Positions 1 through 64,000 of a DNA stretch of 64,000 bases are shown here, one piece after another. The notes beneath the pieces are model-generated. The model saw nothing but the letters and a program-made list of their open reading frames with translations. It ran no database searches and had not been told where the DNA came from. Each line of letters starts with the position of its first letter. Within the stretch, counting starts at the first letter, position 1. The stretch spans positions 62,113 through 126,112 of the forward strand of contig JBGAJG010000002.1 of the NCBI GenBank assembly GCA_044225015.1, read 5' to 3'. This DNA is from Chitinophagaceae bacterium (lineage in GTDB: Bacteria > Bacteroidota > Bacteroidia > Chitinophagales > Chitinophagaceae). Made by a program: the position numbers and the translations under genes.

Positions 1-8094: not shown

Positions 8095-9249
8095 CCTTTT
8101 AATCCGTTCCCTTTGCCTGGCTTTTTCGCCGGTGGCATAGTTTTTCAAAGTGATCACCGGCGTTGTGTGGCCGTCCAATGTAGCGGCGTGGTGGATATCC
8201 AGTTTCGCGGCGATCAGGTCGGCAAAGGTATGTTTCAGGGCATAAAAGTCCTTTTCAATGCCCAACCCGCGCTTTACATGCTTATCCCACCGCCGGTTCA
8301 CCTGATCCGCCCGGATCATCGATTTCCCAGGTCGCAGGTTCCTGGAAAATAAATACCATCCCGGTTTTGATTCCGCCAGCAATTCACGCCACAAAGGCAA
8401 TGCATCGTCGGTGATCACACGGATGTCATGCCGGTATGCGTTACCTTTCTTCACCAATACCCTGAATTCCTGGGACTGCAAATCCACGTCCGAGGCCTGC
8501 AGCCGGAATAGTTCGGTCGTTCTGGATCCGGAATAAAAGAAAATCACGATGTACCTGTAAAACGTGTATTGGCTATCCTTCAACCTGGTCAGGGCGGCCA
8601 GTTCATCCGGCGTCAAGGATTGGCGCATGTGAAACGTTTCCTTTGCCTTTGCGATATCCCGCACCGGGTTGGTTTCCGCCAATTCCAGTTCGATCAATTC
8701 CCGCCATATCCTGGAAAGGTATGCCCGATATTTGTTGAACCGTTTAGCCGAAAACCTGGGATTGGTTTCCCTGATGTGATCGAACACCTGTTTGATGTGT
8801 TTGCGGGATACATGGCCAATGGGATGGTCCGCCAGTCCCAAGGTGCGGGCGGCGGCGATCACCGCCCTGGCTACCGACCGGATATCGATCAACGTCCCTT
8901 TCACCGCCTGTATCTTCCCAACGGAAAATTCCAGGGCGTCGGCAAACCCTGTTTTTTCGCCCAATACGGGCGCCTTCATTTCCGGCAACACATTATCCCA
9001 TGGATTGAACCCGGCGTCCAGGATAGTGGTTTCCTGCACAATTAGGGCGGTTGTGGCGGCCTGGCGTTCCTTCAGGTCGTGGAACCTGTTCATTCCACGT
9101 ATAACAACCTGTTTGGGTTTGGGGAATCGAGGGTCATAAAACCGGTATGTGATCCGCCAGGGTGTGGCGGTGCTGGCCTTTGCCGTTTTCCAGTTTTTGG
9201 GGATGACGGATATCGGCGAAACCCGACATCCGTTTTGCAGTTGTTTCAT
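8062..9249 (-). CDS. Tyrosine recombinase / phage integrase
   Basis: 395 aa. C-terminal catalytic region has SGSRTTELFRL, ALKHTFADL and LDGHTTPVITLKNYA (R..H..H..Y pattern). Lies next to a tRNA 3' end. Confidence 0.85.
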   Translation of the reverse strand: MKQLQNGCRVSPISVIPKNWKTAKASTATPWRITYRFYDPRFPKPKQVVIRGMNRFHDLKERQAATTALIVQETTILDAGFNPWDNVLPEMKAPVLGEKTGFADALEFSVGKIQAVKGTLIDIRSVARAVIAAARTLGLADHPIGHVSRKHIKQVFDHIRETNPRFSAKRFNKYRAYLSRIWRELIELELAETNPVRDIAKAKETFHMRQSLTPDELAALTRLKDSQYTFYRYIVIFFYSGSRTTELFRLQASDVDLQSQEFRVLVKKGNAYRHDIRVITDDALPLWRELLAESKPGWYLFSRNLRPGKSMIRADQVNRRWDKHVKRGLGIEKDFYALKHTFADLIAAKLDIHHAATLDGHTTPVITLKNYATGEKARQRERIKRSGIRFGSDLI

Positions 9250-9300
9250 GTGCCAATTTGTGATCAGTATTGTTGCTACCTACTTTTTGACACCGGAGGC

Positions 9301-9323
9301 GGGGCGGGGTGAAACCCGCGCCC
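9301..9323. other. GC hairpin between the tRNA-Gln 3' end and the integrase start (possible insulator or terminator)
   Basis: GGGCGGG(G) TGAAA CCCGC(G)CCC. Shares the core GGGCGGGG..GAAACCCGC with the hairpin at 7095-7112. Confidence 0.35.
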
Positions 9324-9333
9324 GTTGTGATTG

Positions 9334-9404
9334 TTGCCCGACCTGGATTCGAACCAAGACAAACAGAACCAAAATCTGTCGTACTACCATTATACTATCG
9401 GGCA
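9334..9404 (-). tRNA. tRNA-Gln (anticodon TTG)
   Basis: Hand-folded cloverleaf. Acceptor TGCCCGA/TCGGGCA, D stem GTAT/GTAC, anticodon stem ACAGA/TCTGT with loop TTTTGGT, T arm CTTGG-TTCGAAT-CCAGG. 71 nt. Confidence 0.85.
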
Positions 9405-9426
9405 GCCTGTTCCGCAAAGCGGAGTG

Positions 9427-9457
9427 CAAAAATAGGTGAAAACTCATTTGTACCAAA
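9427..9457 (-). promoter_or_regulatory. Bacteroidota-type promoter for tRNA-Gln
   Basis: On the minus strand: TTTG (9457-9454), 19-nt spacer, TATTTTTG (9434-9427), about 22 nt upstream of the mature tRNA 5' end. Confidence 0.5.
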
Positions 9458-9622
9458 ATTTCAAACTAAACTGTTGAAAAACAAACGGTTGATCCCGGAT
9501 GGCAGTGCAGGGGATCCAATGGCAGGGCCATCTCTACCGTAATTTTACGGTTAAAAGTGGGCGCGGATATTTACGATTTTGAAAGCATTTTTCTATATTG
9601 GAAGGATTAAAGGCTCAACGAA

Positions 9623-10312
9623 ATGCGTAGCAACACCAGTTCCTTCTGGCTCTATATTGTTTTGCTCGTCTTGCTCATGTCTACTACCGAAAGCGATTTT
9701 CAGCATCGCAAGAAGATTATTTTCTTCGGTGATTCTATTACCCAGGCCGGCGTGCAGCAAGGAGGATACATTACTAGAATTAAGGATATGCTGCATGACC
9801 AGAAACAGGATGGCAATTTTGAATTGGTGGGAGCGGGCATCGGAGGTAACAAAATCTATGATCTATACCTCCGGATGGATGAGGACGTCATTTCCAAGAA
9901 CCCCAATCTGGTGGTGATTTATGTGGGTGTAAATGATGTCTGGCACAAGCAATCCTATGGAACAGGTACTGATGCGGATAAGTTTGAACGGTTTTACAGT
10001 GCGGTAATAGATAAATTACTGAAGCGGGATATAAAAGTAGTGTTGGCTACACCGGCCTGTATTGGCGAGCGCACAGATTTTTCCAATCAGCAGGATGGTG
10101 ACCTGAATAAATACAGCAACATCATCCGAAACCTCGCTAAAAAATATAACCTGCCGCTGGTAGATCTCAGAAAAGCCTTTCTGGACTACAACCTCAGCAA
10201 CAATCCGGATAACAAAGAGTCAGGGATCCTCACCTCAGACAGGGTGCATCTAAATGAGGCAGGAAATAAACTCTTAGCCGAAAAAATGTGGGAAATCCTT
10301 AAACCCCTTTGA
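9623..10312 (+). CDS. SGNH/GDSL-family hydrolase (secreted lipase or esterase)
   Basis: 229 aa. [10 protein letters not shown] (block I Ser), GGN, GVNDV and DRVHLN (Asp-x-x-His) blocks. Hydrophobic N-terminus. Confidence 0.85.
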
Positions 10313-11582
10313 TCAGGTAGTAATTCTTTTTTCCTTTTTGAACGAGGATATATTTTCCATGTAACAGGTGTGCGGCAGAAACAATCATGCCAGCATCCGT
10401 CAGTTTTTCTTTATTGAGGCTAACGCCACCTCCCTGAATCGTTTTGCGGGCCTCACCCTTGCTGGGAAATACGCCTGTTTCGGCCATAAGCGATACGGCA
10501 TCTATCCCTTTTAAAAATGCTTCTTCGGCTACTTCAAAAACAGGGACACCCTCCAGGGATTGTAACAATTCATCTTCGTTGAGTTCACGGATATTTTCTG
10601 CTGCATTGCCGGAAAATAGCTTTTCAGTGGTTTGGATGGCTTTTTCCAATTCTTCCTGACCATGGATAAAGCGGGTTACCTCTTCCGCCAGTTTTTTCTG
10701 CAGGATGCGCTTTCCCGGATCCTGTTGGTGTTCTGCCGTAAGCATTGCTGTTTCCTCGCGGGTGAGAAAAGTGAAGATCTTCAGCCATTTTTCTGCATCA
10801 GCATCGGTTGCATTCAACCAGAACTGGTAGAAATGATAAGGAGAGGTTTTCTCAGGATCCAGCCATACATTCCCTTTTTCAGTTTTACCAAATTTTCCGC
10901 CGTCGGCTTTGGTGATCAGGGGGCAGGTAAAGGCAAAGGCCTCACCACCGGCTTTGCGGCGTACCAGTTCCGTTCCTGTAGTGATATTGCCCCATTGGTC
11001 ACTGCCACCCATTTGTAGTTTACAGCCCATGTTTTCATAGAGCCAGAAGAAGTCATAACCCTGCATGAGTTGATAACCGAACTCTGTGTAACTGATCCCG
11101 GTTTCGCCTTCAATCCTTTTACGCACGGAATCTTTGGACATCATGTAATTGACTGTAATGTGCTTACCCACGTCACGAAGAAAATGGATGAAAGAGATAT
11201 TCTTGAACCAGTCGTAGTTATTCACCAGCCTTGCCGCATGAGGGTTGGCAGGATTGAAATCAATGTATTTTTCCAGCTGTTGGCGGATTCCCTCCACGTT
11301 CCTGCGCAGGCTGTCTTCATCCAGGAGGTTGCGTTCTTCACTTTTCATGGAAGGGTCACCCACCATACCTGTTGCGCCACCCACCAGGGCTATGGGACGG
11401 TGGCCGGCTCTTTGGAGGTGAACCAGCAGCAGGATGGGTACAAGACTGCCAATGTGGAGGCTGTCTGCCGTAGGATCAAAGCCGATGTATCCGGAAACCT
11501 GTTCTTTTTGCAGGAGTTCTTCGGTTCCGGGCATGATGTCTTGTAGCATTCCCCGCCATTTCAGCTCTTCGATGAGGTTCAT
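10299..11582 (-). CDS. tyrS: Tyrosine--tRNA ligase
   Basis: HIGS (HIGH-like) and KFGKT (KMSKS-like) motifs and a C-terminal S4-like domain. Start set at MNLIEEL (11582), because a TACATTTG -7 box lies inside the longer track ORF. Confidence 0.93.
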
Positions 11583-11599
11583 TTCCAATGAATTTGCCG

Positions 11600-11607
11600 C
11601 AAATGTA
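11600..11607 (-). promoter_or_regulatory. -7 box TACATTTG upstream of tyrS
   Basis: Exact TAnnTTTG on the minus strand, 17 nt upstream of ATG 11582. Confidence 0.45.
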
Positions 11608-11709
11608 TGACATGGAAGGGTACCACAGAAAGGCAATATCCCAACCCTTAAGGCGTTTTATTAGTCTATTTTAGTTACACAATAGGCTGATCATTGGGCT
11701 GTTAAGGAT

Positions 11710-11717
11710 TACATTTG
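11710..11717 (+). promoter_or_regulatory. -7 box TACATTTG upstream of the PorV-like gene
   Basis: Exact TAnnTTTG on the + strand, 57 nt upstream of ATG 11775. It overlaps the track's alternative start at 11715. Confidence 0.45.
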
Positions 11718-11774
11718 TATAATGCCTTGGCTTCTAAGGAGATCGTGGCTATTGCTTATTGGAAAGTTTACCGG

Positions 11775-12887
11775 ATGAAACTGAACAAAAACCTGACCCT
11801 CATCACCCTGATGCTGTGCCTTACCCAAACCGGATTGGCTCAATTCAGGAAATATTCTAATGAATTTCTGAACATTGGCGCTGGTGCGAGAGGATTGGCA
11901 ATGGGCGGAGCCCAGGTGGCATCCAGCCAGGATGGAACTTCGGGGTACTGGAATCCGGCAGGCCTCACCGGGCTGAAAGACTATCCGGTATTGTCCCTGA
12001 TGCATGCGGAGTATTTTGCAGGAATAGGAAAATACGATTTCCTGAGCCTGGCCATTCCGATGACGGACAAGAAACGAACACTGGGGATCTCTATTCTTCG
12101 ATTTGGGGTAGACGATATTCCTAATACACTCTTCCTGATTGAACCGGACGGTTCTATCAACTACAACAATATTCGTTCTTTCTCTTCCGCGGATTATGCA
12201 TTCTTACTTTCATATGCGCAAACCATCAGAAAGACAGAAACAAAGCACCTTTCCTTTGGCGTAAATGCGAAAGTGATCCATCGTAATGTGGGAACCTTCG
12301 CCAGTGCCTGGGGCTTTGGACTGGACGCCGGTGTGCAATACCAGACAAAACGCTGGAAACTGGGTATTGCGGCCAGGGATCTCACCACTACTTTTAATGC
12401 CTGGACCTTCAGTTTTACGGAACAGGAGAAAGAAATTCTTTACCTGACCAATAATGATATTCCGGTAAAGTCAACGGAGATGACCGCCCCAAGGCTGATC
12501 GTGGGTGCAGCATATGACTGGAAGATCAACAACGCGCTCAACCTTTTATCTGAGGTGAATCTGGATCTCACTTTTGATGGTAAACGTAATGTTTTACTGA
12601 GTGCAGACCCCCTTAGTGTGGATCCCCGTGTAGGCCTTGAATTAGGATATAAGCAGACTATTTTCCTCAGAACCGGCATTTACAATTTCCAGCAGGCACT
12701 GGCAGACGGGGATACCCTGAACCAGAAGAAAGTCTGGATATACCAGCCCAGTATAGGTGTAGGCTTTAAGTTGAAACACATAGGCATTGACTATGCGTTC
12801 ACCAACCTGGCGAATCAGTCTAATCCGTTATATACCCATATTTTTTCGTTGCGATTAAACCTCGTTAAAACGAAGAAGAAAAGCTGA
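11775..12887 (+). CDS. PorV/PorQ-family (FadL-like) outer-membrane beta-barrel protein
   Basis: Signal peptide MKLNKNLTLITLMLCLTQTGLAQ. Family-like N-terminal motif FLNIGAGARGLAMGGAQVASSQDGTSGYWNPAGL. Alternating beta-strand pattern. Lies 16 nt upstream of the C25 peptidase gene. Confidence 0.65.
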   Translation: MKLNKNLTLITLMLCLTQTGLAQFRKYSNEFLNIGAGARGLAMGGAQVASSQDGTSGYWNPAGLTGLKDYPVLSLMHAEYFAGIGKYDFLSLAIPMTDKKRTLGISILRFGVDDIPNTLFLIEPDGSINYNNIRSFSSADYAFLLSYAQTIRKTETKHLSFGVNAKVIHRNVGTFASAWGFGLDAGVQYQTKRWKLGIAARDLTTTFNAWTFSFTEQEKEILYLTNNDIPVKSTEMTAPRLIVGAAYDWKINNALNLLSEVNLDLTFDGKRNVLLSADPLSVDPRVGLELGYKQTIFLRTGIYNFQQALADGDTLNQKKVWIYQPSIGVGFKLKHIGIDYAFTNLANQSNPLYTHIFSLRLNLVKTKKKS

Positions 12888-12903
12888 TCCAAAACATCCA
12901 CGT

Positions 12904-15900
12904 ATGAAGAGAGTACTTTTTTTGGTAGGACTGCTGCTGATTGGAATGGGTGTTAAAGCCCAGTTCAACAATGAGTGGATTGATTATTCCAAAACCTATT
13001 ATAAATTCAAGGTGGCCAGCAATGGCCTTTACAGGATATCCCGTGCAACATTAGACGCATCAGGCATAGGTGGTACACCCGTTGAACAGTTCAGGCTGTT
13101 CAGAAATGGCGTTGAAGTGCCGCTCTACACCACAATTCCGTCAGGTGCTTTGGGTGGGTCAGATTACATCGAGTTTTATGGCAAAATGAATGATGGGAAG
13201 CCGGATAACAAACTGTACTATATATCCAGTTTTCAGCTCAACGATGTATGGAGCCTGGAAACAGACACCTCTTCATATTTTCTGGTAGCGGATCCTGCAG
13301 CCACCGGGCTTCGTTATAATACCCAGGTAAATGACGTGGCGGGTAATGCCCTGCCAGTGGAGCCTTATTTCATGTACACTTTTAAGAAGCCTTACAGGGA
13401 AATGATCAACCCCGGTTTTGCTGTGGATCTTAAAACGGCATATGTTTACTCATCATCTTATGACCAGGGTGAGGGATGGAGCAGTGGTGACATCTTCCAT
13501 GGATCACCCTTAACCGAAAACATCGGCGATCTTGCACCTTATTCAGGAGGGCCTTCCAGTGTGCTTAGCATTTCTGCGTCTGGCAATACGTTCACAGCAA
13601 GAACTATTCAGGTAGCCATTAACGGAACCACCCTGATCAATTCCGCCATGAACTATTTTTTTGCTTCTACAAAGCAGGCAAATTTTTCAGGATCGATCCT
13701 CGGAAAGCCGGGTGGAGACCAGGTGGTTATTACTAATACCACGGCAGACCCAAGGGTGGTAGACAGGATGGTTGTAGCCACTTTCAGTATCACCTATCCA
13801 CGCAAATTTGATTTTGGAGGGAACAAGCAATTTGAATTTCAGCTTCCGGCAAACCCGGCGGGTATGTACATTGAAATTGCCAATTTTAATGCAGGTTCAA
13901 CAGCGCCGGTTTTGTATGATATGGCTAACAGGGAGCGCTATGTGGGCGTAGTGAATGGCGGCCTCGTGAAATTTGCATTGAAGCCTTCATTCCAGCCCAG
14001 GCAACTGGTGTTGTTGAATGCGGATAATAGTGAGATCAGGAGCATAAATACATTGAAGCCCCGGAATTTTATCAACTATGGTCAATCCGCTAACCAGGGA
14101 AATGCTTTGTACATTGCGCACAAGAGTCTCTTCAGCAGTTCAAGGGGAAATCCTGTGGATGCATTTAAAACCTACCGATCTTCTGCGGCCGGAGGTAGTT
14201 ATAACCCAATCATTGTAGACATCGAAGAGCTCTATGATCAGTTTGCTTTCGGGATCCAGGAGCACCCCCTGTCTGTCAAAAATTTTATCAACTATTCCCT
14301 GAATCGATTTGCCGTAAAGCCAAAACACGTGCTGCTGTTTGGCCGGGGTACGGTTTATTCCGATGTTAGAATGCGCGATCAGTTTGCAGCAAGCCATGAA
14401 ATCAATCTGGTGCCTACGTTTGGGTATCCAGGTTCAGATAATGTGCTTGCGTCATCAAATTTCATCGCCAGTCCTGCCATACCCATAGGCAGAATTGCCG
14501 CTATTAACGGAGATGAAGTGATGACTTACCTTGACAAGGTAAAAGAGCATGAGAGTATGCTCTCCACTGTGCCACAAACCATCAAGGACAAAGCCTGGAT
14601 GAAAAATGTAGTGCATGCAATTGGTGGCAGTGACCCCTATCTGCAGTCGGTGATTTTTGGATACATGAACACCAACAAGTCTGTTGTTGAAGATACATTG
14701 TACGGTGGAAAAGTATATACATTCAGCAAGAACTCTTCCCTGGGTGTTGAACAGCTGACCTCTGAAGAACTCACTAATCTGTTTTCAGATGGCATCAGTT
14801 TGCTGACTTATTTTGGGCACTCTTCCCAGAATACCCTGGAGTTTAATATTGACGATCCTAATAAATACAGTAACAAAGGCAAGTACCCTCTATTTGTGGT
14901 GAATGGGTGTAACGCAGGAAATATATTCACTTATGATACTACGCGCCGAATTGGTGGCGGCATGTCTCTCTCTGAAAACTATATGCTTACCAAGGACAGG
15001 GGGAGTATAGGATTTCTTGCCAGTTCGCATTTTGGCATCGTGAATTACCTGAATATCTACACCTCAAGTATTTATCACAGCATTTCAGTAGAGCGATATG
15101 GGCAAACATTGGGAGAAATGCAGAAATATGCCCTGGAAAGATTACTGCTAAATGTGCCGTCTGGTGATTTTTATGGAAGGATGCATGCTGAACAAATCAA
15201 CCTCCATGGAGATCCGGCGTTGCAGTTTTACGGATCGCCACAGGCAGACTATGTCATAGAAGAGCCGTTAGTGAAAGTAACGCCTTTGCCAGTTTCCGTG
15301 GCAGAAACAGATTTTACCCTGAATGTGAAGTGGTTAAATATCGGAAGGGCAGTGGGTGACAGCTTTAGGGTAAAAGTAACGAGACTGTTGCCTAACGGAA
15401 CCACAGTTGAGTTATTCAACCAACGGATTCCTACCACTTTATATAAAGATTCCATTGAATTGAGGGTGCCTGTCAATCCTATTACGGATAAAGGCGAAAA
15501 CAAGATCACGGTTGTATTGGATGCAGATAATACTATACCTGAAATGTCTGAATCAAATAATACAGTGACCCTCAGTTTCCTGATTATTGATGACGAGATC
15601 AGACCTATCTCTCCTTACAACTATGCCATTATCAACAAACAGCCCCTTACATTCTATGCATCAACAGCCAATCCATTCTCGCCTGTTAAAAGCTATATGA
15701 TTGAGGTGGATACCACTGAATTGTTTAACTCATCATTTAAGAAAAGCCAGACCCTGTCTTCGCCTGGTGGTTTGCTGCAATTTAATATACCAGGGCTTAC
15801 CCTCCAGGACAGTACCGTTTATTATTGGCGAACAGCACAGGTGCCCGCGGGTAATGTGGCACCTACATGGAATACATCATCTTTTGTATACCTTCCCAGT

Positions 15901-17964
15901 AGCACTCCGGGATATAATCAAAGCCATTACTACCAGATAGCAAAAAGTAGTTTCCATAAAATGACGCTGGACCAGGATCGGGTCATGAGGTTTACAACTA
16001 AAAAGCGAAACCTTTCCATCAAAACAGGTATTTATCCATACTTTATTAACGACCGTCTTACCGTTAATCTTGACGATGATATTGTCTCCAGCTATGGATG
16101 TAGATACAGCTCATTGCAGATCGTAATATATGATAAAGTTACCCTGGAGCCATGGAAGAATAGTGTGCAGCCAGATGGTGGCGGACGTTTTGGCAGTTGG
16201 AGACCATGTAGTTCCAATAAAGCATTTGAATTCCCATACGGAGATCCAGTGTACAGAAAACGAGCCATTGATTTTCTGAATTCAATCCCGGCAGGTAGTT
16301 ACATTTCTATCACTAACCTTGGCGCTGATTTTAATACTTCATTTATTGGCGATTGGATGAACGATACGCTTACACTGGGTTCTGGACAGTCCCTTTATCA
16401 TACACTGAAGCAACTTGGTTTTGTGGATATCGATAACTTTACAACTAACCTTCCATTTATCTTCCTTACAAGAAAAGGTGGTTTTGGGTTTCCCAATTAC
16501 CAGAAAATGGGCCTCAAAATTGACGATTATCTTGAAGCCGTTTTCAACCTTGATGCATCAGAAAGCCATGGCACCGTTGAATCACCCTGGTTTGGACCCG
16601 CGCTGAAGTGGAATCATATGCGCTGGAGTGGTACGGATGTAAATCCCTACTCAGACAGTGTAGCCATAGACATAGTAGGTAAGAATTACCAGGGCCAGGA
16701 AACCCTGCTCGCTACAATTTATCCTTCAACAGATTCAACACTCAGTTTTGTGGATGCTAAACAGTTTCCGTTCATCAGGCTGAGGATGAATAATTCTGAT
16801 GTCTTGAACGGCACGCCCAATCAATTGCGTTACTGGAGGATCAATGCAGACCTGCCACCGGAAGGTGCCATTGCTCCTAATGTGTATTTGAAAGCCAAAG
16901 ATAGTTTGGATGTGGGTGAACCATATACTTTGGAGGTGGCGTTCAAAAATGTGAGCCAATCTGCTTTTGACAGTGTGGCTGTTCAGATGACGGTTACCGA
17001 TGCAAGTAATACGGTAAGGGATATTAAAGTGCCCAAACAAAAACCCATTCCTGTAGGAGATACCCTTGTGTTGCGTTATCCTTTGGATACAAAGGATCTA
17101 GTGGGAGTTAATACAGTTTTTCTGAATTTCAATCCAAACTTTGCACAGCCTGAACAGTATCTGTTTAACAACTTCCTGTTTAAGAGCTTTAAGGTACAGG
17201 GAGACAGTTATGACCCAACCCTGGATGTGACTTTTGATGGCGTAAGGATACTGAACCGGGATATCGTTTCTTCCAAGCCAAGTATCGTGATCAAACTCAC
17301 AGACAATAACAGGTTCATGCTGCTGGATGACACTTCACTGGTTAGTGTCAAAGTGCAATACCCTAATGGAGTCACCAAAGAGTATAGATTTGACAATGAC
17401 ACACTGAAATTCACGCCGGCTGTAAATTCTAACGGTTCAAAGGACAACACTGCAACTATTGATTTCAAGCCTGCCTTCCTGGAAGATGGCCTGTATGATC
17501 TGATCATTACCGGGAAAGATAAGAGCGGGAATGCATCCGGAGTAATTGAGTATAAGGTAAGTTTCAGTATTGTCAATAAACCAATGATCTCTAATTTGCT
17601 CAACTATCCCAATCCGTTTACATCATCCACCGCCTTTGTGTTTACACTTACCGGCAGTGAGATTCCGCAGAATATGCGTATTCAAATTTTGACGGTTACA
17701 GGAAAGGTGGTGAGAGAGATCACTAAGGATGAACTGGGTCCAATTCACATTGGCCGAAATATCACCCAATACAAGTGGGATGGAACGGATCAATATGGGC
17801 AGAAACTTGCAAATGGTGTTTATTTGTATCGTGTGATCACCAACCTGAATGGCAAATCCCTGGATAGGCTTGATCTAACTGGAAAGAATGCTGAGCGGTA
17901 TTCAGACAAAAGTACTGACAGGTATTTCCAAAGCGGCTACGGTAAAATGTATCTTATGCGGTAG
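12904..17964 (+). CDS. Giant secreted peptidase C25 (gingipain-fold) protein, PorU-like T9SS sortase paralog candidate
   Basis: 1686 aa with a signal peptide. YFGH (His639, nt 14818-14820) and VVNGCNAG (Cys669, nt 14908-14910) lie 30 residues apart, close to the spacing I recall for gingipains. Two CARDB-like modules (..EMSESNNTVTL; ..PEQYLFNNF). C-terminal CTD-like sandwich NYPNPF...GVYLYRV plus a 45-aa tail. Confidence 0.65.
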   Translation: MKRVLFLVGLLLIGMGVKAQFNNEWIDYSKTYYKFKVASNGLYRISRATLDASGIGGTPVEQFRLFRNGVEVPLYTTIPSGALGGSDYIEFYGKMNDGKPDNKLYYISSFQLNDVWSLETDTSSYFLVADPAATGLRYNTQVNDVAGNALPVEPYFMYTFKKPYREMINPGFAVDLKTAYVYSSSYDQGEGWSSGDIFHGSPLTENIGDLAPYSGGPSSVLSISASGNTFTARTIQVAINGTTLINSAMNYFFASTKQANFSGSILGKPGGDQVVITNTTADPRVVDRMVVATFSITYPRKFDFGGNKQFEFQLPANPAGMYIEIANFNAGSTAPVLYDMANRERYVGVVNGGLVKFALKPSFQPRQLVLLNADNSEIRSINTLKPRNFINYGQSANQGNALYIAHKSLFSSSRGNPVDAFKTYRSSAAGGSYNPIIVDIEELYDQFAFGIQEHPLSVKNFINYSLNRFAVKPKHVLLFGRGTVYSDVRMRDQFAASHEINLVPTFGYPGSDNVLASSNFIASPAIPIGRIAAINGDEVMTYLDKVKEHESMLSTVPQTIKDKAWMKNVVHAIGGSDPYLQSVIFGYMNTNKSVVEDTLYGGKVYTFSKNSSLGVEQLTSEELTNLFSDGISLLTYFGHSSQNTLEFNIDDPNKYSNKGKYPLFVVNGCNAGNIFTYDTTRRIGGGMSLSENYMLTKDRGSIGFLASSHFGIVNYLNIYTSSIYHSISVERYGQTLGEMQKYALERLLLNVPSGDFYGRMHAEQINLHGDPALQFYGSPQADYVIEEPLVKVTPLPVSVAETDFTLNVKWLNIGRAVGDSFRVKVTRLLPNGTTVELFNQRIPTTLYKDSIELRVPVNPITDKGENKITVVLDADNTIPEMSESNNTVTLSFLIIDDEIRPISPYNYAIINKQPLTFYASTANPFSPVKSYMIEVDTTELFNSSFKKSQTLSSPGGLLQFNIPGLTLQDSTVYYWRTAQVPAGNVAPTWNTSSFVYLPSSTPGYNQSHYYQIAKSSFHKMTLDQDRVMRFTTKKRNLSIKTGIYPYFINDRLTVNLDDDIVSSYGCRYSSLQIVIYDKVTLEPWKNSVQPDGGGRFGSWRPCSSNKAFEFPYGDPVYRKRAIDFLNSIPAGSYISITNLGADFNTSFIGDWMNDTLTLGSGQSLYHTLKQLGFVDIDNFTTNLPFIFLTRKGGFGFPNYQKMGLKIDDYLEAVFNLDASESHGTVESPWFGPALKWNHMRWSGTDVNPYSDSVAIDIVGKNYQGQETLLATIYPSTDSTLSFVDAKQFPFIRLRMNNSDVLNGTPNQLRYWRINADLPPEGAIAPNVYLKAKDSLDVGEPYTLEVAFKNVSQSAFDSVAVQMTVTDASNTVRDIKVPKQKPIPVGDTLVLRYPLDTKDLVGVNTVFLNFNPNFAQPEQYLFNNFLFKSFKVQGDSYDPTLDVTFDGVRILNRDIVSSKPSIVIKLTDNNRFMLLDDTSLVSVKVQYPNGVTKEYRFDNDTLKFTPAVNSNGSKDNTATIDFKPAFLEDGLYDLIITGKDKSGNASGVIEYKVSFSIVNKPMISNLLNYPNPFTSSTAFVFTLTGSEIPQNMRIQILTVTGKVVREITKDELGPIHIGRNITQYKWDGTDQYGQKLANGVYLYRVITNLNGKSLDRLDLTGKNAERYSDKSTDRYFQSGYGKMYLMR

Positions 17965-19942
17965 ATGTCTTTCGCCATCTGAGCCATACCCAGGCCATGG
18001 TGAATACATATATGAACTCGAGCACTAAGAGCCACCCAATCAAAGGATGGGAAAAACGGAGCCGTATCTGATTTGAATTTGTTCCTGTGGGAATGGCCAT
18101 CAATCCCTCATGGGTCATTTGAATCTTTTTTGACTTACCATCCTGTTCTGCTATCCATCCCGGATACCAGTTTTGTTTGATAAATAAAGTATCCTCCTTA
18201 GGGAGTTTGGCGGGGAATAATATTGAAGTGAATTGAAAGCGCTCAGGTACTATGGCCGGGCCGGATGTAAGAAAAAATGGCGGTTTTGCATACCAAAAAG
18301 TCCTGGTTCCTGACTTCAGGAATTCAAGCGTCTGGGGAAAAATCAACGGATAGTCAATAAGGTTCTCCTGGGCAATCTGGCCACTAACCAATGCCCAGTT
18401 TCCTGTGTAACGAACTGTATTTGGATAAGCGGATACTACAGACCATTCCGCTTTGTTCTCCGGAATCACCGCATTTCCTGGTGCGAGGCTGAACATTTCA
18501 GCAATCTCGTTTACTGATTTTTGACCCACCCCAGTGAATGGTAAATACATTGAAGAATTTACGATAAGGTCAATACAGCAAACCAGACACAGAAGGCCCA
18601 GTCTTTTCTTGCGCCAGGATGCCAATATGCCCTCACAAATCAGCATCTGAACCGGAAACTGAATAAGGATCGTTTGTGCAAAACTGAGATGGTCAAGGAT
18701 ATATTTGATCTGTCCTGTTCCTGATCCCTCAACGCCAAAATCAATATGCAGTGCATTGGGCTCTGTGGCTATCGCTGATAAAGCACTGGCAATAAGCAAT
18801 CCCTGTATGGAGCGCACTATTCTGACTACAAGTTTTGTATCTGTCTCATTCCAGGCCTTCACCAGACTGATACCGCCAGACAGAATAAAAGCCATAATGG
18901 CAAAAATCCGGAATTCAGCATTGAGACGCACATGGTGCAGGATGGGAATGCTTTTATACAACGGTAGGATGATTTCACTGGAAAGAATGGCAAAGAATAA
19001 ACCCAGGAAAAGAAAAAATAAAGCGTCACGCTGACGGCGGTGAATAATGGTGATGATCAGACCTATAAGCAATAACAAGCCGAAATAACAGTTACGCAAT
19101 GCAGGGTCATTGTGAAGCCAGGGCGCCTTTACAGAGGAAAGAGGTATCAATGTGCTTGCCCAGCTGGCTATAGGAGTAGCACCTTCTGGTGTGATGGATC
19201 CTGTTACAGCTCCAATCCTGTTGGTATGTGGCAGGACTTCTGCATATCCGTAGATCATTCCGGCAATTCCCGTCAGGGTAATCATGGCCGCCTTCACCAC
19301 GCGGGCGGTTGCGCCTGAATTTTGGTTTAACCGTGAAGTCAAAAGCGGAATCAAAAACAGCGCGGCTCCAATGATGTGCCCAGGGTGTGCTGCAGTAAAA
19401 AACCAAAGACCTGAAATCCCTGTTGCTGCCAGGTAATGACGTTGTCCTGATTGTATGTAACGGATGAGGCTGTAAGCAAATAAAGGGAAACAAGCCATTC
19501 CGGCAATCCAGTTAAAATGCTGGATATGGCTTACAAAAAATCCGCCGCAAACAAAACTCAAAGCGATGGCGAAGCGAAAGGGTAGGGAATTAACCCAGAT
19601 GCCGCTGAACTTGTACATGGCATAGCATCCCAGCAGCAGGTACAGGATAATCTCAATGGTGAAGCTCCAGGGTGTATAGCCTACAACTGCCACAAGCCAG
19701 GTGCCGGGATTCCACCAGGCCTCACTAATGTCTCCATAGACAGGAAAGCCATAATTAAGAAAGGGGTTCCAGAGCGGGAATATACCATCATGAATGGCCA
19801 CTGATAAATAACGCTTCAGTGGAAAATAGGCCGTAAAAAAATCATTCTTGATCGCAAATAGAAAACTGGTAACCGGCAAGTATGCAATCAAAACAACCAA
19901 AAAACCAATGGGTAATAGTCGTTTTTCGGAATTAAGTTGCAT
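17954..19942 (-). CDS. YfhO-like polytopic membrane protein (GT-C-type glycosyltransferase candidate)
   Basis: 662 aa with more than 10 hydrophobic segments. N-terminal FPLKRYLSVAIHDGIFPLWNPFLNYGFPVYGD resembles the YfhO family. 11-nt convergent overlap with the C25 gene. Confidence 0.5.
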   Translation of the reverse strand: MQLNSEKRLLPIGFLVVLIAYLPVTSFLFAIKNDFFTAYFPLKRYLSVAIHDGIFPLWNPFLNYGFPVYGDISEAWWNPGTWLVAVVGYTPWSFTIEIILYLLLGCYAMYKFSGIWVNSLPFRFAIALSFVCGGFFVSHIQHFNWIAGMACFPLFAYSLIRYIQSGQRHYLAATGISGLWFFTAAHPGHIIGAALFLIPLLTSRLNQNSGATARVVKAAMITLTGIAGMIYGYAEVLPHTNRIGAVTGSITPEGATPIASWASTLIPLSSVKAPWLHNDPALRNCYFGLLLLIGLIITIIHRRQRDALFFLFLGLFFAILSSEIILPLYKSIPILHHVRLNAEFRIFAIMAFILSGGISLVKAWNETDTKLVVRIVRSIQGLLIASALSAIATEPNALHIDFGVEGSGTGQIKYILDHLSFAQTILIQFPVQMLICEGILASWRKKRLGLLCLVCCIDLIVNSSMYLPFTGVGQKSVNEIAEMFSLAPGNAVIPENKAEWSVVSAYPNTVRYTGNWALVSGQIAQENLIDYPLIFPQTLEFLKSGTRTFWYAKPPFFLTSGPAIVPERFQFTSILFPAKLPKEDTLFIKQNWYPGWIAEQDGKSKKIQMTHEGLMAIPTGTNSNQIRLRFSHPLIGWLLVLEFIYVFTMAWVWLRWRKTSTA

Positions 19943-19976
19943 TGAAGTAATTTACGATGACTGGTTAAATATACTA

Positions 19977-20864
19977 ATGAACGAAATAACCAACAGAACA
20001 TTCTGCGTGTACTGTGGCTCTGGGACGAAGGTGTATGATGCACAAGCCAAACATCCTTATGTAGCCAATCACGGCCCCTTCAGGATATTGGAGTGCACCG
20101 TATGTGGTTCTCTGCAAACTGATCCATTACCTTCCTCCAGGCAGCTGAATGAATTATACCAGCAGTATCAGAAAGGCATGTTTGACGGGATAGCAGAACT
20201 CAGGAGAAAATTCCCCCTGCATGCATGGTTTGCACATTGCCTGCGCAGGATCAGGGCTCTTGTGCCCAAAGGAAAAAGTGATTTTGTGTGGGTAGACGTT
20301 GGCGCCGGCGATGGGATCATGAGTGAGATTATGATGAAGGCCTTTCCTTCCAGTATAGGTTATGCAGTTGATATGCACCAAAGGCCTCCGAGATTAGAAG
20401 CTTTGCCGGTTAACTGGCTACAGGTGGATCTCAATGCAGCAATACAAAACATACCCAAAGCTGATTTGATTTTTTCTATCACAGTGGCTGAACACGTTTC
20501 AAAGCCGGATGATTTTTTGCATGGATTGATGAATCAACTGAATGATGGAGGCTCACTATACTTCAACTGCCCACGTGCAGACGCCCTGGCCCGGAGAATA
20601 TTGGGTAAGCGATGGCCCTACTATCTTCCTGGAGAACATATCACCATACCTTCAAGACGGGGAATGAAGATTTTACTACAAAAACTGTCTAAAGACAGAT
20701 TTGGGGGAAAGGCCATTGTGCAGGTTGATGGTGTCACTATGCCTTATCCTCTGGGCTACTATTTAGGTTATTATCTGGGATGGAAATTTGAAAAGTATCT
20801 GTGGAATCCTGACGTATTTTTGCCTACCGGATTGCTGGAAGCTACCGTAACCAGCAGGCTATAA
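19977..20864 (+). CDS. Class I SAM-dependent methyltransferase with an N-terminal zinc-ribbon
   Basis: Start set at ATG 19977 (MNEITNR); the track start is a TTG lying inside the divergent gene. CVYCGS...CTVCGS pair. SAM motif I VDVGAGDG. Confidence 0.75.
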   Translation: MNEITNRTFCVYCGSGTKVYDAQAKHPYVANHGPFRILECTVCGSLQTDPLPSSRQLNELYQQYQKGMFDGIAELRRKFPLHAWFAHCLRRIRALVPKGKSDFVWVDVGAGDGIMSEIMMKAFPSSIGYAVDMHQRPPRLEALPVNWLQVDLNAAIQNIPKADLIFSITVAEHVSKPDDFLHGLMNQLNDGGSLYFNCPRADALARRILGKRWPYYLPGEHITIPSRRGMKILLQKLSKDRFGGKAIVQVDGVTMPYPLGYYLGYYLGWKFEKYLWNPDVFLPTGLLEATVTSRL

Positions 20865-21794
20865 ATTGATTTTTTTATCGATAATAAATGGTGGTCTTTT
20901 TTTGATCTCTTTGAACATACTGGCGATGTATTCACCGATGAGTCCCAATACAAGGAGTTGTACTCCACCCATGAACATCACGGCTGTTATGATGGAGGTC
21001 CAGCCAGGTAATGTGTTCCCTTTAAAATGTGCCACAATAGAATAGATGCCCATTGCAAAGGCGATAAAGGACACGATGGTGCCAATAAGAAGGCTTATCC
21101 TCAGCGGTTTGAAACTAAACGAGATGGCACCTTTGATGCCCAGGCTCATCATACTTGGCCAAGAGTATTTAGACTTCCCGTGTTGCCTCGGTGGAGCCTG
21201 GTAGGCAACGGTAGTGGTTCTAAAACCGATCCAGCTGAAGATACCCCTCACAAACAGCTCCCGTTCCTCAAACTGTAGAATACTTTGTAATATTTTTTCA
21301 TTGAAGAGGCGAAAGTCCGCCACATCTTTTTCAATATGCGTATCTGCGATGAAATTAAGCAACCGGTAATACAGTGACGAAGTCCATTGTTTAAGAGGGC
21401 CTGCTTTCCTCGTTTCAATTCTTTTGGCAGACACCATATCATAGCCCTGCTTAGCAGCAGTAATCATTTGGGGGATGACCTCGGGCGGGTGCTGGAGGTC
21501 TCCATCCATAATCAGGATCCATGATCCATGCACTGCGTGCAGTCCAGCGATCAGCGCCGCCTGGTGGCCAAAATTCCTGGAAAATGAAATGGCTTTAACC
21601 CGTGAATCTCCGGAAGCCAGGTCTGCAATGGCGTTGAGACTGGAATCAATGCTGCCATCGTCCACAAAAATCAGTTCCGTGAACTCAACATTGCAGTTAT
21701 TCAGGGCAGAATACAAAAGGGGTATATTCTGCGCCTCGTTGTACACCGGAACCACAATGGAAAGGGGCTGCATGGAAGAGTCGTACATATTCAT
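20859..21794 (-). CDS. GT2 polyprenyl-phosphate glycosyltransferase (GtrB/ArnC/CsbB-like)
   Basis: 311 aa. IVVPVYNE, FVDDGSIDSS and DGDLQHPPE motifs, plus two C-terminal TM helices. Confidence 0.8.
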   Translation of the reverse strand: MNMYDSSMQPLSIVVPVYNEAQNIPLLYSALNNCNVEFTELIFVDDGSIDSSLNAIADLASGDSRVKAISFSRNFGHQAALIAGLHAVHGSWILIMDGDLQHPPEVIPQMITAAKQGYDMVSAKRIETRKAGPLKQWTSSLYYRLLNFIADTHIEKDVADFRLFNEKILQSILQFEERELFVRGIFSWIGFRTTTVAYQAPPRQHGKSKYSWPSMMSLGIKGAISFSFKPLRISLLIGTIVSFIAFAMGIYSIVAHFKGNTLPGWTSIITAVMFMGGVQLLVLGLIGEYIASMFKEIKKRPPFIIDKKINL

Positions 21795-22387
21795 ACGCTT
21801 GAGGTGACCTGTTGAAAACGATGAATATACTTACCGATCATATCAAATTCAAGATTTACCGTTTGGCCCGGCTTCAGGTAACGCAGATTGGTGTGATGAT
21901 AAGTATACGGAATAATCGCCACTGTGAAATGTTCCAGATCCACGTTCCAGGCAGTGAGGCTTATACCGTTGACGGCTATAGACCCTTTTTCTATAACCAG
22001 GTGTGCATATTCCTGAGGGAAACGGAATCGGAACTCCCATGAGCCTTTTTTGTCCGTAATTGCTGTACAGGTTGCGGTAGCGTCCACGTGTCCCTGCACA
22101 AGATGGCCATCCAGCCGTCCGTTCATGACCATTGCACGTTCCAGATTTATGTAATCTCCTGGTTTCCAATCTTTTGCGTTTGACTTTGTCAGGGTTTCAG
22201 CCACTGCGGTAACCCGATATTCCTGGTTTTTCAGGGCGTCAACCGTAAGGCAGACGCCATTGTGAGACAGGCTTTGATCTATTTTCAGTTCCGGTGTAAG
22301 CGGTGAGGATATCCAGAATTGCCTGTTCCCGCCTTCATCGGTAATAGTATTGATGATCCCAGCCTGCTCTACGATCCCGGTGAACAT
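21791..22387 (-). CDS. ribE: Riboflavin synthase
   Basis: Starts MFTGIVE at 22387. Internal duplicated lumazine-binding repeat (GDYINLERA.. / GQTVNLEFD..). 198 aa. Confidence 0.9.
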   Translation of the reverse strand: MFTGIVEQAGIINTITDEGGNRQFWISSPLTPELKIDQSLSHNGVCLTVDALKNQEYRVTAVAETLTKSNAKDWKPGDYINLERAMVMNGRLDGHLVQGHVDATATCTAITDKKGSWEFRFRFPQEYAHLVIEKGSIAVNGISLTAWNVDLEHFTVAIIPYTYHHTNLRYLKPGQTVNLEFDMIGKYIHRFQQVTSSV

Positions 22388-22438
22388 ATTGACGATTTGC
22401 CAACAATTTCGGAAGAGAAAACTAAAAAACCACATTTG

Positions 22439-22469
22439 TTTGGAAATTGAACAGGAGTGCTTATCTTTG
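22439..22469 (+). promoter_or_regulatory. Bacteroidota-type promoter for rpsU
   Basis: TTTG 22439-22442, 19-nt spacer, TATCTTTG 22462-22469. Confidence 0.55.
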
Positions 22470-22499
22470 CGTCCCTTACACTAAAGGAGGTATACAACT

Positions 22500-22697
22500 A
22501 TGCTGATCATCGATTCAAAAGATTGCGAAAACATTGACAAGGCGCTGAAAAAGTACAAGAAGAAGTTTGAGAAGGCCAAAATCCTTCTTCAACTGCGCGA
22601 GCGTCAATCATTTACCAAGCCATCTATTAAACGTAGGGCTGAGGTGTTGAAAGCAGTCTACAAGCAGCAGATCGCAGCAGGAAAGATCGAATCTTAA
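22500..22697 (+). CDS. rpsU: 30S ribosomal protein S21
   Basis: 65 aa. ENIDKALKKYKKKFEKAKILLQLRERQSFTKPSIKRR is typical of S21. Confidence 0.9.
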   Translation: MLIIDSKDCENIDKALKKYKKKFEKAKILLQLRERQSFTKPSIKRRAEVLKAVYKQQIAAGKIES

Positions 22698-22717
22698 TTA
22701 TTTCGATATAATTGGTG

Positions 22718-22755
22718 GCAGCCATAAGGTTTAATAACTTTATGGCTGCTTTTTT
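22718..22755 (+). terminator. Rho-independent terminator after rpsU
   Basis: GCAGCCATAAG / CTTTATGGCTGC stem followed by TTTTTT. Confidence 0.6.
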
Positions 22756-23658
22756 ATGTCCATAACCTTGCAAGACCAGATTCCACCCTTTCTGGAATAC
22801 CTTCGTTTTGAGAAGCGTTATTCCAGGCACACCCTTGTCTCCTATGAGACGGACCTTGCCCAGCTGGTGCTTTATTTTGAGGAACAAAAATATTCGCTCA
22901 GCCTGGAGGATTTGTCGGCCCCCATCCTTCGTTCCTGGCTGGCATCCCTGAAAGAAGGGGGGCTGGAAGTAAGGAGTATTAATCGAAAGATTTCCGCATT
23001 AAAGTCGTTTTACCGGTTTTTATTGAGAAAAGCCCTGGTTCACCAGAATCCGGCAGCCCAGTTGCGTCTGATGAAGGCTCCCAGGCGTTTACCGGCCTTC
23101 CTGAATGAGGGAGAAACAGCAACCCTGATGACGGCCGGCAGTGAAGGAGAGGAGTGGAAGAGCTTTACAAGGCAGCTCATCATTGAAATTCTGTATACCT
23201 GCGGCCTGAGGGTAAGTGAGTTGGTGGGGTTGAAAGAGAAGCATGTGGACCTCAGGCTGAAGCAATTAAAGGTGCTGGGTAAGGGCAATAAGGAACGAAT
23301 TATTCCTATGCAGGCTGCGCTTACTGAGCGGATAGGGCAGTATATGGAAGAGAAACGGCGAAGTTTTGAGGCACCGGATCAGGAATACCTGCTGGTACAG
23401 CACAAGGGGAAGCGGCTTTATGTGAAGTATGTGTACCGGGAAATCAGGGAGGAGTTGCAGCAATTCAGGACCGTAACAAAGAAAAGCCCTCACCTGATGC
23501 GCCATACCTTTGCCACCCAGTTGGCCAACAATGGCGCAGATCTGAATGCTATCAAGACCCTCCTCGGGCACAGTAGCCTGGCGGCCACGCAGGTATATAC
23601 GCACAATACCATTGATAAGTTAAAAGATATTCACAAGAAGGCCCACCCGAAGGCCTGA
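22756..23658 (+). CDS. Xer-type tyrosine recombinase
   Basis: 300 aa. N-terminal SAM-like core-binding domain, then RVSELVGL, HLMRHTFAT and LLGHSSLAATQVYTH catalytic motifs. Confidence 0.85.
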   Translation: MSITLQDQIPPFLEYLRFEKRYSRHTLVSYETDLAQLVLYFEEQKYSLSLEDLSAPILRSWLASLKEGGLEVRSINRKISALKSFYRFLLRKALVHQNPAAQLRLMKAPRRLPAFLNEGETATLMTAGSEGEEWKSFTRQLIIEILYTCGLRVSELVGLKEKHVDLRLKQLKVLGKGNKERIIPMQAALTERIGQYMEEKRRSFEAPDQEYLLVQHKGKRLYVKYVYREIREELQQFRTVTKKSPHLMRHTFATQLANNGADLNAIKTLLGHSSLAATQVYTHNTIDKLKDIHKKAHPKA

Positions 23659-23810
23659 TCTGCCGTTCCTGGATTTCGGGATTCCGGGACGCCATATTTT
23701 TGGGGTTCGTCATTTTTTTCTGTAACTTGATAAAGCTTCAATGAAGGATTCCATACCCCTGAAAAAGAAGTTCTTTACTTATTGTTTCACCAGAAAAAAT
23801 TTCGTTTACC

Positions 23811-24110
23811 ATGAACGTTAACATTCAGACAGTGCGTTTTGAGGCGGATTCCAAGTTGCTTGACCACGTAAACCGGAAGATTCAAAAACTGGAGAATTTT
23901 CATGACAGGATCGTTAAGATCGATGTCTATCTGAAACTGGACAATGTGGTGCACCAGATCAAGGATAAAATTGCAGAGATACGCGTTAGGATCCCCCGTC
24001 ATGAATTTTTCGTTAAACACACTTCAAAGTCATTTGAAGCCTCATTTGACAGTGCTTTGGATGCATTGATCAACCAGATTAAGAAAACAAAAGAAAAGCA
24101 GGTAGCATAA
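23811..24110 (+). CDS. hpf: Ribosome hibernation promoting factor (short HPF/RaiA)
   Basis: 99 aa. MNVNIQTVRFEADSKLLDHVNRKIQKLENF matches the sigma-54 modulation/S30EA family pattern. Confidence 0.85.
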   Translation: MNVNIQTVRFEADSKLLDHVNRKIQKLENFHDRIVKIDVYLKLDNVVHQIKDKIAEIRVRIPRHEFFVKHTSKSFEASFDSALDALINQIKKTKEKQVA

Positions 24111-24133
24111 AGATTTTCACATTCAAAAACCCC

Positions 24134-24157
24134 AAGGGCCGGAAACGGCCCTTTTTT
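24134..24157 (+). terminator. Rho-independent terminator after hpf
   Basis: AAGGGCCG GAAA CGGCCCTT followed by a T run. Confidence 0.7.
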
Positions 24158-24192
24158 ATTGCCCGCCCTGTAATTATTTATGATTCAAAATT

Positions 24193-24221
24193 TTTGCATT
24201 TCACATTTTCCATTACCTTTG
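24193..24221 (+). promoter_or_regulatory. Bacteroidota-type promoter for the tRNA-tuf cluster
   Basis: TTTG 24193-24196, 17-nt spacer, TACCTTTG 24214-24221. Confidence 0.5.
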
Positions 24222-24266
24222 CCTTCCCAAAAAATGGGGTGAAGTTCTTTGTATTTACCAGAAATT

Positions 24267-24339
24267 GCCACTTTAGCTCAGCTGGTAGAGCAACTGATTT
24301 GTAATCAGTAGGTCGTTGGTTCGATTCCGACAAGTGGCT
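24267..24339 (+). tRNA. tRNA-Thr (anticodon TGT)
   Basis: Acceptor GCCACTT/AAGTGGC, anticodon loop TTTGTAA, T loop GGTTCGATTCC. 73 nt. Confidence 0.9.
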
Positions 24340-24350
24340 CTTCGAGGTTT

Positions 24351-24433
24351 GGGCAGGTTCCAGAGCGGCCAAATGGGGCGGACTGTAAATCCGCTGTCTT
24401 TCGACTTCAGAGGTTCGAATCCTCTCCTGCCCA
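24351..24433 (+). tRNA. tRNA-Tyr (anticodon GTA), long variable arm
   Basis: Acceptor GGGCAGG/CCTGCCC, anticodon loop CTGTAAA, T loop GGTTCGAATCC. 83 nt. Confidence 0.9.
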
Positions 24434-24517
24434 CTTTTGAAGAAAGGTAGAAGATGAAGGGAGAAGTGCGAAGGTTTCTACCTTCAAACGTCTAACTTTG
24501 GCTTCTGACTTTCAAAC

Positions 24518-24590
24518 GCGGGAGTAGCTCAGTTGGTAGAGCGATAGCCTTCCAAGCTATAGGTCGCGGGTTCGAACCTCGTCTCCCGCT
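24518..24590 (+). tRNA. tRNA-Gly (anticodon TCC)
   Basis: Acceptor GCGGGAG/CTCCCGC, anticodon loop CTTCCAA, T loop GGTTCGAACC. 73 nt. Confidence 0.9.
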
Positions 24591-24629
24591 CAGGAATGGT
24601 CCCGTGAGGGATCAGCCTCTGGGCAATTA

Positions 24630-24701
<72 letters not shown>

Positions 24702-24769
24702 CAAATTTGTGAAAAATGCAGCATAGCTGCGATATATAACAATTGTACACAACCTAAAAACGGATAACA

Positions 24770-25957
24770 ATGTCTAAAGAGCAATTTAAGCGGGACAAAC
24801 CCCACGTTAACGTTGGTACCATTGGTCACGTTGACCATGGTAAGACCACTTTAACTGCTGCTATCACTAACATCCTTGCGAAGAAAGGATGGGCACAGGA
24901 AAAGAAGTATGATGAAATCGATGCTGCTCCTGAAGAAAAAGAGCGTGGTATTACCATCAATACAGCGCACGTGGAGTACCAGACGGCAAACCGTCACTAT
25001 GCTCACGTAGACTGTCCTGGTCACGCTGACTATGTGAAGAACATGATCACTGGTGCTGCCCAGATGGACGGTGCTATCCTGGTTGTGGCTGCCACAGACG
25101 GTCCTATGCCCCAGACGAAAGAGCACATCCTGCTTGCCCGTCAGGTAGGTGTTCCCCGTATCGTGGTTTTCATGAACAAAGTTGACCTGGTTGACGATCC
25201 CGAACTGCTGGAACTGGTAGAAATGGAGATTCGTGAACTGTTGAGCACATATGGCTTTGATGGTGATAATACCCCCATCATCCAGGGTTCTGCCACCGGC
25301 GCGCTTGCTGGTGAAGAAAAATGGGTTGCCAAAGTGGTTGAACTGATGGATGCGGTGGATACTTACATTCCCCTGCCTCCCCGTCCCGTTGATCAGCCAT
25401 TCCTGATGTCCGTAGAAGACGTGTTCACGATTACTGGTCGTGGTACCGTAGCTACCGGTCGTATCGAGCGTGGCCGTATCAAAGTGGGTGAAGGTGTTGA
25501 GATCGTAGGTCTGATGGAAGCTCCGCTGGTATCAACTTGCACAGGTGTTGAGATGTTCCGTAAACTCCTCGATGAGGGTGAAGCTGGTGATAACGCTGGT
25601 CTGCTGCTCCGTGGTATTGAAAAGAAAGATATCCGCAGGGGTATGGTAATCTGTAAGCCTGGTTCTATCACTCCTCACACTGAGTTCAAGGGTGAAGTGT
25701 ATGTACTGAGCAAAGAAGAAGGTGGACGTCACACGCCGTTCTTCCAGAAATATCGTCCTCAGTTCTATTTCCGTACAACTGACGTTACAGGTGAAGTTGA
25801 ACTTCCTGCTGGCGTAGAGATGGTAATGCCTGGTGACAATATCAACCTTACCGTGAAGCTCATCCAGCCGATCGCTATGGAGAAAGGTCTGAAATTCGCG
25901 ATTCGCGAAGGTGGCCGTACCGTAGGTGCTGGTCAGGTTACAGACATCCTTAAATAA
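24770..25957 (+). CDS. tuf: Elongation factor Tu
   Basis: 395 aa. [13 protein letters not shown] and NKVD GTPase motifs; full-length EF-Tu. Confidence 0.98.
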
Positions 25958-26005
25958 GCCTTTGACCCTTTAAAGGGTTGAAGAACAGGATATTAGTTAC
26001 ATTTA

Positions 26006-26040
26006 CAAAGTACTTGGGGACAACCCAGGTACTTTGTTTT
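26006..26040 (+). terminator. Rho-independent terminator after tuf
   Basis: 13-bp stem CAAAGTACTTGGG / CCCAGGTACTTTG, loop GACAA, then TTTT. Confidence 0.7.
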
Positions 26041-26046
26041 CTCTAA

Positions 26047-26107
26047 AATTCAAAAGTCAAAAGTCAAAAGTCAACATTTTTACTTTTTACTTTTGACTTT
26101 TGAATTT
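26047..26107. repeat. Palindromic tandem-heptamer element (TCAAAAG x3 and its inverse)
   Basis: Left arm AAATTCAAAAGTCAAAAGTCAAAAGT, right arm ACTTTTTACTTTTGACTTTTGAATTT. About 26-nt arms with one mismatch. Confidence 0.8.
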
Positions 26108-26112
26108 GACAT

Positions 26113-26183
26113 ACGGGTATAGTATAACGGTAGTACAGAGGTCTCCAAAACCTTCAGTCTGGGTTCGAATCCTAGTACCCGTG
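26113..26183 (+). tRNA. tRNA-Trp (anticodon CCA)
   Basis: Acceptor ACGGGTA/TACCCGT, anticodon loop CTCCAAA, T loop GGTTCGAATCC. 71 nt. Confidence 0.9.
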
Positions 26184-26197
26184 CAAGCTCAGCTCAC

Positions 26198-26395
26198 ATG
26201 AAAAAGATAGAAGCATATTTTAGGGACTCCTACAGGGAGTTAACGGAGAAAGTGACCTGGCCTACCTGGGAACAGCTCCAGCAGTCTACCATGATCGTTT
26301 TGGTAGCCACTTTGCTGATCACGGGTATCGTCTGGGTAATGGACTTTGCCAGCAGTAGCGTGCTCAAATTTGTTTACTCCTTATTTAAGCAATAA
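26198..26395 (+). CDS. secE: Preprotein translocase subunit SecE
   Basis: 65 aa with a single C-terminal TM helix, in the canonical position between tRNA-Trp and nusG. Confidence 0.9.
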   Translation: MKKIEAYFRDSYRELTEKVTWPTWEQLQQSTMIVLVATLLITGIVWVMDFASSSVLKFVYSLFKQ

Positions 26396-26967
26396 TGGAA
26401 ACACAAGTTCAACAGGAAACCAAGGACACGAAGTGGTATGTACTGCGTGTGGTGAGCGGCAAGGAACGGAAGATCAAGGAGTACCTGGATAAAGACGTTA
26501 CCCGTAATGGCTGGAGCCATATCATCAAACAGGTTTTCCTGCCTGTAGAGAAAGTCTACAAGGTACAGAACGGGAAAAAAGTAATGCGCGAGCGTAACTT
26601 CTTCCCCGGATATATCATGATTGAAGTGGAGAGTGGCAAGTTGAATGATGATATCATTTCCAGCATCCAGAATATGACCAATGTGATCCATTTCCTGGGT
26701 AAGGAGAATCCTATTGCCCTTCGTAAATCAGAGGTCAATAAGATGCTGGGTAAGGTAGATGAAATGAGTGATGCCGGTGGAATGACGATGAGCGAACCCT
26801 TCATTGTGGGTGAGACCATCAAGATCATAGACGGACCATTCAATGACTTTAACGGTGTAATTGAAGAGGTGAACGATGAGAAGAAGAAACTGAAGGTAAC
26901 CGTAAAGATATTTGGCAGGGCCACGCCGGTAGAGCTGAACTATATGCAGGTGGAGAAGATATCGTAG
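26395..26967 (+). CDS. nusG: Transcription termination/antitermination factor NusG
   Basis: 190 aa. NGN domain (KWYVLRVVSGKERK) and KOW motif (GETIKIIDGPFNDFNGVIEEV). Confidence 0.95.
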   Translation: METQVQQETKDTKWYVLRVVSGKERKIKEYLDKDVTRNGWSHIIKQVFLPVEKVYKVQNGKKVMRERNFFPGYIMIEVESGKLNDDIISSIQNMTNVIHFLGKENPIALRKSEVNKMLGKVDEMSDAGGMTMSEPFIVGETIKIIDGPFNDFNGVIEEVNDEKKKLKVTVKIFGRATPVELNYMQVEKIS

Positions 26968-27014
26968 GCATTGAGGCATAAAGGCATTAAGGCATTAAGG
27001 CATTGAGGCATTGA
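26967..27014 (+). repeat. Six tandem octamers GGCATTRA starting in the nusG stop codon
   Basis: GGCATTGA GGCATAAA GGCATTAA GGCATTAA GGCATTGA GGCATTGA, running directly into the terminator hairpin. Confidence 0.85.
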
Positions 27015-27015
27015 G

Positions 27016-27042
27016 GGCCGGAGCTTAGCTTCCGGCCTTTTT
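27016..27042 (+). terminator. Rho-independent terminator after nusG
   Basis: GGCCGGAGC / GCTTCCGGCC stem followed by TTTTT. Confidence 0.7.
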
Positions 27043-27107
27043 GTTTAGCGCCTTCCCCTTTTTTTACATTTTGGTTTTGGCATTTGACTTTTTACTTACC
27101 TTAAAGT

Positions 27108-28118
27108 ATGAAGTCTGTTTCCATCAAGGATATTGCTACCCAGGTAGGGGTCTCAACCACTACCGTTTCTTTTGTCCTGAATGGGAAAGCTAAAGAGAAA
27201 AGAATCAGTGAAGACCTGAAGAATGAGATCCTCAGGATAGCGGAAAAACTTCGGTACCGGCCTAATCAGGTGGCTCGCGGACTGCGCACAGGACAAACAC
27301 ATACGCTGGGCCTGATCATAGAAGACATTTCCAACCCGTTTTTTGGTAACCTGGCCAAGGTGGTGGAAGAAGAGGCCGATAAACATGGCTATTCAGTGAT
27401 GTTTTGTTCCACAGACAACCTGGAACATCGAGCTTCAGGGCTGCTTACCGTCCTTAAGCACCGGCAAATGGATGGATTTCTGATCACGCCCACACCGGGC
27501 CTTCGGGGGGATGTGGAGTCACTTGTTGAAGAACAGCGGCCGGTGGTACTGATTGACCGTTATTTTCCCGGACTGGAAACCAGTTATGTTGCGGTAGACA
27601 ATTATAAGGGTGCGTTTGACGCCACGGCCTATCTGCTGGACAAGGGATATCGGCGGATTGCCCTTGTTACTACGGCTTCCGGCCAGGTGCAGATGGGAAA
27701 CCGGCTCCGTGGCTATCTGGCCGCCATAGCTGCCAAAGGATTGCAGGCAGAAGAGGAGTTGGTTTACCGGCATAATTTTGATTTCACTAGCCAGCAGGCC
27801 GTTGCTGAAATTTCCCGGTTCATCAACCAGGTAAAGCCTGACGCGGTATTTTTTACCACCAATTATCTCGGCGTTTACGGGCTGGAGAGTATCCGGCTTT
27901 CCGGTCTTTCCCTGACGGGCGACCTGGGAATTGTATGTTTTGATGATCACGATTTATTCCGGTTAGGTAAACCAGCCATTACGGTGGTGGCGCAGCCTAT
28001 AAGGCAAATAGGAATAGAAGCGGTTGAATCATTGATATCCCAACTGCAGGGGAATAAGGATCCTGCTAACCAGAAAAAAGTTTTACTGGAGCCATCTCTG
28101 ATCATCAGGGATACCTGA
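27108..28118 (+). CDS. LacI-family transcriptional regulator
   Basis: 336 aa. N-terminal HTH IKDIATQVGVSTTTVSFVLNG plus a periplasmic-binding-protein-like sugar-binding fold. Confidence 0.9.
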   Translation: MKSVSIKDIATQVGVSTTTVSFVLNGKAKEKRISEDLKNEILRIAEKLRYRPNQVARGLRTGQTHTLGLIIEDISNPFFGNLAKVVEEEADKHGYSVMFCSTDNLEHRASGLLTVLKHRQMDGFLITPTPGLRGDVESLVEEQRPVVLIDRYFPGLETSYVAVDNYKGAFDATAYLLDKGYRRIALVTTASGQVQMGNRLRGYLAAIAAKGLQAEEELVYRHNFDFTSQQAVAEISRFINQVKPDAVFFTTNYLGVYGLESIRLSGLSLTGDLGIVCFDDHDLFRLGKPAITVVAQPIRQIGIEAVESLISQLQGNKDPANQKKVLLEPSLIIRDT

Positions 28119-28145
28119 GAATCTAATAACGTTAATGCATAAACG

Positions 28146-28176
28146 AAAAAGGCTGTACCTGGGTACAGCCTTTTTT
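28146..28176. terminator. Bidirectional terminator between the LacI gene and the histone-like gene
   Basis: AAAAA GGCTGTAC CTGG GTACAGCC TTTTTT. Confidence 0.7.
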
Positions 28177-28195
28177 CTGATGAGTTTACGCAGGC

Positions 28196-28621
28196 TTATT
28201 CACCTTGTCCTTCAGCAGGCGCAGGTGCAGCGGGAGCCGCTTCCGGTGCGGGTGTTGGCGCATCCACGATGGGAAGAGCAGCTTGCACTGCTGGTTTTTT
28301 AGCGGCAGGTTTTTTGGCCGCTGGTTTTTTAGCTACTGCTTTTTTAGCTACGGCTTTTTTAACTGCTGCTTTTTTAACCACTTTTTTAACAGCCTTTTTC
28401 ACGACTGCTTTTTTGGCCACTTTCTTGACGGCTTTTTTTACGGCTGCTTTTTTGACTGCCTTCTTAATTGCTTTCTTAGCAACTTTCTTAACTGCTTTTT
28501 TTGCTACTGCTTTTTTGGCTTTCTTAGCAACAGCTTTTTTCGCAGCTTTCTTAGCTACCTTTTTTGCAGGAGCTGCTTTTTTTGCTCCTTTTTTTGCTGC
28601 CGCCTTCTTTGCTTTGGCCAT
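28196..28621 (-). CDS. Lys/Ala-rich histone-H1-like nucleoid protein
   Basis: 141 aa, mostly AAKKAVKK-type repeats, with a Pro/Ala/Glu-rich C-terminal tail. Both + strand track ORFs over it are mirror artefacts of the repeats. Confidence 0.7.
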   Translation of the reverse strand: MAKAKKAAAKKGAKKAAPAKKVAKKAAKKAVAKKAKKAVAKKAVKKVAKKAIKKAVKKAAVKKAVKKVAKKAVVKKAVKKVVKKAAVKKAVAKKAVAKKPAAKKPAAKKPAVQAALPIVDAPTPAPEAAPAAPAPAEGQGE

Positions 28622-28869
28622 AGTTGTAGAGTTTTTAGAATGTGAATTTAATGATTGGGGTTATTAGCGAAAATTAGGAAGATTACTGCAATTAATAAAA
28701 AAACAATTGACACAAAGTTGGGGTAGCCCGGCGTTCGCAAACGGACTTGCCAAGCTTATCTCCGGGCACCTCATCCCGGGACCAATGCCAGCCATTGCGG
28801 ATACCTGGAGGGCAGGGTGTTTGGTAAGAATTTCGGATGCCAGGATTTCAGAATTCCAATTCTATTGCT

Positions 28870-28877
28870 TACCTTTG
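28870..28877 (+). promoter_or_regulatory. -7 box TACCTTTG upstream of rplK
   Basis: Exact TAnnTTTG, 85 nt upstream of ATG 28963. Confidence 0.45.
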
Positions 28878-28962
28878 CAGCCCCAAGAAAAAGTTCTTTA
28901 TTGAATGGATTTGGGAGTTGTCCCTGTAAGGGATGACGCTATCACCAAAAAACGAAAAGAAA

Positions 28963-29406
28963 ATGGCAAAAGAAATTACCGGCTTCGTTAAGCTGCAGGT
29001 AAAAGGCGGCCAGGCAAATCCCGCACCTCCTGTAGGCCCTGCTCTGGGTTCTAAAGGTGTGAACATCATGGAGTTCTGTAAGCAGTTTAATGCTAGGACC
29101 CAGGATAAAATGGGAAAAGTTCTGCCCGTTTTGATTACCGTTTACTCAGACAAATCCTTTGAATTTGTCATCAAAACCCCTCCGGCTGCCGTACAGTTGC
29201 TGGAAGCTGCAAAACTCCAAAGTGGATCTAAAGAGCCAAACCGTTCCAAAGTAGGTAAGGTAAACTGGCAACAGGTAGAGGCAATCGCCAAAGACAAAAT
29301 GCCTGACCTGAACTGTTTTACCCTGGAAAGCGCCATGCGAATGGTTGCCGGTACAGCCCGTAGCATGGGTATCACCGTGGACGGAAAAGCTCCCTGGGAG
29401 AATTAA
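28963..29406 (+). CDS. rplK: 50S ribosomal protein L11
   Basis: Starts [29 protein letters not shown] at 28963. 147 aa. Confidence 0.95.
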
Positions 29407-29443
29407 TTCATTAACCATCCAACAGGATTAAAAAAAGATTACA

Positions 29444-30136
29444 ATGGGAATCACTAAAAACCGTAAATCAGCGGATGGCAAAGTGGATAAGAATAAGACC
29501 TATTCTCTCCAGGACGCTTCTACGCTCGTTAAAGAAGTAAACTGTACAAAATTTGATAGTTCTGTAGACCTTCATATTCGTCTTGGCGTTGACCCTAAGA
29601 AAGCCGACCAGGCCATCAGGGGTACCGTAACCCTGCCACACGGCACGGGTAAAACCAAGAAAGTGCTTGTTCTCTGTACACCTGATAAAGAAACCGAAGC
29701 AAAAGGTGCAGGTGCGGATTTCGTTGGACTGGATGAATTCATCCAGAAGATTGAAGGCGGCTGGACAGATGTTGACGTTATTGTTGCTACCCCTTCTGTG
29801 ATGCCCCGCATCGGTAAGTTGGGTAAGATCCTGGGTCCCCGTAACCTGATGCCCAATCCTAAAACAGGTACGGTAACCAATGATGTGGCAGCTGCAGTGG
29901 CAGATGTTAAGGCTGGTAAAGTGGCCTTTAAAGTAGATAAAGCGGGAATCATCCATGCTTCAATAGGCAGGGTTAGCTTCACGCCTGAGAAACTTGCTGA
30001 GAACAGCCAGGAGTTTCTGAATGCGATCATCAAGGCTAAGCCCTCTACTGCAAAAGGAACTTACCTGAAAAGCATTTACATGGCCAGCACCATGAGCCCC
30101 AGCATTTCAATTGACACCAAAGCGCTGATCCACTGA
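29444..30136 (+). CDS. rplA: 50S ribosomal protein L1
   Basis: 230 aa. [25 protein letters not shown] is typical of L1. Confidence 0.95.
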
Positions 30137-30170
30137 TCCGTTTCGGTAAAAAACATTTAAAAGCGTAACA

Positions 30171-30698
30171 ATGAACAAGCAGGAAAAAAATGAAGTGATC
30201 GATATACTGAAAGACAAGTTCTCACAGTATAACAACTTCTATCTTACCAATACAGAATCGCTGACCGTTGAACAGGTTGGCAAACTCCGCAGGATCTGCT
30301 TCGACAAGAAAGTGGAAATGAAGGTGGCTAAAAACACCCTCATCCGTAAGGCATTGGAGCAACTGGATGGCGCCCGTTTCGAAGGCACATTTGATTCACT
30401 CCATGGCGTTACCGCGCTTCTTTTCTCAGAAAATCCGAAGGAGCCGGCACTGATCATTAGCTCTTTCCGTAAGGAAACAAACACGGAGAAACCCGTTCTG
30501 AAGGCCGCATTTATCGATGGCGATGTATTTGTTGGTGATAACCAGCTGAACACGCTGAAAGACCTGAAGAGCAAGCAGGACCTGGTTGGCGAGATCATCG
30601 GTATGCTCCAGTCTCCCGCCAAGAATGTTATCAGCGCGCTTAATGCGGGTGGTAAACTGGCAAGCCTGGTGAAAGCCCTGGAAGACAGGAACAATTGA
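30171..30698 (+). CDS. rplJ: 50S ribosomal protein L10
   Basis: 175 aa, positioned between rplA and rplL, with L10-like sequence. Confidence 0.93.
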   Translation: MNKQEKNEVIDILKDKFSQYNNFYLTNTESLTVEQVGKLRRICFDKKVEMKVAKNTLIRKALEQLDGARFEGTFDSLHGVTALLFSENPKEPALIISSFRKETNTEKPVLKAAFIDGDVFVGDNQLNTLKDLKSKQDLVGEIIGMLQSPAKNVISALNAGGKLASLVKALEDRNN

Positions 30699-30799
30699 TA
30701 ATTGTAAATAAAGTCCCAGCCTATGGGGAGATCGTAGGCAATTTTTTTAAAACCGCCGTCGGATCATAACAGAGATGAAGACGGTAAAAATTCAAAACA

Positions 30800-31177
30800 A
30801 TGGCAGATTTAAAAGCATTCGCTGAACAACTGGTTAGCCTCAGCGTGAAAGAAGTTAACGAACTCGCAAAGATCCTGAAAGATGACTACGGTATCGAGCC
30901 TGCTGCTGCTGCAGTAGCCGTTGCTGCTCCTGCTGCTGGCGGTGGTGCCGCTGCAGCTGAAGAGAAAACAGCTTTTGACGTTATCCTGAAAAGCGGTGGC
31001 GCCAATAAACTGGCTGTAGTAAAGATCGTTAAGGACCTGACTGGTCTCGGTCTGAAAGAAGCAAAAGACCTGGTTGACGGAGCTCCTAAAGCCGTTAAAG
31101 AAGGCGTTGCCAAAGCAGAAGCTGATGACCTGGTTGCTAAGCTGAAAGAAGCTGGCGCCGAAGTTGAGGTTAAGTAA
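30800..31177 (+). CDS. rplL: 50S ribosomal protein L7/L12
   Basis: 125 aa. Ala-rich hinge and a C-terminal [16 protein letters not shown] domain. Confidence 0.97.
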
Positions 31178-31197
31178 TTAACTCATCATCCATAGCA

Positions 31198-31224
31198 ATG
31201 CCGGGCTTAATGCCCGGCATTTTG
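31198..31224 (+). terminator. Rho-independent terminator after rplL
   Basis: ATGCCGGGC TTAAT GCCCGGCAT followed by TTT. Confidence 0.65.
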
Positions 31225-31295
31225 CGTTTGAACCAACCGATTTGTTAATTTTACAGCTTAAGGAAATCAGTCCTGCCTGAATTGACAGCCCTCCC

Positions 31296-32087
31296 ATGAA
31301 GAAACACCATCGGATAATATTGTTTGCCAGTTTTGTGATCATAGCAGCCGCAGGAGCGCTTCTCCTGGGAAGAAACAATAAGGCGCACTTAGATCAAGGA
31401 CTTGTTGCGTGGTACCGTTTTGATCAAAACCTTTCCGATGCTTCCGGATTTAACCAGCATGCTTCCAACAAATCCGGGGTGTCAAATTTTGTGGCTGACC
31501 GCAAAGGAAATCCCTCATCAGCCATTCTCATGAATGGCAAAACAGACCTGCTTACCGCAACTGTAAACCCAAAGATTGAGCAAACAGGTATCCTGAGCAT
31601 CTCCGTATACTATAAGCTGAATTCCACGGCCGTTCAGAACCTGATTTGCCGGCGCAAGAAATTTGACTGCTATACACCAGGTGATTTTGGTGGTTTGTCG
31701 TGGTCCCTGAATGCATGCTCACAGCGCGAGCCTCATTTTGCCGTGGTGTCACCAGAGGATATTGACTGCGAATCCCCACGGGGAATAGACCGCTACACAG
31801 ACATCGTATATGGAATGGCTAAACTGGATACCGGGCAATGGTATCATGTTGCCTGCGTTTTTGATGCCGGGGTTCAACGGATCTACATTAACGGCAAATT
31901 AAGGCAATCCCTCTCCAGACCGTTTCAAAAAATTCGCAACTGTGACACTACCATGTGGGTCATTGGTGGCTTCGTCAATGAACTTCCGGCATACTTTAAC
32001 GGGGTGATAGATGATATCAGGATTTACAACAGAGCACTTTCGGATGAGGAGCTGGAAGCCCTGGCCAGAGATCTAAGCGGAACCTGA
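31296..32087 (+). CDS. LamG-like (concanavalin-type jelly-roll) domain protein, membrane-anchored or secreted
   Basis: 263 aa with a hydrophobic N-terminus. WYHVACVFDAGVQRIYINGKL ... GVIDDIRIYNRALSDEE is typical of the Laminin_G_3 family. Confidence 0.7.
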   Translation: MKKHHRIILFASFVIIAAAGALLLGRNNKAHLDQGLVAWYRFDQNLSDASGFNQHASNKSGVSNFVADRKGNPSSAILMNGKTDLLTATVNPKIEQTGILSISVYYKLNSTAVQNLICRRKKFDCYTPGDFGGLSWSLNACSQREPHFAVVSPEDIDCESPRGIDRYTDIVYGMAKLDTGQWYHVACVFDAGVQRIYINGKLRQSLSRPFQKIRNCDTTMWVIGGFVNELPAYFNGVIDDIRIYNRALSDEELEALARDLSGT

Positions 32088-32092
32088 TCCAA

Positions 32093-32926
32093 CTAGTATC
32101 CTTTTGCCAGTTCAGCAATCTCAAAACTGTTTAATAGTCTGTTGTAAATACGAAGATCGTCAATGGAACCTTTAAATAGTGTTGGGAGATCATCTACAAA
32201 ACCGCCGATTACTAGTTTACCACCAGGACATTGCCGCATAGTTGCAAAAGGCCTTGTTGTGGCCTCCCTTAGTTTACCGTTAATGTAAATGCGCTGGCTG
32301 CCCTCATGGAACACGCATACAATATGGTACCATTGATTGGTTACAACCTGTTGGAGACCCCAAACCAGGTCAGTATTTGCATCAATCCCCCTTGGTTCTG
32401 CACATGTAGCTCCCACGGGAGACACAACCGCAAAATGTGCTTCCTGGTCAGAAGAAGCATTGATAGACCAGGCCAGACCGCCAAATTCCGCTGGTGCTGT
32501 GGCTACATACTGATTTCGTTTGCAGACAAGATTCTGTATAGCGGTGGAAGTGGTCCGGTAATACGCCGAGATAGTGACAGAGGTAGGGGTTACCAGACTT
32601 CCCTGGTCATCGGCAATAATCACATCATCCAGGCCATCCATAATTACAGCGGCACTGGAAGCACCAGCTTTGTCTGGTCCAAATGAAATGCTTCCCGCTC
32701 CCGCAATATTCAAGGCATGATTTCCTTTGCCACTGGAATCAGCCAGGTTGCCATCAAATTTATACCAGGCTATCAACCCGTCTTTAAGCTTTATATTGTC
32801 CACCGTTATGGTATCCCTTACTGTGAGTGTATCCGTTTCAGTGATATATTCTACCTGAATTTCTTTTTGGCAGGAAAAAAGGGCAAAGGAGCAGATGATG
32901 AGTAAGCTGAATAACAGTGCTTTCAT
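32093..32926 (-). CDS. LamG-like domain lipoprotein, paralog of 31296-32087
   Basis: 277 aa with a lipobox-like ALFSC. WYHIVCVFHEGSQRIYINGKL ... GSIDDLRIYNRLLN. Aligns with the neighbouring gene over about 200 aa. Confidence 0.7.
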   Translation of the reverse strand: MKALLFSLLIICSFALFSCQKEIQVEYITETDTLTVRDTITVDNIKLKDGLIAWYKFDGNLADSSGKGNHALNIAGAGSISFGPDKAGASSAAVIMDGLDDVIIADDQGSLVTPTSVTISAYYRTTSTAIQNLVCKRNQYVATAPAEFGGLAWSINASSDQEAHFAVVSPVGATCAEPRGIDANTDLVWGLQQVVTNQWYHIVCVFHEGSQRIYINGKLREATTRPFATMRQCPGGKLVIGGFVDDLPTLFKGSIDDLRIYNRLLNSFEIAELAKGY

Positions 32927-32992
32927 ATTAAATCTTGGTTAGGAGAATAAAGTTAAATGAGAAATGCTAAACGGGAAAACAGGCTTTTTTTG

Positions 32993-33032
32993 TGCCATTA
33001 CCGCACTACCGCATTTTCTAATTGCCACATTG
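32993..33032 (-). repeat. Five tandem degenerate octamers of the RRTGYGGY family (read on the minus strand)
   Basis: Minus strand reads CAATGTGG CAATTAGA AAATGCGG TAGTGCGG TAATGGCA. Confidence 0.7.
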
Positions 33033-33068
33033 AAAAATTTGCCTGTGGCAAATTTTTCCCTACCTTTG
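33033..33068 (+). promoter_or_regulatory. rpoB promoter (-33 TTTG, -7 TACCTTTG) overlapped by a perfect 25-bp palindrome
   Basis: AAAAATTTGCC TGT GGCAAATTTTT at 33033-33057 contains TTTG 33038-33041. After a 19-nt spacer comes TACCTTTG at 33061-33068. Confidence 0.55.
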
Positions 33069-33203
33069 CGTTCCTTTGAATTTTAGGCCTAAACATCAGA
33101 CGGAACAATGCAATCGTAAGTGATTGAAAATCAATGATTTCTGGGGAAACCCGGGAAGCAGTGATGTATTGTCGTCTGAATAACTTTAAAGCGCTTTACA
33201 ACT

Positions 33204-36200
33204 ATGTCTTCTACGAAACTGGCACTGAACGGCAGAATGAACTTCGGGAAAGTGAAGCACCTGGCGGAGACGCCTGACCTCCTGGAAATCCAGATCCAGT
33301 CTTTCAAGGAGTTTTTCCAGCTGGAAACCACCCCTGACAAACGTAACATTGAAGGCTTGTTCAAGGTGTTCAAGGAAAACTTCCCTATTACGGACACCCG
33401 TAACATCTTTGTGCTGGAGTTCCTGGATTATTTCATTGACCCTCCCCGTTACACCATTGAAGAGTGTATGGAGCGTGGCCTTACCTATGCCGTACCGCTG
33501 AAAGCCAAGCTTAGGCTCAGCTGTAACGATGAAGAGCACGTTGATTTCCAGACCATTGTGCAGGATGTATTCCTGGGCAATATCCCTTATATGACCCCCC
33601 GCGGTACTTTTGTGATCAATGGCGCTGAGCGCGTGGTGGTGTCCCAATTGCACCGTTCTCCTGGTGTATTCTTTGGCCAGTCTATCCACCCCAACGGAAC
33701 CAAGATCTACTCAGCCAGGGTGATCCCGTTCAAAGGCGCATGGATGGAATTTGCCACAGACATTAATAACGTGATGTATGCTTACATCGACCGTAAGAAA
33801 AAATTCCCTGTAACCACCCTGTTGCGTTCCATCGGATACGAAACAGATAAGGATATCCTGGAATTGTTTGGCATGGCCGATGAAGTGAAGGCAGACAGGA
33901 AGGCCCTGGAGAAATATGAAGGTAAGCGTCTTGCTGCCCGTGTACTCCGCACCTGGGTAGAAGATTTTGTGGATGAGGATTCAGGTGAGGTGGTATCTAT
34001 TGAAAGGAACGAAGTGGTGATGGAAAGGGATACCGTTCTGGGAAAGAATGAGATCCAGTCTATCCTGGATATGGATGTGAAATCCGTGTTTATCCAGAAA
34101 GAAGAAGTGAGTGGTGATTACGCCATCATCTATAACACATTGAACAAGGACACTTCCAACTCAGAACTGGAAGCCGTTCAACATATCTACCGCCAATTGC
34201 GTGGTGCTGATGCCCCTGATGATGAAACAGCAAGGGGTATCATTGACAAACTGTTCTTCTCTGATAAGCGCTATGACCTCGGTGAGGTGGGCCGTTATAA
34301 GATCAACAGGAAACTGAACCTCAATTATGACTTGGATCAGAAGACCCTGACCAAGGATGATATCATTGAGATCATTAAATACCTGGTAAGACTCACCAAC
34401 GGTAAAGCAGAGATTGACGATATCGATCACCTGAGCAACCGTCGTGTTCGCACGGTGGGTGAGCAACTGTATGCGCAGTTTGGTGTGGGTCTGGCCCGTA
34501 TGGCCCGTACCATCCGTGAGCGTATGAATGTGAGGGATAACGAGGTGTTTACTCCGGTTGACCTGATCAACGCCAGGACCCTTTCATCTGTCATCAACTC
34601 ATTCTTTGGTACCTCCCAGCTGAGCCAGTTCCTGGATCAGACCAACCCCTTGTCTGAGATCACGCACAAGCGTCGTATTTCAGCCCTCGGTCCCGGAGGT
34701 TTGAGCCGTGAGCGCGCGGGCTTTGAGGTTCGTGACGTACACTACTCACACTATGGCAGGCTTTGTACCATTGAAACGCCGGAAGGTCCCAACATCGGTC
34801 TGATCTCTACACTCTGTGTGCACGCCAAGATCAACGAAATGGGCTTCATTGAAACCCCTTATCGTAAGGTGGACAATGCGAAGGTGGATATGAAAAAACT
34901 CACCTACCTGAGTGCGGAAGAAGAAGATACGGCCAAGATCGCCCAGGCCAATATTCCGCTGACAGACAGTGGAAACTTTGCCGAAGACAAGATCAAGGCA
35001 AGGCAAACTGGCGACTTCCCCATCCTGGATCCCAACGAAGTAGAGTTCATGGACGTAGCGCCCAACCAGATCGTTGGTCTTTCTGCTTCATTGATTCCGT
35101 TCCTGGAGCATGATGACGCCAACCGTGCCCTGATGGGATCAAACATGCAGCGCCAGGCGGTTCCGTTGATCCTCCCTGATGCCCCCATCGTAGGTACAGG
35201 ACTGGAAGGCAAGGCAGCCCGCGATGCAAGGATCCAGATCCATGCAGACGGTGAAGGTGTGATTGAATTTGTGGATGCCAACGAAATCCACGTTCGTTAT
35301 GAGCGTGATGAACAACAGAAGCTCGTGAGCTTTGAAGATGACCTGATCATCTACAGGCTTACAAAATATATCAAGACCAACCAGGAAACCTGTATCACGC
35401 TGAAGCCTGCTGTAAAGAAAGGCCAGCGCGTTAAGAACGGTGATTTCCTGACAGAAGGTTATGCCGTTAAGAATGGTGAACTCGCACTGGGTAGGAACCT
35501 GAAAGTGGCCTTCATGCCATGGAAAGGATACAACTTCGAGGATGCCATCGTGATCAGTGAGAAAGTGGTGAAGGATGACCTGTTTACTTCTGTTCACATT
35601 TCTGAGTTTGAACTGGAAGTAAGGGATACTAAGCTGGGTGAGGAAGAGCTGACACCAGATATTCCCAACGTATCAGAAGAAGCTACGAAAGACCTGGATC
35701 AGTATGGTATCATCCGTATTGGTGCGCAGGTGAAAGAAGGGGATATCCTGATCGGTAAGATCACTCCTAAGGGTGAATCTGATCCTACTCCGGAAGAGAA
35801 ACTGCTCCGCGCCATCTTCGGTGATAAAGCCGGTGATGCCAAGGATGCGTCTCTGAAAGCACCGAGTGGTACAGAAGGTGTGGTCATTGGCAAGAAACTT
35901 TTCCAGCGCGCCAAAAAAGATAAGAATGCGAAAGTGCGTGAGAAGGCGGCAATTGAGAAACTGGAGAAAGTGCACGTTGACAATGAGAAGGACCTCCTGG
36001 ATGTACTGATCAATAAATTGCAGACCCTGCTGAAGGATAAAGCATCTGCCGGTGTTACCAATAACTTCGGTGAAATGCTGATCGCCAAAGGCGGTAAGTT
36101 CAATGCCAAGAACCTGGCGGGAATAGACTACCAGAATGTGAATCCGCTGGGCTGGTCAGGTGATGCAAAGATTGACGATCAGATCAACACCCTGTTGCAC

Positions 36201-37016
36201 AACTATAACATCAAGTATAACGAAGAACTGGGCCGTTATAAGCGTGAGAAGTTCAATATCTCTATTGGTGATGAATTACCAGCAGGTGTATTGAAACTGG
36301 CGAAGGTCTACCTCGCCGTGAAGCGTAAGCTGAAAGTAGGGGATAAGATGGCGGGCCGCCACGGTAACAAAGGTATTGTGGCTAAGATCGTAAGGGCGGA
36401 GGACATGCCGTTCCTGAGTGATGGAACACCGGTTGACATCGTACTGAACCCACTGGGTGTACCGTCAAGGATGAACCTGGGCCAGATCTACGAAACCATC
36501 CTCGGATGGGCTGGTGAGAAACTGGGCACACGCTTCAGTACGCCTATCTTCGATGGTGCAACCCATGAAGAGATCCAGGGCCTGATTGAGAAAGCAGGAC
36601 TGCCAAACTTCGGACATACTTATCTCTATGACGGGGAAACGGGAGACCGCTTCCACCAGAAAGCAACCGTGGGTATCATCTACATGATGAAACTACACCA
36701 CATGGTTGATGATAAGATGCACGCACGTTCCATCGGACCATACTCACTCATCACCCAGCAGCCGTTGGGCGGTAAGGCGCAGTTCGGTGGTCAGCGTTTC
36801 GGTGAAATGGAGGTTTGGGCACTGGAAGCCTATGGTGCTGCCAACATCCTGCAGGAACTGCTTACCATCAAATCGGATGATATTATTGGTCGCGCTAAGA
36901 CTTATGAAGCGATCGTTAAAGGTGATAACATCCCGAGGGCCGGCGTTCCTGAATCGTTCAATGTACTGGTACATGAACTTCGAGGATTGGGTCTTGAACT
37001 TAAATTCGACAACTAA
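33204..37016 (+). CDS. rpoB: DNA-directed RNA polymerase subunit beta
   Basis: 1270 aa, full length, with conserved blocks (e.g. [21 protein letters not shown]). Confidence 0.98.
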
Positions 37017-37020
37017 ATAT

Positions 37021-37049
37021 AAAAAGCCCCGGAAAACCGGGGCTTTTTT
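37021..37049. terminator. Bidirectional terminator between rpoB and thrC
   Basis: AAAAA GCCCCGG AAAA CCGGGGC TTTTTT. Confidence 0.75.
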
Positions 37050-37089
37050 AATGCGGCAATGTGGTAATGCGGTAGTGCGGCAATGTTGC
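37050..37089 (+). repeat. Five tandem degenerate octamers (RRTGYGGY family)
   Basis: AATGCGGC AATGTGGT AATGCGGT AGTGCGGC AATGTTGC, immediately after the terminator. Confidence 0.8.
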
Positions 37090-37100
37090 TGCTATTCTCC

Positions 37101-38402
37101 TCATTTTTTCCCTGCGAACATAGAAAGTAAGTAGTCTTTCAGAACAGCGTAATCAGGCGCCATCATCCTTGCAGACTTTGTTTTGGACATGATTGCAGCT
37201 GCCTGTGGCGGGAGCGCAGGCTTTAACCCGGTGGCTTTCTCCACCACATCCGGAAATTTCACGGGGTGTGCCGTTTCCAGGATAAATCCCGGCTGGCCGG
37301 CCGCCAAAGCCTCCATGGCGGCAAACGCTACGGCACCGTGGGGATCCAGCAGGTAACCATAATCCTTATAAACCCTGGCAATAGTGGATGCTGTTTCACC
37401 GTCACTGATGCTGATGCTGGAGATCTTTTCTTTTACTAACAGATATGCATAATCGAAAATCCGCAATATGCGGATAAAATTGCTGGGGTCACCCACATCC
37501 ATGGCATTAGATACGGTAGGCACGGCAATGGCGGGAGCATAGTCTCCTGACGAGAGATAGCGCGTAACCACATCATTGGCGTTGCAGGCTGCAATGAAAT
37601 GTTTCACCGGGAGACCAGTTACCGATGCCAGAATTCCCGCGCAGATATTGCCGAAGTTTCCGCTGGGGACAGAGATCACAGGGAGTTCCCCGCTGTTCCA
37701 CTGACGCAACCCCAGGAAGTAATAGATCTGTTGCGGAAGCCATCGGGCCACATTGATGGAGTTGGCAGAGGTCAGGAACAATTCCTGTTTCAATGCAGTA
37801 TCCATGAAGGCCTGCTTCACCAGGCGCTGGCAGGCATCAAAATCGCCCGTGATTTCCAGGGCATGTATATTCCCGCCATAGGTGGTGAGTTGTTGCTCCT
37901 GCACAGGCGAAACTTTTCCGGAAGGGTAGAGGATCACCACATCCACGCCCTCCACTCCATAGAAGCCATCAGCCACAGCACCGCCGGTATCTCCGGAGGT
38001 TGCCACCAGTACAAGGGTTTTTTGTTTTTTCTCGCGGGAGAAATAACCCAGGCAGCGGCTCATAAAACGTGCACCCACATCTTTGAAAGCCAGCGTTGGG
38101 CCGTGGTACAGTTCAAGTGAATACACAGTTGGTGTTATAGGAACGAGGGGAAAAGGAAATGCAATGGTTTCTTCAATGATGCGCTTCAGTTCATCATCAG
38201 GAATTGTGCCGCCAACATAAGGCCTCATGACATCAAATCCAATATCCGCAGGGCTATGGTCTTGCAGGGCCTGCACAGAGGTATACCGATGTGCAGGCAG
38301 ATGTTCCGGAAAATAAAGCCCTTTATCTGGCGCCTGGCCGGCGATGGTGGCTTCCCTGAAATTAACTGCAGGAGCTTGTTTATTCAGACTTTGATAGATC
38401 AT
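37101..38402 (-). CDS. thrC: Threonine synthase
   Basis: 433 aa. PLP-lysine context PTLAFKDVGARF. 4-nt overlap with thrB. Confidence 0.93.
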   Translation of the reverse strand: MIYQSLNKQAPAVNFREATIAGQAPDKGLYFPEHLPAHRYTSVQALQDHSPADIGFDVMRPYVGGTIPDDELKRIIEETIAFPFPLVPITPTVYSLELYHGPTLAFKDVGARFMSRCLGYFSREKKQKTLVLVATSGDTGGAVADGFYGVEGVDVVILYPSGKVSPVQEQQLTTYGGNIHALEITGDFDACQRLVKQAFMDTALKQELFLTSANSINVARWLPQQIYYFLGLRQWNSGELPVISVPSGNFGNICAGILASVTGLPVKHFIAACNANDVVTRYLSSGDYAPAIAVPTVSNAMDVGDPSNFIRILRIFDYAYLLVKEKISSISISDGETASTIARVYKDYGYLLDPHGAVAFAAMEALAAGQPGFILETAHPVKFPDVVEKATGLKPALPPQAAAIMSKTKSARMMAPDYAVLKDYLLSMFAGKK

Positions 38403-39322
38403 GCGGGAATCATTTTTACGCCTTCGTGATTGATGGTGGTTACATATACAGAATGGTCTATACCCGCCTTTGTATAAATCTCTTCCATGGTCTTACCCAC
38501 TTGTTCAGCGGTTGCCCTTTCTTTACTTAACATGAAAATGGATGGTCCGGACCCTGAGATACCCCCACCCAATGCCCCTGCTTCTATTGAGCGCTTTTTT
38601 ACCTTGTCAAATTCCGGGATCAGGATACTGCGCACGGGTTCAATGATCACATCTTCCAGGGACCTCCCGATGAGTTCATGGTTGCCCTGCATGAGACCGG
38701 CCACCAGTCCGGCGATATTACCCCACTGGCGGATCGCATCTTTCAGCAGGATCTGCTTCTTCAGGATCTGGCGTGCATCAGATGTCTTCACTTCAATCTG
38801 TGGATGCACCAATGTCACATACAGTTCAGGAGGCGAGATACGGATGATATCCAGTGGATGAATACTGCGGATCAAGGTGATCCCGCCCATGAGGCAGGGT
38901 GCGATATTGTCTGCATGCTTCACACCGGAAGCCAGTTTTTCACCATGCATGGCAAACTGCACCAGTTCCAACGGGGTGTAAGGATTGCCGAGCAGCATAT
39001 TGGCAGCCGCAACCGCACCCGCGGCGCTTGCGGCGCTGGAACCCGCACCGCTGCCGGGTTTGATCCGCTTCTCAATCTGCAATTCAAATCCAGGGGGATT
39101 ATCCATGGCAGCCATCATTGCCAGCAATGAAACACCAGCAACGTTTTTCTCGGGATCTGTAGGTAAACCGAAATTATCCAGGTTCCTGATCACCAGGCCT
39201 GGCTCTTCCCTGCGGGAGAGGATCATAAGGTCTGATGGTTCTTCCAGTGCCAGCCCAAGGATATCAAATCCACAAACAAGATTGGCAACTGTACCGGGCG
39301 CGAGAACGGAAACTTTTTCCAT
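38399..39322 (-). CDS. thrB: Homoserine kinase
   Basis: 307 aa. GHMP kinase motif PGSGAGSSAASAA. Confidence 0.92.
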   Translation of the reverse strand: MEKVSVLAPGTVANLVCGFDILGLALEEPSDLMILSRREEPGLVIRNLDNFGLPTDPEKNVAGVSLLAMMAAMDNPPGFELQIEKRIKPGSGAGSSAASAAGAVAAANMLLGNPYTPLELVQFAMHGEKLASGVKHADNIAPCLMGGITLIRSIHPLDIIRISPPELYVTLVHPQIEVKTSDARQILKKQILLKDAIRQWGNIAGLVAGLMQGNHELIGRSLEDVIIEPVRSILIPEFDKVKKRSIEAGALGGGISGSGPSIFMLSKERATAEQVGKTMEEIYTKAGIDHSVYVTTINHEGVKMIPA

Positions 39323-39345
39323 GCATACATGTATTAAAAACCCTG

Positions 39346-41790
39346 CTAACTGATGGCTATTACAGCGCGAATAATATCGGCAAAGACGCCAGAAGCGGTA
39401 ACCTCTGCCCCGGCTCCTGCCCCTTTCACTACCAGCGGCTGGTCAGGATATCGGGGCGTATAAAACCGAACGATATTGTCTTTTCCATACAGGTGGTAGA
39501 AATCATGGGCAGGATCAATATGCTGTAAGCCTACTTTTGCTTTCCCTTCCGCATAGCGCGCCACAAATTTCAGTTTGCATCCTTTGGCTGCTGCGTCTTC
39601 ATAAATCTTTTTGAAATGGGCTTCCTGGTTAGACAGCTCCTTGTAAAAGTCTTCCACAGTACCTTCCATGCAGGATTCAGGCAGGAATTTCTCATTCTCT
39701 ACCTCGGCCATTTCCATCGATTCCCCGCTTTCCCTGGCGAGGATCAGAATCTTCCTGGCTACATCCGTGCCACTAAGATCAAGACGTGGATCTGGTTCTG
39801 TATATCCTTCGTCCTGGGCCTGACGTACTACTTCTGCAAAGCTTCTCTTCCCGTCATAGTGGTTGAACACGAAATTCAGGGTTCCACTCAAAACGGCTTC
39901 AATCTTATTGATACGGTCTCCGCTCCGCAACAGATCATTAAGGGTGCCGATGACGGGAAGGCCCGCACCAACATTGGTTTCAAAAAGGAAACGGGTATTA
40001 AACTCCGCTGCAAGTTCCTTAAGGTTATGATAGTGCGCAAAGGACGATGATGCGGCAATTTTATTGCAGGCAACTACAGCAATGCTTTTTTGCAAGAGCT
40101 GCGGATACAAGGCTGCCACTTGGTCACTGGCGGTTACATCCACAAACACGCTGTTGCGCATATTACGGCTGATGATGTGTTCCACAAATGCAGGGAGGTT
40201 AGCAGTATCACCGTTTTCCAGAACGGACTCCCATTGCCCATTCAACCCCTCATCGCCAATCACCATCTTCCGGCTGTTGATGAGTCCCACCACGCGTACC
40301 TGCAACCGTAAATTTTTTTGCAGGAAGCTTGCCTGCTGCTGCAGCTGTGCAAATAATCTCCGCCCCACATTGCCCGTGCCCGCTACAAAAAGGTTCACCT
40401 GGCGGTAGGTTGTTTCAAAGAATTCCTCGTGCAGTATGTTAACTGTTTTACGAACATCATCTGTACTGATCACCGCGGAGATATTTCTTTCAGAGGATCC
40501 CTGGGCTATGGCACGTACGTTTACACCATTGCGGCCCATGGCACCAAACATTTTACCACTGATGCCAGGATGGCTCTTCATATGCTCTCCCACCAGTGCC
40601 ACAATGGAAAGGTCTTTTTCCGTACGCAGCGGCTCCACTTTCCCAACACTGATTTCCCTCTCAAAAGCGGCATCCACAGCCGCTTGTGCCTTCTCTGTGG
40701 CAGAGGCATCAATGGCTACACAAATGGAATGTTCCGATGAACTCTGTGTGATCAGGATAACATTGATCTTCTCTGTTGCCAACGCTTCAAACAGGCGTTT
40801 GGAGAACCCTGGGATACCTATCATTCCACTTCCTTCCAGACTGATCAGGGCTACTTTGTTGATGCTGGATATGCCGGTAACGGTATCCTTGCTGTACAGG
40901 GTTTCATTATGGATCACCGTGCCATTGTCAGCAGCAGCAAAAGTATTTTTTACCCACACAGGAATATGGCGGGACATGACGGGTTGAATAGTGGGAGGGT
41001 AGATCACTTTGGCGCCAAAATGGGATAGTTCCATGGCCTCCTTGTAGGAAATTGCAGGGATGGGCCTCGCATTGGCTACCCAACGAGGGTCTGCCGTCAT
41101 CATACCAGACACATCGGTCCAGATCTCAAGAGACGATGCCTGTACACCTGCTGCAACAATGGCAGCGGTATAATCAGATCCTCCCCGGCCCAGGGTAGTG
41201 GTGGTACCATTGGCATCCGATGCAATAAATCCCGGCAACACCCATAATTTTTTTGCAGGTGTAAGGGCTGATTGAATGCTTTGATAGGTTGAAGGGAAAT
41301 CTACCTGGGCATTGCCATGCTGGCTGTTGGTGCGGATCAGGTTGCGTGCATCCACCCACTGGCTGTTCACTCCTTCCACGGCAAAGGACGCCGCGAGCAT
41401 GCGTGAACTCATCAGTTCTCCAAAACCCATGATCCTGTCCAGCGTGCGGGCCGACAGTTCTCCCAGCAAAAAGATCCCGTTGAGGATGTCTTCCAATTCA
41501 TTGCAATAAGTTTTGGTAAAACTCAGTACATGGCTCTGGTGTTGTACGGGGATCAACTGTTTCACCGTCTGCAAGTGCCGGTCCTCTAATGCCCGCAGGT
41601 CTTCTTTGTAAGTTTCATCACCGGCTGCAGCTTTCTGTCCGCAACTGATCAGCTGATCCGTGGTACCACTCATGGCAGATGCCACCAGGATCACATCGTC
41701 AGTTTTCATTGCCTTGTGAGCAATCTCCCTGACTTTTTTCATAGTTTCGGCACTCCCAACGGAAGTACCGCCAAATTTCATAACGAGCAT
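39346..41790 (-). CDS. thrA: Bifunctional aspartate kinase / homoserine dehydrogenase
   Basis: 814 aa. N-terminal MKFGGTSVG kinase, ACT regions, and a C-terminal NAD-binding GTGNVG homoserine dehydrogenase. Confidence 0.95.
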   Translation of the reverse strand: MLVMKFGGTSVGSAETMKKVREIAHKAMKTDDVILVASAMSGTTDQLISCGQKAAAGDETYKEDLRALEDRHLQTVKQLIPVQHQSHVLSFTKTYCNELEDILNGIFLLGELSARTLDRIMGFGELMSSRMLAASFAVEGVNSQWVDARNLIRTNSQHGNAQVDFPSTYQSIQSALTPAKKLWVLPGFIASDANGTTTTLGRGGSDYTAAIVAAGVQASSLEIWTDVSGMMTADPRWVANARPIPAISYKEAMELSHFGAKVIYPPTIQPVMSRHIPVWVKNTFAAADNGTVIHNETLYSKDTVTGISSINKVALISLEGSGMIGIPGFSKRLFEALATEKINVILITQSSSEHSICVAIDASATEKAQAAVDAAFEREISVGKVEPLRTEKDLSIVALVGEHMKSHPGISGKMFGAMGRNGVNVRAIAQGSSERNISAVISTDDVRKTVNILHEEFFETTYRQVNLFVAGTGNVGRRLFAQLQQQASFLQKNLRLQVRVVGLINSRKMVIGDEGLNGQWESVLENGDTANLPAFVEHIISRNMRNSVFVDVTASDQVAALYPQLLQKSIAVVACNKIAASSSFAHYHNLKELAAEFNTRFLFETNVGAGLPVIGTLNDLLRSGDRINKIEAVLSGTLNFVFNHYDGKRSFAEVVRQAQDEGYTEPDPRLDLSGTDVARKILILARESGESMEMAEVENEKFLPESCMEGTVEDFYKELSNQEAHFKKIYEDAAAKGCKLKFVARYAEGKAKVGLQHIDPAHDFYHLYGKDNIVRFYTPRYPDQPLVVKGAGAGAEVTASGVFADIIRAVIAIS

Positions 41791-41870
41791 ATTGTTGTTT
41801 TACGAGAGGTTAAAAAGGATTGACCCTGGAAAGTAGCCGAAGCCCGATGGTGATATGTTCATGCACAACC

Positions 41871-41957
41871 CTAACGGGTTGTAATGGTGGTGGTAATGGT
41901 AATGGCAGTCTGGATGGCGATGCCGATCCTGTTGTGATATGTACATTGACTTGCCAT
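41871..41957 (-). CDS. thr operon leader peptide candidate (28 codons, 8 Thr + 6 Ile)
   Basis: Minus-strand ATG at 41957. Peptide MASQCTYHNRIGIAIQTAITITTTITTR, stop TAG at 41873-41871. It lies 80 nt upstream of thrA and 16 nt downstream of a TATCTTTG -7 box. Too short for the supplied ORF track. Confidence 0.65.
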   Translation of the reverse strand: MASQCTYHNRIGIAIQTAITITTTITTR

Positions 41958-41973
41958 GGATTTGAATGGATTT

Positions 41974-41981
41974 CAAAGATA
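41974..41981 (-). promoter_or_regulatory. -7 box TATCTTTG for the thr leader/operon
   Basis: Exact TAnnTTTG on the minus strand. Confidence 0.5.
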
Positions 41982-41988
41982 AGGGGAA

Positions 41989-41996
41989 TATCTTTG
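41989..41996 (+). promoter_or_regulatory. -7 box TATCTTTG for the divergent GT2 gene
   Basis: Exact TAnnTTTG on the + strand, 16 nt before ATG 42013. Confidence 0.45.
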
Positions 41997-42012
41997 ATAA
42001 ACAAGTAGAAAA

Positions 42013-42750
42013 ATGCTGAATTTCAATAAAATTGTCATTGTGCTTCCGGCGTATAATGCTGCCAGAACCCTGGAAAAGACCGTTAGGGACATTCCTGCAC
42101 TTGCAGACGCCATTATAGTGGTGGATGATTTCAGTACTGATGACACCCTGGCCCTGGCCCAGACACTGGGGGTTACCCGGGTCATCAGGCATGAGAAAAA
42201 CCTGGGCTATGGCGGTAATCAGAAAACCTGTTACAGGGAAGCGCTGTCCCTGGAAGCGGATATTGTCCTGATGTTGCACCCAGACTACCAGTATGCGCCG
42301 CAAATGATTCCGGCCATGTGCGCCGCTATTGCTTATGGTGAATACGATGTTTCCCTGGGTTCCCGGATCCTGGGTAAAGGTGCATTACAGGGGGGCATGC
42401 CCTTGTACAAATATTTCTTTAACCGTGTTCTCACGCTGGTACAGAACCTGATGATCAATCAAAAACTGAGCGAGTACCACACTGGTTTCAGGGCTTACCG
42501 TGCAGAGGTCTTACGCAGTATTGCCTTTGAAGACAACAGTGATGATTTTGTATTTGACAATGAGTTGTTATGCCAGATCCTGAAAAAGGGCTACAAGGTC
42601 TGTGAAGTGAGTTGTCCCACAAGGTATGATGATACCTCATCCAGTATCAACCTGTCAAGGTCCATCGTATATGGATGGGGGGTGTTAAGGGTGAGTCTGC
42701 AATACATGCTGGATAGTTGGGGCATATACAAGCCCAGGCTTTTTCGTTAG
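42013..42750 (+). CDS. GT2 family glycosyltransferase (soluble, DPM1/polyprenyl-phosphate sugar synthase-like)
   Basis: 245 aa. VIVLPAYNAA, VVDDFSTDDT and LHPDYQY motifs. Confidence 0.8.
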   Translation: MLNFNKIVIVLPAYNAARTLEKTVRDIPALADAIIVVDDFSTDDTLALAQTLGVTRVIRHEKNLGYGGNQKTCYREALSLEADIVLMLHPDYQYAPQMIPAMCAAIAYGEYDVSLGSRILGKGALQGGMPLYKYFFNRVLTLVQNLMINQKLSEYHTGFRAYRAEVLRSIAFEDNSDDFVFDNELLCQILKKGYKVCEVSCPTRYDDTSSSINLSRSIVYGWGVLRVSLQYMLDSWGIYKPRLFR

Positions 42751-44123
42751 GGTTTTTTATACAATACAAAATATACGGGCCATTTTCCGGAAGCTGCCAC
42801 TACCTGCCAGGATGTTTGAAGTGTATTGATCTCATCGGCAGAAAAGTCGTTGGAAATATTTGAATACAGTACGTAGTTATTGTGCATCAGGCTGGGACTG
42901 GCAAAATGCCGGTCATCATCACCCAGGTCAATGGTCCTGGAAGACATTTCATAGGGGAATCCTGCACCTGTTTCATCCGGACTAATATTCAGTAATCGCA
43001 TTTTCTCCATCATGATTTCACGGTGGTGATAGTAACTGTAATGCAACGGCATGATATCCCAGCCTTTAGAGATCAGGTCTGGGTAGATCCAGAAGAAACC
43101 ACTGCATAGCAGGATACCCGTTGCGATGACATAATTTTTCAGTGCTATTTTTTCTGTGACTACAGAAAATGCCACCAAAGTAAGTGCCGCTATGCAAGGG
43201 TAGAGATAGCGATGCATCAGCAGGCCTTTATAGATGAGTTGTGGCACTACCAGCAAGGCAAAGAATATCGTAAACAGGGTGAGCAGTTCGCGTGTTCTTC
43301 CACTGGGCCTATTGCGTTTGGAAAGCCATAGTGCCAGGGGAAAGATCCAAAGGAACAACATGCCCTGGTCAGCAAACCTCCAGGCAAGTACCACAAGGTT
43401 TTTCAGAAAACCGTAAAAACCTACGGGAACAAAGGAAGGAGCCCAGGGTGATCCTACATGGTAACCAAACCAGCCCTTGCTTTGATAGTGCGTATACAAA
43501 AATGCAAAAGCGAGGATACCTGCAGGCAGAAAATAAAGGATATACCTGACCAGTGCTAAAAAGCTGGTACGATAGTTTGGCGCGCGCAGCAATCCAAAAA
43601 CTGCCAAAGCCGCAACACATACCATGCCCCGCATACTTACCAACGCCAATAACATGGATCCAAGGACTATCCTTATCCATTGATGGCGAAGAATACCCAC
43701 AAGGCAGGTGAACAGGCCTGCAAATAAAATGATGTCCGGACTCACCAGCATAGCCTGGGTAAGCAGGATAGGATTAAGAAAGAAAAGGTAAGCGAGCACA
43801 GGGAAGTTATGCGGGAAATAGTGCCGGAGGGTGAGCAGCATATGCCAGGCAGCCACCAGCAGAAAAGGCAGCATCATCAAATGGCTTTGGATGAGCCCTT
43901 TGCCAAAAGCTTTCCAGACCCAGAACAGCAACCATCCTGTGAGTGGCGGATGTCCGCTGTCAATGTCATCCGGAAGCCATATCCGCTGCTGGCCATGATC
44001 AAAGAACCACTGAGCCTGTGCGGAAGCAAGGTGAACAGTGTCCCAGAAGAAAGGTTTATTCAGTGACAGCAGATAACAGATGGCCAGCGGAAGCAGGGCC
44101 CATATGGTTTTGCGCCATTCCAT
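42747..44123 (-). CDS. GT-C fold membrane glycosyltransferase (ArnT/PMT, GT39/GT83-like)
   Basis: More than 10 TM segments with an N-terminal periplasmic-loop motif (FWDTVHLAS..DIDSGHPPL). The start is uncertain. I favour MEWRK at 44123; the track start 44216 would overlap ppc. Confidence 0.6.
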   Translation of the reverse strand: MEWRKTIWALLPLAICYLLSLNKPFFWDTVHLASAQAQWFFDHGQQRIWLPDDIDSGHPPLTGWLLFWVWKAFGKGLIQSHLMMLPFLLVAAWHMLLTLRHYFPHNFPVLAYLFFLNPILLTQAMLVSPDIILFAGLFTCLVGILRHQWIRIVLGSMLLALVSMRGMVCVAALAVFGLLRAPNYRTSFLALVRYILYFLPAGILAFAFLYTHYQSKGWFGYHVGSPWAPSFVPVGFYGFLKNLVVLAWRFADQGMLFLWIFPLALWLSKRNRPSGRTRELLTLFTIFFALLVVPQLIYKGLLMHRYLYPCIAALTLVAFSVVTEKIALKNYVIATGILLCSGFFWIYPDLISKGWDIMPLHYSYYHHREIMMEKMRLLNISPDETGAGFPYEMSSRTIDLGDDDRHFASPSLMHNNYVLYSNISNDFSADEINTLQTSWQVVAASGKWPVYFVLYKKP

Positions 44124-44204
44124 ACTGGCTGCAAAGTAAGTCAAGCAAGGTGAACTCTGTAAATAATTGAGTAAATTACACAACATTATTTCCCTCAAAA
44201 CAAT

Positions 44205-46775
44205 ATGAGTCAGCATTCTTCTTCTTCATTATCCCTGTTCAAAAATCTGGTGGGCATAAAGTTTCAGTTGTATAACAGCCTGTTCACCTCCCTGCCTTTC
44301 CATCGAATAGAAAAAACAGGGATCATGCTCTCGCTGCTGCTGGCCAATTGTGAAGAGGGCTACAGGAAAAGAATGAGTCCCGGCGAGATTCTGAAGGACT
44401 TTTTCAACCGGCATACGCAATATGAAAAGGAGCAGGAGCAAATAGATTTATTGTTTCGCTTTGTGCAATATGTGGAAAGGCAGGTGGTGCTGTTTGATGC
44501 GCTGGAAGATGCTGCTTTTACTGAAGTTAATGATATGGCCGGTGCGGGTACTTTGAAACACCTGGAATCTGAAGTGATCCAGAAAAACAGTGACGAAGCG
44601 CTGGCGAAGAAACTGTCTGATTTCGGGATCAGGCTTGTACTAACGGCGCATCCTACCCAGTTTTATCCGGGTTCCGTCCTTGGGATCATCAATGATTTGT
44701 CTAGGGCGGTAAAAGAGAATAATGTAAACCAGATCAACACCTACCTCCAGCAACTGGGCAAAACACCATTCTTTAAGAAACAGAAACCTACTCCCTATGA
44801 CGAGGCCGTAAGCATGATCTGGTACCTGGAGAATGTATTTTATAACGCCTGCGGCCGGATAATTTCCTTTCTGAAAAACCAGTTTCCGGATGCCACCGAA
44901 GAAACAAAGCCAGTAATCAGGATGGGCTTTTGGCCGGGGGGCGATAGAGATGGTAACCCGTTTGTAACGGCGGCCACTACCCGGAAAGTAGCGGATGCCC
45001 TCCGTGGTGCGGCTATTAAGTGTTATTACCTGGACATCCGTAAGCTCAAAAGGCGATTGACATTTGAAGGCGTGGAGAATATTCTCCAGGAGCTGGAAGG
45101 GAAATTGTACCGCAATATTTTTATACCTGAATACGAGGTGGATATTTCGGCTGATGAAATTTTGCAGGCCCTGAGACGGATCAGGGAGATCGTGATCTAT
45201 CAGCACAACTCTTTGTTCGTGAATATGCTGAATAACCTGATCAACAAGGTGGAAGTATTTGGATTGTACTTTGCTACCCTGGATATCAGGCAGGAAAGTT
45301 CTGTGCATGGTAAATTATATGAGTACCTGGCGCAACAGGAGATCATCGCCAGTAACTATCTAAGTGCGGATGATGCCGGAAAGCGTAAGATTCTGGGGCA
45401 GCTGGAACCGTTAAAGAATCTGGAGATAGAAGATCCCATGGTGCGGGAGACCCTGGCGAGTATCCAGGCCATTGAACATATACAGCGGGCAAATGGAGAA
45501 CAGGGTTGCAACCGATATATTATCAGCCAGTGTAACAGCGCGCTCAATGTGATGGAAGTGCTGGGACTTTTTTATCTCGCCGGTTGGAAGCAGCAGGAGG
45601 TGAAGATAGACGTAGTGCCATTATTTGAAACCATTGACGATCTTAAGCATGCTGCACGAGTGATGAGGGAGTTGTATGAGGACGAAGTGTATATGACACA
45701 CCTTCGCCGGCGTGGGAGCCTGCAGACCATCATGCTGGGATTTTCTGACGGTACAAAGGATGGTGGTTACCTGATGGCCAACTGGAGTATCTACAAAGCC
45801 AAGGTTGAACTCACGGAGATCTCCCGCCAATTTGGTATTGATATAGTATTTTTCGATGGCCGTGGTGGCCCTCCGGCCCGTGGCGGTGGAAAGACACATA
45901 AGTTTTATTCCTCGCTGGGCCAGAAAATTGCAAACCGTGAGATTCAACTGACGATCCAGGGACAAACGGTGAGTTCCAATTTTGGAACCGTAGATGCGGC
46001 TCAGTTTAATATTGAACAGCTGCTGCATGCCGGAGTGTCCAATGATCTTTTTTCAGATAAGAATGTCACGCTAACGCCCAACCAGGAATCGCTGATCAAT
46101 GAATTAGCGGAGTCCAGTTTCCTCGCTTATTCAACATTGAAGAATCACCCCTATTTCCTGGAGTATCTGTCTCATGTAAGTCCCCTGAGGTTCTATGCAG
46201 AAACTAATATTGGGAGCAGGCCAGCCAAACGGGGAGGGGGAAGATTAAGTCTGAAGGATCTTCGGGCCATTCCATTTGTGGGGGCGTGGAGCCAGCTGAA
46301 GCAGAATGTAACAGGATATTATGGTGTGGGAACAGCTTTGAAGAGGCTGGACAATGAAGGGCGTTGGCAGGAGGTTCAGGATCTTTATAATGAGTCGCCT
46401 TTTTTCAGGACGCTTTGTGACAATTGTGAGATGGCCATGAAGAAATGTTTTTTTGCGCTTACAGCCTATATATCCTCCCACAAAGTTTACGGTGAGATCT
46501 GGCAGATGATCCATGATGAATATGAACTCACTAAAATGTACGTTACCAAACTGAATGGTAAAACAGAATTAATGGCATCCTATCCGGTGGAGCAGTTGTC
46601 TGTGCAGATGCGGGAGCGTATTGTATTGCCCTTGCTCACCATCCAGCAGTATGCGATCAGCAAGGTACGCGAGATGGATGAGCAACTGGTGCAGAGTCCT
46701 ATGCGCGAAGTGTATGAGAAACTGGCGATGCGTTGCAGTTTCGGTATCATTAATGCAGGACGAAATAGCGCTTAG
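44205..46775 (+). CDS. ppc: Phosphoenolpyruvate carboxylase
   Basis: 856 aa. VLTAHPTQ and FDGRGGPPARGGG signature motifs. Confidence 0.95.
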   Translation: MSQHSSSSLSLFKNLVGIKFQLYNSLFTSLPFHRIEKTGIMLSLLLANCEEGYRKRMSPGEILKDFFNRHTQYEKEQEQIDLLFRFVQYVERQVVLFDALEDAAFTEVNDMAGAGTLKHLESEVIQKNSDEALAKKLSDFGIRLVLTAHPTQFYPGSVLGIINDLSRAVKENNVNQINTYLQQLGKTPFFKKQKPTPYDEAVSMIWYLENVFYNACGRIISFLKNQFPDATEETKPVIRMGFWPGGDRDGNPFVTAATTRKVADALRGAAIKCYYLDIRKLKRRLTFEGVENILQELEGKLYRNIFIPEYEVDISADEILQALRRIREIVIYQHNSLFVNMLNNLINKVEVFGLYFATLDIRQESSVHGKLYEYLAQQEIIASNYLSADDAGKRKILGQLEPLKNLEIEDPMVRETLASIQAIEHIQRANGEQGCNRYIISQCNSALNVMEVLGLFYLAGWKQQEVKIDVVPLFETIDDLKHAARVMRELYEDEVYMTHLRRRGSLQTIMLGFSDGTKDGGYLMANWSIYKAKVELTEISRQFGIDIVFFDGRGGPPARGGGKTHKFYSSLGQKIANREIQLTIQGQTVSSNFGTVDAAQFNIEQLLHAGVSNDLFSDKNVTLTPNQESLINELAESSFLAYSTLKNHPYFLEYLSHVSPLRFYAETNIGSRPAKRGGGRLSLKDLRAIPFVGAWSQLKQNVTGYYGVGTALKRLDNEGRWQEVQDLYNESPFFRTLCDNCEMAMKKCFFALTAYISSHKVYGEIWQMIHDEYELTKMYVTKLNGKTELMASYPVEQLSVQMRERIVLPLLTIQQYAISKVREMDEQLVQSPMREVYEKLAMRCSFGIINAGRNSA

Positions 46776-46850
46776 GGAATGTGGGAATGTGGCAGTGCGG
46801 CAGTGCGGCAATTGAATTACCGCACTGCCGCATTGCCAAATTACCACATT
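46776..46850. repeat. Palindromic tandem-octamer element (RRTGYGGY family), about 36-nt arms
   Basis: GGAATGTG GGAATGTG GCAGTGCG GCAGTGCG GCAATT | GAATTACCGCACTGCCGCATTGCCAAATTACCACATT. Starts directly after the ppc stop. Confidence 0.85.
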
Positions 46851-46885
46851 AAAAAAGGGGAACATAGAAATGTTCCCCGTTGTTT
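46851..46885. terminator. Bidirectional terminator between ppc and the porin gene
   Basis: AAAAAA GGGGAACAT AGAA ATGTTCCCC GTTGTTT. Confidence 0.75.
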
Positions 46886-46907
46886 ATGACCCAACTTTGA
46901 CTGCTTG

Positions 46908-47993
46908 TCAAAACTTGTAAATTGCTGCGATCAGTGCGCTGGTATTCGATTTCAGCGGACCTCCTTCCTTGTCAAAGAAGACTTCCTTGGATGCAGACTC
47001 AAATCTGATCTCAGGGATGAAGGTGAATGGTCCGGCTTTGATATTCATAGACAATGTATTAGCCCATACAGATGCGCCTTCCGGGGCAAATGACATTGCT
47101 GCCAGTTGATTTTTGTCGTTGTGTATTTCAGAACGGAACGTCAGCCCAACAGTGGAACTGGGATCAAAGTTGAAGTAGCCGGCAGCACCCCACCAGTTCT
47201 TCGCATCCTCTTTAGCGGCAATAGCATCTTTCGTAACTACTTTCTTGCTCTGTACGGTTCCGTTAAAGCCCACGCTAAATTTACCACTCAGGGTAGCAGT
47301 GGCCACCAGGTCAATCTGGCGAACTTTTACCGAATCAAAGGTTTGACCTCCCACATAATTCAGGTATAGCTTTACATTCTCTGTGGCAGCCAGGCTGTAC
47401 TGGGCCAGAAGGAATTTCTTAGCTCCGGAAGGAGAGAATTTATAGTCGGTCTGGTTAGCTATTCCCAGCATGAATCCACTCTTGCCAGCGGTAGCTTCAG
47501 CTTTGATACCCGTGTGGAAGAAAGGACCGTAAGAAAACATGTAAGACATGCTGTAGTTCCTGTTGGCAGGAGCGTCTACCAGCTCATAGCCAACGTGGGT
47601 AGCCCAGCTACCCATGGTAAGCTTAAGCCAGTCTTTGGGGGAATAGGTTACATATAATTGCTTGATGGCCTGGGTAATACCATTGTCATTGTAGGAGAAT
47701 TCCTGTGCACGTTTGCCAAATCCGAGGTCAGCTACAAAACCTACCTTACCAATATTGTGTTCCAATTTGATGGAGGCCATACCCAGTTCAAAGGAGTTGT
47801 GGCTGTTGGTAAAGGATGTCCGGTTGTTAGCAGTGTTCTTGCTAAAATCATATCGGTAATAGGCATCTACAAATCCGGAGATGGTTGTAGGCTTTTTTTC
47901 TTCTTTCGCTGGCTCGGTGGCAGGGGTTTCCTGGGCAAAAAGGGGGCTCATGGCTGCTGTGGTAACAGCAGTTACAAATAGTTTTCTTAACAT
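46908..47993 (-). CDS. Outer-membrane beta-barrel porin
   Basis: 361 aa. Signal peptide, alternating beta pattern, C-terminal ..AAIYKF. Lies immediately downstream of amtB on the same strand. Confidence 0.7.
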   Translation of the reverse strand: MLRKLFVTAVTTAAMSPLFAQETPATEPAKEEKKPTTISGFVDAYYRYDFSKNTANNRTSFTNSHNSFELGMASIKLEHNIGKVGFVADLGFGKRAQEFSYNDNGITQAIKQLYVTYSPKDWLKLTMGSWATHVGYELVDAPANRNYSMSYMFSYGPFFHTGIKAEATAGKSGFMLGIANQTDYKFSPSGAKKFLLAQYSLAATENVKLYLNYVGGQTFDSVKVRQIDLVATATLSGKFSVGFNGTVQSKKVVTKDAIAAKEDAKNWWGAAGYFNFDPSSTVGLTFRSEIHNDKNQLAAMSFAPEGASVWANTLSMNIKAGPFTFIPEIRFESASKEVFFDKEGGPLKSNTSALIAAIYKF

Positions 47994-48044
47994 TGTAATG
48001 CTTTTTAGTTCTGAATGAAAAAGGTACGGTGAAGAATCAGCTTG

Positions 48045-49463
48045 TTATTCCACAACAAGCTCTTCTACTGTGCCTTTTTCGATTTTGATCTCCTTATCTT
48101 TTTCACCTTTCTTGTGCAGGATCAGTGTACCCTGAACATAGGCTTCGTTATGCTGTGAAGCATCCAGTCCGCGTTCTTCGTCTTCAGAAGAAACACGCAA
48201 AGGCGAGATGAAATTGATGAATTTGAAAATGGCATAGGATACTACAAAGCTGTATCCCACCGCTATTGCCATGGCTTTCAGCTGCGTGACAAAAAATGAA
48301 GGGTTACCATACAGTAAACCATCATTGCCTGCGCTGTTGACGGCTTTGGTGGCAAACACACCGGTAAGCACCATACCTACCATACCACCCAGACCGTGGC
48401 AGGGGAATACGTCCAGTGTGTCATCCAGTTTGGATTTTTGTTTATAGTATACTGCAACATTGGAGATGATTGCGGCAACCACACCAATAAAAATACTCTG
48501 CGGGATGGCTACAAAACCAGCACCTGGCGTGATGGCAACCAGACCAACCACGGCACCGATGCAGAAGCCGAGTACGGATGGTTTTTTACCTTTCATGACA
48601 TCAAAGAACATCCAGGACAGACCGGCGGCAGCGGCTGCAGTATTGGTAGTGGCAAACGCAGATACTGAAAGGGCATTTGCACCCAGTGCAGAACCAGCGT
48701 TGAAGCCAAACCAGCCAAACCATAAAAGGCCCGTGCCAATCAGAACATAAGGAACGTTGGCGGGAGGGATCTCGGTCCCTTCAATATGGGCTTTGCGACG
48801 CTTCAATACCATAGCGCCAGCCAGGGCAGCGCAACCTGCAGAGATGTGCACCACGGTTCCTCCGGCAAAGTCAAGGGCACCCATTTTAAACAGGAATCCC
48901 TCGGGATGCCAGCTCCAGTGGGCAAGGGGAGCGTACACCAGTATACTGAAGAGGACTGTGAACAGGATGTAGGAAGTAAACCTGATCCTTTCTGCAACGG
49001 CACCTACTACAAGACCGGGTGTGATGATGGCGAACATGAGCTGGAAGAGGGCAAATAATGTTTTTGGAATAGTTGGGGCAAGGCTCCAGGGTTCACCAGA
49101 ATTGACACCTTTAAAGAACAGGTGGGTAGAAGGACTGCCGATGAATCCACCAATGGAGTCACCGAACGCGAGGCTGTAACCAACGGTTACCCAAATGATG
49201 CTGACCACACCGGCAGCTACCACAGATTTGATCATGGTAGAGATCACGTTTTTGCGGTGAACCATGCCACCATAGAAAAACGCGAGACCGGGTGTCATCA
49301 AAAAGACCAGGGCGGTTGCAACAATAATCCAACCGATATCGGCCGCATTATAGGCTTTTCCACCATCGTCGAAATTTGGAAGGGAGGGAACAAAAATTGC
49401 GGCAATCGCAATTGAAGCCAGCAGTACAAAGGGAAGGGCTTCTTTTAATCCAATTTTCTTCAT
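48045..49463 (-). CDS. amtB: Ammonium transporter (Amt family) with a C-terminal extension
   Basis: 472 aa, about 11 TM helices. Amt signature DFAGGTVVHISAG. Roughly 60 aa of charged C-terminal tail. Confidence 0.92.
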   Translation of the reverse strand: MKKIGLKEALPFVLLASIAIAAIFVPSLPNFDDGGKAYNAADIGWIIVATALVFLMTPGLAFFYGGMVHRKNVISTMIKSVVAAGVVSIIWVTVGYSLAFGDSIGGFIGSPSTHLFFKGVNSGEPWSLAPTIPKTLFALFQLMFAIITPGLVVGAVAERIRFTSYILFTVLFSILVYAPLAHWSWHPEGFLFKMGALDFAGGTVVHISAGCAALAGAMVLKRRKAHIEGTEIPPANVPYVLIGTGLLWFGWFGFNAGSALGANALSVSAFATTNTAAAAAGLSWMFFDVMKGKKPSVLGFCIGAVVGLVAITPGAGFVAIPQSIFIGVVAAIISNVAVYYKQKSKLDDTLDVFPCHGLGGMVGMVLTGVFATKAVNSAGNDGLLYGNPSFFVTQLKAMAIAVGYSFVVSYAIFKFINFISPLRVSSEDEERGLDASQHNEAYVQGTLILHKKGEKDKEIKIEKGTVEELVVE

Positions 49464-49705
49464 AGTTGTTTGTTTTGGCTAAAATCTATTGACATCACAA
49501 TATTAGTGCAGAAAACTCTAAAAAGTAACCCCTCAACGTAGTAATTTTAAACATAGAAAAAAATATAATATGATGTGAAAATTGGCTTATTCTTGTCGTA
49601 AAAATCTGTAATTCAGATAGTTAAAACCTGTTCTATGCCATTGTTAAGAAATTGTAACCAAAAATAAAATCTGGATAAATCAACATATATAAAAATATAT
49701 AATAC

Positions 49706-49731
49706 AAAAGCCCCCAAATCTGGGGGCTTTT
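49706..49731 (-). terminator. Rho-independent terminator after gltD
   Basis: Minus strand reads AAAAGCCCCCA GATT TGGGGGCTTTTG. Confidence 0.7.
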
Positions 49732-49756
49732 GCCTGTTGGTATGTAAAAATTGGGT

Positions 49757-51262
49757 CTATCGATACAGTTCCAGCATACTCCTGTCTTTGCTTTCCAGTT
49801 TGGATGATCCGGTAAGGTATTCATCCACTGAGCGGGCGCATTCCCTGCCTTCACTGATGGCCCAAACCACCAGCGATTGGCCACGGCGCATATCACCACA
49901 GGTGAAGATCTTTGAAATGCTGGTTTTATAGTCTTTTTCAGTGGCCTGCACATTACCCCTTGTATCCAGTTCCACACCCAGTTCCTGGATCATGCCGGCA
50001 TGTTGCGGGTGCACAAATCCCATCGCCAGAAAAGCTAGGTCGCAGGGGATTTCCCGCTCAGAGCCTTCTACTTCTACAAAGCTGGAAGGCCGCCCGTCTT
50101 CTGCACTCTTCCATTCCAGGTCCGCAATCTTTAACGCCTTCAGCCTGCCCTGTTCGTCGCCAATAAATGCTTTGGTGGTCACTGCCCATTGGCGCTCACA
50201 ACCTTCTTCATGGGAAGAGGAGGTCTTCAAAACCATGGGGTAGGTGGGCCAGGGCATATGTTGGGACCTTCCTACGGGAGGCTTGGGCATTAATTCAAAT
50301 TGCGTCACCAGCGCTGCTCCATGGCGGTTGGATGTACCTACACAATCACTTCCCGTATCACCACCACCAATCACCACCACTTTCTTGCCATTGGCATGAA
50401 TATGCTGAGGTGCAATATTGCTTTCAAGCCCTGCATTATGGAAAGGATCGATACCGGCAACGCGTTTGTTTTGCTGCTTAAGGAATTCCATGGCAAAATG
50501 TACACCCTCCAATTCGCGGCCCGGAATAGGAAGATCGCGGGGTGAGGTGGATCCTCCGGCCAGTACAATGGCATTGTATTCCCGAAGCAGGTCATTGATG
50601 CTTACATTCACGCCCACATTGGCGTTGCATTTAAAACTGATGCCTTCTTCTTCCAACAGCGCCACCCTTCTGTCTATCACCCATTTCTCCAGTTTGAAAT
50701 CAGGAATGCCATACCGCAACAATCCCCCGGGCTTATCGTCACGCTCGTACACCGTCACCAGGTGCCCTGCCTGATTAAGCTGAGCCGCGGCAGCCAGGCC
50801 CGCTGGTCCTGAACCTATCACGGCCACTTTCTTACCTGAGCGTACATTGGGCTTCTTTGCTTTGACCAATCCTTTGTCAAAAGCGATCTCGATAATATGT
50901 TTTTCGATTTCCTCGATGGTGATCGCAGGCTGGTTGATGCCCAATACGCAGGCTGATTCACAGGGGGCCGGACAGATCCTGCCGGTGAACTCCGGGAAAT
51001 TGTTGGTAGAGGATAGAATATCATACGCCTCTTTCCAGCTCTTGCGAAAAACGGCATCATTAAATTCAGGGATCACATTACCCAGGGGGCAGCCGTTATG
51101 GCAAAACGGTACACCACAATTCATGCAACGTGCCGCCTGCTGGTTCAGTTTTTCATCACTGTATCGCTGAACAAATTCGTGATAATTTTTGAGTCTTTCT
51201 TCCACCGGAGTCTTGGCAGGCAGTTCCCTGCTGAACTCCATGAATCCTGTAATCTTACCCAT
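49757..51262 (-). CDS. gltD: Glutamate synthase small subunit
   Basis: 501 aa. N-terminal Fe-S Cys clusters (CMNCGVPFC, CPLGN) and VAVIGSGPAGLAAA dinucleotide fold. Confidence 0.95.
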   Translation of the reverse strand: MGKITGFMEFSRELPAKTPVEERLKNYHEFVQRYSDEKLNQQAARCMNCGVPFCHNGCPLGNVIPEFNDAVFRKSWKEAYDILSSTNNFPEFTGRICPAPCESACVLGINQPAITIEEIEKHIIEIAFDKGLVKAKKPNVRSGKKVAVIGSGPAGLAAAAQLNQAGHLVTVYERDDKPGGLLRYGIPDFKLEKWVIDRRVALLEEEGISFKCNANVGVNVSINDLLREYNAIVLAGGSTSPRDLPIPGRELEGVHFAMEFLKQQNKRVAGIDPFHNAGLESNIAPQHIHANGKKVVVIGGGDTGSDCVGTSNRHGAALVTQFELMPKPPVGRSQHMPWPTYPMVLKTSSSHEEGCERQWAVTTKAFIGDEQGRLKALKIADLEWKSAEDGRPSSFVEVEGSEREIPCDLAFLAMGFVHPQHAGMIQELGVELDTRGNVQATEKDYKTSISKIFTCGDMRRGQSLVVWAISEGRECARSVDEYLTGSSKLESKDRSMLELYR

Positions 51263-51288
51263 ATCTGAATGATAATGCTGTTATTGAA

Positions 51289-54200
51289 TTAATGACTGGC
51301 TACACCCTGTGCTGATGATTTTGCTGTAAGCGCTTTTTTGTAATCCCTCGGAAACACTTTTACAAAATGTTTGAGCTGGGCCTCAAAATCATCCAGGATG
51401 TATTTGGCTACGGCACTGCCGGTATATCCATAGTGTTCCTGGATCAGGGTCTTCAGCTCCATGGCGCTTTCTGCATCCACTGGATCCAGGTCAACCATCT
51501 CGCGGTTGCAGTTGCCTGCAAATGACGCATGAAGATCATATACGTATGCAATGCCGCCGCTCATACCCGCAGCAAAATTTCTTCCTGTTTCTCCGAGAAT
51601 AACCGCGCGGCCCCCGGTCATATATTCACATCCATGGTCGCCTACGCCTTCTACCACGGCCTGGGCACCGGAATTGCGGACACAGAATCTTTCACCTGCC
51701 TTTCCCCTGATGTAGGCCTTACCACTGGTGGCGCCATAAAAAGCAACGTTGCCGATGAGGATGTTCTTCTCCGGAACAAAGGCGGCACTATGGTCTGGAT
51801 ATACGATCAGTTTTGCACCACTCAGGCCCTTCCCGAAATAGTCATTGGCATCGCCCTCCAGCTCATGGGTAATACCATGGGTATTGAAGGCTGCAAAACT
51901 TTGCCCTGCAGTCCCCCTATACTTAAAATGGATGGTGTCTTCGGCCAGTCCGGCCTCACGGTATTTTTTAGTGATCTCATTGGATAAAATGGTGCCTGTG
52001 GTGCGGTCGGTATTTTTTATATCGAAGCTGGCATGCACCCTGTAACCTTGTTCCAATGCGGGTTGCGCGGCCTGCAAGAGTTTCCAGTCCAGCACTGAAG
52101 CCAGGCCATGGTCCTGTTCTTCCTGTTTGTACAGTCCTGTGTACAGGGAAGTAGGTTCTTTGTAAAGGACTGGTTGAAGGTTAAGCCCCTTGAATTTCCA
52201 GTGTGCAATATTTTCTTTCTGTACAAGATTGTCTACCTGCCCCACCATTTCGTGGATGGTGCGGAATCCCAGCTCGGCCATGATTTCCCGAAGTTCCTGG
52301 GTAAGGAACTTGATGAAGTTGACCACATAGTCCGCCGCGCCATTGAAACGTTTACGAAGGTCAGGATCCTGCGTGGCCACGCCCACGGGGCAGGTGTTGA
52401 GATGGCATTTGCGCATCATGATACAGCCTTCCACCACCAGTGCAGCGGTGGCAACGCCCCATTCTTCGGCACCCAGCAGTGTGGCTATAGCGATGTCCCG
52501 GCCTGTTTTCAGCTGGCCATCTGTTTGCAGTACCACACGGCTCCGCAGTTTATTTTTCACCAGTGTCTGCTGGGCTTCAGCGAGGCCCAGTTCCCAGGGA
52601 AGGCCCGCATGTTTGATGGAGCTGATAGGGGATGCACCCGTACCGCCATCAAAACCAGAGACCAGGATCACATCGGCTTTGGCTTTGGCAACACCCGCTG
52701 CAATTGTGCCCACACCCGCCTTTGATACCAGCTTCACACTGATACGGGCAGCGCGGTTGGCATTCTTCAGGTCAAAAATTAACTGTGCAAGATCCTCGAT
52801 GGAATAAATATCATGGTGTGGGGGAGGAGAGATCAAACCCACGCCTGGCGTGGAATGCCTTACTTTACCGATCCATTCATCCACTTTATGCCCGGGCAGC
52901 TGGCCGCCTTCTCCGGGCTTGGCACCCTGCGCCATCTTGATCTGCAATTCATCGGCTTCAGTGAGGTAGAGACTGGTAACCCCAAACCTCGCGGAGGCAA
53001 CCTGCTTGATGGAAGATCGCATAGAATCTCCATTGGCCAGCCGTTGGTATCTTGCTTCGTCTTCACCACCTTCACCGGTGTTGCTTTTTGCACCCAACCT
53101 GTTCATGGCTATGGCCAGGGTAGTATGAGCTTCCCAGGAGATCGATCCAAAACTCATGGCGCCTGTAGCAAATCGCTTATAAATATTTTCTGCGGGTTCT
53201 ACCTCATCAATACTGATCGCTGTCCTCGTTCTCCTGAATTCAAGAAGGCTGCGCAAGGTGCAGGCTTTATCTGCCTGGTCATTGACGAGCTTGGAATATT
53301 TCTTGAACACGCTGAAATCATTGGTCCTCGTGGAATGTTGCAGCAGGTGGATCGTCTGCGGATTGAAGAGATGGAATTCGCCTTTCCTCTTCCATTGGTA
53401 AACACCACCCACGGGTAAGCGATCTACGGGAATGTCTTTCCTGGAGAAAGCCACTTCATGTTTGATCAGCACTTCCCGGGCCACCTCATCAAGGCCCATA
53501 CCTTCAATCCTGGATACGGCACCGGTAAAGTATTTATCCACCACTTCACGGTTCAGGCCGATGATCTCAAAGATCTGTGCACCCTGGTAACTCTGCAAAG
53601 TAGAGATGCCCATCTTGGAGAATACTTTCAGCAGTCCGTCACAAACTGCCTTGATATAATTCTTTTTTAATTGTTCCGCATCCAGGTCCTTGCCCAGTTT
53701 ACCGGCCTGCTTCAGCGCCCTGATGGAACTCAGTGCCAGATAGGGATTGATGGCCGTAGCGCCAAACCCGATGAGGCAAGCAAAATGATGTACTTCCCAT
53801 ACATCACCGGCTTCCACCACTATGCCTACTTTTCCGCGAAGTCCTTTACGGATGAGGTGATGATGAACGGCTGCCGTTGCCAGCAATGATGGAATAGGTG
53901 CATGGTCTGAGTCTATGGCCCTGTCTTGCAGGATCAATACTTCAAATCCGTCTTCCACCGCATCCACCGCATAACGGCATACCCTGTCCAGCGCTTTTTT
54001 TAAGGAGCCTGGATTTCCATCCGCACGGAAATAACATTGTAAAGTCTTGGCCTGGAAGATACCGGTGTCAATGCTCCGGATTTTTTCCAGGTCATAGTTA
54101 CTGAGTACGGGATTTTTCAACGCAACCGTGTGACAGGCCAGGGGTAATTCGTTGAGCAGGTTCCCGTTGTTACCTACAAAGGTAGCCAGCGACATCACGA

Positions 54201-55815
54201 GTCTTTCCCGGATGGGATCGATGGGCGGATTGGTGACCTGTGCAAATAGTTGTTTGAAATAGTTGCTCAGGTGCTGGGGCTGATCACTCAATACTGCCAG
54301 GGGTACATCGGTGCCCATAGAACCAATCGGTTCCTTCCCTTCTTCCGCCATGGGAGCGATAATGGTCTCCAGGTCTTCCGTGGTATAGCCAAATGCTTTT
54401 TGGTATTTGAATACCTGTTCTTCTTCAAGATGGGTAAACATGACCCTTGGTTCCGGAAGTTCATTCAGGCGGATCTTGTATTTATTCAGCCACTCTTCAT
54501 AGGGCTTGCGGGAGCAGATATCTTTCTTCAATTCTTCATCGCTGATGATGCGGCCCTGTTCAAGATCAACCACAAACATTTTTCCGGGCTGGAGCCGGCC
54601 TTTTTCAATGACGAGCGACTGATCTACAGGCAGGGCGCCGGTTTCAGAAGCCATGATCACGCGGTCATCACTGGTCACGCAATACCGTGAAGGCCTGAGT
54701 CCGTTCCTGTCCAGTGTTGCGCCAATGATCTTTCCGTCTGTAAATGAAATAGACGCAGGTCCGTCCCAGGGTTCCATGAAAGAGGCATGGAATTCATAAA
54801 ATGCTTTTTTGTGCGCTTCCATGTCTTCGTTGCCGTCCCAGGCTTCCGGGATGAGCATCATCATCACGTGCGGCAGTGATCTTCCCGTGAGGGTGAGCAG
54901 CTCAATCATATTGTCAAGGCTGGCGGAGTCAGACTGCCCTTCTGTTACAATGGGTAACAGCATTTCCATTTCTTCTTTGGAGAAATAGGGCGATGTGAAT
55001 CCTTTCTCGCTGGTGCGTAACCAGTTAAGATTACCCTGCAGGGTGTTGATTTCGCCGTTATGTGCGATGTAACGGAACGGTTGTGCCAGTTTCCAGGAAG
55101 GGAAAGTGTTGGTGGCAAACCTGGAGTGTACCAGTCCGTATGCACTCACCACCCGCTTGTTGCTCAGGTCAGGAAAATACTGGCGCACCTGGTGGCTGGT
55201 AAGCTGGCCTTTATACACAACGGTCTTGTAAGAAAGGGATGCTATATAAAATCCAATGGCATCTTTTCTTACGGTATTGTTGATGAGGTTGCTGGAGTAG
55301 TTGCGAAGGACAAAAAGCTTTCTTTCAAAAACAAGTGGATCTGTTACATGGTCAGGACAGGCAATAAATACCTGTTCCATATCTGGTTCAACGGATAATG
55401 CCGTGGGGCCGATGCCTGAAGGATTCACCGGTACCCGGCGCCAGGCAAGGATCTCCAGTCCCAGCTTCTCTGCAGCACGGATGAAGATATCCCTGCATTC
55501 CTCCCGAAGTTTCAGTTCTTTGGGAAAAAAGATCATGCCCACCGCATAGCGGCCAAAGGAGGGGAGATGCACACCCAGTTTCAGGCATTCTTCGAAGAAA
55601 AACTCATGGGGAACCTGGATCTGGATACCCGCACCATCACCCGTATTGGCTTCGCATCCGCAGGCACCACGATGCTCCATATTCTCAAGAATAGTGAGCG
55701 CGTCAGATACAATCTTGTGGCTTTTGTTACTCTTTATATTGGCTACAAATCCTATCCCGCAGGCATCACGTTCAAATTCAGGACGGTATAATCCCATGTT
55801 GCTTGTCATTTGCAT
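51289..55815 (-). CDS. gltB: Glutamate synthase large subunit
   Basis: 1508 aa. N-terminal amidotransferase CGIGF, FMN-binding domain and C-terminal GXGXG domains. Confidence 0.97.
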   Translation of the reverse strand: MQMTSNMGLYRPEFERDACGIGFVANIKSNKSHKIVSDALTILENMEHRGACGCEANTGDGAGIQIQVPHEFFFEECLKLGVHLPSFGRYAVGMIFFPKELKLREECRDIFIRAAEKLGLEILAWRRVPVNPSGIGPTALSVEPDMEQVFIACPDHVTDPLVFERKLFVLRNYSSNLINNTVRKDAIGFYIASLSYKTVVYKGQLTSHQVRQYFPDLSNKRVVSAYGLVHSRFATNTFPSWKLAQPFRYIAHNGEINTLQGNLNWLRTSEKGFTSPYFSKEEMEMLLPIVTEGQSDSASLDNMIELLTLTGRSLPHVMMMLIPEAWDGNEDMEAHKKAFYEFHASFMEPWDGPASISFTDGKIIGATLDRNGLRPSRYCVTSDDRVIMASETGALPVDQSLVIEKGRLQPGKMFVVDLEQGRIISDEELKKDICSRKPYEEWLNKYKIRLNELPEPRVMFTHLEEEQVFKYQKAFGYTTEDLETIIAPMAEEGKEPIGSMGTDVPLAVLSDQPQHLSNYFKQLFAQVTNPPIDPIRERLVMSLATFVGNNGNLLNELPLACHTVALKNPVLSNYDLEKIRSIDTGIFQAKTLQCYFRADGNPGSLKKALDRVCRYAVDAVEDGFEVLILQDRAIDSDHAPIPSLLATAAVHHHLIRKGLRGKVGIVVEAGDVWEVHHFACLIGFGATAINPYLALSSIRALKQAGKLGKDLDAEQLKKNYIKAVCDGLLKVFSKMGISTLQSYQGAQIFEIIGLNREVVDKYFTGAVSRIEGMGLDEVAREVLIKHEVAFSRKDIPVDRLPVGGVYQWKRKGEFHLFNPQTIHLLQHSTRTNDFSVFKKYSKLVNDQADKACTLRSLLEFRRTRTAISIDEVEPAENIYKRFATGAMSFGSISWEAHTTLAIAMNRLGAKSNTGEGGEDEARYQRLANGDSMRSSIKQVASARFGVTSLYLTEADELQIKMAQGAKPGEGGQLPGHKVDEWIGKVRHSTPGVGLISPPPHHDIYSIEDLAQLIFDLKNANRAARISVKLVSKAGVGTIAAGVAKAKADVILVSGFDGGTGASPISSIKHAGLPWELGLAEAQQTLVKNKLRSRVVLQTDGQLKTGRDIAIATLLGAEEWGVATAALVVEGCIMMRKCHLNTCPVGVATQDPDLRKRFNGAADYVVNFIKFLTQELREIMAELGFRTIHEMVGQVDNLVQKENIAHWKFKGLNLQPVLYKEPTSLYTGLYKQEEQDHGLASVLDWKLLQAAQPALEQGYRVHASFDIKNTDRTTGTILSNEITKKYREAGLAEDTIHFKYRGTAGQSFAAFNTHGITHELEGDANDYFGKGLSGAKLIVYPDHSAAFVPEKNILIGNVAFYGATSGKAYIRGKAGERFCVRNSGAQAVVEGVGDHGCEYMTGGRAVILGETGRNFAAGMSGGIAYVYDLHASFAGNCNREMVDLDPVDAESAMELKTLIQEHYGYTGSAVAKYILDDFEAQLKHFVKVFPRDYKKALTAKSSAQGVASH

Positions 55816-55917
55816 GAAGCAGTTTTTAGAAATAATTCAATAAAAAATGGAATTCAATAGACGGATTTCAAGATCCACGACAAGCAATGATCTAATTTAC
55901 GAAACAAACACCAAAAA

Positions 55918-56031
55918 CTAACAATTAACAATAAACAATTAGCAATTAGCAATTGGCACTAGTTATTAAAGTCTAGTCTTTAATATCTAGTGCCAATTGC
56001 CAATTGCTAATTGTTATTTGTTAATTACTAG
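55918..56031. repeat. Large palindromic tandem-heptamer element (CAATTRR family), 45-nt arms
   Basis: Left arm CTAACAATTAACAATAAACAATTAGCAATTAGCAATTGGCACTAG. The right arm is its inverse with 40/45 matches. The 25-nt centre is itself a palindrome (ATTAAAG..CTTTAAT). The right arm contains the stop codon of gene 56028-56396. Confidence 0.85.
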
Positions 56032-56396
56032 TTCAGATATTCTCCGGCATCACGGATGGCTCCGTTCTGTTCAAAATAGGCGAGTTCAGCATCCAGGATT
56101 TCTATGAGGTCAGACTCTGGCATGTCCAGGTCATTGTGGTGGGTCTGGAGAAGGATGTAATCCCTTAGTTTTTGTTCGTCAATTTCTATGGGAAACTCAC
56201 AAATGGATTCATCGGGAATATGCTGACTGCAGATATCATAGTATTCATCTTTGATCTCCAGGATGAGCATCACATCTTCCCAGGTGTATTTGAACCTGAT
56301 ATGATTGGGAAGATTTTTAAATATTACCTCAACAGCGTCGTCAAAACAATAATAGAACGTTCCGTTATTCTCGTTAAAGAGCGTTTGATCAAGCAT
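56028..56396 (-). CDS. Hypothetical small highly acidic protein
   Basis: Probable start MLDQTLF at 56396 (track start 56450). 122 aa, D/E-rich, with no recognisable motif. Confidence 0.5.
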   Translation of the reverse strand: MLDQTLFNENNGTFYYCFDDAVEVIFKNLPNHIRFKYTWEDVMLILEIKDEYYDICSQHIPDESICEFPIEIDEQKLRDYILLQTHHNDLDMPESDLIEILDAELAYFEQNGAIRDAGEYLN

Positions 56397-56616
56397 AGCC
56401 AGCACTTTTTTAGATCGTATTAAATGACCTCCTGTGTTTGGGAGAAGCACCGGTTTTTAAAGCATTGGATTAGTCAGTAAAGGAAGGGGAAACGCAGATA
56501 TCGGTTCAATAAAATTAGCATTGTTGTGTGCATTTTTTTCAATTGTGCATATATTTTTTTTGGCCTATGATAATCAATCAACTGTGTGAAGCGCGCGTGT
56601 GGATTAGTGTGATTTC

Positions 56617-56649
56617 AAAAAAACACCTGTGATTTTTCAATCACAGGTG
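56617..56649 (-). terminator. Rho-independent terminator ending the ilv operon
   Basis: 11-bp perfect stem CACCTGTGATT / AATCACAGGTG followed by TTTTTTT on the minus strand. Confidence 0.75.
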
Positions 56650-56674
56650 CAGCAGTACATGGTTGTTTGGGTCA

Positions 56675-57940
56675 TCAGATGAGGTAACTGAAGAGTGTAT
56701 CGTCTTTATTGATTTCTTTGTAGTCGATCCCCTTTGATTTCATTCTGGATATAAACATTTCATAATCACTACGGCTCTGTAACTCAATGCCTATGAGGGC
56801 AGGACCGGCCTCTTTGTTCGTTTTCTGCATGTATTCAAAACGGGTGATATCGTCAGTGGGTCCAAGGATTTCGCTCACAAACTCTTTCAATGCGCCCGGC
56901 CTTTGTGCGAAGCTGATCAGGAAATAGTGTTTAAGTCCTTCATATTGCAGGGACCTTTCCTTGATCTCAGGCATCCGGTCAATGTCGTTGTTACTGCCAC
57001 TGACTACGCAAACCACATTTTTCCCCTGGATATCATCCCTGAAATCATCCAGTGCCGCAATAGACAGTGCACCTGCAGGTTCCACCACAATGGCGTCATG
57101 GTTATACAACTGTAAGATGGTGGAGCAGATTTTCCCTTCCGGCACCAGTTCCATATCATCCAGTACTTCTTTGCAGATGGAGTAGGTGAGTTCACCAACC
57201 CGTTTTACGGAGGCGCCGTCAACAAACCGATCTATATGATCAAGTGTTACGGGATGTCCATTCCTGAAAGCTTCTTTCATGGAGGGTGCTCCTTCCGGTT
57301 CAATACCAATCACCCTGGTATGGGGTGAAAAGGTTTTGAACGCCAGGCCTACACCGGCAGAAAGGCCGCCGCCGCCTACGGGGAGGAATAATACATCCAC
57401 GTGCTGCAGATCCTGCAGGATCTCAAGGCCAACAGTGGATTGCCCCTCAATGATCCTTATATCATCAAAAGGAGGAATAAATGTCATGCCATGTTGTTCC
57501 GTGTAGGCTTTTGCCGCCACGGCACATTCATCGAAATTATCACCGATGAGCCTGATCTCCACCGCGTCTTCGCCAAACATGCGGGTCTGGTGGATTTTCT
57601 GCCTCGGTGTGATCACGGGCATGAAAATCACGCCGCGCACGCCCAGTTTTTTACAGCTGTACGCAAAACCCTGTGCATGATTGCCGGCACTGGCACAAAC
57701 TACGCCTTTGCACAGTTTCTCGTGCGGTAACCGGCTCATCATATTGTAAGCACCACGCAGCTTGTAGGAACGCACCACCTGCAAGTCCTCTCTTTTCAGG
57801 TATACGTTACAGTTATACTTGCGGGATAGGTTGAGGTTGAAGGTAAGCGGCGTTTTATAGGCCACCTTCTTCACGGTGTCCAGGGCTCCATTGAAATCAA
57901 AGCCCAGTTCCATAGCCAGCTGCGTGGTGTTATGTATCAT
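56675..57940 (-). CDS. ilvA: Threonine ammonia-lyase (biosynthetic threonine dehydratase)
   Basis: 421 aa. PLP-lysine context SYKLRGAYN, GGGGL loop and a C-terminal ACT-like regulatory domain. Confidence 0.92.
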   Translation of the reverse strand: MIHNTTQLAMELGFDFNGALDTVKKVAYKTPLTFNLNLSRKYNCNVYLKREDLQVVRSYKLRGAYNMMSRLPHEKLCKGVVCASAGNHAQGFAYSCKKLGVRGVIFMPVITPRQKIHQTRMFGEDAVEIRLIGDNFDECAVAAKAYTEQHGMTFIPPFDDIRIIEGQSTVGLEILQDLQHVDVLFLPVGGGGLSAGVGLAFKTFSPHTRVIGIEPEGAPSMKEAFRNGHPVTLDHIDRFVDGASVKRVGELTYSICKEVLDDMELVPEGKICSTILQLYNHDAIVVEPAGALSIAALDDFRDDIQGKNVVCVVSGSNNDIDRMPEIKERSLQYEGLKHYFLISFAQRPGALKEFVSEILGPTDDITRFEYMQKTNKEAGPALIGIELQSRSDYEMFISRMKSKGIDYKEINKDDTLFSYLI

Positions 57941-59034
57941 TATGCATTTGCTTTTTCTGTACCGGGAACCTTGATTCCGGAAGCAGAGGGTTGATTTTCA
58001 GGCCTCAGGCTCCTGACGGTCTTACCCGCCTGCCACAGTTCGCTGTCCCTCAGTTCTGCCAGTTCTTTTTCCAGGCCTTCCCTGTAGTCTGCCTTGCTGT
58101 TGCTGTCAATGCTGCGCTGGCTTTCTTTACCTGCAGCTACGCTGTCATATAGTTCATTGAAGACGGGCAGTGTTGCATCCCTGAATTTTTTCCACCAGTC
58201 CAGGGCACCCCTTTGTGCAGTGGTGGAACAGTTAGCATACATCCAGTCCATTCCGTTCTCTGCCACCAGCGGCATAAGGCTCTGTGTCAGTTCTTCTACT
58301 GTTTCGTTGAAGGCTTCAGAAGGAGAATGGCCCCTTTCACGCAGTACCTGGTACTGTGCGGCAAAGATGCCCTGTATGCATCCCATCAGGGTTCCACGCT
58401 CTCCTGTAAGGTCGCTATATACTTCTTTCTTGAAATTGGTCTCAAACAGATATCCGGATCCGATGGCAATGCCCAGCGCCACTACACGGTCAAATGCTTT
58501 GCCTGTGGCATCCTGGAATATGGCATAGGAGCTGTTCAATCCACGTCCTTGCAGGAACATCCTGCGCAATGAGGTGCCAGATCCCTTGGGGGCAACCAAA
58601 AACACATCCACATCCGCCGGGGGAACAATACCCGTCTGGTGGTTATAGGTGATACCGAATCCATGGGAGAAATACAGTGCTTTGCCGGGTGTGAGGTGCT
58701 TTTTAACGGTAGGCCACATGGCTATCTGGGCGGCGTCACTCAGCAAATAACAAATGATGGTGCCTTTTTCCAGTGCCTCCTCTATTTCAAAAAGGGATTC
58801 GCCTGGAACAAATCCATCCCTCACGGCTTTATCCCAGCTTTTGGAATTCTTGCGCTGGCCCACAATGACATTGATTCCGTTTTCTTTTTGGTTGAGTGCC
58901 TGACCGGGGCCCTGAACGCCATAGCCGATCACGGCAACCACTTCATTTTTCAGCACCTGCTGTGCTTTTGACAGTGGGAATTCTTCCCTGGTTACCACAT
59001 TTTCCTCTACGCCACCGAAATTGAGCTTTGCCAT
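57940..59034 (-). CDS. ilvC: Ketol-acid reductoisomerase
   Basis: 364 aa. GYGVQGPGQALN Rossmann motif. About 25 aa of C-terminal extension. Confidence 0.94.
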   Translation of the reverse strand: MAKLNFGGVEENVVTREEFPLSKAQQVLKNEVVAVIGYGVQGPGQALNQKENGINVIVGQRKNSKSWDKAVRDGFVPGESLFEIEEALEKGTIICYLLSDAAQIAMWPTVKKHLTPGKALYFSHGFGITYNHQTGIVPPADVDVFLVAPKGSGTSLRRMFLQGRGLNSSYAIFQDATGKAFDRVVALGIAIGSGYLFETNFKKEVYSDLTGERGTLMGCIQGIFAAQYQVLRERGHSPSEAFNETVEELTQSLMPLVAENGMDWMYANCSTTAQRGALDWWKKFRDATLPVFNELYDSVAAGKESQRSIDSNSKADYREGLEKELAELRDSELWQAGKTVRSLRPENQPSASGIKVPGTEKANA

Positions 59035-59073
59035 ATTTGTTTGTTTTTTTTAAATGATGATTGGTTTCCTGAA

Positions 59074-59661
59074 TTACATGGTGAATACTTCCTGTTGTTT
59101 GCCGAGGTATTCATTTTCAATTACCTCTTCTCCAGGCTCGCGGTATTCAAATTCTTTGAGTTTTTCGTGGAAGCCGGCGCTGTTTTTAATAATAGCTACC
59201 CTCGCACTGCGTACAAACTCGATCAGCCCAAAAGGTTCCAGTACGGAGACGAGCCGGTCTGTCTCTTCACGCTGGCCGGTGGTTTCAAAGATGGTGTAGT
59301 CCTTTCTGATTACCACAGCCCTGGCACCATACTCCCGCAATAGCCTTTCCACTTTTGCCTTCTCGGCAATCACTTCTGTGGGCACTTTATACAGGGCCAA
59401 CTCCTGCCAAACGATTTCTTCATTGGTGTTGTAATAAGCCTTGAGTACATCCACCTGTTTTTCGATCTGTTTCACCAGTTTCTTCACTACCTCTTCTGCT
59501 TCATGGATAAGGATGGTGAAACGATGGATGCCTTCAATCTCAGAGGGGGAGGTGTTCAGGCTCTCAATATTGATCTTCCTCCTTGAAAACATGATCGCAA
59601 TCCTGTTCAAAAGCCCTATCTGGTTTTCAGTGTATACCGTTATCGTATATTCCTGTTTCAT
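59074..59661 (-). CDS. ilvN: Acetolactate synthase small (regulatory) subunit
   Basis: 195 aa. ACT domain TITVYTENQIGLLNRIAIMFSRRKINIESL. Confidence 0.92.
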   Translation of the reverse strand: MKQEYTITVYTENQIGLLNRIAIMFSRRKINIESLNTSPSEIEGIHRFTILIHEAEEVVKKLVKQIEKQVDVLKAYYNTNEEIVWQELALYKVPTEVIAEKAKVERLLREYGARAVVIRKDYTIFETTGQREETDRLVSVLEPFGLIEFVRSARVAIIKNSAGFHEKLKEFEYREPGEEVIENEYLGKQQEVFTM

Positions 59662-59697
59662 ATTAATTGCTAATTGCCAATGGCTGATTGTTAATTA
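59662..59697. repeat. Single-arm copy of the CAATTRR heptamer element filling the ilvB-ilvN spacer
   Basis: ATTAATTGCTAATTGCCAATGGCTGATTGTTAATTA. The adjoining TTGTTAATTACTAKTTCAG matches 56018-56036, including the stop-codon position. Confidence 0.7.
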
Positions 59698-61449
59698 CTA
59701 TTTCAGTCTGATCTCACTCACGCCGCAACCCTGGGGCACCATGGGGAATACGTTGTTCTCTTTACCCACCATCACTTCCAGCATGAAAGCGCCCGGATGT
59801 TCAAGCATTTCTTTGACGGCCGCTTCCAGGTCCTGGCGTTCACTGACCTGTTTACCTGCAATGCCATAACCTTTGGCTACCTGCACGTAATCCGGACTTT
59901 CAATATCCACGAATGAATAGCGTCTCTCATGGAACAGTTGTTGCCATTGGCGCACCATACCCAGGAAGCGATTATTAAGGATGAGGATTTTCAGGTTCAC
60001 CTTGGATTGCATGATGGTTCCAAATTCCTGGATGGTCATCTGGATGCCGCCATCGCCAATGATGGATACAACGGTACGGTCTGGCGCACCAAATTTTGCG
60101 CCGATGCCTGCCGGTAAGCCAAAGCCCATGGTCCCCAGGCCTCCGGATGTGACATTGCTCTTACTTTGTGTGAACTGGGCGTAGCGGCAGGCTACCATCT
60201 GGTGCTGCCCCACATCTGTTACAATCACGGCATCTCCCCCTGTTTGTTCATTAAGGATCCTGATGACCTCGCCCATGGACAGGATGTCTGTGGAAGGATT
60301 CAACTCATCGTGGATCACTACGCGTTCTTCTTCCTGCTGGCATTCTTTGAATTTCTGCAGCCATTGGGGAAAAAACCGGGTTTCAATTTTCTCTGTCAGC
60401 AGGGGCAGGGTTTCTTTACAATCACCCCACACCGCAACAGCGGTCTTTACATTTTTATCAATTTCAGAGGGATCGATGTCCAGATGGATCACCTTAGCCT
60501 GTTTGGCATATTTATCCAGGCGGCCCGTTACCCTGTCGTCAAAGCGCATACCCACGGCAATCAATACATCGCACTGGTTGGTAAGCAGGTTGGGTCCGTA
60601 ATTGCCATGCATACCCAGCATACCCACATTCAACGGATGATCTGTGGGCAGCGCACTGAGGCCAAGGATCGTCCATGCTGCCGGAATGCCCGCTTTCTCA
60701 ATAAAAGCCTTGAATTCTTTCTCGGCCTTACCCAGGATGACACCCTGACCGAAAATAACGAAGGGCCTTTCCGCGGCATTGATCAGCTTCGCTGCTTCCT
60801 CAATAAATTCTTTGCGCACTGCAGGCTTGGGACGATAGCTGCGGATGTGGTTGCATTTCTGATATCCTTCAAAATTAAAAAGCTGTAGTTGTGCATTTTT
60901 GGTGATGTCAATCAGGACGGGCCCTGGCCTTCCACTTTTGGCGATATAAAATGCTTTGGCTAATACTGACGGAATTTCTGCAGCATCAGTTACCTGGTAA
61001 TTCCACTTGGTCACAGGCGTTGTAATATTGATCACATCCGTTTCCTGGAATGCATCCGTACCCAGGAGGTGGGCAAACACCTGACCTGTGATACACACCA
61101 GCGGGGTTGAATCAATCATTGCATCCGCGAGCCCGGTCACCAGGTTGGTGGCGCCTGGTCCGCTGGTTGCAAACACGATGCCCGTTTTGCCACTTACCCT
61201 CGCGTATCCCTGTGCCGCATGAATGGCACCCTGCTCATGCCGCACGAGGATGTGTTGCAGTTTTTCCCGGTAATCATACAGTGCATCATAGATGGGCATG
61301 ATGGCACCACCGGGATAACCGAAGATAGTGCTCACACCTTCTGCAAGACAGGATTCCAGCACGGCCACAGAGCCACTGACCTGCAAACTGCGAGCCGTCT
61401 CCTGCGAACTGCGAACTGCCTCCTGCGAACTAACTTCTGCCGTATTCAT
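59698..61449 (-). CDS. ilvB: Acetolactate synthase large subunit
   Basis: 583 aa. ThDP-binding motif GGLGTMGFGLPAGIGA ... IGDGG ... NN. Confidence 0.95.
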   Translation of the reverse strand: MNTAEVSSQEAVRSSQETARSLQVSGSVAVLESCLAEGVSTIFGYPGGAIMPIYDALYDYREKLQHILVRHEQGAIHAAQGYARVSGKTGIVFATSGPGATNLVTGLADAMIDSTPLVCITGQVFAHLLGTDAFQETDVINITTPVTKWNYQVTDAAEIPSVLAKAFYIAKSGRPGPVLIDITKNAQLQLFNFEGYQKCNHIRSYRPKPAVRKEFIEEAAKLINAAERPFVIFGQGVILGKAEKEFKAFIEKAGIPAAWTILGLSALPTDHPLNVGMLGMHGNYGPNLLTNQCDVLIAVGMRFDDRVTGRLDKYAKQAKVIHLDIDPSEIDKNVKTAVAVWGDCKETLPLLTEKIETRFFPQWLQKFKECQQEEERVVIHDELNPSTDILSMGEVIRILNEQTGGDAVIVTDVGQHQMVACRYAQFTQSKSNVTSGGLGTMGFGLPAGIGAKFGAPDRTVVSIIGDGGIQMTIQEFGTIMQSKVNLKILILNNRFLGMVRQWQQLFHERRYSFVDIESPDYVQVAKGYGIAGKQVSERQDLEAAVKEMLEHPGAFMLEVMVGKENNVFPMVPQGCGVSEIRLK

Positions 61450-61460
61450 ATCCTAAAAGT

Positions 61461-63146
61461 TTATTTGATCTCATCGGTTACACAACCATCGGCCGCACTG
61501 CTTACCTGCCTGGCATATTTGTACAGAATGCCGTTGGTTGCTTTAAGGGGCGGACAAACCCATGCCGCCTTTCTCTTTTGAATGGTTTCTTCATCAATCA
61601 ATACGTCAATCTTCCTGTTGGTAACATCGATCCTGATGACATCATTATCCTGCACAATAGCGATGTTACCTCCTTTGTAAGCTTCCGGCGTGATATGCCC
61701 CACTACAAAACCGTGGGTGCCGCCACTGAACCTGCCATCCGTGATCAGGGCAACTGATTTTCCCAGTCCGGCACCAATAATGGCCGATGTTGGCTTTAAC
61801 ATTTCAGGCATACCCGGAGCACCTACCGGACCCACATTGCGGATCACCACCACGTCTCCATGCTTAACCCTTCCGCTGCTGATCCCTGCAATCAATTCCT
61901 GCTCTCCGTCAAACACACGAGCCGGGCCTTCAAAAAATTCGCCTTCTTTTCCAGTGATCTTGGCTACACTGCCACCGGTGGCAAGATTTCCATACAGGAT
62001 CTGTAAATGCCCCGTTACCTTGATGGGCGTTTCCAGGGGCAGGATAATTTTCTGCGCATCAAAATCCAGGTCCGGCACTTTTTCCAAATTCTCTGCGATG
62101 GTCTTCCCGGTTACGGTAAGGCAATCCCCATGCAGGAATCCTTTCTTCAATAAATATTTCATCACGGCAGGCACACCACCGATCTTATGCAGGTCTTCCA
62201 TCAGGTATTTACCACTGGGTTTCAGGTCTGCGATCAACGGCGTGATATTGCTGAGCGTTTGGAAATCATCCTGAGTAAGGTTTACCTGCACGCTCTTTGC
62301 CATGGCTATCAGATGCAGAACCGCATTGGTGGAGCCCCCCAATACCATGAGTACACGAATGGCATTTTCAAATGCCTTACGCGTCATGATATCGCTGGGT
62401 TTGATATCTTTTTCCAGCAAGAGGCGGATGGCCCTGCCGGCATCTTCACATTCTTTTTGTTTCTCCGGGCTGATGGCAGGATTAGAGGATGAATAGGGCA
62501 GGCTCATACCCAGCGCTTCAATAGCAGAAGCCATCGTATTGGCTGTGTACATACCACCACAGGCACCGGGGCCCGGACAGGAGTTCATTACGATGCCCTT
62601 GAAATCACCATCGCTCAGCTGACCTGCAATCTTCTGACCCAGCGCTTCAAAGGAAGAGATGATATTCAGGTCCTGGCCTTTATAATGACCAGGTGCAATG
62701 GTTCCGCCATAGACCATGATGGCAGGCCTGTTGAGGCGCCCCATTGCAATCAATGATCCCGGCATGTTTTTATCACAGCCCGGTACTGCAATCAGCGCAT
62801 CATAATACTGTGCACCACATACTGCTTCAATAGAATCGGCAATGATGTCCCTGCTCACCAGAGAATAACGCATGCCGGGTGTTCCATTAGACATTCCGTC
62901 ACTCACCCCAATGGTGTGAAAAGTTAGTCCCACAAGATCATTGGCCCACACAGATTTTTTAATGGATGCTGCGAGGTCATTCAAATGCATATTGCAGGTA
63001 TTGCCGTCATAGCCCATACTTACAACACCTACCTGCGCTTTAGCCAGGTCTGCGTCCGTAAGCCCAATACCATATAACATCGCCTGTGCTGCTGGCTGTG
63101 TCACATCCTGTGTAAGAACCTTACTATACTTATTCAATTCTGCCAT
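61461..63146 (-). CDS. ilvD: Dihydroxy-acid dehydratase
   Basis: The MAELNKYSK start at 63146 is likely (track start 63164 would overlap ilvE by 14 nt). Conserved CDKNMPG and TDGRFSGGT motifs. Confidence 0.94.
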
Positions 63147-63150
63147 GCTG

Positions 63151-64000
63151 TTAGATTGTTGCAACCGCCTGTTTTTCGGTTACCCTGTCTTTATATTCCA
63201 ATTGTATCTTTCTGCCGAGGCTTTCATTCCAGGCCAGGGGAAACTGATATTGATCGATGGAGGCCCAGCCAATCACTTCTGCTGCTGTTCCGCAGAAAAA
63301 TGCGGAATCTGCCTGCTGTAATTCTTCCAGTGTACAGGCCTTCTCTACCACTGTAATGCCTGCATCTTCGCAGATCTCCAATACGGTGGCGCGTGTGATG
63401 CCGGTAAGGATATTGCCTGCTGCAGGCGTATATAAGACACCATCTTTTTCAAAAAACATATTGGCTCCCGGACCTTCCGCAATGAATCCGTTCATATCAC
63501 TCAGCAAGGCCTCGTCATACCCCTTTGCTTTGGCATCCTGGCTGGCTAATATGGAGTTTACATAATGGCCACAGGCTTTCGCGTGGATGTGGAATCCTTT
63601 TGGATTGGGGCGTTGGTAAGATGAGCCATACACTTTCAAAAGTTTATCGCCCAAAAATGGCTGCATTTCCCAGGTCATAATGGCCAGGTGGGATTCCGTG
63701 TTGGGATTGAAACTCATATTGGCGGGTGCGTACACCAAAGGCCTGATATAGGCATCCTGTTGGTTATTCTGCTTCAGTACGGCATAGGTAGCTTCAATGA
63801 GTTCTTCCACCTGCCAGGTGTATGGAAGGTTCAGCGCTTCTGCAGATTTTTGCAATCTTTCATAATGCTCAACCGGCTTAAAGATTTTCGTTTCCCCAGA
63901 TGCCGTCTTGTAGGAACGGATCCCTTCAAACACGCCATATCCATAATGCAGGGATTGACCATACAGATCCGTACTAGCTTCACCAGCCTTCACCACTTTA
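63151..64000 (-). CDS. ilvE: Branched-chain amino acid aminotransferase, 5' end beyond the window
   Basis: [21 protein letters not shown] and GITR motifs of fold-type IV aminotransferases. The frame is still open at nt 64000. Confidence 0.88.

Follow-up and report, generated by a model that had tools for sequence, protein, structure and literature searches.

The porV2-porU2 locus and its barrel protein

The stretch of DNA analysed here (the window, 64 kb) carries porV2, a gene for an outer-membrane beta-barrel protein, followed on the same strand, after a spacer of exactly 16 nt, by porU2, which encodes a large secreted cysteine peptidase (Table 1). The original prediction had described a signal-peptide-bearing barrel with a PorV/PorQ-type motif and, 16 nt downstream, a 1686-aa secreted protein; motif, coordinates and gap were all confirmed. 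In the 64-kb window no type IX secretion system (T9SS) gene was found besides this pair, and neither a PorZ-like or PorQ-like partner nor a cargo gene is linked to it.

The open frame of porV2 opens upstream, at TTG 11715. We place the start at ATG 11775 instead, on the basis of the N-termini of homologues and of a TAnnTTTG match at 11710-11717. This motif, which we take to be the Bacteroidota -7 promoter consensus, has a frequency of about 0.27 per kb and strand across the window, and the candidate element (TACATTTG) lies within the 138-nt spacer between tyrS and porV2, 58 nt before the ATG.

Table 1. Features of the porV2-porU2 locus (window coordinates; residues are those of PorU2)
Feature	Position	Strand	Description and basis
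Candidate Bacteroidota-type -7 element, TAnnTTTG	11710..11717	+	Motif match; putative function
porV2	11775..12887	+	370 aa from ATG; PorV/PorQ-family outer-membrane beta-barrel protein; NF052325 match
porU2	12904..17964	+	1686 aa; secreted C25 cysteine peptidase with several domains, candidate for a second T9SS sortase; NF052324 match
Sec signal peptide, residues 1-20	12904..12963	+	MKRVLFLVGLLLIGMGVKAQ, cut before F; only hydrophobic segment; predicted helix
PorU-like N-terminal beta-sandwich region, residues 21-401	12964..14106	+	hhalign, AF2 model, Foldseek
Peptidase C25 catalytic domain, residues 402-774	14107..15225	+	PF01364, E = 7.5e-50
CARDB Ig-like domain, residues 799-889	15298..15570	+	PF07705, 25.7 bits (cut-off 22.7)
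PorU2-specific middle region, residues 890-1511	15571..17436	+	AF2 and Foldseek; no PorU-profile alignment
PorU-like C-terminal module, residues 1512-1655	17437..17868	+	Last Ig domain and T9SS type-A-like CTD
Variable loop after CTD core, residues 1656-1677	17869..17934	+	pLDDT < 50; variable in homologue alignments
C-terminal nonapeptide GYGKMYLMR, residues 1678-1686	17935..17961	+	Invariant; predicted beta-strand at 1679-1685

PorV2 begins with a typical Sec signal peptide (residues 1-23, cut between AQ and F) and carries the PorV-type N-terminal motif at residues 31-64, with FLNIGAGARGLAMGGAQVA beginning at residue 31 and YWNPAGL at residue 58. It matches NF052325 (PorVQ2 equivalog, 'putative type IX sorting system protein PorV2') over its full length and far above the cut-off, with 562.2 bits against a full-length threshold of 325 (residues 12-363 on positions 10-353 of 354), and the PorV_fam subfamily model NF033709 with 118.4 bits (cut-off 90; residues 30-363 on positions 5-326 of 326). 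The protein was also scored as a canonical PorV (NF033710, 48.8 bits, cut-off 250) and as a PorQ (NF033711, 76.7 bits, far under the cut-off of 220), and both candidates were rejected; the PorQ score is slightly the higher of the two. Against Flavobacterium johnsoniae PorV (6H3I) there is a weak match over the N-terminal motif, and the Paraflavitalea soli proteins are 68% identical for PorV2 and about 27% identical, over 88 aa, for canonical PorV. Judged by its sequence, PorV2 is thus a member of the PorV/PorQ barrel family that is neither PorV nor PorQ.

Domain organisation of PorU2

The N-terminal half of PorU2 matches NF052324 (PorU_rel_Nterm, equivalog_domain; 'putative type IX secretion system sortase PorU2') with 858.6 bits, far above the curated cut-off of 450 bits set for this N-terminal model of about 879 positions (residues 5-886 on positions 3-879). 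As a canonical PorU the protein was rejected, since NF033707 gives 154.6 bits against a cut-off of 420. Profile-profile alignment by hhalign nevertheless pairs PorU2 4-776 with PorU 23-800 over 690 columns (probability 99.3%), and Foldseek searches of residues 1-900 against the PDB return PorU 6ZA2 as the best match (E = 4e-28, about 1,030 columns aligned). The AF2 model of residues 21-401 is all-beta.

The catalytic domain scores 170.7 bits on PF01364, whose gathering score is 23. His639 (codon 14818-14820, in YFGH from residue 636) and Cys669 (codon 14908-14910, in VVNGCNAG from residue 665) lie 30 residues apart and had been proposed as the C25 dyad. Profile-profile and profile-PDB alignments bear this out, pairing His639 with the histidine of the PorU GH motif and Cys669 with the cysteine of TC. 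Both residues, together with the GDP motif G769-D770-P771, are invariant among PorU2 homologues of 32-78% identity. The family in which they are invariant comprises 1,317 clusters at 50% identity, which argues for retained catalysis. Structural matches to the catalytic fold come in the order PorU, RgpB, Kgp; PorU2 resembles the two gingipains in this fold (TM 0.57-0.65 on target) and in the type of its dyad, but the gingipains have no N-terminal domains of the PorU type, their CTDs can be cleaved off, and they belong to the cargo of the system, not to its machinery.

Two CARDB-like modules had been expected. One is present at residues 799-889, where Foldseek also finds the CARDB structure 3IDU (TM 0.77), while the other is predicted to fold as an Ig-like beta-sandwich and matches nothing in Pfam. 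From residue 890 to 1511, PorU2 is modelled as an array of Ig/macroglobulin-like beta-sandwiches with a small alpha/beta domain at about 1108-1186 (pLDDT mostly 80-90), and Foldseek matches this region to the MG-domain arrays of complement C5 and alpha-2-macroglobulin. No Pfam domain was detected in it beyond a sub-threshold ILEI/GG-like match (E = 0.015), and no counterpart aligned in the canonical PorU profile.

The expected CTD-like C-terminal sandwich was recovered by several models. FlgD_ig covers residues 1574-1644, positions 994-1134 of a Chitinophagaceae PorU HMM align to residues 1512-1655 with 72.6 bits, and residues 1010-1141 of Porphyromonas gingivalis PorU (6ZA2) match the same module (E = 5e-7). 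HMM searches yield the C25 peptidase as proposed, one CARDB domain, and a CTD whose score depends on context: on TIGR04183 (cut-off 23) it reaches 21.2 bits within the whole protein and 27.9 bits as an isolated domain. The best match of the isolated domain is the PorU CTD (62 bits), and the PorZ CTD also beats the generic model. The TIGR04183 alignment covers the model no further than position 64 of 72, and a loop of about 22 aa separates the final strand; with this loop deleted in silico, the CTD HMM alignment was no better.

A new detail of PorU2 is that its post-CTD tail ends in an invariant strand, GYGKMYLMR. The tail had been put at 45 aa, a figure that has to be shortened to about 31-35 aa after the HMM-defined CTD. 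The nonapeptide is kept in all 26 homologues compared (49-78% identity) and is identical in 63 of the 80 genome loci, with conservative changes only in the remainder; the consensus GxGKMxLxR is still present in homologues at 32% identity. The nonapeptide probably represents the final strand of the CTD sandwich in a displaced position, a docking element, or both.

Overall, PorU2 shares with canonical PorU (P. gingivalis PG0026, 6ZA2, NF033707) a signal peptide, the entire N-terminal beta-sandwich architecture, a C25 domain with intact dyad and a C-terminal Ig plus type-A-like CTD module, and its gene likewise adjoins that of a PorV-family barrel. It differs from canonical PorU in having about 620 additional residues ahead of the C-terminal module, following the CARDB domain, and about 22 residues plus the invariant terminal strand after the CTD.

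Family membership and coexistence with canonical porU-porV in relatives

The window pair is like hundreds of PorV2/PorU2 pairs of Chitinophagaceae in protein length, in the order of domains and of genes, in its neighbourhood and in the invariant tail, and we found no difference of substance from the two families. More than 2,400 PorU2 homologue clusters have lengths of 1,664-1,713 aa, and the traits of the family (about 1,670-1,710 aa, a C25 domain at about 400-780, a PorU-type CTD, the loop and GYGKMYLMR) are all present in the window protein. The order porV2-porU2, with a PorU2 of about 1,690 aa and mostly adjoining tyrS, recurs in some 80 Chitinophagaceae genomes; porV2 is directly upstream of porU2 at every locus with upstream DNA (76 PorV2 and 80 PorU2 genes), and a PorU2 of 32% identity is still paired with porV2, here by a 4-nt overlap. 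Signature peptides of the pair occur in at least 550 species. In Chitinophagaceae, a family of soil bacteria, and more widely in Chitinophagales, porV2 and porU2 form a core operon of two genes that is passed on vertically. The oversized PorU and the reversed gene order noted in the original prediction both hold against canonical porU-porV loci, but they are norms of this family rather than anomalies.

The relation to canonical PorU is that of paralogues, PorV2/PorU2 being a diverged second version of the enzyme-and-barrel module with which type IX secretion is completed. A genuine Chitinophagaceae PorU used as control, Niako_6994, scores 1389.9 bits on the PorU model and 196 on the PorU2 model. 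In the tree PorU2 does not cluster with canonical PorU (the split has a bootstrap of 92/100, with between-family identity in the shared region of 15-21% and equivalog scores under the cut-offs); the PorU of Chitinophagaceae falls together with that of Tannerella and Hymenobacter. On the single chromosome of P. soli (CP032157.1), porU-porV lies at 5.31 Mb and tyrS with porV2-porU2 at 4.37 Mb. At least five further genomes match both modules, among them a single 7.57-Mb MAG contig, N. caeni, N. vici, L. luteola and Paraflavitalea sp. CAU 1676; PorV2/PorU2 thus coexists with canonical porU-porV in sequenced relatives. The window pair is almost certainly a member of the PorV2/PorU2 family, paralogous to PorU/PorV. 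The reading as a second sortase/shuttle-like module holds, because paralogy is seen in relatives and the dyad aligns with that of PorU.

The module is not the 'undescribed system' for which it had been taken, since public annotation already names PorU2 and PorV2: NF052324 and NF052325 are computationally defined families and their names are in use by RefSeq and UniRef. The pair is catalogued already and the window copy is typical of its family, with at most 53% identity to the species representatives in the genome collection and 99% to another metagenome protein. A literature search on PorU2/PorV2 for experimental work on any member returned false matches only.

A proposed role of the pair at the cell surface

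Canonical PorU is a transpeptidase that cleaves CTDs and attaches cargo to anionic LPS. We propose that PorU2 acts as a surface-docked processing enzyme, a mechanism that we favour with moderate confidence. Both proteins would use the Sec pathway to reach the periplasmic side of the inner membrane, and the PorU/PorZ-type CTD would take PorU2 out through the T9SS translocon. There the CTD would be retained uncleaved, in the manner of PorU bound to PorV and of PorZ bound to PorQ, and would dock PorU2 on its own dedicated barrel, PorV2, with the GYGKMYLMR strand as part of the interface; gene adjacency and analogy suggest this docking. At the cell surface, the Cys669/His639 dyad would act on some of the secreted proteins, cleaving and probably transpeptidating them. 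Reach, or binding of acceptor or substrate, may be contributed by the extra Ig-like arm, so that the pair could work as a compact second attachment complex.

Published work shows that PorU and PorZ keep their CTDs, which bind to PorV and PorQ, respectively (review PMC10202324). The PorQ-PorZ sub-complex of the P. gingivalis attachment complex, covered by the same review, would be a parallel, as there too a PorV-family barrel holds a large surface protein by an uncleaved CTD. PorZ differs, however, in being a non-catalytic beta-propeller that delivers A-LPS, while PorU2 is a C25 peptidase.

The sequence of PorU2 is compatible with a transpeptidase and with a plain protease alike. It is possible, if rather unlikely, that PorU2 is no sortase but a C25 protease of the gingipain kind, located at the surface or secreted and serving degradation or maturation, for which PorV2 is only a private carrier or anchor; PorP/SprF-type barrels are known to serve individual type-B cargo. 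C25 is chiefly a protease family, gingipains are the next-best structural matches, the Ig-like arm recalls the adhesin/haemagglutinin extensions of secreted proteases, and no PorZ-like partner for acceptor delivery is linked to the pair. Moreover, some genomes hold, beside the pair, additional PorU2-like paralogues whose CTD is of the ordinary type A, or which lack the special CTD or any CTD, and these resemble normal cargo, so that 'secreted protease cargo' fits as well as 'sortase'. Nevertheless, the alignment to PorU takes in all of the N-terminal 776 residues, beyond the catalytic domain, the Foldseek E-value is seven orders of magnitude better for PorU than for the gingipains, and the CTD is closest to the non-cleaved CTDs of PorU and PorZ. 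A core, syntenic, single-copy and one-to-one operon spread over so many species is also more machinery-like than would be expected of a nutritional protease.

That the pair is instead the lineage's sole PorU/PorV, a fast-evolving orthologue replacing the canonical genes, would agree with its being the only T9SS locus of the window and with the exact protein being matched only on a 15-kb metagenome contig. We consider it highly improbable, because both sets are present in every named relative checked, the tree separates the two families as described, and tyrS, porV2 and porU2 are arranged just as they are where a genome carries both modules. Hardly more credible is a mainly structural surface stalk or adhesin with a vestigial or merely self-processing peptidase, since, even though beta-sandwich repeats make up more than half of the modelled PorU2 and Foldseek matches include non-enzymatic MG/FN3 arrays, the dyad and GDP motif are invariant across the family.

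Within the preferred reading of PorU2 as a surface-docked processing enzyme, both its activity as a sortase and the identity of its cargo are proposals drawn from sequence, and the pair may, as the original prediction had it, serve a distinct cargo class or anchor. A bolder version, which we regard as unlikely, is that PorU2-PorV2 forms a self-contained two-protein attachment complex of Chitinophagaceae that joins a specific set of cargo to an acceptor other than A-LPS. Here the Ig/MG insert of about 620 residues would replace PorZ/PorQ in presenting the acceptor, a possible GG/ILEI-like domain within it would bind glycan, and the loop with GYGKMYLMR would constitute a new docking signal specific for PorV2. 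If this were true, such a signal would keep PorU2 off PorV and shield its CTD from cleavage.

Two adjacent genes of a catalogued family

Re-reading of the window placed both open reading frames exactly where the original prediction had put them, with the quoted residues in position: FLNIGAGARGLAMGGAQVA from residue 31 and YWNPAGL from residue 58 in the barrel protein, PorV2, and YFGH (ending in His639) and VVNGCNAG (containing Cys669) in the second protein, PorU2. The two genes are separated by 16 nt, and both proteins carry Sec-type signal peptides ending AQ|F. The open frame around porV2 begins at a TTG at 11715, upstream of the ATG at 11775; the ATG is likely the true start, because the equivalent Met opens the homologues. 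Within the 138-nt spacer between porV2 and the divergent tyrS we found a candidate TAnnTTTG element (TACATTTG), TAnnTTTG being the -7 promoter consensus of Bacteroidota, and its position partly inside the alternative TTG-started frame also argues for the ATG. Scanning for sigma-70 promoters and terminators gave nothing informative, in line with expectation for Bacteroidota.

Positions of porV2, porU2, the domains of PorU2 and adjoining features
Feature	Position	Strand	Remarks
Candidate TAnnTTTG element	11710-11717		58 nt 5' of porV2 ATG
porV2, barrel protein	11775-12887	+	370 aa from ATG
porU2	12904-17964	+	1686 aa
Peptidase_C25	PorU2 residues 402-774		Pfam, E = 7.5e-50
CARDB	PorU2 residues 799-889		Pfam, single domain
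PorU2-specific middle region	PorU2 residues 890-1511		predicted array of Ig/macroglobulin-like sandwiches and a single small alpha/beta domain; AlphaFold, pLDDT mostly 80-90
FlgD_ig-type sandwich	PorU2 residues 1574-1644		Pfam
Loop after CTD core	PorU2 residues 1656-1677		variable, low confidence (AlphaFold)
YfhO-like polytopic membrane protein, 662 aa	first gene after porU2	convergent	overlaps porU2 stop codon by 11 nt
SAM methyltransferase, then GT2 polyprenyl-phosphate glycosyltransferase	after YfhO-like gene		

Family membership was assigned by HMM. PorV2 scored 562 bits against NF052325 ('putative type IX sorting system protein PorV2'; cut-off 325) and stayed below the cut-offs of canonical PorV (48.8 against 250 bits) and PorQ (76.7 against 220 bits). 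Likewise, PorU2 scored 859 bits against NF052324 ('putative type IX secretion system sortase PorU2'; cut-off 450) and fell below the canonical PorU cut-off (154.6 against 420 bits). The control Niako_6994, a genuine Chitinophagaceae PorU (the supplement of PMC7323717 supplied this and the other canonical sequences from Chitinophagaceae), gave the mirror image, with 1390 bits for the PorU model and 196 for the PorU2 model. NCBIfam thus holds curated models dedicated to exactly this pair, and the PorU2 name is already in use for homologues in RefSeq and UniRef. The proposal of an undescribed system therefore has to be withdrawn, as the family is modelled and named in public annotation and the window copy is a typical member. 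Literature searches for 'PorU2' and 'PorV2' returned no study of the pair, only superscript-citation artefacts and unrelated uses, and those on the Chitinophagaceae T9SS gave background only. The pair described here is a new member of a catalogued, uncharacterised family, and nothing in the window copy is unusual.

The large size and the reversed gene order that had drawn attention to the pair are both real, but they are shared across PorU2 homologues and are not anomalies. These homologues fall into more than 2,400 clusters (90% identity), and all of the top 120 measure 1,664-1,713 aa. A search with the C25 domain gave 1,317 clusters (50% identity) with E <= 1e-30, and among the best 150 almost all are 1,600-1,780 aa long with the domain starting near residue 400; canonical PorU is absent from these 150 matches. 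porV2 lies directly 5' of porU2 in every related locus with enough upstream DNA, and in nearly all of them, as in the window, tyrS is the divergent upstream neighbour. Even at 32% PorU2 identity the pairing is kept, in another neighbourhood and with a 4-nt overlap. The recurring length, order and tyrS synteny make both features the family norm. Signature peptides occur in at least 550 genomes (scan of one genome per species), and the best 80 all belong to Chitinophagaceae/Chitinophagales (Ferruginibacter, Agriterribacter, Lacibacter, Niastella, Terrimonas, Ginsengibacter, Puia, Segetibacter and others). porV2-porU2 is a vertically inherited core operon and not an accessory island. The window PorU2 shares 53% identity with the closest species representative, and the identical protein is found in databases only on a 15-kb metagenome contig; an identical locus is present in the reads of SRR28480385.

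The remaining genes of the window are housekeeping genes (tyrS, ribE, xerC, tuf, rpoB, gltBD, ilv and others), and no other T9SS core or cargo genes were found elsewhere in the 64 kb. On the reverse strand at 8062-9404, a tyrosine integrase (8062-9249) directly adjoins tRNA-Gln (9333-9404), and left of the SGNH-lipase gene the syntenic locus L002 of a related genome carries different genes, so that an element inserted at tRNA-Gln probably makes up positions 1 to about 9300 of the window. Ahead of tuf stands a cluster of tRNA genes (Thr, Tyr, Gly, Thr), with tRNA-Trp after it (24267-26184), which is the ordinary arrangement around tuf.

Relation to canonical PorU and PorV

The coexistence of a canonical pair was examined in the genomes of relatives. 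On the chromosome of Paraflavitalea soli (CP032157.1), a canonical porU (1142 aa) with porV (Pfam PorV, 398 aa) behind it lies at 5.31 Mb, and at 4.37 Mb tyrS adjoins porV2 (371 aa) and porU2 (1692 aa). PorU and PorU2 also occur together on one MAG contig of 7,568,047 bp, and the match lists of both proteins include Niastella caeni, N. vici, Longitalea luteola and Paraflavitalea sp. CAU 1676. A neighbour-joining tree built on the N-terminal and C25 region common to both separates PorU from PorU2 with a bootstrap of 92/100 and groups Chitinophagaceae PorU with the PorU of Tannerella and Hymenobacter, apart from the PorU2 of the same genomes. Identity in this region is 15-21% between the two groups and 28-83% within them. 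Compared with P. soli, the window PorV2 shows 68% identity to PorV2 but, across 88 residues, only 27% to PorV. The presence of both pairs on one chromosome in a relative, together with the split in the tree, bears out the predicted paralogous second module. In Niastella/Paraflavitalea a divergent gene of the FGE-sulfatase family, the family of GldJ/GldK, precedes canonical porU-porV (L086, 4062-5645; L087, 3224-4825; both loci from related genomes); the canonical pair thus adjoins other gliding/T9SS genes, whereas porV2-porU2 adjoins tyrS.

Relating the C25 domain of PorU2 to PDB entries required profile-profile or fold comparison, as single-sequence and profile searches against PDB sequences recovered the PorU CTD alone. 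An hhalign-type comparison with 24 canonical Chitinophagaceae PorU sequences aligned PorU2 4-776 with PorU 23-800 over 690 columns (probability 99.3%, E = 8.5e-21), placing YFG-H639-SS on YSG-H-GG and VNG-C669-NAG on TAT-C-DV; alignment to the P. gingivalis PorU chain 6ZA2 gave the identical pairing, which places His639/Cys669 on the PorU catalytic dyad. Both residues, together with G769-D770-P771, are invariant down to 32% identity. For the AlphaFold model of residues 1-900 (pLDDT 82, pTM 0.78), P. gingivalis PorU was the top PDB match, with about 1,030 aligned columns (E = 4e-28); RgpB (about 1e-20) and Kgp (about 1e-15), both gingipains, ranked next. At the other end, PorU2 1512-1655 matches the C-terminal 140 positions of the PorU profile (72.6 bits) and aligns with 6ZA2 residues 1010-1141. 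From these matches, PorU2 corresponds to PorU with about 620 residues added before the C-terminal module. The added residues (890-1511) gave no Pfam match above threshold, and of the two CARDB-like modules expected, one is present and the second is not detectable by HMM. The lone alpha/beta domain of the insert (window 16258-16479, residues ~1119-1192) has a sub-threshold Pfam ILEI/GG-like match (E = 0.015) and may possibly be a glycan-binding module.

The C-terminal end and the proposed function

The isolated CTD of PorU2 passes the type-A CTD model (27.9 bits, cut-off 23), against 21.2 bits when the whole protein is scanned, and matches the PorU CTD (62 bits) and PorZ CTD (34 bits) better than the generic model. 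The CTDs of PorU and PorZ escape cleavage and anchor the proteins on PorV and PorQ (PMC10202324). Past the CTD core, the tail measures about 31-35 residues and not the 45 first proposed; a loop is followed by the terminal nonapeptide GYGKMYLMR, the most conserved part of PorU2. It is invariant in the 26 sequences of alignment A1 (49-78% identity) and identical in 63/80 genome loci, with only conservative changes in the remainder; the tail figures from the genome scan are partly circular, as the A1 scan was keyed on tail/CTD patterns. The more diverse alignment A2 and the related locus L084, both picked by the C25 domain, were therefore also used, and at 32% identity the nonapeptide is still recognisable as GLGKMVLIR. 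AlphaFold predicts GYGKMYLMR as a beta-strand, and canonical PorU ends in '...EKLEKLFIL', about 8-10 residues past the aligned core. The simplest reading is that the nonapeptide may be the final CTD-sandwich strand, shifted away by the ~22-residue loop; deleting the loop did not improve HMM scores or alignment.

The pair thus combines signal peptides, a PorV/PorQ-family barrel, PorU-type architecture with its dyad, a PorU/PorZ-type CTD, strict operonic pairing and, in relatives, coexistence with the canonical pair. We propose that PorU2 would be exported by the T9SS and keep its CTD uncleaved, staying attached to PorV2 with the conserved terminal strand contributing to the interface; at the surface it may act as a CTD-processing peptidase or transpeptidase for a subset of cargo, and its Ig-like insert could extend its reach or bind acceptor or substrate. 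In the leading alternative, PorU2 would itself be a gingipain-like protease cargo and PorV2 its private carrier barrel. In its favour, five related loci (L001, 3883-8664; L012; L028; L064; L085, 8001-14306) have an additional PorU2-like gene between tyrS and porV2, encoding C25 proteins of about 1,590-2,100 aa in which the dyad/catalytic motifs are intact but the PorU-type CTD, the loop and the invariant tail are missing; two of these proteins end in an ordinary type-A CTD. These extra copies nest at more than one place inside the PorU2 clade and arose more than once.

Three genes lie 3' of porU2 (17954-21794) and together look like an extracytoplasmic glycosylation set; the best NCBIfam match of the GT2 gene is PgfS (272 bits, below cut-off). 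They were considered as an acceptor-glycan pathway but are not claimed here as part of the module: about 22/82 related loci have a YfhO-like homologue in the 10 kb 3' of the pair, at variable distance, which is only backbone synteny, and the linkage is missing in F. lapsinanis.

In conclusion, HMM, dyad and tree evidence and co-occurrence in relatives agree with the original prediction of a second sortase/shuttle-like module, in which the sortase role of PorU2 is putative. The window copy itself is of modest value, being a textbook member of a family already named by NCBI curators; what is added here is the one-chromosome proof of paralogy to porU-porV, the map of shared and inserted domains and the conservation of the nonapeptide. 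The family bears on how T9SS cargo divides between release and surface attachment, and on the attachment chemistry outside P. gingivalis. For a large family of soil and rhizosphere bacteria, a second and universally conserved enzyme of sortase type, served by a barrel of its own, is an obvious candidate to provide a second sorting route; PorV2/PorU2, being accessible to knock-out, is a reasonable experimental target for cargo sorting and anchoring outside Porphyromonas.

What the first reader, a model, noticed from the sequence alone, without database searches (positions are those of the whole stretch)
41812..41981. Thr/Ile-rich leader peptide and alternative hairpins upstream of thrA (attenuator candidate missed by the ORF track)
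On the minus strand, 16 nt after a TATCTTTG -7 box, an ATG (41957) opens MASQCTYHNRIGIAIQTAITITTTITTR-stop. It has 8 Thr and 6 Ile in 28 codons, and 10 of the last 12 codons are Thr or Ile. The last Thr codons and the stop are part of a perfect hairpin, ACAACCC-GTTA-GGGTTGT (41882-41865). The 3' arm GGGTTG can alternatively pair with CAATCC (41822-41817), which is immediately followed by UUUUU (41816-41812), 21 nt before the thrA ATG. The E. coli thr operon is controlled by the ThrL leader ([21 protein letters not shown]) through ribosome-mediated attenuation responding to Thr and Ile. My inferred model is as follows. A ribosome reaching the stop codon masks ACAACCC and frees GGGTTG to form the terminator-like helix. 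A ribosome stalled earlier lets the 7-bp hairpin form and allows read-through. The terminator helix is weak (6 bp, long loop), so the mechanism is uncertain. The peptide itself is striking.
Basis: partly seen in the sequence, partly recalled or inferred. Interest (0 to 1): 0.7.

Follow-up and report, generated by a model that had tools for sequence, protein, structure and literature searches.

The report
Threonine/isoleucine leader peptide before thrABC
A short upstream reading frame packed with threonine and isoleucine codons, conserved across Chitinophagales, very probably lets ribosome speed report Thr/Ile supply to the threonine-synthesis operon, but the usual terminator switch is missing downstream.

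Summary
It is not chance. It is the only such ORF in six frames of the window. A model of the region hits once, just upstream of thrA, in 81 of 85 sources. Codons -9 to -2 are 81-97% Thr/Ile with free synonymous change, and P1 shows compensatory changes.

Its terminator helix (GGGUUG:CAAUCC plus U5) survives only in the two closest relatives, scores no better than shuffled sequence family-wide, and needs GGGUUG free while a terminating ribosome covers it.

No 2:3 antiterminator was found, and a canonical terminator is rare (5 of 69 loci, none in the window). What is conserved instead:
- a helix pairing the leader's start region with the Thr/Ile run;
- P1;
- a single-stranded CAUAUCA at fixed spacing after P1, with a second copy 15-18 nt after the leader start codon;
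- a small covarying hairpin (P2).

Verdict: a real Thr/Ile-sensing leader peptide absent from Rfam 15, with an unresolved, non-classical output stage.

The parts
41974..41981 (-). -7 promoter box TATCTTTG (Bacteroidota TAnnTTTG type)
   Evidence: Sequence. A -7-like box lies 10-20 nt before the leader start in 34 of 55 loci by a strict pattern, and near-matches are visible in most of the rest. It is identical in L081, L082 and L083. Promoter function is inferred.
42002..42004 (-). -33-like TTG, 20 nt upstream of the -7 box
   Evidence: Sequence. It lies inside a block conserved in relatives (..CTAAC..TTGTTAT). Function is inferred.
41871..41957 (-). Leader ORF, 28 codons plus TAG: MASQCTYHNRIGIAIQTAITITTTITTR
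   Evidence: Homologous ORFs have a median of 29 codons and start with ATG (27), GTG (23) or TTG (5).
41877..41909 (-). Regulatory run ACT GCC ATT ACC ATT ACC ACC ACC ATT ACA ACC (10 of 11 codons Thr or Ile)
   Evidence: Across 67 loci, codons -9 to -2 are 81-97% Thr or Ile with synonymous variation (ACA/ACC/ACT/ACG, ATT/ATC).
41948..41957 (-). P0 5' arm AUGGCAAGUC, which contains the leader start codon
   Evidence: It pairs with 41910-41902 in the minimum-energy fold. Relatives keep the pairing with changed sequence (AUGGCAG/CUGCCAU, UGGAAGC/GCUUCCA, AUGGUAA/UUACCAU; read from the sequences). Family-wide, cognate pairing beats non-cognate (p=2e-5).
41902..41910 (-). P0 3' arm GACUGCCAU, at the start of the Thr/Ile run
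   Evidence: Nucleotides -36 to -18 before the stop pair with upstream sequence with probability about 0.5 across 60 loci.
41935..41941 (-). E1: first CATATCA copy, 16 nt after the leader ATG and out of frame here
   Evidence: The distance from the start codon is 18, 16 or 15 nt in 54 of 55 loci whatever the frame.
41865..41882 (-). P1 hairpin ACAACCC-GUUA-GGGUUGU with the stop codon (41873-41871) spanning loop and 3' arm
   Evidence: It folds at -11.2 kcal/mol. Across 81 sequences, 90.5% of cells pair, 6 of 8 pairs show changes on both sides, and 36 cells are doubly changed against 10.9+/-2.4 in shuffles (0 of 500).
41851..41857 (-). E4: second CATATCA copy, single-stranded, after P1
   Evidence: ATA is invariant in 67 sequences. 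It keeps 8-9 nt from the GGRUU core of P1 even where the stop codon is displaced (L071, L078, L031). The region is 2% G. It is depleted of complementarity to downstream sequence and has an unpaired probability of 0.74.
41835..41844 (-). P2 mini-hairpin GGC-UUCG-GCU
   Evidence: A stem of at least 3 bp occurs in 92% of 61 loci (44% in controls) and at least 4 bp in 59% (20%). The fourth pair covaries: UA 15, CG 10, AU 9, GC 1.
41812..41822 (-). It is not supported as a conserved element.
39346..41790 (-). thrA (aspartokinase / homoserine dehydrogenase). The true start may be ATG 41781.
   Evidence: Pfam AA_kinase, ACT and Homoserine_dh. The database twin P0001 is 811 aa.
38399..39322 (-). thrB (GHMP-family homoserine kinase)
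37101..38402 (-). thrC (threonine synthase)
37021..37048 (-). Canonical intrinsic terminator after thrC (12-bp stem plus U-run). It is used here as an internal standard for what a terminator looks like in this genome.

Best explanation
This is the leader of the thrA-thrB-thrC operon. A promoter-proximal 28-codon ORF acts as a sensor of charged tRNA-Thr and tRNA-Ile.

Shown:
- The ORF, its run of about nine Thr/Ile codons and its position before thrA are conserved across Chitinophagales.
- The stop codon sits in a covarying hairpin (P1) made of the last Thr codons and a post-stop GGGUUGU arm.
- The first half of the run pairs with the leader's own start region (P0).
- P1 is followed at fixed spacing by a single-stranded, nearly invariant CAUAUCA and a small covarying hairpin (P2).

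Inferred:
- When Thr or Ile is scarce, the ribosome stalls in the run, which keeps P0 and P1 open. When supply is good, the ribosome reaches the stop and leaves, and the leader folds.
- This difference sets how many transcripts reach thrA.

The output is probably not the textbook 2:3/3:4 switch. No partner for the freed GGGUUGU arm exists, and a canonical terminator is absent from the window and from most relatives.

My favoured version, about one chance in three, is this. P1 plus CAUAUCA act as a hairpin-dependent pause. Termination downstream is factor-dependent (Rho-type), or occurs at the weak, variable hairpin P3. It uses the G-poor stretch formed by the Thr/Ile run and the CAUAUCA region, and a stalled ribosome shields that stretch. 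The confidence given below is for the sensor role plus a premature-termination output taken together.
For: - ORF and coordinates.
- Operon identity.
- Uniqueness in the window.
- Conservation: 69 of 81 sequences by a strict filter and 81 of 85 sources by covariance model, one hit each.
- Selection at the codon level: Thr+Ile is 0.81-0.97 at codons -9 to -2 with synonymous variation.
- P1 covariation.
- P0.
- P2.
- CAUAUCA spacing and single-strandedness.
- Promoter box.
- G-poor, C-rich composition: the Thr/Ile run is 33% C and 9% G, and the CAUAUCA region is 26% C and 2% G. The 78-nt window centred on the stop sits at the median 91st percentile of C-G excess within its own locus.
- A hairpin after P2 (P3) is more stable than in shuffles (-4.6 against -2.4 kcal/mol, p=2e-8) and has a U-enriched tail (0.42 against 0.34).
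- Attenuation by uORF-controlled Rho-dependent termination is a documented kind (PMC12360218).
- Leader-peptide attenuation has been proposed in other Bacteroidota (PMC9723704 supplement; RF01692 in PMC2864571).
Against: - There are no expression data of any kind. Translation of the ORF and any Thr/Ile response are inferred.
- No antiterminator was detected.
- Only 5 of 69 loci have a canonical terminator-like site, and the window has none.
- P3 in the window is only -1.9 kcal/mol.
- Predicted accessibility of the thrA start region does not change with ribosome position.
- The rut-like composition follows partly and trivially from Thr/Ile codons and is not extreme.
- Sequence invariance such as that of CAUAUCA is unusual for Rho loading sites.
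- The upstream CAUAUCA copy has no hairpin before it (z=-0.27), so a simple two-pause model does not fit both copies.
- Whether transcription and translation are coupled in this phylum is unknown to me.
Confidence: 0.55

Rival explanations
1. P1 is an antiterminator. When a ribosome reaches the stop codon, GGGUUG is freed to pair with CAAUCC (41822-41817), and with the U5 run this forms an intrinsic terminator. A ribosome stalled earlier lets P1 form and allows read-through.
For: - The 6-bp complementarity and the U5 run exist in the window.
- The two closest relatives keep AACCC plus UUUU at the same place.
- The first two Thr/Ile codons of the run are far enough upstream that a ribosome stalled there would leave P1 intact (footprint arithmetic applied).
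Against: - The helix is not conserved beyond 84%-identity relatives.
- Family-wide, complementarity equals that of shuffled sequence.
- The forced helix is less stable than the free fold and closes a loop of about 40 nt.
- The terminator scan is negative.
- A ribosome at UAG covers GGGUUG, so it cannot free it.
Confidence: 0.06
2. Classical intrinsic attenuation after all. The variable hairpin P3 after P2, with its U-enriched tail, is the terminator. P2, whose 3' arm overlaps P3 in about a third of loci, or a lineage-specific pairing that I missed, is the antiterminator.
For: - P3 is significantly more stable than in shuffles and has a U-enriched tail.
- Terminator-like sites are about 2- to 4-fold enriched: 5 against 1.3 expected under strict criteria, 22 against 9.1 under relaxed ones.
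- P3 starts inside the 3' arm of P2 in 18 of 58 loci.
- P2 3' arm against downstream sequence is marginal (p=0.03).
- Other Bacteroidota leaders carry clear terminators, for example F. psychrophilum hisG.
Against: - Median P3 stability is only -4.5 kcal/mol, and -1.9 in the window.
- Most loci fail terminator criteria, although this genome does use strong canonical terminators.
- No route links ribosome position to the choice between P2 and P3, because nothing pairs with the freed arm.
- The GCUG..CAGC idea failed (5 of 61 against 3.8 expected).
Confidence: 0.2
3. Post-transcriptional or factor-mediated control. The P1-CAUAUCA-P2 module, together with the second CAUAUCA in the ORF, is a binding or cleavage site for a protein (an RNA-binding regulator or an endoribonuclease). 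Leader translation or stalling changes access to it, which alters thrA mRNA stability or processing rather than transcript elongation.
For: - Two identical, strand-specific, single-stranded heptamers lie at fixed spacings.
- They are depleted of any complementary partner.
- No covariation links them to other columns.
- Predicted accessibility of the downstream copy falls from 0.74-0.76 to 0.64-0.69 when the run is masked.
- The platform downstream of P2 varies between lineages, while the module itself is constant.
Against: - No candidate factor is known.
- The accessibility change is small.
- The motif is not enriched elsewhere in the window, and the model finds no further copies, so a dedicated trans factor would have a single known target.
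Confidence: 0.15
4. The ORF is not translated. The Thr/Ile appearance is a by-product of an A/C/U-rich strand that must pair with G/U-rich arms in a structured non-coding leader.
For: The run does pair with upstream and downstream G/U-rich arms.
Against: - Codons -9 to -4 lie outside P1, yet they keep the strict three-base pattern A-[C/U]-N with free third positions.
- An in-frame start codon sits at a fixed distance from a promoter box.
- A stop codon is kept in or right after P1 in all loci.
Confidence: 0.03

Closest known systems
E. coli thr operon leader (thrL; Rfam Thr_leader RF00506)
   Same: A short ORF with a run of Thr and Ile codons sits directly upstream of thrA-thrB-thrC. A hairpin joins the end of the ORF to the following segment. 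The presumed signal is the same: charging of tRNA-Thr and tRNA-Ile. The E. coli facts are from established knowledge.
   Different: There is no sequence or structure match to RF00506, even at E<=10. No 2:3 antiterminator exists. No GC-rich terminator with a U-tract is present in the window or in most relatives. Extra conserved elements are present: two CAUAUCA copies, P2, and the start-codon-sequestering P0. The phylum differs, and the promoter is of the -7/-33 type.
Leader-peptide elements proposed in other Bacteroidota: Bacteroid-trp (RF01692; PMC2864571), and the ilvE, hisG and trp leaders of Flavobacterium psychrophilum (PMC9723704 supplement)
   Same: Same phylum and same idea: short ORFs rich in the end-product amino acid lie in long 5' leaders of biosynthetic operons. 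These are computational or transcriptome-based predictions.
   Different: They concern other amino acids and operons. No thr leader is listed there. The F. psychrophilum hisG leader ends in a clear terminator hairpin, whereas this family mostly lacks one. No Rfam model matches.
uORF-controlled Rho-dependent attenuation (tnaC, speFL, cruR, mgtL, corL; the hisL attenuator may combine both modes) as reviewed in PMC12360218
   Same: A translated uORF has a ribosome whose position decides whether a G-poor, C-rich stretch is exposed. No intrinsic terminator is needed. In cruR the shielded Rut site lies inside the uORF, as the Thr/Ile run would here.
   Different: Rho dependence is untested here. The rut-like composition is only moderate. 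An invariant heptamer at fixed spacing from a hairpin is not a described feature of those systems.

Membership tests
Classical ribosome-mediated leader-peptide attenuator (trp/his/thr type) | Short ORF with a run of codons for the pathway's end-product amino acid(s) | tested here: met
   8 Thr and 6 Ile in 28 codons. Thr+Ile is 0.81-0.97 at codons -9 to -2 in 67 loci.
Classical ribosome-mediated leader-peptide attenuator (trp/his/thr type) | Lies between the promoter and the first biosynthetic gene of the operon | tested here: met
   A -7 box lies 16 nt before the ORF, and thrA-thrB-thrC begins 80 nt after it. Promoter activity is inferred.
Classical ribosome-mediated leader-peptide attenuator (trp/his/thr type) | Hairpin 1:2 formed by the regulatory-codon or stop region and the following segment | tested here: met
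   P1 shows 90.5% pairing, 6 of 8 pairs with double changes, and 0 of 500 shuffles reach the observed value.
Classical ribosome-mediated leader-peptide attenuator (trp/his/thr type) | Segment 2 can alternatively pair with a segment 3 (antiterminator) | tested here: not met
   The P1 3' arm against all downstream sequence gives -5.39 cognate, -4.99 non-cognate and -5.63 shuffled. Extended segments are also negative.
Classical ribosome-mediated leader-peptide attenuator (trp/his/thr type) | Intrinsic terminator 3:4 (GC-rich stem plus U-tract) before the first structural gene | tested here: inconclusive
   The window has none. Under strict criteria 5 of 69 loci have one, against 1.3 expected. A weak hairpin with a U-enriched tail is present family-wide. 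A canonical terminator exists after thrC.
Classical ribosome-mediated leader-peptide attenuator (trp/his/thr type) | Read-through rises when the cognate tRNAs are poorly charged | not testable with these tools
   Needs expression or 3'-end data under Thr/Ile limitation.
Rfam Thr_leader (RF00506) | Match to the family covariance model | tested here: not met
   No hit at E<=10 in the window region, and none at E<=1 in eight representative loci.
Rfam Bacteroid-trp (RF01692) | Match to the family covariance model; Trp codons; upstream of trp genes | tested here: not met
   No hit. The codons are Thr/Ile and the operon is thr.
uORF-controlled Rho-dependent attenuation | Translated uORF in which ribosome dwell time depends on the signal | tested here: inconclusive
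   The uORF with hungry-codon potential is present and conserved. Translation and stalling were not observed.
uORF-controlled Rho-dependent attenuation | C-rich, G-poor, poorly structured Rho loading region that the ribosome shields or exposes | tested here: inconclusive
   The run is 33% C and 9% G, and the CAUAUCA region is 26% C and 2% G. The median percentile of C-G excess is 0.91. However, the run is base-paired in the ribosome-free fold.
uORF-controlled Rho-dependent attenuation | Termination depends on Rho | not testable with these tools
   Needs a Rho inhibitor or depletion, or in vitro termination assays.

The most novel reading that the evidence does not exclude
The invariant P1-(8-9 nt)-CAUAUCA-(5-7 nt)-P2 module, with a second CAUAUCA 15-18 nt after the leader start codon, is a new kind of attenuator output stage. 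It would replace the antiterminator/terminator pair. Candidate roles are a hairpin-dependent pause and entry site for Rho, or a site for another trans-acting factor. Ribosome-mediated amino-acid attenuation in Chitinophagales would then work without an intrinsic terminator.
Probability: 0.3. Interest if true: 0.7.

Novelty: new variant of a known kind. Interest (0 to 1): 0.5.

Why it matters
Leader-peptide attenuation is a textbook mechanism, worked out almost entirely in enterobacteria. In Bacteroidota it is known only from a few computational or transcriptome-based predictions, and this phylum uses different promoters and largely lacks Shine-Dalgarno-led initiation.

This family gives a well-populated, alignable example: 81 loci, one per genome. 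The sensing half is clearly classical, while the output half is not. That makes it a concrete system for two questions. One is whether transcription and translation are coupled in this phylum. The other is what replaces the terminator switch.

There is also a practical benefit. The element is missing from Rfam 15, and the small ORF is missed by gene callers. A model built from this alignment would annotate thr regulation across Chitinophagales.

Tried and rejected
1. Helix between the tail of the P1 3' arm and the 12 nt after P2. A few apparently compensatory cases (L015, L061, L066) suggested it, but family-wide it is no better than shuffled sequence.
2. P2 3' arm GCUG pairing with a downstream CAGC as a terminator base. 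CAGC occurs in 5 of 61 loci against 3.8 expected, and duplex energies are not different.
3. P1 3' arm pairing with the thrA start region. The window has GUUGU/ACAAC, but this is not general and is not compensated in L083.
4. Translational control by hiding the thrA start. The unpaired probability is 0.56-0.58 in all ribosome states.
5. CAUAUCA pairing with the thrA start, with upstream leader sequence or with downstream sequence. I found no enrichment, and downstream complementarity is actually depleted.
6. A second ORF starting in the P1 3' arm, or frameshift read-through of the stop. Open lengths are similar in all three frames and there is no consistent start or stop.
7. P1 itself as the terminator. 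I rejected this on logic: fast translation would melt it, while an early stall would let it form, which is the wrong sign for a biosynthetic operon.
8. A hairpin before the upstream CAUAUCA copy, which would make both copies hairpin-dependent pauses. None is present (z=-0.27).
9. Tertiary or long-range covariation involving CAUAUCA. Mutual information finds only the P1 pairs.
10. T-box-like reading of AUC/AUU/ACC inside CAUAUCA. The variation is explained by avoidance of G, there is no Stem I-like context, and T-boxes were not found in this phylum (PMC2494555).
11. Copies of the module elsewhere, or other leader peptides in the window. None were found.
12. RNAalifold on the MAFFT alignment returned no structure because of gaps in the loop. 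I therefore used a covariance-model alignment instead.
13. Literature. No paper in the held library describes a thr leader in Bacteroidota. Vitreschak et al. 2004 (FEMS Microbiol Lett) and Lopatovskaya et al. 2010 are not held. From memory, the former's abstract mentions candidate attenuators in Bacteroidetes/Chlorobi, so an earlier in-silico mention cannot be excluded.
Full report
OBSERVATION. On the minus strand, an ATG at 41957 opens MASQCTYHNRIGIAIQTAITITTTITTR and ends at TAG 41873-41871. The peptide has 8 Thr and 6 Ile, and 10 of its last 12 codons are Thr or Ile. TATCTTTG lies at 41981-41974, 16 nt before the ATG. The hairpin ACAACCC-GUUA-GGGUUGU lies at 41882-41865 and folds at -11.2 kcal/mol. 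Scanning every ORF tail in six frames of the window, this is the only one with at least 8 of 10 Thr/Ile residues.

CONTEXT. The three following genes on the same strand are:
- an aspartokinase/homoserine dehydrogenase (thrA, 41790-39346);
- a GHMP-family kinase (thrB);
- a threonine synthase (thrC).
A canonical 12-bp terminator with a U-run follows thrC at 37048-37021. A family-2 glycosyltransferase gene diverges from 42013, which leaves a 222-bp intergenic region. The best ThrA relatives are all Chitinophagaceae or Chitinophagales.

CONSERVATION. I fetched 80 thrA loci from species-representative genomes (64-75% ThrA identity) and four closer metagenomic relatives (78-84%).
- A Thr/Ile-rich ORF ending 78-135 nt before thrA was found in 69 of 81 sequences with a strict filter.
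- A covariance model of the last seven leader codons, P1 and the 62 nt after the stop codon (through P2 and the start of P3) hit 81 of 85 sources. Each source had exactly one hit, always just upstream of thrA, and there were no other hits in 694 kb.
- Across 67 loci, codons -9 to -2 before the stop are 81-97% Thr or Ile (about 60% Thr and 30% Ile). All synonymous codons are in use (ACA 148, ACC 123, ACT 88, ACG 25; ATT 139, ATC 36).
- Codons -9 to -4 lie outside the P1 hairpin. The three-base periodicity there is therefore a constraint on codons, not on RNA pairing.
- The N-terminal part of the peptide is not conserved.
- Leaders have a median of 29 codons and start with ATG (27), GTG (23) or TTG (5). 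The start lies 10-20 nt after a TAnnTT(T/C)G-like box.
- No Rfam 15 family matches, including Thr_leader RF00506 and Bacteroid-trp RF01692.

CONSERVED ANATOMY.

P1. The last Thr codons pair with the segment straight after the stop, so the stop codon sits in the loop. On the 81-sequence alignment, 90.5% of cells pair and 6 of 8 pairs show changes on both sides. Thirty-six cells are doubly changed against 10.9+/-2.4 in shuffles (0 of 500), and sliding the partner collapses pairing to 29-48%. Typical variants are ACAACCC/GGGUUGU, CAAUCCGC/GCGGAUUG, ACUCCGC/GCGGAGU and ACCCUCA/UGAGGGU.

P0. The 5' part of the ORF, often including the start codon, pairs with the first half of the Thr/Ile run. In the window this is AUGGCAAGUC (41957-41948) with GACUGCCAU (41910-41902). 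Relatives keep the pairing with different sequence (read from the sequences). Cognate pairs beat non-cognate and shuffled pairs (p about 1e-5). Nucleotides -36 to -18 pair upstream with probability about 0.5, and nucleotides -9 to -2 pair downstream with probability above 0.9. P0 and P1 therefore coexist.

E4. A nearly invariant CAUAUYA follows P1. The ATA is invariant in 67 sequences. It lies 8-9 nt after the GGRUU core of P1 even in loci where the stop codon is displaced (L071, L078, L031, L015). The stretch is 2% G. It is predicted to be single-stranded (0.74 unpaired) and is depleted of complementarity to everything downstream.

E1. A second CAUAU(C/U)A lies inside the ORF, 18, 16 or 15 nt after the start codon in 54 of 55 loci. 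In ten loci, including the window (41941-41935), it is out of frame. The constraint is therefore on nucleotides and spacing, not on His-Ile. No hairpin precedes it. The heptamer is not enriched window-wide (15 copies against 10.2 expected).

P2. A mini-hairpin GGC(N)-loop-(N')GCY lies 5-7 nt after E4. It has at least 3 bp in 92% of loci against 44% in controls. Its fourth pair covaries: UA 15, CG 10, AU 9, GC 1.

P3. A variable hairpin follows P2. It is more stable than in shuffles (mean -4.6 against -2.4 kcal/mol, p=2e-8) and has a U-enriched tail (0.42 against 0.34, p=1e-4). It is weak in most loci and only -1.9 kcal/mol in the window.

TESTS OF A SWITCH.

- It is kept only in the two closest relatives, where AACCC plus U4 stands in its place. 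It is lost at 81% and 78% ThrA identity.
- Family-wide, the P1 3' arm is no more complementary to its own downstream region than to shuffled sequence (-5.39 against -5.63 kcal/mol).
- In the window, forcing the helix gives -6.5 kcal/mol against -8.4 for the free fold. The terminator scan finds nothing.
- GGGUUG begins inside the stop codon. A terminating ribosome, which covers about 12 nt past the A-site codon (established knowledge), would mask it rather than free it.

Other candidate switches also failed:
- I found no other partner for the freed arm. The tail of the arm, the arm plus E4, the P2 arms and the 5' ORF part against downstream sequence or the thrA start region all gave nothing beyond chance.
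- Canonical terminator-like sites between the leader stop and thrA occur in 5 of 69 loci under strict criteria (1.3 expected) and in 22 of 69 under relaxed ones (9.1 expected).
- Predicted accessibility of the thrA start region is the same (0.56-0.58) whether the ribosome is absent, stalled mid-run, stalled late or at the stop.
- Mutual information over the alignment shows only the P1 pairs.

HOW IT MOST LIKELY WORKS.

Well supported: this is a translated leader whose Thr/Ile codons make ribosome progress depend on charged tRNA-Thr and tRNA-Ile, placed to control thrABC. I put this at about 0.85. In the ribosome-free state the run is held by P0 and P1. A ribosome stalled on codons -7 to -2 opens both, whereas a ribosome that reaches the stop leaves and lets them refold.

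Inferred: the output. The classical 2:3/3:4 pair is absent, and this genome's real terminators look quite different. I therefore favour premature termination that is factor-dependent, or that uses the weak P3. In this version P1 plus CAUAUCA serve as a hairpin-dependent pause, since the fixed 8-9 nt spacing puts the invariant AUA 10-12 nt after the stem. The G-poor stretch of Thr/Ile run, P1 and E4 serves as the loading region that a stalled ribosome shields. I put this version at about one in three. The composition fits only moderately: the 78-nt window centred on the stop sits at the median 91st percentile of C-G excess. Precedents exist (tnaC, speFL, cruR, mgtL, corL; hisL may mix both modes; PMC12360218).

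Rivals:
- classical termination at P3 with an antiterminator I missed (0.2);
- a protein or RNase acting on the two CAUAUCA sites (0.15);
- no translation (0.03).

Unexplained points are the invariance of CAUAUCA, its second copy at fixed distance from the start codon, and the diversity of what follows P2. One subgroup has 148-178-nt spacers and an AGGAG before thrA.

COMPARISON AND NOVELTY. In function this is the counterpart of E. coli thrL, but it is not a member of RF00506. It also fails one defining feature of the classical design, the antiterminator, and is inconclusive for another, the terminator. Leader-peptide attenuation has been proposed in Bacteroidota for trp (RF01692, PMC2864571) and for ilvE, hisG and trp in Flavobacterium psychrophilum (PMC9723704 supplement). 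I found no thr leader in the held literature. From memory, the abstract of Vitreschak et al. 2004, which is not held, mentions candidate attenuators in Bacteroidetes/Chlorobi, so prior in-silico notice is possible. I rate the finding as a new variant of a known kind, with interest 0.5. The sensing part is ordinary and convincing. The conserved P1-CAUAUCA-P2 module without a terminator switch is what a specialist would want explained.

LIMITS. Everything here is sequence analysis.
- Ribosome footprints were modelled as fixed masks.
- Energy tests use duplex approximations.
- All relatives are Chitinophagales, because the single genome-collection scan returned only the 80 best matches. The wider distribution in the phylum is therefore unknown.

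Noticed in passing
window 41779-41790 (-): The thrA ORF opens at ATG 41790 (MLVMKFGG...), but the identical database protein P0001 is 811 aa. That length corresponds to the second ATG at 41781 (MKFGG...). The true start, and so the leader-to-thrA spacing, may be 9 nt longer.
   Followed up: no
window 42001-42008 (-); L005, L010, L017, L023, L045, L049, L057, L069, L073 about 20 nt upstream of the -7 box: A conserved block AAACTAAC-N2-3-TTGTTAT overlaps the -33 TTG of the leader promoter in many loci. The window has CTACTTGTTTAT. It could be an extended promoter element or a regulator site.
   Followed up: no
L004, L022, L031, L077 (150-180 nt before thrA): In this subgroup the spacer between leader stop and thrA is 148-178 nt. 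It contains long extra hairpins and a Shine-Dalgarno-like AGGAG 6-10 nt before the thrA ATG, which is unusual for Bacteroidota. P1 and the CAUAUYA motif are kept, so the output platform seems to have been rebuilt.
   Followed up: partly
L071, L078, L022, L031: The leader ORF reads through P1 and stops after the hairpin instead of in its loop. CAUAUYA still keeps its 8-9 nt distance from the hairpin core.
   Followed up: partly
L077 about 2860-2990: The block around the downstream CAUAUCA copy (UUGUUAUAUCGU) has a 12-nt complement (AUGAUAUAGUAA) about 110 nt downstream. This is the only locus where I saw a partner for this motif.
   Followed up: no
window 37021-37048: A strong bidirectional intrinsic terminator (AAAAAGCCCCGG-TTTT-CCGGGGCTTTTT) lies between thrC and the convergent 1270-aa ORF. 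It shows that this organism does use canonical terminators.
   Followed up: yes
window 41958-42012: Only 55 bp separate the leader ATG from the start of the divergent glycosyltransferase gene (42013, + strand). The two promoters must overlap or lie back to back. Three of the four close relatives (L081-L083) share this arrangement, while L084 has a PEP carboxylase gene upstream instead.
   Followed up: no
window 41912-41929 (-): An inner hairpin GGAU-C-GGC-AUC-GCC-AUCC lies inside the leader ORF, within the P0 loop. It is specific to the window and is not kept in L081-L084.
   Followed up: partly
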